Assembly (NCBI GenBank): GCA_951406725.2
Contig: OX597824.1
Location: forward strand, 71,176,001-71,240,000
Reading direction: 5' to 3'
DNA length: 64,000 bases
Source of the DNA: Octopus vulgaris
Taxonomy: Eukaryota
Part shown: in pieces, positions 1-64,000 of the stretch
Numbering within the stretch: the stretch's first letter is position 1
Layout of the letters: each line of letters starts with the position of its first letter
Program-made: the position numbers and the translations under genes
The notes under the pieces: model-generated
The model's database searches: none
Seen by the model: only the letters and a program-made list of their open reading frames with translations
What the model was told of the DNA's origin: nothing

Positions 1-160
1 GTTGTTGCCTTCAAATGAATGAGTCATACAACATTCAGAACATAATATCCGAAGGCATTTCAACAGTCTAGAAACAGAGGTTGGCGTTAGCAGATAAGCG
101 GTTAGAATTAACATAACAATAAACCAAAAGCTTCTTTAAGAATGTTTTATGCATTAAATA

Positions 161-420
161 TACGAGGTGCGGTCAAAAACTACCCGACATTATTTTTTCC
201 CGCCGAAAGTAATGTGTGAGCAAAAAAATACTTTGGGTGGGGATGTCACCATTCTTGCGCATGCGTGAAAATTTTCGCGCGGGTAGTCCGCGTCCTTTCC
301 CAGCTGTTGCGCCTAGAGTACAGGCATGTAGTGCACGCTCGTCGGATTTTTGCTTTCACCGAACACATCGAGCAGAAATACTGCACCAAGTTTGGCAGAA
401 TCGTTAGGACACCGAAAAAA
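161..420 (+). mobile_element. Mariner-type DNA transposon 5' remnant
   Basis: TACGAGGTGCGGTCAAAAA resembles a mariner TIR after TA; IEQKYCTKF resembles the mariner transposase N-terminus EQRxxIKF. Confidence 0.55.
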
Positions 421-434
421 AAATCTTTTCAGTA

Positions 435-602
435 GGCGTAGGAGTGGCTGTGTAGTAAGTAGCTTGCTTATGAACAACATGGTTCAGGGTTCAGTCCCAC
501 TGTTTGGCACCTTGGACAAGTGTCTTCTACTGTAGCCTCGGGTCGACCAAAGCCTTGTGAGTAGATTTGGTAGACGGAAACTGAAAGAAGCCCGTCGTAT
601 AT

Positions 603-638
<36 letters not shown>

Positions 639-865
639 TGTGTCTGTCTGTGTGTCTGTGTTTGTTCCCGCAACATCGCTTGACAACCGATGCTGGTGTG
701 TTTACGTCCCCATAACTTTGCGGTTCGGCAAAAGAGTCCGATAGAATAATTACTAGACTTACAAAGAATAAGTCCTGGGGTCGATTTGCTCGACTAAAGG
801 CGGTGTTCCAGCATGGCCACAGTCAAATGACTGAAACAAGTAAAAGAGTAAAAGTGTAAAGAGAG
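435..865 (+). mobile_element. tRNA-derived SINE, family A (many copies in the window)
   Basis: GGCGTAGGAGTGGCTGTG..GGTTCAGTCCC head, internal (TG)n, GTAAAAGAG tail. Other copies at about 870-1180(-), 32790-33200(-), 35373-35535(+), 35665-36068(+), 42442-42888(+), 45935-46337(-), 49020-49390(+), 50857-51230(-), 55069-55672(+), 56141-56532(-), 63085-63300(+). Confidence 0.85.
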
Positions 866-980
866 TATTTGTTCCAACACTTTACGCCTTGAAGAATTTT
901 TAGCCGAATGAATTGAACGCAGTATTTTTTTTTAACTTAGTACTTATTTTATCGGTCTTTTTGCCGAACCGTTAAGTTAC

Positions 981-1029
<49 letters not shown>

Positions 1030-2432
1030 TATATATATTTATAAGCGACGGGGTTGTTTTTTCAGTTTCCGTCTACCAAATCCATTCACAAGGCATTATT
1101 GTTCGGTTCGAGGAAAACATTTTCCCAATGTACTACGCAGTAGGATTGAACCCACAGCCACGTGACTGGGAAGCATCACATAACTATTATGTTTGTTTTT
1201 ATCTTCTAGTCAGACGGGAAATGCAGTGCCCATGACCTTTTACGGGGCCTCAGAGATTGGTTGGAAGGAGTACGTTAACTGAAATAACGTAAGAGATTGT
1301 CTCTCTTATCAGCTCGCAGCTCCACCGTCCGGTCTCTGTGAATGGAGAGGAGATAACCTCTCCGAAATGCTTGCATTTCACAGTCTGGATAGGTAGTGCT
1401 GAGAGCTGATTTGGGTGTATTTACACCGTTTGTTTACAGTGATAAATTTTCTCCATGACAAAACACAGTGAACGTGCTATTAACGTATTCGAATTGGTAA
1501 TAACATTGCAATATCTTCTAAATATCTTCCCTTGAGGCATGATGCAGTGACCAAAACAGTCAGGAACAAAATAAGAAAAAGTTAACAATTTTGAAACCGA
1601 TGGAACAATAGAATATTTTGAATATTTTTGATGGAACTTAAAAATTAAAGCAACAACCAAGTTAAAAGACAACCGATCAGATATTGTTGTGTGAAACTAC
1701 GTAAAAAAAGATAGTCTACTGAGAAAATCAGCTGCCCTCTGGACACCAGTGTGGTAAAAAAAAAAAACCAAAGTCCATCCGCGTCCCCAAAGTCCATCCC
1801 CTCCTCACCGTGGTGGGGTCGCTGGCAACGGGTAGTGTTAGAGCTATGCCGTCGGGAACTTCGGTTCCTAGCAGGGCCACCCAAGGCGGATTGGTCTGAC
1901 ACCGAGTGGCATTAGGGCCACAACGCTGCAGACGGGGCTCTGGTGAAAATCCTCGGAGTGACTGTTTCGGCAACCGGCGGCTCCTCGGTCGTTCTGTCCC
2001 TGCGTCTGCGGACAATCTGCGGCAAACAGGATGTCTCTACATGCGGGATTGTTGGGGATCGCTTGTGAAATTCATATTCGCACGAAACTTCTTCCACTGC
2101 CATGGTTCGAGATGCCTTGAGGGTGGTGGAAGAAGCCGACTCAATCCGCCCAGGGTGAATGTCGCCACAAGTACAAGTAAATACAAGAGAAAGAAAACAT
2201 TCAAGGGCCTTTGATAAGTGTATCTGGGAGATACACTTTTAGTTTCATACCTATTATTATTGGAAGATCAGGTTACATACCAACCCACCTGGGGCAAAGA
2301 ACAGCTGAACTCAGGTCATGGAGAAGATAATGCAACTCCTTTATTCATGCGTTACAAACGATCACGATGCCTGGGACAAAAAATTTCAGATTTAAACAAT
2401 AATAAAACAAGACGCTTTCTTTCACAACCATG

Positions 2433-2945
<513 letters not shown>

Positions 2946-2964
2946 AAATACTCTCCTACTTAAA

Positions 2965-3045
<81 letters not shown>

Positions 3046-3463
3046 CACACATACACATATATATGCATGTGAAGGCGCGTGTTTTAGTGATTAGGGTTCT
3101 CGACTCAAGTTTATAAGGTCGTGAGTTCGATTCCAAATGGTACATTATGTCCTTGACCAAGACACTTAATTTCGCATTGCCACAGTCCACCCAGCGGACA
3201 AAAATGAGTTGTACGTGTAATTCAAACGGCCAGCCTTGTCGCATTCTGTCACGTTGAATCTCCCTGAGAACTACTGTAAGGATGCATGTGTCCGTTGAGC
3301 GCTCAGTCACTTACACGTTAATTTCACGAGTAGACTGTTCCGTTGATCGGATCAACTAGAATACTCGTCATCGTAACCGACGGAGTGCCAGTTATATGTA
3401 TGCATGTATGTATGTGTGAGGATATACATACATATATAGATAGATAGATAGACAGACAGATAG

Positions 3464-3541
<78 letters not shown>

Positions 3542-4122
3542 TAAATTTACTTGGAAAAGGAATTTTATTTAATTTGCTTTGCGGGAAGGACTGTTTCAAC
3601 GAACTCGCGTCTTGTCCTTACCTTCGTAACGCGGAGTAGATGAAACAGGGACAGCAGAAGAAGGGGAATATTCCTTGTGTTGTATGTCTTGTTTCTCTGA
3701 GGGTTTTTTTATTTCGTTGTTTGAAAAAAAGTTCGTTTCTATGTTTTTGTTTTTATGTTTTCGTTTCTCATTGTGTTCAACGTTTTTTTTTATGTCCTGT
3801 ACCCATATATGCATATATACATATATATGTAGGTATGTACATTTATGTATGTATATATGCATATATTATTTATATTAGGTTTTATTTTATATATATATAT
3901 ATATACACACACACTCATACAACCACACCCACACATTTGTACATAGTTATATACACAAAGTGTCTTGCAACTGGCTTTAGTCAAGACAAGTATGCCTTAT
4001 CGCTTTGTTTAGCGACCGACTTCTGTTAGGTTGCAAAGAACCAAAATAAATTTCAAGAAAACTTACACAATAATTCTTCTCCCCACTTTCTTCTTTCTCT
4101 CTCTTTTCCCCCATTTCGCCTT

Positions 4123-4185
<63 letters not shown>

Positions 4186-4514
4186 CATAGTTCTCTGAAT
4201 TTTTTTGCCTCTGTCCTTTCCCTCTCTTGATGTTTCTCTATTTTCCTCATATTTTTTTTGCTTCTGAGTTATCTCTCACATACCAGTTCTACCGCCTTTC
4301 TCTCTCTTTCCCTCCCTCTGTCTCTCACTCTTCCCCTCCCATTCTCTCTTTTCCTCTCCTTCTTTCTTTCCCCTTCTCTCCCTGTGTGCTTCTCTCCCTC
4401 TGTTTCCTCTTTCTCTTTCTTCCTCTTTCTCTTTCTTCCTCTTTCATTCTTCCACTTTTCTCCCATCTCTTTCTTTCGCCCCTCTCTCTCCTCTAAACAG
4501 TATTTAGTTACGCC

Positions 4515-4775
4515 CTTTTGTGGCTTAGTGGTTAGAGTGTTGGACTCATAATCGTAAGATTGTGATTTCGATTCCTGGGCCGGGTAATATGTTGTGTTGT
4601 GTTGTGCTCTTGAGCAAAACACTTCATTTCACGTTGCTTCAATCCACTCAGCTGGCAAAATGAGTATTCATACGACGGACTGGCGTCCCGTCCGGGAGGG
4701 TGTGTATACGCCAGTCCGTCTAGGAAACCGATTCTATGAGTCCATATGACTCGAGAAGGAGTTTTATCCCTTTAC
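4515..4775 (+). mobile_element. tRNA-derived SINE, family C
   Basis: TGGCTTAGTGGTTAG (A box) ... GATTTCGATTCC (B box) ... CTTGAGCAAAACACTT core. Relatives at about 3072-3390, 8670-8930, 17420-17735(-), 17905-18305(-), 31800-32075(-), 34660-34905(-). Confidence 0.75.
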
Positions 4776-5373
4776 TGTGCAGTTATGTTCCGGAATTGTT
4801 TATTCTGCATGTCCTACTTTAAGGCGATGGGGGTGTGATTTGAGAGAAATTTAGCCGCTATTTCTAGCAAGTTGAGCGGCTACGTAGAGACTCCATCTTC
4901 CTGTTGCTGTACGCCACTTTTCCCCATTTTCCGTCCATCTCCCTCTCTTGCTTTGTTTCTCTTCCTCCTCCCGTCTTTCTATTACATCTCTCTCTCCCTC
5001 TCACCCTCCTTCTCTCCATCTCTCTCTCTCTCCCTTCCCTCCCTCCTTCTCTCTATCTCTTTCGTTCACACTTCCACCACCGTATCAGTCTCTGTCTGTC
5101 CACCTCTTGGCGTAGATAGAAATAATTGCTTACTAGTTAAAATATAGCCTGGTTTGATGCAAATAATAACAAGCTTGGACGACGGTTTTAACAGAAATAC
5201 TCTGTAACATAACTATCTCTAGAATTTCTAGTATGTCAGCAATGTTAGCAGTAAGTCAAGGCTATTATTTGTATGTTTTTGTTTAGATGAGAGAAAAATC
5301 TTGCCTTTATTATTTGTTCTAATGCAAGAACGCGATGGAGATTGTCCAGAATTGATAGATAGATAGATAGATT

Positions 5374-5440
<67 letters not shown>

Positions 5441-5508
5441 GGATGGATGGATGGATGGATGGATGGATGGATGGATGGATGGATAGACAGACAGACAGAC
5501 AGACAGAC

Positions 5509-5560
<52 letters not shown>

Positions 5561-5580
5561 GATGGATAGATGGATAGATG

Positions 5581-5649
<69 letters not shown>

Positions 5650-6790
5650 GTTTCTTTATTGGCCACACAGGGCTGCACACAGATGGGACAAGTTACAAGG
5701 TAGAGCTTTTCTTTTGGGGGATGAAGAGAACAAAAAACAAAAGAAAATAAAGGGGTGGCGTAGGTTTTCGATCAAGAGGGATCGTAAAAGGAAGAAAAGA
5801 ACAAAAACAAAAAAAAAATTGAATAAAATAAAAAGAATAAAAAGAAAAAAAAAGGAAAGGAAAAGGAACAAAAGGAAAGAGAAATGAAAAAAGAAGAAAA
5901 AAGGGGAAAAAAAGGGAAGAGGAAAAAAAGAACGATCAATAGGGATCGTGTATCACAGTGTTATGATATATGGTGTAAAGGGGAAAGCAAGTAAGGTTTA
6001 TCCGTGGGAAGAAAAGCCTACGAAAAAGACCACGGTAACCTTGGTCAATATTGTTATATGTTACCACATTTGTTTGCAAGTGGGTAACCCTCTGTTTTCA
6101 ATTTCTGGGTTCATAGGATTACGTCATTCATACGTGCCATCCTTGCTACATTCACCCATCTTTTTTTAAAACATTCGCTAGACAAAACTTGCCTCTCTAC
6201 TCTCACTTTCCTTTTCAAGTGGTACTTGAAGAAGTTGATGAGAGATTGACCAGAGAGGAAAGTGTTTGTCTCCAATCCTTTCAGACGCGTCCACCAGATA
6301 CATTCTTTCGCCATAGCCACAAGGATGATGAAAATAGCTCTTCCTTCCCGTTTGAAGGAAGGAGGCGTGACAATATTGACGATAGACTCAGCTGATAAAC
6401 CGACTCGTCCCACACGTGACAGCAGTTGTTCGACATAAGCCCACAGGTCGGAAATTGTTGGACACTGCACGAGTGCGTGCAGAGCGGTTTCGTCGCTCTG
6501 ACACATCTCGGGCAGGTCGGCCCCGTGTTTCTCGAGCCGTGTCTGTAGAGCTTATCCCGAACGGGTAGCGCTTCTCGGTAGCACTGCCAGGCCAGGGATC
6601 TCTGGAAGTTGTCCATGGGCCCTGGCCCGAAAGTCGTCCTGAACAGGCGGGTCAGGTACTCCTCGTCGACGTCCAGGTTCGCCCCGAGCTCGTCGTCGTA
6701 CCTCCCCTCCACTAATCCCCTATAGAATGCTTTGGTTGTGTTGAAGTCACTCAAGGTCGACCCGGGACGGCAGAGTTGCTTGAGAGCAAG
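5650..6790 (-). mobile_element. 3' fragment of a Tx1/L1-type LINE (zf-RVT region and 3' UTR), set in (GATA)n
   Basis: Frameshifted ORF pieces WQCYREALPVRDKL...CPRC and ETALHALVQCP...LW. Related tails at about 46845-47140 (+) and 50140-50390 (-). Confidence 0.8.
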
Positions 6791-6804
6791 ATAGATAGAT
6801 GATG

Positions 6805-6891
<87 letters not shown>

Positions 6892-6907
6892 GGATGATGG
6901 ATAGATG

Positions 6908-6993
<86 letters not shown>

Positions 6994-7802
6994 AATACAC
7001 AGGTATATCAAATACCACACAACATAAATTCTTGATTCATTAAAATTTTCTCCGCCTCTAGAGAAGCATCATAATTACCAAATAACAGTTGTGAACAGTT
7101 TCATATAAGAACGGCAGATAATGTCAAGAATCAAGAATTTTCCTAAGTTGATATGCCATTAAAGAAAAGGACAGGCATACTGTCTCTGTCTGGAGATAAG
7201 AGAACAGCTGTGGACACATGTCTTTTGCCTGAATAAGTGTCAACACAACGAACGTGATAACTTATTCCCAGTAGCCAATGGAATACACTAACTGCTTAGG
7301 AAGATGCCATAAATTAAACAAACGGAACGAACTGAGAGAAATAATTCAGTGGCCAGTGGCATGTATTTTTTTAACTTTTCATCTTTTATGCCTCAGTCAT
7401 TAGACTGCGGCCGTTCTGGGGTACGGCATTGAAGGATTTTTTTTTTTGTCGAATGAATCGACTCCATTAGGTATTTTTTTTTAAACCAGTGAAACACTGG
7501 GGTCGATGTGATCGACTATCTCCCTCTCCCGAAAATTTCAGGCCTTGTGCCTTTAATAGAAAATATTATTAAGGTGGCGAGCTTGCAGCATCGTTAGCAC
7601 GCCAAGCAAAATGCATAGCGGTATTTCGTCCATCTTTACGTTCTGAGTTCAAATTCCGCCGAAGTCGTCTTTGCCTTTCATCCTTTCGTGGTCGATAAAT
7701 TAAGTACTGGTGAAGCACTGGGGTCGATGTAATCAACTAGTCCCCCTCACTCAAATTTCAGGCCTTGTGCCTTTAATAGAAAGAATAATAATAATAATAA
7801 TA

Positions 7803-7865
<63 letters not shown>

Positions 7866-7868
<3 letters not shown>

Positions 7869-8577
7869 TAGTTTTATTTTTATAGCGTGCTTTCACTTCA
7901 CTACCGAGCGCAGCTCTGTGTGCCTTGGGTATGTGCTGTGATTTGTTGTGATGCTCTGATGGTTATTGTATGGAAAGTGTTCTGCGTAGGATGTGTGCAG
8001 TGCCTAGTAGTGCAATTTTCTGTATGTTATATGTGTTTGTAAGTCCTGGTGTTTTTGTTATGTATTTGTCTGAATATTTTTTTATCATGCCTAATGCACC
8101 TACTATGATAGGAATTGTTTCTGTTTTCAGATTCCACATTCTAGTTACCTCTATTTCCAGGTCTTTGTATTTTGAGAGTTTCTCCATTTCTTTTAGAGAC
8201 ACGTTGTCATCAGCCGGTATTGATACATCAATTAGAAAGCATTTTTTTCTTCATGATCTCTGACAACTATATCTGGTCTGTTGGCCTTAATTTCTCTATC
8301 TGTGTGTATCGGCATATCCCAGAGTATGGTTGCTTTCTCGTTTTCTGTGACCTTTTCTGGTGTGTGTCTATACCATCTTTTTTCTGTTGTTATTCCATAA
8401 TGTTGGCATAGCTTCCAATGTATGTAGGTTCCAACTCTGTCATGTCTGTGAATATATTCCTTCTTAGCCAGGACTGGGCAGCTAGAGATAATATGATTTA
8501 TTGTTTCTTGTCCATCTCCACATATTCTGCAGTTACTTGTAATATTTCTTTTCATTACATGTTTTTGGTAATTTCTG
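7866..8577 (-). mobile_element. 5'-truncated R4/Dong-type (restriction-like endonuclease) LINE inserted in (TAA)n
   Basis: CRIC...ETINHIISSC...YIHRHD zinc knuckle, ILWD..IHTD....NRPDIVV, EKLSKYKDL, IPIIVGALG. (TTA)n on both flanks. Confidence 0.88.
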
Positions 8578-8593
8578 ATTATTATTATTATTA

Positions 8594-8661
<68 letters not shown>

Positions 8662-9427
8662 AATACATTCACAATCGTGAGGTCGTGGTTTCAATTCCTA
8701 GTCCGGGTGGTGAGGTGTGTTTTTGAACAAAACACTTCATCTCACGTTGCTCTGCGATCACATCGACACCTGATGCGAGGTACACTGTGCACCTGTTGAA
8801 GCAACGTCGAATTGGTGGCGAGAGTGAGCTAATGTGCGCCACACACATTTAATCACTGTAAACAAACCATTTGTGTAGGTCGTTCGGCAAAAGTTGAACG
8901 CTCATACATCGTCTTCGACGAGAGAGTCCATCATTATTATTGTTGTTGTTGTTGTTGTTATTATTACATTTGTTTTTTGAGTTGAATGAAAAACTTCGAG
9001 CGGGTTCTGCGGAGAAACTGGATTTACCACGCATTTATTCTAAGAGAAAAAGAAAATTCATTTGGATAGTCTTCCCCCGTGGGAAACTTTCGACTTTTCA
9101 ATGTCGCCTTCAGCCTACTTTCTAGTGGAAAAAAAATAGCATTTGGCTTCGGTATTTTACGTTTCATGTTTAATAATAATTTCTCTCAATTCAATTTTCA
9201 ACATGGCTCCGTGATGTTGAAAGGAGCGAAAAGAGCTGTTCGTCATACAATGCTTGTAGTACAAAAATAAACAGATACGCCCCTCAGATACAAACAGATA
9301 TAAAACATATTAACACAGATTTAACAAAAAAAAAATGAGGCAGAAAAGAAAAATAAGAAAATCAATCCAATACCGAACAAAAATAGAAATAAATCATTTT
9401 AACAGTGTTTCTTGAAGTGGATACAAC

Positions 9428-9457
<30 letters not shown>

Positions 9458-9459
<2 letters not shown>

Positions 9460-10091
9460 AGCAGTATCGCCCGGCGTTGCTCGGGTTTGTAAGGGAAATA
9501 ACTATATAAGCATTTTTAGAGAGTTATAGCCAAAAAATAGCAAAAAATGCATTAAAAATGGAAAAAATATGATGGTAAATTTTTTTTTAAATCGTTGACT
9601 CATCGTAGACATTTTTAGAGAGTTACTTCCCTTATATAATAGCGAAAAAATGCATTAAAATGGAAAAAAAACGATGGTAAATTTGTTTTTAAATCGTAGA
9701 CTCATGTAGACGCTTTCTTAGCCATTTCTGTTTTGGTGTCTTCAAGCCATGAAGTCGTTCTAAAAGAACGCTGGTCTCCTTGACAACGCATTACGACGTT
9801 GATTTCCTTACACTCCCTTCCCCACAGGTGCAGGTGTGAGCGTGGACGCCAACTCCGCCGCCATCGACACACGAAAAATTATGCATTAAAATGGAATAAA
9901 AAATGATGTTAAATTATTTTTAAAATCGTAGACTCATCGTAGACGCGCGCTAATATTCAGATGGGCTCGATATGAATCACGACTATAAGCTACCCGAATT
10001 TGGTTAAACTGCACCGCAAAATGTGGGAGTAGTTAGGAATCTAAATCGAAGGGGACAGACACTCACACAACTACAGTTTTATATATATAGA
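9458..10091 (-). mobile_element. Non-autonomous Helitron, copy 1
   Basis: The minus strand starts A|TCTATATAT and ends CCCGAGCAACGCCGGG (hairpin) CGATACTG CTAG|T, giving the 5'-TC, 3' hairpin-CTAG and AT target hallmarks. Confidence 0.8.
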
Positions 10092-10149
10092 TATACATAG
10101 CGCAGTAGTGGTGAGATGTGACAGCAAAGAAAAGCATACATTCACTCTC

Positions 10150-10705
10150 TGCATGCAATTAGACTCGGAAAGTTCGTGAGGAACCCATTGACCCAATTTG
10201 CTGACTTTTCCGATAGCACACAGGTCTCAATGAATGGTTGAATGACCAAATCCAAGCTTCTCTGCTAGTTCCTCAACAGTTACGATGAGATTTTGTTCCA
10301 CCAGGGTTTTCAGGATGTCCTTGTCGAGTTCTACAGATCTTTCAGGATGAGGCTCGTCTTCTAGGCTGTAGTTTATGGCTCGGAATTTCTGGAACCACCA
10401 TTGACACTGCCTTACGCTTATTGTCCAATCCCCATATACTGCATTAATATTTCTTGTACTTTCCGTTGCGTTGTTGTCTTTATTGAACTCATAAAGCAAA
10501 ATATGCCAAATATGCTCCTTTGTTACTTCCAACATAGCTTTGAAAAAAATAGCTGTTAAAATCGAAATGCACTCTTCAAAACTTGCACTATGAATAAGGA
10601 CAAGATAAAATTACTACCTGATTTTATAGCAAGTTAATATAAGTAGTTTATCCCATTCCCCTCTGACTTTTAGTTCAAGCTGTTGAAAAAACCGCATTAT
10701 TATAT
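10150..10705 (-). mobile_element. Mariner (Mos1-like) transposase 5' fragment; partial duplicate at about 12040-12350
   Basis: KEHIWHILLYEF...NATES.RNIN.VYG...WFQKFR...SLEDEP...ELAEKL, followed by KLGQWVPHEL. Confidence 0.85.
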
Positions 10706-11345
10706 ATATATACATACATACATACATACATATACACACACACTCTCTCTCTCACACACATGCACACATTTATATTCTGTTATTCTTTTATATGTTTCAG
10801 CCTTGAGGTTGTGGCCATGCTGGATCATGTGTGTGTGTGTGTGTGTGTGTGTCTATCTGTCTGTCTGTCTGTATGTATATATGTATATGTATGTGTGTGA
10901 ATAATAATATTTTCAACAGATGTGTTGCAAATGTATCTGATTGTTCTCAAGCTTCAAATTTACTCTCTTCCAAGAACATTTTCACTCACTCTTATTTGTT
11001 AGCTTCCCATACATTTTACTCATGTATCTATCAGCGTTCATGGACAGTAACAAATATTACATCTAGTTTCATTTTATTCGTTGCCCACTGTGTGTGTGCG
11101 TTTGCGTGTGCTGTAAACCAGACTAAGAAAAGCATTTGACACACACACCAGAATGTGAGTTTTCTGTAAATTTTGCTTAATTGGAGTTTAAATTTTAAAA
11201 ACTGGAGCTGGCATGACGCGATGCATTGTACTCTTAAAATTGCTAGGTAAATTGTAATTGAAGAAATCCTATATTGTAGATTTGTATAACTCCCAAAGGG
11301 AGGCAGATAAAATCTGCCTTTTATAATAAGAGATATATATATATA

Positions 11346-11981
11346 CTAGCAGTATCGCCCGGCGTTGCTCGGGTTTGTAAGGGAAATAACTATATAAGCA
11401 TTTTTAGAGAGTTATAGCCAAAAAATAGCAAAAAATGCATTAAAAATGGAAAAAATATGATGGTAAATTTTTTTTAAATCGTTGACTCATCGTAGACATT
11501 TTTAGAGAGTTACTTCCCTTATATAATAGCGAAAAAATGCATTAAAATGGAAAAAAAACGATGGTAAATTTTTTTTTAAATCGTAGACTCATGTAGACGC
11601 TTTCTTAGCCATTTCTGTTTTGGTGTCTTCAAGCCATGAAGTCGTTGTTCTAAAAGAACACTGGTCTCCTTGACAACGCATTACGACGTTGATTTCCTTA
11701 CACTCCCTTCCCCACAGGTGCAGGTGTGAGCGTGGACGCCAACTCCGCCGCCATCGACACACGAAAAATTATGCATTAAAATGGAATAAAAAATGATGTT
11801 AAATTATTTTTAAAATCGTAGACTCATCGTAGACGCGCGCTAATATTCAGACGGGCTCGATATGAATCACGACTATAAGCTACCCGAATTTGGCTAAACT
11901 GCACCGCAAAATGTGGGAGTAGTTAGGAATCTAAATCGAAGGGGACAGACACTCACACAACTACAGTTTTATATATATAGA
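11346..11981 (-). mobile_element. Non-autonomous Helitron, copy 2
   Basis: Near-identical to 9458-10091 with the same termini. Confidence 0.8.
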
Positions 11982-13170
11982 TATACATAGCGCAGTAGTG
12001 GTGAGATGTGACAGCAAAGAAAAGCATACATTCACTCTCTGCATGCAATTAGACTCGGAAAGTTTGTGAGGAACCCATTGACCCAATTTGCTGACTTTTC
12101 CGATAGCACACAGGTCTCAATGAATGGTTGAATGACCAAATCCAAGCTTCTCTGCTAGTTCCTCAACAGTTACGATGAGATTTTGTTCCACCAGGGTTTT
12201 CAGGATGTCCTTGTCGAGTTCTACAGATCTTTCAGGATGAGGCTCGTCTTCTAGGCTGTAGTTTATGGCTCGGGATTTCTGGAACCACCATTGACACTGC
12301 CTTACGCTTATTGTCCAATCCCCATATACTGCATTAATATTTCTTGTACTTTGCACACATTTATATTCTGTTATTCTTTTATATGTTTCAGCCTTGAGGT
12401 TGTGGCCATGCTGGATCATGTGTGTGTGTGTGTGTCTATCTGTCTGTCTGTCTGTATGTATATATGTATATGTATGTGTGTGAACAATAATATTTTCAAC
12501 AGATGTGTTGCAAATGTATCTGATTGTTCTCAAGCTTCAATACTGTGTGTGTGTGTATGTGTGTGTGTGTATGTATGTATGTATATGTATGTATGTATGT
12601 ATATATGTATGTATGTATGTATGTGTGTATGTATGTATGTGTGTGTGTATGTATGTGTGTGTGTATGTGTGTGTGTATGTATGTATGTATGTATGTATGT
12701 ATGTATGTATGTATGTATGTATGTATGTATGTATGTATGTATGTATGAGTGTATGTTTACTTTATTACTAATTACTCTCTTCCAAGAACATTTTCACTCA
12801 CTCTTAGCTCTTAGCTTCCCATACATTTTACTCATGTATCTATCAGCGGCATAGACAGAATACTTTCACTTTAGTCTTCCTCAAATCACTCTGTCGGTAT
12901 TTACTTTCATTTTATTCGTTGCCCACTGTGTGTGTGCGTTTGCGTGTGGTGTAAACCAGACTAAGAAAAGCATTTGACACACACACCAGAATGTGAGTTT
13001 TCTGTAAATTTTGCTTAATTGGAGTTTAAATTTTAAAAACTGGACCTGGCATGACGCGATGCATTGTACTCTCAAAAATGCTAGGTAAATTGTAATTGAA
13101 GAAATCCTATATTGTAGATTTCTATAACTCCCAAAGGGAGGCAGATAAAATCTGCCTTTTATAATAAGAG

Positions 13171-13206
<36 letters not shown>

Positions 13207-13852
13207 GTGTGTGTGTGTACACAGATACAAAACATATCACCACAGTTTTTTTAAGCAAACAACAGAAGAAAACATTACCGAACAAGCATTTTTAGAAAAC
13301 ATTACAAAATTTAAAAAAGTATTCTATCTGGTAAAAATAATAATGAAATGCATCATTTAACGGTGAATTTTTAAATTGAAAATATCTATAAATAATTGTG
13401 TTAAAAACCTAAAAACCTTTGGATGAAAAGATGACCAAAGGCTATCGGCAGGACAGCTGTATCCACTTCGAGCTACATTGTTAAAATGATTTATTTGTTC
13501 ATTTCCCGAAGTGTCTACATTTTTAGATGTAAACAATAATACGAGTTTTTCTATTTATACTTAAGTCGGTTCGCAGTTATGGGTGAAATGTGTTACAAGG
13601 GACAATGCCTCTTTGCCAGAGAGGAGCAAGAGAGAAGGAACGTATATATACTTCTGTATTATTAAAAATAAAGAAGATTTTCATATATCCTCAAAAGAAC
13701 AGTTTCAGTAAGCCCTAACCTAAGTGTGGAAAGATGTGGTTTCCATTAGCCAGAGAAAGGTATGCCGCGGGGCTTACCTGGTTTTTCAACACTGTGGACG
13801 GGCTGAGGTGATAGGCTGGTTTAGATCGCCACGCACACTGACGTTTCATTTA

Positions 13853-14700
13853 CAGTACCGTGCAAAAGTTTTCGGCCACTTTAAACTATAGTAAATTTCT
13901 ACTAATTGCCAACTTATAAGTGGATGTTTTACATTGTGTTTTTTACAGATGAAGCATTGGCCCTGTTGGAGTCATTTCCATACCTAATCATTATATTTTG
14001 TAGTAGGAGGTTTGAATGAGAAGGGAAGATGCGAGACGACCAGCAAAAATGGCCGTGCAAACGTTTTCAGCCACCTCACATAAACCAATCAAGATACAGT
14101 GTTTTAAAACTGAAAAATATCTATAATGAAAATTTATTACATAATGTTCATTTCAAGAAATTACTGTACATTGTTAATATGTCATGTAGCTTCCCTTAGC
14201 TTGAAGAATTACTTCAATGCGCCTGGGAAGAGATACGTACAAATCCTTCATCAGCTTCATAGATATGAGATGCCATTCTTTCTAGCTGAGCTCCCACAGC
14301 TCTTCAAGATTGCGTGGATTCTTCTGACGAACTCTTCTCTTTAGTTCTGTTCACATTTGCTCGATGATATTTAAGCCAGGGCTCTGAGCTGGTCAATCTT
14401 TCAATACGATAACGCCTTCATCAGCCAGACTCTGTTGTGTTGCACGCGATCTGTAGCATGGAGCTCCGTCATACTGAAAAATATCACCTTCATCTAAGTC
14501 TGGTATCAGATTATCCTTCAGCAACTGGATGTATTTGGTACTATTCAAGTTACCGTCAATTTTAACCAACTTTCTTGAACCATCACTTTTTATGTATCCC
14601 CAAAGCATCAGACTTTTACCTCCAAACTTCACTGTTTTCGTCGTGTAACGTGGATCCTTTCGCTTTCCTGGAAGCCTTCTGTCAAATTCTCACTTAGAAT
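13853..14700 (-). mobile_element. Tc1-type transposon 3' half with TIR
   Basis: TA|CAGTACCGTGCAAAAGTTTTCGGCCAC TIR with an inner repeat near 14052. Transposase KFGGKSLMLWG...FQYDGAPCY.S...*PAQSPG (decayed DDE). Confidence 0.85.
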
Positions 14701-14756
14701 TTTTTAAGAGAGCGGGCTACTAACCCCAAGATTCCAAGTTCGCTTCCAGGCAGTGA

Positions 14757-14830
<74 letters not shown>

Positions 14831-15277
14831 TCCTGCTCAATACCACAGATTTGCTTGTCAGTTATTTGACCGTAACCAGTTGAGCATGTCCCTTAGTGGC
14901 TGACGATATGTGCATCTCTGATCACGAGCAAAAGTAGTGGGGGAGCATCATAGCCATGTGTTGAGAGGGATTCTTTGAGGTTTGAATAATTCACCTCTGG
15001 AAACATGGGTGGTTCTTTCAACATCCTTAAACAACCCTTATTCAGGGACCTTTTGCGCGGGATGGGCTACTCAACCTGAAGAAAATTCTAACTGGGCCCC
15101 ACCTGCAAGGGCATGTGCTGTTTATCTTGATATGAGATCACCATGTCGCGCACATATGGTTGTGATGCATGTGCCTGGTGTACCCTTATCAGACGGGTAG
15201 TCATGATGGGTATACTGGGCTTCGTATATTTTACCCCAGTGTCACTTTGATGGCATGCACTGCTCTCTCACTCAATG

Positions 15278-15389
<112 letters not shown>

Positions 15390-15442
15390 CAACAACAACA
15401 ACAACATAGAAAAATGAGAACCCAGGTTCAAAATTTCCCCAA

Positions 15443-15488
15443 GACACCTGATGAAAGCTGGAGGGTATATCAGCTGAAACGTTGTGTT
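15443..15488 (+). ncRNA. Minimal type I hammerhead ribozyme motif in a short repeat next to (AAT)n
   Basis: GACAC CTGATGA A AGCTG gagggtatat CAGCT GAAAC GTT GTGTT: canonical core plus an extra A, 5-bp stem II, palindromic AACGTT stem III (dimer-dependent), stem I GACAC/GTGTT. Confidence 0.7.
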
Positions 15489-16140
15489 AACAACAAAGAA
15501 GATGAGGACAAATATTCGTCAATTGTAAATAATGTAAATAATGTACAAAAAAAAGATTCCCATCATACTTTTTCTATTTTCCCATATCACTGACTCTCCT
15601 CCCCTTCTCTCACTCACCTAATCTTTGTCCTGTCCCTCGTTCACTTTTCTCTTTTCTCCTTTCTCTCCTACACCAAATGCACTCCCACCTTCGATTCGTC
15701 AGCTTCTTTCCTTCTTTCTCTCTTCTTTCTCTCTCTTCTATAAACCGTTCATCTTCCCCTCCCTTATTCGATCTCTTCCTTCCCCCACTCTGCCCCTCTC
15801 TCTCTCTCTTTCTCTCTTGTTTCGCCTTCTTTTACGTGCAGACGACAGTGTTCACAACCTGTAAAGAAAGCTTAAACACACACACACACAAAGCCAGTCA
15901 TAAATATACACATGTGGTCACAAACTTTCACATCTTGTTCAAGCAAACACACAGAGAGGCACTCACACAGGCATAGACATACAAACACTCTCACTTATTG
16001 AAACACACTCACACACACACACACACATATAGTTCGGTAGTCATACCCAGAAACATATAGACACACGCACGTATTCAAACACACATTGAAATACTCACAC
16101 ATGCACATACACAAGCATGCAAAAACAAACGCTCGCACTT

Positions 16141-16203
<63 letters not shown>

Positions 16204-16669
16204 AACACACACCACAAGAACAAAACAGAATGCTAAGTATTTTCTTCGTGGTACTTTTTTAAAGAGATGAACAACTTTAGAAGGGAACGAAACCTATATT
16301 TAACTACCAAAATAGGGGCTTGTTTGTTCCGTTCTACTTCTGGGGAGAGAGAGGGAGGGAAAGAGAGAAAGAGTACGTGCGTGCGTCGCGTATGTGTGTG
16401 TGTATGTATGTGTGTGTGTGTTTACATATTCGCACAAACATATAAACACACACACATACAAAATACACACACACACACACACACTCACACACACAAAATA
16501 CACACACAGACACAATTGAATACATCATCTGGCAATGAATACGGTATGTGTTTTCGTGAATAGGAACACTTAAGAAATTCTGTTCTTTGCTGACATACAC
16601 ATATACACACACATATTTACATATGCATATATATACTTATACAGTGCACATATACACGAATACATTTAG

Positions 16670-16756
16670 GTATACACACATACATACATACATACATACA
16701 TACACACATACATACATACATACATACATACATACATACATACATACATACATACA

Positions 16757-16792
<36 letters not shown>

Positions 16793-17015
16793 TATACATA
16801 CATACATACATGCATACATACATACATACATACATACATACATACATACATACATACATACATACATACATACATACATACATACATACATACATACATA
16901 CATACATTCATACATACATACATACATACATACATATACATACATACATACATACATACATACATACATACATACATACATACATACATACATACATACA
17001 TACATACATACATAC
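16670..17015. repeat. (TACA)n microsatellite, representative of dozens of TA, CA, CT, GATA, TACA, AAT and CTT tracts in the window
   Basis: Directly visible. Other large tracts: 2436-2565, 5355-5648, 6790-6990, 15278-15405, 20390-21070, 21318-21635, 33245-33470, 47722-48070. Confidence 0.97.
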
Positions 17016-17214
17016 AGAACAGTAAACAGGTTGTACTTAGTGCTACTTTCTCTAAGCTAAAGAGAACTCAACGCAGAATATTTCTACCAAAAAAAAAAAT
17101 TACTGTTGGGGTTTGAAGGCTGAATGACTCACTGCAGCCGCACAAACCCCACAGTACTCACATACACATTTTTCTCTCCTTGTTTTTTTTTTTGTTTTTT
17201 TTTTTTCTGTGTTC

Positions 17215-17250
17215 CTTTCTGTAGAAGAGCGTAGGCTCGAAACGTAAAAG
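17215..17250 (+). ncRNA. Minimal hammerhead-like motif with an A6U core change
   Basis: CTTT CTGTAGA A GAGC gtag GCTC GAAAC GTA AAAG: all helices present, but the core is CUGUAGA rather than CUGANGA. Confidence 0.5.
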
Positions 17251-18076
17251 ACTTTTTCTATTCCTGAGCGTTATACTAATACATCTGTTTGTTTTGTACA
17301 CCACCTGTCTTCGTCTTTCGTTTTTTGTTTTTTTCGTGAACTCTTCCCCTATGTATACTCATAAATGGATTGTGTCTAACTAATGAGAGAGGAGTACTCA
17401 ATACATGCTGTAGGTAATAAAAAGGGTAAAGACCCCATTCGGTCATGAATGACTACGGGATTGCATCTAGAAAGTTTCCCTTCTGGCAAGCTTGTTTATG
17501 GAAGACCAGCAGTCACCCATGCATATCAATCTCCTCTCTCCCCACCACCAGTGTTATCCAAGGGAAGGCAAAGGCTGATACAGCTTGGCGCCAGTGCCGT
17601 TGCAACTAATTTCTACAGCTTAGTAAACTGGAGCAACGTGAAATAAAGAGTCTTGTACAAGCACACAGGGCGGTTCGGGAATTGAACTCACTACCTCGTG
17701 ATTGCGAGTCCGACGCTCTAACCACTGAGCCATGCGCATGGTTGGTTAAAAGTGAATCTCTTTCTTGCTACTCAAATTTCATACTACTGAAGTCTTCGAA
17801 TTCACAACACTAGTCTTCAGGAGAGTTCTATATGTTATATATGATGCCTGAACGATATGGAAAGGATTAAAATCTCACTCGTTGAATGTGGGGTTTATAT
17901 CAGGTAAGGGTAAAGACCCCCTTCGGTCATGAATGACTATGGGATAGCACCTAGAAAGTTCCCCTTCGAGGCACAAATCCGGGCAAGGTCACTGATATTA
18001 TCTAAGGGAAAGGCAAAGGCCGATACAGTTTGACCCCAGTGACATTGCAACTCATTTCTACATGTATGTATATATA

Positions 18077-18159
<83 letters not shown>

Positions 18160-18628
18160 GTATGTATATATCGTAAAGTGAATTGGAGCAACGTGAAAAA
18201 TAAAGTTTCTTGCTCAAGAACACAATACACAATCCAGTTCGGAAATCGAACTCACTACCTCATGATTGTGAGCCCGACGCTCTAACCACTGAGCCAAGTG
18301 CCTTCACCTATCATGAGAGTGTACTTAATTGCTGAGGCTGTTCTAATAAGGTGGAAAGGAGATAAAATAATACAGCGTGCCATTGTCAGATGACTTCACT
18401 TTTCTGTACGTTAACTGCGAGGCTCACTCTTTCACAGGCTGTAATGTATGCCGAGATGATGACGCTCCATAGGTCTTCTGCAGTGTATAATAGCAAAGCA
18501 CAGACATCAGCATTTTTTTAGATCAATGACCTGTTCACATCTGAACTTAGTGACAGCCTGCAGCTTTCTGTTATGGAAAAGTACTCTGTCGAGTAAGATC
18601 TTAAAAGTAACTACCGCTTTCCTTTCTA

Positions 18629-18682
<54 letters not shown>

Positions 18683-18704
18683 CATACATACATACATACA
18701 TACA

Positions 18705-18770
<66 letters not shown>

Positions 18771-18834
18771 CATACATACATGTATACATACATACATATA
18801 TACATACATATATATATATGTATATATATATATG

Positions 18835-18866
<32 letters not shown>

Positions 18867-19086
18867 TGTATGTGTGTATGTATGTATATATATATATATA
18901 TATATCGTGACGTATATTTGCCACCTAAATGTGGCTGACCCATATGGGACGATGCTACTGTTGTTTATAGCCCCAAGAAGATATATGTCATATATTATAT
19001 TAGGTATACGTACATAGTATATACATACGGACATACAGACACATACATATATATTCACATATATACATATTTACATACATACACAC

Positions 19087-19117
<31 letters not shown>

Positions 19118-19241
19118 CACACATACACATATGTATGTGAACACACACATGTATTTATGTGGGCGAGTCTTCATAACTTAGAATGCTAAGACCTCAAAGA
19201 TATCATCACTACTTTCTTCTTTCTTTTCTCCTCTTTCTGTT

Positions 19242-19289
<48 letters not shown>

Positions 19290-19667
19290 CTATATACATG
19301 CATACATACATGAACACACATACATGTGTGTCTGCGTGCGCGTGCGTGCGTGTGTGTGTAATTCCTGTCCTCTACATACAAGCTTGTCCCTTCAAGAGCC
19401 GGTGCCACATAAAAAGCACTTGTGCTGGTGCTGCTTCAGTGCACCCCGTGCCGGTGGCACGTAAAAAGTATCCAGCACCCTCTGTTAAGTGGTTGGCGTT
19501 AGGAAGGGCATCCAGCCGTAGAAGCCATGTCATGACAGACAATTGAAGTCTGGAAAGCTCCCACGTGGCCAGCTTCATGTCAAACCGTCCAATCCGTGCC
19601 GGCATAGAAAATGGGTGATCGTCATGATTATATATGCACACACACGCGCATAAACACGCGCATACAC

Positions 19668-19716
<49 letters not shown>

Positions 19717-20394
19717 TACATACATACATACATACATACATACATACATACATACATACATACATACATACTTGCATGCATACATACATACATACATACA
19801 TACATACATACATACATACATACTTGCATGCATACATACATACATACATACATACATACATACATACATACATACATACATACTTGCATGCATACATACA
19901 TACATACATACATACATACATACATACATACATACATACATACATACATACATTGTTTTAGTCATTTACTGGTTTCGCTCAAACTGAGACAAAATCTTCA
20001 GTAAAAAAGAGAAAAGCGAACTCCACCAGCACGAAAAGAAAAACTGCATCTGGGGAAAAATAAATTACCACAAGATATTTTTGTTCGACGCACTGATTCT
20101 TCATCCTGATATGCATGTTTAGTTTAAATAAATGATATACACATCATCGTACATTGAGTACTCTTTCTCCTTCCTCTGACAAATTGTAACGTTTAGGGGG
20201 ACGTGGAAGAATCGTTAACGCGTCGGACGAAATACTTAGCGGCACTTCTTTCAGCTCTTTACGTTATAAGTTCAAATTCTGCTGAGTTAGACTTTGACTT
20301 TCATCTTCTCGAGGTCGACAAAATAACGTACTAATGAAGTATTGAGGTCAATGTAACTGACTTGCCCCTTCTCAGAATTTGAAATGTTTATTAC

Positions 20395-20428
<34 letters not shown>

Positions 20429-20577
20429 ATCATCATCATCATTATTATTATTGTTATTATTATTGTTATTATTATTGTTGTTATTATTGTGGTTATTATT
20501 GTTGTTGTTCTTGTTGTTCTTGTTGTTCTTGTTGTTCTTGTTATTATTACTATTACTATTACTATTACTATTAATAT

Positions 20578-20662
<85 letters not shown>

Positions 20663-21317
20663 TTATTTTTATTATTCCCTACACTATCACTATGATTATG
20701 GCGCCGCCTCCCGATGTTATCGATCCCACTACTGATGCTGAGCCGCCGCAGTATTATTAGAACGAATCTCAAGAATCTTCTTCTTCTTCTTCTTCTTCTT
20801 CTTCTTCTTCTTCTTCTTCTTCTTCTTCTTCTTCTTCTTCTTCTTCTTCTCTTTCTTCTCCTTCTTCTTCTTCTTCTCCTTCTTCTTCTCCTCCTCCTTC
20901 TCCTTCTTCTTCTTCCTCTTCTCCTTCTTCTTCTTCTCCTCCTCCTCCTCCTTCTTATTTTTCTCTCCTCCTCCTTCTTTAACAACTCTCTCTCTCTCTC
21001 TCTCTTTCTCTCTTTCTCTCTCCCTCTCTCTATCTCTCTTTCTATCTATCTATCTCTATCTCTTTCTCTTTCCCCACCAGTCCTCCGTGCAGTCACATTA
21101 CGAAACAAAGACAGCTGCAACCACTCCAACAATGCAACAAATATTTTGTGTTACACAAAAATGATAAAGTAGAACCTGGGGGAAACTAGCGATTGTCTGC
21201 GTAGGCAAAGAAGAAGAGTACAAAAGGTTTATTGCTGAGAATTTCTTCTTCGTTCTCACCTTTGGTATTTCTCCACATGCCTCTGACACACCCATGATAT
21301 ATGAATGTGAATATGCA

Positions 21318-21349
<32 letters not shown>

Positions 21350-21365
21350 ACACACACACACACAC

Positions 21366-21455
<90 letters not shown>

Positions 21456-21545
21456 TATATGCATATATATATATATATATACATATATATATGCATACAT
21501 ATATATATATATATCTATACGTATATACATATATATATATATATG

Positions 21546-21600
<55 letters not shown>

Positions 21601-21827
21601 GTATATACATACATATATATATATATATATATTTATATTATATAAAAGGGCTTAGTAAAATAAATTACTTTGCCACATACTGAACTCATTAGAAATAGCA
21701 GCTAAAAAAAACTTTTTTAAAACTATTTCTAATACTTAAAGAAAATCTCTCTCATATAGTGCTTGCTCAATTCAACTCACGAAAGTATGGGGGTAAAGAC
21801 ATTAAAAAATCAAATGCAAAGGTTATT

Positions 21828-21880
21828 TGAGAACGTACGTTTCAAGATTAGTCAAACTCGACATTTCTATCATCAGCTCA
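21828..21880 (-). ncRNA. Type I hammerhead ribozyme motif, array copy 1
   Basis: Minus strand reads UGAG CUGAUGA [stem II] GAAAC GUAC GUU CUCA: stem I UGAG/CUCA, canonical core, palindromic stem III AACGUACGUU, NUH = GUU. Confidence 0.8.
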
Positions 21881-22394
21881 GAACTCCTTGGTTTGGATCT
21901 GAAAACACTGAAAGTGGGAGCATACCCTTTCGGCTTCCTATCGCTTCTGAAGATCTGCTCGAAACTAACAGTGCCAACATACCCAAAAAATGCAAGCGAA
22001 GAATTTCTGCTCTCCCCTTTCCACCAGCGTGGGTTAAAATCAGCAAACGCTAAGCTTTTTCGGTAAATCCGAAACATTAAATAGAGAGAGATGAATTATA
22101 ATTTCAACAATTGAGGGTAAAATTAATTAATTTATTATTAATCAATTTCACCAAGTGTTCAGTATGTAAAGGGACCATTTAAGGCGAATTCAAATTATTA
22201 CATTATATAAAAGGGCTTAGTAAAATAAATTACTTTGCCACATACTGAACTCATTAGAAATAGCAGCTAAAAAAAAAACTTTTTTAAAACTATTTCTAAT
22301 ACTTAAAGAAAATCTCTCTCATATAGTGCTTGCTCAATTCAACTCACGAAAGTATGGGGGTAAAGACATTAAAAAATCAAATGCAAAGGTTATT

Positions 22395-22447
22395 TGAGAA
22401 CGTACGTTTCAAGATTAGTCAAACTCGACATTTCTATCATCAGCTCA
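22395..22447 (-). ncRNA. Type I hammerhead ribozyme motif, array copy 2
   Basis: Same sequence as copy 1, 567 bp away. Confidence 0.8.
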
Positions 22448-22955
22448 GAACTCCTTGGTTTGGATCTGAAAACACTGAAAGTGGGAGCATACCCTTTCGG
22501 CTTCCTATCGCTTCTGAAGATCTGCTCGAAACTAACAGTGCCAACATACCCAAAAAATGCAAGCGAAGAATTTCTGCTCTCCTTTCCACCAGCGTGGGTT
22601 AAAATCAGCAAACGCTAAGCTTTTTCGGTAAATCCGAAACATTAAATAGAGAGAGATGAATTATAATTTCAACAATTGAGGGTAAAATTAATTAATTTAT
22701 TATTAATCAATTTCACCAAGTGTTCAGTATGTAAAGGGACCATTTAAGGCGAATTCAAATTATTACATTATATAAAAGGGCTTAGTAAAATAAATTACTT
22801 TGCCACATACTGAACTCATTAGAAATAGCAGCTAAAAAAACTTTTTAAAACTATTTCTAATACTTAAAGAAAATCTCTCTCATATAGTGCTTGCTCAATT
22901 CAACTCACGAAAGTATGGGGGTAAAGACATTAAAAAATCAAATGCAAAGGTTATT

Positions 22956-23008
22956 TGAGAACGTACGTTTCAAGATTAGTCAAACTCGACATTTCTATCA
23001 TCAGCTCA
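22956..23008 (-). ncRNA. Type I hammerhead ribozyme motif, array copy 3
   Basis: Same sequence as copy 1, 561 bp from copy 2. Confidence 0.8.
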
Positions 23009-23754
23009 GAACTCCTTGGTTTGGATCTGAAAACACTGAAAGTGGGAGCATACCCTTTCGGCTTCCTATCGCTTCTGAAGATCTGCTCGAAACTAACAGT
23101 GCCAACATACCCAAAAAATGCAAGCGAAGAATTCCTGCTCTCCCCTTTCCACCAGCGTGGGTTAAAATCAGCAAACGCTAAGCTTTTTCGGTAAATCCGA
23201 AACATTAAATAGAGAGAGATGAATTATAATTTCAACAATTGAGGGTAAAATTAATTAATTTATTATTAATCAATTTACCCCCATACTTTCGTGAGTTGAA
23301 TTGAGCAAGCACTATATGAGAGAGATTTTCTTTAAGTATTAGAAATAGTTTTAAAAAAGTTTTTTTAGCTGCTATTTCTAATGAGTTCAGTATGTGGCAA
23401 AGTAATTTATTTTACTAAGCCCTTTTATATAATGTAATAATTTGAATTCGCCTTAAATGGTCCCTTTACATACTGAACACTTGGTGAAATTGATTAATAA
23501 TAAATTAATTAATTTTACCCTCAATTGTTGAAATTATAATTCATCTCTCTCTATTTAATGTTTCGGATTTACCGAAAAAGCTTAGCGTTTGCTGATTTTA
23601 ACCCACGCTGGTGGAAAGGGGAGAGCAGAAATTCTTCGCTTGCATTTTTTGGGTATGTTGGCACTGTTAGTTTCGAGCAGATCTTCAGAAGCGATAGGAA
23701 GCCGAAAGGGTATGCTCCCACTTTCAGTGTTTTCAGATCCAAACCAAGGAGTTC

Positions 23755-23807
23755 TGAGCTGATGATAGAAATGTCGAGTTTGACTAATCTTGAAACGTAC
23801 GTTCTCA
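23755..23807 (+). ncRNA. Type I hammerhead ribozyme motif, array copy 4
   Basis: TGAG CTGATGA TAGAAATGTCGAGTTTGACTAATCTT GAAAC GTAC GTT CTCA; predicted cleavage after 23803. Confidence 0.82.
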
Positions 23808-24320
23808 AATAACCTTTGCATTTGATTTTTTAATGTCTTTACCCCCATACTTTCGTGAGTTGAATTGAGCAAGCACTATATGAGAGAGATTTTCTTTAAG
23901 TATTAGAAATAGTTTTAAAAAAGTTTTTTTTTAGCTGCTATTTCTAATGAGTTCAGTATGTGGCAAAGTAATTTATTTTACTAAGCCCTTTTATATAATG
24001 TAATAATTTGAATTCGCCTTAAATGGTCCCTTTACATACTGAACACTTGGTGAAATTGATTAATAATAAATTAATTAATTTTACCCTCAATTGTTGAAAT
24101 TATAATTCATCTCTCTCTATTTAATGTTTCGGATTTACCGAAAAAGCTTAGCGTTTGCTGATTTTAACCCACGCTGGTGGAAAGGGGAGAGCAGAAATTC
24201 TTCGCTTGCATTTTTTGGGTATGTTGGCACTGTTAGTTTCGAGCAGATCTTCAGAAGCGATAGGAAGCCGAAAGGGTATGCTCCCACTTTCAGTGTTTTC
24301 AGATCCAAACCAAGGAGTTC

Positions 24321-24373
24321 TGAGCTGATGATAGAAATGTCGAGTTTGGCTAATCTTGAAACGTACGTTCTCA
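24321..24373 (+). ncRNA. Type I hammerhead ribozyme motif, array copy 5
   Basis: As copy 4, 566 bp downstream. Its single substitution in stem II (TGAC to TGGC) keeps pairing as U-G. Predicted cleavage after 24369. Confidence 0.82.
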
Positions 24374-24813
24374 AATAACCTTTGCATTTGATTTTTTAAT
24401 GTCTTTACCCCCATACTTTCGTGGGTTGAATTGAGCAAGCACTATATGAGAGAGATTTTCTTTAAGTATTAGAAATAGTTTTAAAAAGTTTTTTTTAGCT
24501 GCTATTTCTAATGAGTTCAGTATGTGGCAAAGTAATTTATTTTACTAAGCCCTTTTATATAATGTAATAATTTGAATTCGCCTTAAATGGTCCCTTTACA
24601 TACTGAACACTTGGTGAAATTGATTAATAATAAATTAATTAATTTTACCCTCAATTGTTGAAATATATATATTTATATATATATATATATATGCATACAT
24701 ATATATATAGAGAGAGAAATGTATGTGTGTGAATGTGTGTACATGCATCTGACATGCAAAAGATATGTTAATAAACACACAAATCTTTATACATACATAC
24801 ATACATACATACA

Positions 24814-24844
<31 letters not shown>

Positions 24845-24889
24845 TTCTTTCAGAATCAATGAGCCATAGAATATTTCCAAATATTTATT

Positions 24890-24931
<42 letters not shown>

Positions 24932-26129
24932 GATTACATTGGCCTCGGTGCTCAACTGGTTTTATTTAATAGACCTCGAAAGGATAAAAGGCAAAAATTG
25001 GCAGAATTTGAACTCAGAACCGGAAGAAATATTGCTAAGTATTTTGTACTACGTGCTAACGATTCTGCCACCACGCAGCCTAAACGATGAATAGCTTTGC
25101 GTAAACCAGGCATAAACCAGTGAAAAACCGAAGTAATATAACTTATAATCTCATAATTCACTAGAAAAGTATGAGAAAGAATAAAATCAATCGTAAATTT
25201 TCATGGTGAAAATTCTGAAATAAGGCATCCTAAACAACAGATGTCTCAAATTAAAGACAGCTTTGTAAACTAAAATAAAATATGATCTTGCATTAAGTGA
25301 ATAATATTTATATGGTTTTTGTTTACTTTTTAGATATGCTTTTATTTTAAACTGCCTCTCCAACCTGACAAAAGTGTAAAATGCTTACTGTACATTTAAT
25401 AATTAGGTAAACGGTGAATTAAAAAGGGCAGCATCACAAATCCCCGTGATAGCCTTTAATTCAGGAAGTCGTCTGCACTTTAGAATCATCCTTTTCCTAC
25501 TGTTTTCCCCTGAGAGTAAATGTTTACCTTGGAGCATTTCAATGAAACTATAACATTCTTGTGATGTACTCATTTGACCATCGTTGATATTGCCATCGTT
25601 GATATAACCGTCTGCTTACTTTAGCCATTTTAATTTTTCTATTTATACTTTGTAAATTTCTCTTTTGACATGAAAAGAAAAATAAACCAAAATACTTTTT
25701 TGATTTTATCAATTTTTTTTTTCCTTATTTTCTCTAAAGTTTAGCTGCACTTGAAAATCTTAGCACTTGTTGAAATCACTGTTTAAGCATTCGTAAGGAA
25801 CGTAGAGATAACTTAAGCTCTCTTCCCGAATGTCTGTCCACAATGAATCCTTTTTACGTGAGTGTATTCACACTCAAACATACAAACACACACAAAAATG
25901 CACTCATATACACATTGAGCGTTGTGAGAGACAGCCAGGTATTTATTAGCTAACAACGTATAATCCACTGGAATATGTGATTCACGACTCAAAATAAAAC
26001 AATAAAGAAAAAAGAAAATGATTAAAAGAAAAACGAATCGTTTTATGAAGACAAACACTATATTTGCCTTTGATGTTTAGGTAAATATCCGTACTAGAAA
26101 CACATAGCAATGTTGTTGCTTGCTCAAAC

Positions 26130-26771
26130 AGATGTATCGCATCTCTTATTTATTTTACTTCAGTGTTGGGGAATTCAGCGTGCCCTAAATATGAGAATAT
26201 GCGACTGTAAGCCAAAGACCACAAACTAGAAGGATACTTTCTCTTGGTATTCGAGATAATCCTAGACCTGTTGGAATATCTTGACTGTCGATATTTTTTC
26301 GTTCAAAATTTTGGAGATTTGCAAAACTACATTTTTGAAATCTTCAGAGCACAGAAAATTCAAAATTAAATATGATATTTGCATATATAGCTGCTTGGTC
26401 GCCATTTACCTTTTCAAAATGGCCACTATAAGAAACAAAATTTGTCCTATCTCGGTTTCTAGTCAACATAGAAATTTAACTAAATAAGCTAATATTATAT
26501 TTCCTGGGAAATAAAAAAAAAAACACTACTTGCATCTTTAGACTTCTAGTTTTAACACTTCACTTTCAGAACTTTTTATTTTTCCAGAGTCAAGCGGTAA
26601 CAAGGCGTATATACGCCACTGATTGATAAAACTCTTCTAAACTTTTCATTCGATGTTTATTCTGTGTTTCCAAAGACAAGATATCTACTCATATTCCCGA
26701 AGCTGAAAAGTGTTTCGAAAACTTGGTGTGAACATTAGGATGGGAAAATATCTGCTGCGATAAATGAGAAA

Positions 26772-26848
<77 letters not shown>

Positions 26849-28154
26849 GGGCAGAACACGCACGCGAACAATTAAATAGGACGATGAAGATTCAGGCTTG
26901 GTAAATAAGCATTTTCCATGACACATCAGTAGAGGCTACGTATGAGAACAATTAAGCAGGATCATGAAGATACACTCTAGGCTAATTTTATATTTTCTAA
27001 TGCCTACGCGCGACAGCGGTACTTGATGGCCATATCAGAGATGTCACGCTTCTCACGGGGATTTAAAATTTATTTGTCACCACTGTTCATAAACCACAAG
27101 GACACCATGAAGGATAATCAGGTAGTCAAGAAAGAGTAAGATGCTGTCAACAAGATCAAGTTAGCCAGAGTGAGTCACGGAAATTCCTTTGCTGTAAGAG
27201 GTCATCGGCTTTGCAACTGAACGTGGGCAGAAAGACCACGTTTGCGTACTCTTTCTGGCCACTTTCTGTATGAAGAGTACTTTTTTTAATGTAATAGTGA
27301 TAATGTTAGTTTGTTGACGGCATTCATAAAGCAGAACAATGCCATATTCTACTCAGGAGAAACAGTAACAAACAGACAAGATCAGTGTCCATCTGTGAGT
27401 CTGAAAGAAACAAAAGAATTTTATAATTGGCTTATAGTCAATCAGATCAAACTGAGACACCGATAAGAAGAATACCTTCGGGAGCAGCGAGTTTACATTG
27501 GTTCCACCTGAAGCATTGTTTGCCAATTCTTTCATGTGCTAACGAATCGAGCCTCATACGTTGCCTAGGAAAAATACAATGAAACTTTTCAGAATGTAAA
27601 AGCACCAACATCTGAAAAATAAGAAACATCGTCAGCCCTCTGAAAGTCCAAAACTTGCCGTTGTAGATGAAATGGTGTTTGTCTAATAGATGGCAAAGAA
27701 ACCTGGAACAATGAACACAGTCACTAATTTTGGCCAACAATGACGGACTCCAGGTGTTGACAGCACATTTCAATTACGTTAGTTGACTCATTTTACGTTG
27801 AAACAGAAAACAATGAAGAAACAAGTACGAGATTGCTGAAGGCACAAACCTTAAAAGCATATCTATGGGATGCTTCTATCATATGAAAACAGGAACACCG
27901 ATCTAAGTGAATAGCTTGCACAATCGGTACTCAAAAATAATGCAAATATCCAGAAGCTGTCATCAGACCAGCATCAGACAGTCAAGGAAGAAATGGCGAC
28001 ATGAAGTTTGAGGATAGCAGCCATGAAGAGGCTGAAACGTTGATGACAACTGCATCGCATTGCTGTCTTGAGGTAGGGGTGGTTTTCTTTGGTCTAGATA
28101 TCGATATCTTGGTTCCCGTTGTTGCACACTACGACGATCTCTTTAAACACACTG

Positions 28155-28208
<54 letters not shown>

Positions 28209-28526
28209 TGTCAGGGTGCTTTATTTTTAGTTTATGCGGGAAGTGAGGCGAGGTTGAGCCAATCTAGAGTTCTGGGACGAGACAAAGCATTAGCGTTACC
28301 AGTATTCCACACATTCACTGATTTATGAAGATTTATATTTTTCCAGAGTCAAGCGGTAACAAGGCGTATATACGCCACTGATTGATAAAACTCTTCTAAA
28401 CTTTTCATTCGATGTTTATTCTGTGTTTCCAAAGACAAGATATCTACTCATATTCCCGAAGCTGAAAAGTGTTTCGAAAACTTGGTGTGAACATTAGGAT
28501 GGGAAAATATCTGCTGCGATAAATGA

Positions 28527-28615
<89 letters not shown>

Positions 28616-29640
28616 GGGCAGAACACGCACGCGAATAACTAAATAGGACGAGTAAGCAAAGTCAAGTGATTTCAACAGCACATGAAAGTTGACAAGAACC
28701 TCATCTCAGCACTAATGAAACTGACAGAGAAAGGCGATCTATCACAAAAGATGAATGATTTATTGGCCAACTTTGTATACTTAATGTATTCTCTAAATTA
28801 CAACTATATACTACTGATCTAAGATGGTTTCAGTTTTGCAATCATTTTGTAGAAAAAGGATACGTTGCCTCATATAGCTGGTCCCTTTGAGGGACACATT
28901 AATCGTGCGTGCATACTGAGTAGAGTGTTGTACCAAGCCACCTCAATGTGGCAACGTCTGTTCGCTCAATCAAGGATGACTGCTCTCATCAATGACTATG
29001 GTGGGATACTACATACCACTACAAGGGTTTCCCGTACACCATAAGTTATTGAAGAATTGATCAAATGTCTGTTAAAGCTTGTTGCACAAACCAGAGATGT
29101 TTGTGCAAGAGACACAACTTGAATTGCACAGACCTTTGTGTGGAAGTGACTGAAAATAGGTGTGGACAGTAACAACGAAAATATCACTTAATTATGAAGA
29201 TGTATAAAAACATATTCCTAAATTATATCGACCTAGTATATCCTGCATATAAAACTTATAGCTCCACCTGTTGAGTAACAAGGCTGCTTTCTTGCTTTAT
29301 GACTATAATTTCAAAGGACTTGCAACAGATGTTATATAGTACAGCTATATCACAAATATTAAGGTAATGGGTTTCAGCTACCTTCGTTTGTTGCGATTCT
29401 ATAATCATGAGCACTATTTTGAAGCCGTGATTAAGTTCGTTGACCTAAAACACTTCAGATTAGAATATTTAAGTTTCAAGATTGACTAGAAGCCAAAATA
29501 GAGCAAAATATGTATTTTATGGTGGCTATTTTGCAAATCCAACATGGCAGCCGTAGATGAGTTTGTACAACAGCCAACATTGAATCCCCATGCTCTGATG
29601 ATTCTAAAAATATACTGGTTCGCTAATATCCAAAATATTT
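26130..29640 (+). mobile_element. Heavily decayed DNA-transposon-like element with XPG/PIN-like and CXC motifs and degenerate inverted ends
   Basis: SSHEEAETLM...DIDILV (about 28020-28115), ALPVFHTFTD (about 28290-28325), ELIKC..KACCTNQRCLCKRHNLNCTDLC (about 29050-29140). About 26380-26500 and 29460-29560 are degenerate reverse complements. Confidence 0.5.
26578..28650 (+). repeat. Near-identical ~310-bp direct repeats containing (CT)n (about 26578-26883 and 28337-28650)
   Basis: TTTTCCAGAGTCAAGCGGTAACAAGGCG...(CT)n TTGGGGCAGAACACGCACGCGAA occurs twice, about 1.76 kb apart. Confidence 0.9.
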
Positions 29641-30321
29641 GAACGAAAATATATTTATTAAAATAGTAAAACTAATTATAATATAATTTTTTCCGTCTTC
29701 ATGTTGCTATTATTTTCTTCTCCTTCCCTTTCTTGTCCTTTTCTTTTTATTTCATAGCCTCCATTTTTTCTTAGCTGGCAGAATCGCTAACGCGCCGGAC
29801 AAAATCGTTAGCGATACTTCTTCCAGCTCTTTACGTTCTGAGTTCTAATATCGCCGAGGTCAGTTTTGTCTTTTATCCTTTCGATTCTTCTTACTCTTCA
29901 TCTCTCTAATCTACCCACTCCCACCGCTTTCTCCCCCCTTCTCTCCTACACTTCCTCCCTCTTCATCTTTCTCTTTCCCTGTCTTTCTCTCACCCACACG
30001 CTTTCATTCTCTATCACTCTCTCTTTCTCTGTCACTCTCCCTATCTCTCCCTCTCTCTCGTACTCTCTCTCCCTTTCACCAATTTTGTTTTTAACTTCAT
30101 TCTGCTCTTTATTTCTCTCATTCTCTGTCACACACTTTCCCCTGCACAACATTCTTGTCCCTCTTTTTCTTTATTTTTTTCTCTCCCCTTCCTTTCTTTC
30201 TCTCACTCAATTTCTTTTCTTCCCATCCTTCACCCACTCTTTCTCTCTTGCTCTTTTTCACCCTTACCTTCTCTCAGTTTCTCTCTTTTTCTTGCCCCTT
30301 TAACCAACCTTCTCGTTTTCA

Positions 30322-30386
<65 letters not shown>

Positions 30387-31744
30387 CTACCGTTACAAAT
30401 ATTTGCGCCCGTGCTGATTCCCCCCATCGTGACGTTTACAATTCGTGCTCTGGCTGTTATAACACTGACCCAAGTCGGACATTGCTAAAAACGAACGATG
30501 AAAATCTCATCCTGTCTTCGGTTGGAACAATCGGTTCGCGATACAACCAGTTATCGCTAAACTACGACCTAGATACCTAGGAGATCTCGTCAACGCCTCA
30601 GCCTGGTATTCACTGCTCATTTTCTGTCATCTTCACCGGATATATATATCTGACAAAGAATTTCGTAAGTCTGACGGACAGAATCTTCCTTAAAAAGAAA
30701 ATTAAACACAAACAAATGATACATTGAGAGCTTTATGATTCACTTTATCTAACCAACACCTCTACCTCAGATGTTGAATATCTGTCTTTAACTTGGATAT
30801 ACATAACAACATGAATGTCGTTTCCTTGGACTCTTTTCCATTTTACTTATCAAATGTTTATCTTAAGCTCTGAAGTGCAGAACGTTTACTAACAGCTCTT
30901 CTTTAAGATATGAAAAAGGTGAGAATTTTATAAGTTTCAAAATGTTCTTTTAGGACATACCTCATAAATGACCATCCATCAGGATAATCTAGACAACGAG
31001 AGTATTTTCTTACTCTTTCACTGTGTTACTTTATGACACAGGTATAGAAAAATCATTTAAGGAACTCCACCAGACTATATATACATATATTCACAAGAAC
31101 TGTATTTATCCCAAAGAATTTATCTAATTTTGTATTTCAGAGATGTCCATCTATCGTCTGCAAATTAATGCCGAATCGCTATCTCACCTCTTCTATTTGG
31201 ATATGTACACAACTCTAATTTCATAAGAATTTTTCTTTGCCATTTTCATTTATTTTTTTTAATTATGGTAATTAAATTGATGAAGTACATAATTATTTTT
31301 TAATAAACTAAATGTTGAGAAGCTATCTCCACCAACTCTTTCCAGTTGGGTATCTAAAACATCAAGAATTCCAAATGTTTGTAGATTCCTCCGAAATATT
31401 TTACACATCCATGATCAAATAACGTTTCCAGCGGAATACATTCACAGGAAAAAGGAATTTATTGCAAAAGAAAGAAATATTTAAAGTAAGGAGAAAAAAA
31501 AAGAATATAAAAAGAAGAAAAGACTTTAAAAAGGAAAGAAAGTAACACAAGGAAGGCCAAGATAAAGAAGTGGGGGGAAAGCTTGACAGTATAAGAAAGC
31601 GATTTGAAATATTCAGGACTCATTTCTGTCTCACAAAACTCATCAGGTAATCAAACCTTTTATAAATGAAAAGTGATTTGTATTTTATGTATGCATGTAT
31701 TTATGTATGTATACGTATAGATATGTGTATGTTTGCATGTATGA

Positions 31745-31779
<35 letters not shown>

Positions 31780-32483
31780 CGTGCGTGTGTGTTATGTTTT
31801 TGTCCCTTCTCGAGCCACACCTAGCTCCTTGGCGTATAGGTTCCCCATCTGGACGGGATACCGGTCCGTCGCAGGTAAGCTGCTAGATGCAGGAGGAAAG
31901 AGTGAGAGAAAGTAGTGGCGAAAGAGTCAGCAGAAGTTTCGCCATTACCTTCTGCCGGAGCCGCGTGGAGCTTGGGTGTTTTCGCTCATAAACACACACG
32001 TCGCCCAGTCTGAGATTCGAACTTGCGATCCCTCGACCACGAGTCCGCTGCTCTAACCACTAAGCCACGTGCCTCCACTGTGTGTGTTATGATGTATACA
32101 AATACTTGTATCGTTTATTATATATTAACTTTTCGTTACCGTCCTTGCTTTCTCTTTTCATATATGTTTCGTTCTCTTTATCACTCATTCTTTTCACCGT
32201 TTTATCTAGACATCACGTGTTTTTTCTTTGTTTCCTTTTTTTTGTTTCGTTTGTTCTTATCTCGTCTTTTTTTTTTTTTTTTTGTGTTCACTCATTTATA
32301 TTCCAATACTCCAGCAGCTTTTGCTGTTGATACCCCTAAATTAAACATTATAATCAATCAGCCACCGAAATTGTGATGATTTTTTTAATCTATAACTGAT
32401 GAGAGATGAGCGTGTTCACGTCTTTTGAGTGTTTCTTCATGTTTTGTCTCTAATCCATCGTCGTGTTCTTGTGCCACATTCTA

Positions 32484-32548
<65 letters not shown>

Positions 32549-33260
32549 CATGAAATTAGATATATGACCAAATAACAGTAAATCATGCAATCAACTTCAT
32601 GGCCTTACAGCTGTTTCTGCTACAAGGTGCAGTGAACTAAGAGATGGGTGCTTGTCTATCACCTTCTAGCTATCTTGGACCTTCCGAGAAAGTCATAAGG
32701 TGAAGTAGCTGCACAAGTACACAGTTCTGATTGCACTGCGTCACGTGGCAGAAACAACTCTAAGCTAATGAGGTACATTGGATACTTTCTGTTTCTTGTT
32801 TGTTGTTTTGATCATTAGACTGCGGCCATGTTGAAGCACGGCCTTGAAGAATTTTAGTCGAATCAATCGACCCCAGTGCTTTTAAGCCTAATACTTATTC
32901 TATCAGTCTCTCTTGCCGAACTACTAAGTTACTGGGAGGTAAACACACCGACGCCGGTTGTCAAGCGGTGATGGAGGAACGAACAGACACTAAGACGCAC
33001 ATACATAGATATGTACATATATGTATACATGTATATAAGACGGGCTTCTTTCAGCTTCCGTCGACCAAATCCACTTACAAGGCTTTGGTTGTCCCGAGGC
33101 TACAGTAGATGACATTTGCCCAAGGTGTCACGCAGTGGGACTGAACCCGGAACCATGAGATTAAGAAGCAAGTTTCTTTCCACATAGCCACGCCTGCACC
33201 TGTGTATATATAATATATACAATATACAATACGTATGTACGGACTGACAGACAGACAAGC

Positions 33261-33299
<39 letters not shown>

Positions 33300-33356
33300 T
33301 AGATAGGCAGACAGGCAGGCAGACAGACAGACAGGCAGGCAGGCAGGCAGGCAGGC

Positions 33357-33472
<116 letters not shown>

Positions 33473-34906
33473 CAGGTATATGCAACTGAAGTAGTATAAA
33501 ATTAAAATAGCCGTCTATGTATCATATTTGATGTTTATACATCGTTGAAAGGCAAATTACTGCGGTATTTGTTCAAGATAACATCTGTTATTGACCTGTA
33601 GTATTTAAGACACATAATATATATCGGAAGCAGACGAAAAATCGTCCCAGCAGCGGCTAGCGAGAACATCGGGTGCATTTCGGCCTAATTGAGCTTAATC
33701 AGTGATGTATACTCACGGGCAACCACATAGCTAAGCGAGATTTTTTGGCTTTGATATAGAAAACAGTGAATAAAACATTGATTGATATTGCATTCCCGCT
33801 AGCCGCTGCTGGAACAATTTTTTAATCTCCCTCATGACATATGAAAATTTCGGTGGTTGGGATTATCCGTAAAATTTAGGTTTGGGTTCGTGATTTATAG
33901 AAAAAAGTCATATAAGGATCCGTGACAAAAATACTTTGTAACTGCTGGATAGATGTTTCTTGATACACGCTAAGTGGCTTTAGAAATTTTGTGGAAATAA
34001 AATAGCAGGGAAGCTTAAATAGCTAGAAGAGTGGATGATATCCGCTCTGTAGCGTAATTGGTTAATTCACATTCACCGAAGAAGCGATAGATATACGGAT
34101 CTAGTCCAGTCAATATCTCTGTTGATTTTTCCTGTATTAACTCGGGGATTATAATGTAGTTTAATTTATAATGTAGCTTAATTTTAGGCAAGAATGTTAC
34201 AGAATCTCTCACTTTTTCGTTCTTTCCCACATCTCTCTCCTCTCTTTTCTCTTTCTCTCTCATCTCTCCCCCCTCTCTCTCTCTCTCGCTTACACGAACA
34301 CACACACACTCACATGTTTATATACAACTTACAATTGCACAAGTCTTTCAATACGTCAGTATCTTCTCAAAGCTGTATAATGGATTGTGTGTGTGTGTGT
34401 GTGTCTGTATCTGTGCAATGTCCAGTTCATATAGATAGATGCATAATCTACTTTACCCGGCGAACATTTTTCTCTTTTTAGTCTTCCCTTCATGGATGTT
34501 ATCCGAGAACCATCGATTTAATATTTATATGCTTGTTAGTATGCATGTACGTATGTATAGAATGTAATGTATATATATGTCTGCGTATATGTATATATTC
34601 ATGTATGTGTGTATATAAACATATATATATATACATATACATACATAAATAAAATAAATGCGCCCTTTTAAAGCCTAGCCAGACTCATGAGCCCCGTTTC
34701 CCGATTTCAATGTCATATGTATGTGTTCCCCAACTGGACGGGACGCCAGTCCATCGCAGCGTTACTCAGTTTTGCCAGCTGAGTGGACTGGAGCAACGTG
34801 AAATGAAGTGTTTTGCTCAAGAACACAACGCGTCAACCGGTCCAGGAATCGAAACCACAATCTTACGATCATGATGCTGACACCCTAACCACTAAGCCAC
34901 GCACCT

Positions 34907-34969
<63 letters not shown>

Positions 34970-35205
34970 CATATATATAATTAATACAGACAGCGGTACA
35001 CACACATATACACACACATACATATATATGTGTATGTGTGTGTGTGTATATACGTACGTATTTATGCATGCGTTGCACGAATGTATGTATGTCTGCAAGC
35101 ATACATGCATGCATGTATGTATGTATGCATATGTATATACATTCACATATATACGTACATATCTATACATGTATGTGTAACCAATTACTCCTTACTATTG
35201 CAGCC

Positions 35206-60642
<25,437 letters not shown>

Positions 60643-60908
60643 TCGATGGAGTCCTAGTTTTTATTTTTGAAATTTTGTTGTTTTTTTTTGTACTTGTTTT
60701 TCTGTTCGTTTGTGTCTTTTTTTTTTTTTAACTTTCTTGGATTAAGAAGGCAGCGTGTTAGGTTGGAAGAAATAAGGAAATTTTCATAAGAACAAAGAGT
60801 AGAAATGATGGAATTTTTTTTCTTGAAGTACTACTACTTTGTAACAAAAATCTGAAATTTACCTCGACATTTCCATATACATACATACATTCCCATATAC
60901 ATACATAC

Positions 60909-61002
<94 letters not shown>

Positions 61003-61190
61003 ATATGTATATGTATATATATATATATATGCATTCATATACATACATTCACACACAAAGATGTGCATGTGTAAGTATATATATACACACACAAACACAC
61101 ACACACACATATATATATCTACATACATACATACATGCATACACACACATATTAATATATGTATGTGTATGTATATACATTTGTGTATGC

Positions 61191-61221
<31 letters not shown>

Positions 61222-61358
61222 AACACATATAACCGTCCAACCCATGCCATCATGGAAGGCGGATGTCAAACAATGAAGATGACATACATACATGTAGACA
61301 TACATTCCCACATGCACACACACACATACAAACACAATTTTTTAATGTAAAACTTCAA

Positions 61359-61364
61359 AATAAA
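61359..61364 (+). terminator. Candidate polyadenylation signal AATAAA for the chitinase mRNA
   Basis: First clear AATAAA I found downstream of the stop codon, followed by T-rich sequence; a second lies near 61455. Unverified. Confidence 0.3.
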
Positions 61365-61605
61365 AGTATTAATTTTTTATATAATTAATTTTCTTGACAG
61401 ATTTATTTATTTGTTTCTTTAAGAAAAAAGTGTCTCATTTAGTAAATCTTAAGAAATAAAATCAAATTGTGTTTTGATGAAAACTTTCAAGTGTGTATAT
61501 TTTATATACATATGCATGTTTGTGTGTATACATGTTCATGTCTGTGTGTATACATAATGATGAAAACAATATTTTGAAGAGCTGAAGTAATTGTTTAATG
61601 ACTGA

Positions 61606-61691
<86 letters not shown>

Positions 61692-62622
61692 GGAATGGAA
61701 GAAGGCTGTGAAGACAGCAGAAATAATCAAGTAAAAATCCTTTAGAAGAATGAAAAAAGTGGCCAGAAAGCCTCCACAAGGAGTCAGATCTTTTTTCCAT
61801 CTTCTAAAGTGTATTTACCCAATTTTCTAAGCTGATTTCACAGCCTTCTTGCATTCATGATTTCCTTTATTTTCTGTAGAACACCAAGACACATGGTGCT
61901 TATAAGTTTGTTTACAATATATATGCAATGGGCTACCTCACAGTTTCTGAATTACCAAATTCACCACAAGTCATTTATCTGCTTAGGGCTATTGTAGAAG
62001 ATACTTATTAAGACACTTACTAAACCCAGAACCATGTAGTTGCAAAGCTAGATTCATAAACACACAGCCATGCCTACAAATTATAATATATAGAGTACAA
62101 TGTATGTATGCAGGAGAATGCAGAGATATGAATATGGAGAGTAGTGTAGACAATGTGAATTTAAAGATGGTGTTAAAGGTGAAGCTTGATGTGGTGTATT
62201 TCAAAGGTAGCAGAAAAGACTGAAATTATTCCAATAATGATGGGAAAAAATCTGTGGACATCTATGTGTATTGTTATTGAATAAATGAATATATGACATA
62301 ATGTTGTGAGAAAACACAATGGTGTCACATGTGGATTATGTAGATAGTTTTCTGAACTTTGACAGAGGACTATCTGTAGATTTGCTATCCAAAAAGAAAA
62401 GGTAAATGGTGCAGAATCTAACAGAAAGTAAAATAAATGACAATAAAAAGTAGATTTAGTAATGGAAAAGAAAAAAGAATTTTATTTACAATTCATTTGT
62501 CCAAAAGCTGTGATAAAAGTGAAATGTTTTTGTTATCAGTAGAATTGTTCTTGTAACAATGACTGCAGGATGTGAAATATCTGGGACAATGAAATGTTAA
62601 GAAAATCATAGATGATCTTGTT

Positions 62623-62711
62623 TCATAAGACACTCTGCATGTATTTCTGGATTGCATAACTGCTGTTTCTAGCATGTGGCATCACTAGTGTGGTGTCTGT
62701 GTGTTCACAAT
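62623..62711 (-). CDS. Possible terminal coding exon of a convergent neighbouring gene (CEHTDTTLVMPHARNSSYAIQKYMQSVL*)
   Basis: Strong minus-strand acceptor ctatttcacttctctttgcag at 62712-62732, followed by 28 codons to TGA in non-repetitive sequence. No family recognised. Confidence 0.3.
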
Positions 62712-64000
62712 CTGCAAAGAGAAGTGAAATAGCTGAATGTTGAAGACGAATATACACATAAGTCACAATTTAAAGAACAAAAAACTTTTAGTAATGACTG
62801 GAGTTGGTAATTTATAACTATGATTGAAGAAAGAGAAATGTTGTGGATGAGTGATGTTAAGAAATGCTTTTAGAGAAAAGCAAGGACTATGTAGAGGTAG
62901 TGGTGCAGTTGGGGCAGGTTGAGTAATGTGAATGAATTAAAAGAGAAATCAATGCTAGGGAATTGAAATTGAGTGCTGCATACTGTAAGGATGAATGAAA
63001 GCAAATTAGAAGAATATTTAAACTGTGAGGCATAAAAATGAAAGGTTGACAGTATTTATTATTTATTCAGTATGATAAGTGCAATTGTAGCTGTGTGGTT
63101 AAGAAGTTTGCTTCTGAACTATATGGTTTGGAGTTCAGTCCCATTGCATAGCGCCTAGGGTAGGTGTAGAACTACCATAGCCCTGGCCAGGCCAAAATCT
63201 TGAGAGTGGATTTGGTTGACAGAAGCTAAAAGAAGTTTGTCATATGTACAAGTGCATATGTGTGTGAATGTGAGTGTGTATATATTTGTCTCCTTGTCTC
63301 TCGCCTTGATGTTGTGTGATCAATGTAAATGAATGTCATTGTTACACAAGCAGTGTCTTTTGCTTCTAATATTCTGTGAAATCATCTCTGGCCATGGAGG
63401 AATATTACCTTCTTTGGAAACGGGTAAGGATTAGTGATAGGAAGGGCATTTGACCATAGAAAATCTGCCTAAGTAAACTCTGTCTGACCCATGAAAGCAT
63501 GGAAAAGTGAACATTAAAATAATAATACTAATACAATAATAATAATAATAATAATAATAATAATCCTTTCTTTGAACTCTTTGAAACTATTTGAACTCAA
63601 AATGTAATGACAGACAACATACCACTAAACATTTTACTCAGGATGCTAATGATTGTGCGAACTGTCCACATCTTTTCTACTATAGGCACAAGTGCTGAAA
63701 TTTGGGGGAAGGGGATAGTTGATTACATCGATCCCAGTACTCAACTAGTACTTGATTTATCAAGCCCAGAAGGATGAAAGGCAAAGTTGACCTCGGTGGA
63801 ATTTGAACTCAGAACGCAGCAACAGACAAAATATCTATTTCTTTACTATCCACCAGGGGCTAAACACAGAGAGGACAAACAAGGACAGACAAACGGATTA
63901 AGTCAATTACATCGACCCCCAGTGCGTAACTGGTACTTAATTTATCGACCTCGAAAGGATAAAAGGCAAAGTCGACCTCAGTGGAATTTGAACTCAGAAC

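What the first reader, a model, noticed from the sequence alone, without database searches (positions are those of the whole stretch)
21637..24664. Five hammerhead ribozymes in a young tandem-plus-inverted array of a 566-bp unit: candidate cephalopod retrozyme / circular RNA system
Seen: a near-identical ~566-bp unit is repeated about 2.9 times, flips at a TTT microhomology (23274-23276), then repeats about 2.5 times inverted, all inside (TA)n. Each full unit carries a type I hammerhead (UGAG-CUGAUGA-stemII-GAAAC-GUAC-GUU-CUCA) with a palindromic stem III (AACGUACGUU). The unit has no convincing ORF but has internal inverted repeats (ATTAGAAATAG/CTATTTCTAAT, GTTCAGTATGT/ACATACTGAAC). Established: Penelope-like elements carry minimal type I hammerheads that work as dimers via palindromic stem III and insert as tandem or inverted pseudo-LTRs. 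Non-LTR retrozymes in some animals are tandem hammerhead repeats processed into circular RNAs. Inference: read-through transcripts would self-cleave (e.g. after 23803 and 24369) into 566-nt structured monomers that could circularise and be mobilised by a Penelope RT. I do not know of such a family described from octopus.
Basis: partly seen in the sequence, partly recalled or inferred. Interest (0 to 1): 0.88.

Follow-up and report, generated by a model that had tools for sequence, protein, structure and literature searches.

The report
Octopus ribozyme repeat, Penelope-style insertion
This is one young copy of a common octopus jumping repeat: a 566-base non-coding unit carrying a predicted self-cutting (hammerhead) RNA, inserted with the marks of Penelope-like retrotransposons and likely copied by their enzyme, possibly from a circular RNA.

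Summary
Observation confirmed to the base: 2.9 units on the minus strand, a TTT flip, 2.46 units on the plus strand, five hammerhead motifs, (TA)n at both ends. The neighbouring chitinase matches Octopus vulgaris at 100%. The unit belongs to a dispersed family (1,544 motif matches against 17 in the control) with four sister families, 52-69% identical. Across them helices I and II covary and the core is kept; helix III stays palindromic while its sequence changes. The ribozyme fold is therefore selected, although Rfam misses it. Insertions end at two fixed points about 100 nt apart; 35 of 43 inverted insertions have one end of each kind and none has two alike. That is the Penelope 'tail', known to mark two reverse-transcription start sites. 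Young autonomous Penelope-like elements with the same (TA)n target exist in the genome, but none examined shares sequence with the unit. Insertions run through the cleavage site, so the template was a circle or an uncut multimer; which one is untested. This family's core is weakened (U·U at the base of helix II, U17). Verdict: a real non-autonomous Penelope-like element of the animal retrozyme kind, not found in print for cephalopods. Cleavage, expression and circles are unshown.

The parts
21637..23276 (-). Left arm: 2.9 head-to-tail units, 3' end at the short (tail-less) end point, unit position ~196, running into (TA)n
23274..24664 (+). Right arm: 2.46 units, 3' end at the long end point (position ~297, with the ~100-nt tail), running into (TA)n
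23274..23276 (.). TTT microhomology joining the 5' ends of the two arms (unit positions ~250 and ~35)
21369..21636 (.). (TA)n target microsatellite, left flank
24665..24709 (.). (TA)n target microsatellite, right flank
21828..21880 (-). Type I hammerhead motif 1 (predicted cut after 21832 on the minus strand)
   Evidence: structure by covariation
22395..22447 (-). Type I hammerhead motif 2
22956..23008 (-). Type I hammerhead motif 3
23755..23807 (+). Type I hammerhead motif 4 (predicted cut after 23803): helix I 4 bp, helix II with basal U·U and AAU/UAA internal loop, palindromic helix III, U17
24321..24373 (+). Type I hammerhead motif 5 (predicted cut after 24369; one A>G change keeps the pair as U·G)
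23804..24369 (+). One full cut-to-cut monomer, 566 nt, 34% GC, circular fold z = -6.5; reference for unit positions
23902..24104 (+). Conserved 3' structure module: hairpin 23902-23948, helix 23951-23961 with 24034-24044, hairpin 23962-23987 before the short end (23999), hairpin 24049-24085 before the long end (24100-24104); inferred RT-recognition element
   Evidence: role inferred
24000..24104 (+). The ~100-nt tail between the two end points (internal copy)

Best explanation
The array is a single recent insertion of a non-coding 566-bp repeat with a predicted hammerhead ribozyme and Penelope-type ends, likely a non-autonomous Penelope-like element (animal retrozyme) copied by a Penelope reverse transcriptase-endonuclease supplied in trans. 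Shown: dispersed family, conserved RNA structure, (TA)n target, two fixed 3' end points, one of each per inverted insertion, templates that run through the cleavage site. Inferred: read-through RNA is cut by hammerhead dimers (palindromic helix III) and likely ligated to a ~566-nt circle. The PLE protein binds the 3' structure module and nicks both strands of a (TA)n tract. One DNA end primes at unit position ~297-301 and the other at ~196, each just after a conserved hairpin. Both cDNAs run backwards for a variable number of units and their 5'-truncated ends are joined by microhomology, giving the tandem-plus-inverted array. I put the non-autonomous PLE identity at about 0.9 and the circular template at about 0.5.
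For: Family: 225 exact 24-mer matches, 1,544 vs 17 control for the looser motif, copies 83-100% identical. Five families 52-69% identical, 560-591 nt in the representatives, circular fold z -4.6 to -7.7 and much weaker on the reverse strand. Hammerhead structure on 12 sequences: 91% of cells paired, 11 of 15 pairs with changes on both sides, covariation score 0.67 vs 0.30 shuffled and 0.05-0.22 for slid controls. Helix III palindromic in all five families with four different sequences. Ends: of 66 complete insertions 43 are inverted, 35 of 43 have one short and one long end, 8 have one odd end, none two alike; 106 of 109 3' ends abut (TA)4 or more. 10 of 13 further inverted loci do the same; sister families 47 of 58. 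In a purified anole PLE the tail is the sequence between two RT start sites, and both target strands are cut and extended (PMC11167929). Only 4 of 72 arm 5' ends lie within 15 nt of the cleavage site, about what even spread gives. Units within an array mostly differ by 0-6 substitutions against 4-43 between loci. Intact 781-aa RT+GIY-YIG ORFs end in (TA)n with their own 37-nt tail.
Against: No cleavage, expression or circle data could be obtained here. Rfam finds no hammerhead in this or the sister units. The basal pair of helix II is U·U in 29 of 34 distinct family-A rows and N17 is U in 34 of 34; the active monomer fold scores -2.4 kcal/mol against -8.9 for an alternative. The further-pair-types measure does not exceed shuffles (497 of 500), the 12 rows are related, and I defined the structure from these sequences. 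No autonomous PLE sharing sequence with the unit was found. Three of 58 sister-family inverted pairs have two long ends (not inspected). Some arrays hold mixed units (L022 11, L029 6-7, L020 6 substitutions). Only 1 of 9 Xenopus retrozyme dimers cleaved in vitro (bioRxiv 10.64898/2026.07.22.740005), and hammerhead cleavage was not needed for insertion in vitro (PMC11167929).
Confidence: 0.72

Rival explanations
1. Same non-autonomous PLE, but the template is an uncut multimeric read-through RNA; the hammerhead in this family is weak or protein-dependent and no circle is used. Long arrays come from long source arrays or later unequal crossing-over.
For: Weakened core in family A. Hammerhead mutants insert normally and uncut RNA is the main substrate for the anole PLE in vitro (PMC11167929). 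Mixed units in a few arrays, 9 of 18 within-arm variants in L022 shared with other loci. Satellite-type local amplification is the route proposed by Li et al..
Against: Core, helices and palindrome are kept across families 52-69% identical. Five identical units in L047 and 13 units with mean 2.4 substitutions in L050 are simplest from one monomer read repeatedly; an uncut template would have to carry 14 intact ribozymes. The axolotl HHR_Amex2 with the same basal U·U does cleave and gives circles (PMC7229834).
Confidence: 0.2
2. The array is only the truncated 3' end (pseudo-LTR) of an autonomous PLE that I did not find.
For: Hammerheads sit in PLE pseudo-LTRs (PMC4209133) and most PLE copies are 5'-truncated. 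The PLE families of this genome were sampled only through two searches.
Against: In tandems the sequence after the tail leads straight back to the next hammerhead, leaving no room for an ORF. tblastn with the PLE ORF hit 8 of 190 and 2 of 50 loci; the 7 read by eye (5 earlier) were separate neighbouring insertions, 1 overlaps one of these and 2 weak hits were not read. All five families have closed units of 560-600 nt.
Confidence: 0.05
3. Assembly artefact or a DNA-level foldback repeat (MITE or satellite) with a chance hammerhead-like motif.
For: Inverted arrays within (TA)n are hard to assemble; this locus could not be checked against reads. Rfam has no hit.
Against: The same architecture recurs at dozens of loci with different breakpoints and flanks. 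The two termini are different sequences, not terminal inverted repeats. Folding is strand-specific and covariation follows the hammerhead fold.
Confidence: 0.03

Closest known systems
Animal non-LTR retrozymes (Cervera and de la Pena 2020, PMC7229834; passages and parts 3-4 read)
   Same: Non-coding, low-GC tandem units with one type I hammerhead each; short palindromic helix III; strongly self-paired monomer; co-occur with autonomous PLEs. The axolotl HHR_Amex2 also has U·U at the base of helix II and a 2-bp helix III.
   Different: Units 560-600 nt against ~170-400 nt in the invertebrates studied there; helix II with a conserved AAU/UAA internal loop; expression and circles shown there, untested here; here the insertion ends carry a PLE tail, which the parts I read do not describe.
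Non-LTR retrozymes as non-autonomous PLEs (Li, Clavereau, Pollet, bioRxiv 10.64898/2026.07.22.740005; parts 1-3 of 5 read)
   Same: Same conclusion on origin and mobiliser; unit sizes 51-972 bp cover this one.
   Different: Their evidence is co-occurrence and pLTR similarity, mainly in vertebrates (no hit for octopus, cephalopod, mollusc, squid). Here the evidence is the insertion signature, and no pLTR similarity was found.
[quoted passage not shown] 2021, PMC8557442, passages; Frangieh et al. 2024, PMC11167929, parts 1-2 of 4)
   Same: Partial tandems with an inverted 5'-truncated copy, a tail at one end only, (TA)n targets, hammerhead upstream of the end points, two internal RT start sites.
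   Different: No ORF; tail about 100 nt rather than 30-40 nt; start sites lie after conserved hairpins in AT-rich sequence with 2-5 nt overlap with the target, while the anole sites were reported as non-homologous to the cut DNA.
MRC1 and other non-autonomous Chlamys elements of Chlamydomonas (PMC8557442, passage)
   Same: Non-autonomous PLEs with multicopy head-to-tail insertions.
   Different: They generally resemble an autonomous family at the 3' end, and most Chlamys elements lack canonical hammerheads.
Minimal hammerheads of PLE pseudo-LTRs (Cervera and de la Pena 2014, PMC4209133; parts 1-2 and one supplement search)
   Same: Short helix I, long helix II, palindromic helix III, predicted dimer action; U3·A8 core variant seen in sister family E and in the autonomous PLE.
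   Different: Their conserved G10.1-C11.1 pair is present in sister family B but absent in this family.

Membership tests
Animal non-LTR retrozyme | Head-to-tail non-coding repeats with a type I hammerhead in each unit | tested here: met
   arrays up to 14 motifs in a row
Animal non-LTR retrozyme | Dispersed multicopy family, low GC, highly self-paired monomer | tested here: met
   1,544 motif matches; GC 34%, z -6.5, 61% paired
Animal non-LTR retrozyme | Self-cleavage at the hammerhead (monomer or dimer) | not testable with these tools
   needs in vitro transcription; core atypical
Animal non-LTR retrozyme | Expressed as monomeric circular RNA | not tested
Type I hammerhead ribozyme | Core CUGANGA...GAAA...UH with helices I, II, III | tested here: met
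   core CUGAUGA in 30 of 34 distinct family-A rows; covariation
Type I hammerhead ribozyme | Canonical G10.1-C11.1 pair closing helix II | tested here: not met
   U·U 29, A·A 3, U-A 2 of 34 in family A; G-C 34 of 34 in family B; U·U has precedent in an active axolotl ribozyme
Type I hammerhead ribozyme | Match to an Rfam hammerhead model | tested here: not met
   no hit at E<=1 in 19000-28000 or E<=10 in four sister loci
Penelope-like element insertion (EN+) | Partial tandem plus inverted 5'-truncated copy | tested here: met
   43 of 66 complete insertions inverted
Penelope-like element insertion (EN+) | Tail present at one end only (two RT start sites) | tested here: met
   35 of 43 short+long, none alike; 47 of 58 in sister families; length ~100 nt, not 30-40
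Penelope-like element insertion (EN+) | (TA)n target preference as in Neptune/Naiad clades | tested here: met
   106 of 109 3' ends
Autonomous PLE | ORF with telomerase-like RT and GIY-YIG endonuclease | tested here: not met
   none in the unit or in continuity with it
Non-autonomous derivative of a named PLE family | 3'-end sequence shared with an autonomous partner | tested here: inconclusive
   no similarity to the PLE 3' regions sampled; sampling incomplete

The most novel reading that the evidence does not exclude
Octopus carries an old, still active clan of at least five retrozyme families that circulate as ~560-600-nt circles and borrow a Penelope enzyme by RNA shape alone, with no sequence from any autonomous partner. 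A conserved multi-hairpin module sets two priming sites 100 nt apart, and both nicked strands of a (TA)n target copy the same circle by rolling-circle reverse transcription. That would give the first direct genomic footprint of how animal retrozymes insert, and a hammerhead subtype with a conserved helix II internal loop that Rfam misses.
Probability: 0.3. Interest if true: 0.75.

Novelty: new member of a known kind. Interest (0 to 1): 0.48.

Why it matters
Whether animal retrozymes are inserted by Penelope-like enzymes, and from circles, has been proposed from co-occurrence and pLTR similarity but not shown. This family offers exact start sites, a covarying recognition structure, near-identical young copies and intact candidate enzymes in one genome, so the question can be tested in vitro. 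It also adds thousands of probable ribozyme motifs to the octopus genome that Rfam does not detect. It does not change what kinds of element are known.

Tried and rejected
Rfam scans: only microsatellite-driven microRNA hits, no hammerhead. Search for an autonomous partner: 16 solitary-motif loci and 4 arrays had no ORF. GIY-YIG search gave PLE families whose 3' regions do not resemble the unit; a second abundant PLE family did not either. PLE fragments beside units were separate nested insertions. Idea that the conserved CACG motif is an snRNA-type promoter: upstream regions of 15 U2 loci show another conserved element and only a loose likeness; the neighbouring purine run pairs with the sequence after the tail; left open, leaning against. 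Idea that the two arms come from different RNA molecules: of 40 arm differences in 34 insertions only 9 had both alleles at two or more other loci; not supported, though identical molecules cannot be excluded. Classical LINE-1 twin priming: the arms overlap by 45-554 template positions, which does not fit on a monomer. A second hammerhead-like core on the opposite strand of the unit lacks helix I and was rejected. Possible splice sites upstream of helix I were not evident in sister families (by eye). Tandem Repeats Finder misses the array because its period limit is 500. No RNA or DNA read data could be laid on the locus, so expression and the exact unit count here stay open. Earlier-findings look-ups by place and by sequence were empty.

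Full report
Observation. The array spans 21637-24664 exactly as described. The left arm lies on the minus strand (1640 nt, 2.9 units), the right arm on the plus strand (1391 nt, 2.46 units), and their 5' ends share TTT at 23274-23276. Both outer ends are 3' ends of the hammerhead strand and run into (TA)n. Five hammerhead motifs are present, giving three cut-to-cut monomers that differ by 0-1 substitutions. Below, unit positions count from the base after the predicted cut (window 23804 = 1). No frame of 130 aa or more lies in the array. The nearest gene found is a GH18 chitinase, coding exons 35206-60639, whose tested exon is 100% identical to a protein named for Octopus vulgaris; the array is about 10.5 kb upstream of its start codon, and no effect on it was tested.

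Family. The genome G000 holds 225 exact matches to a 24-mer of the core and 1,544 matches to a looser motif against 17 for the reversed control. Copies are 83-100% identical to the window unit and range from fragments to 14 motifs in a row. Following weak similarities led to four sister families, B to E; the B motif alone has 514 matches against 0. One representative unit per family is 560-591 nt, 52-69% identical to the others, and folds as a circle at z -4.6 to -7.7 against 25 shuffles, with the reverse strand 29-44 kcal/mol weaker. Loci were picked as best matches or first matches on the largest contigs, so they are not a random sample.

Is the hammerhead real? Rfam does not find it, but comparison supports the fold. 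On 12 sequences from five families, 91% of cells pair, 11 of 15 pairs change on both sides, and the covariation score is 0.67 against 0.30 for shuffles and 0.05-0.22 for slid partners. The count of further pair types does not beat shuffles (497 of 500), the rows are related, one row (E) is misaligned by a column, and I drew the structure from these sequences; these limit the test. Position 7 of the core varies freely in B (U 13, A 10, G 11 of 34 rows), as in hammerheads generally (recalled). Helix II keeps an AAU/UAA-type internal loop while the pairs on both sides change. Helix III is palindromic in every family with four different sequences, and self-duplexes score -7.7 to -13.3 kcal/mol, which fits the dimer model of PMC4209133. 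Against activity: in family A the base of helix II is U·U in 29 of 34 distinct rows and N17 is U in all 34, and the active monomer fold (-2.4 kcal/mol) loses to an alternative (-8.9). The axolotl HHR_Amex2 has the same U·U and cleaves 22% as a monomer, better as a dimer (PMC7229834); but only 1 of 9 Xenopus dimers cleaved.

How it inserts. Among 100 family-A loci, 66 distinct insertions were complete in the fetched DNA; loci cut by the edge and duplicates were dropped. Of these 43 are inverted and 23 one-armed (a few of the latter are probably inverted ones split by my identity filter). 3' ends fall at two points, about 196-199 and 297-301, and 106 of 109 abut (TA)4 or more. In 35 of 43 inverted insertions one arm has the short end and the other the long end; 8 have one odd end; none has two alike. 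Ten of 13 further inverted loci (one a duplicate) agree, as do 47 of 58 in families B-E, where 3 have two long ends and 8 an odd end. This is the tail of Penelope-like elements, often present at one end only (PMC8557442). For a purified anole PLE the tail is the stretch between two internal RT start sites, and both target strands are cut and extended (PMC11167929). Here each end point follows a hairpin, and a helix brackets the short one; 6 of 31 predicted pairs in this module and 33 of 83 over the whole unit change on both sides. I infer that the module is what the enzyme recognises.

Template. Insertions run through the cut site, and arm 5' ends do not pile up there: 4 of 72 within 15 nt, about the 3.8 expected from even spread. 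A cut linear monomer therefore was not the template. The two arms of an insertion overlap by 45-554 template positions and carry the same variant; of 40 differences in 34 insertions 9 had both alleles at other loci. Units within an array are much closer than units between loci (for example 0 among five units of L047, mean 2.4 among 13 of L050, against 4-43 between loci). A circle read repeatedly explains this most simply. An uncut multimer from a homogeneous source array, or later local expansion, also can; L020, L022 and L029 hold more mixed units, and hammerhead cleavage was dispensable for the anole PLE in vitro. I rate the circle at about even odds.

Partner. The genome has many copies of a PLE with an intact 781-aa RT + GIY-YIG ORF and the CX4CxxC linker typical of Neptune/Nematis clades. 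It ends in (TA)n with or without its own 37-nt tail (19 short and 6 long ends read, some loci twice), and one inverted copy has one end of each kind. A second, abundant PLE family with open frames up to 1,200 aa also ends in (TA)n. Neither shares sequence with the unit. tblastn with the PLE ORF hit 8 of 190 and 2 of 50 unit-centred loci; the seven read by eye were separate neighbours, one overlaps one of them and two weak hits were not read. In tandems the tail leads straight back to the next hammerhead, so the unit is closed and is not a truncated autonomous element. Which PLE mobilises it is unknown.

Comparison and novelty. It works like a non-autonomous PLE, and by sequence organisation it meets the definition of an animal non-LTR retrozyme; cleavage and circles, the functional criteria, are untested. 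Retrozymes are known from a mussel (PMC7229834) and were argued to be non-autonomous PLEs in a 2026 preprint; non-autonomous tandem PLEs are known in Chlamydomonas. Searches for octopus or cephalopod with hammerhead, Penelope, ribozyme or circular RNA found no report of such a family; I saw most hits only as listings. A 2026 repeat annotation of O. vulgaris lists 31 recently active Penelope-like families and never mentions ribozymes in its main text or the one supplement held (PMC13282606); its repeat library was not available, so these units may be in it under another label. The supplements of PMC7229834 and of the preprint could not be read and may list cephalopod motifs; the library searched lacks most subscription journals and Repbase.

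Verdict. Real and well supported as a family; a new member of a known kind, with an unusually clear insertion signature that makes the retrozyme-Penelope link testable. Interest 0.48.

Noticed in passing
window 15443-15488 (+): A separate minimal hammerhead-like motif (CUGAUGA, extra A, 5-bp helix II, GAAACGUU, helix I GACAC/GUGUU), unrelated to the 566-bp unit; probably from another PLE-type repeat.
   Followed up: no
window 35206-60639 (+): Ten coding exons of a GH18 chitinase with a chitin-binding domain, matching a protein named 'acidic mammalian chitinase-like' of Octopus vulgaris.
   Followed up: partly
L071:445-5172 (+), also L074-L079, L088-L090: Young autonomous PLE with an upstream ORF, a 781-aa RT + GIY-YIG ORF, tandem repeats in the 3' UTR, a hammerhead with the U3·A8 core variant and a 37-nt tail; many identical endonuclease domains.
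   Followed up: partly
L296-L325: A second, very abundant PLE family (17,478 first-look candidates, open frames up to 1,200 aa) with a pyrimidine-rich 3' UTR, a minimal hammerhead-like motif and (TA)n ends.
   Followed up: partly
L297:3250-3570: A further sister family of the unit (72-82% to A-D over the 3' module) with the same inverted two-end form; the clan has more than five families.
   Followed up: no
L084, L058, L193, L210, L239: (TA)n tracts act as hot spots: several different PLE-type elements are nested side by side in one tract.
   Followed up: partly
L281-L295: At least 48 full-length U2 snRNA loci, some in tandem clusters, in several upstream types that mostly share an ATCAGT-containing element near -60, a likely proximal promoter element.
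   Followed up: no
window 9511-9711 and 11399-11598: Two near-identical arrays of a ~101-bp repeat about 1.9 kb apart.
   Followed up: no
window 6114-7036, 8235-8690, 38441-38911, 47257-47700 (-): Fragments of other retrotransposon ORFs (LINE-like, judged by eye from the translations).
   Followed up: no
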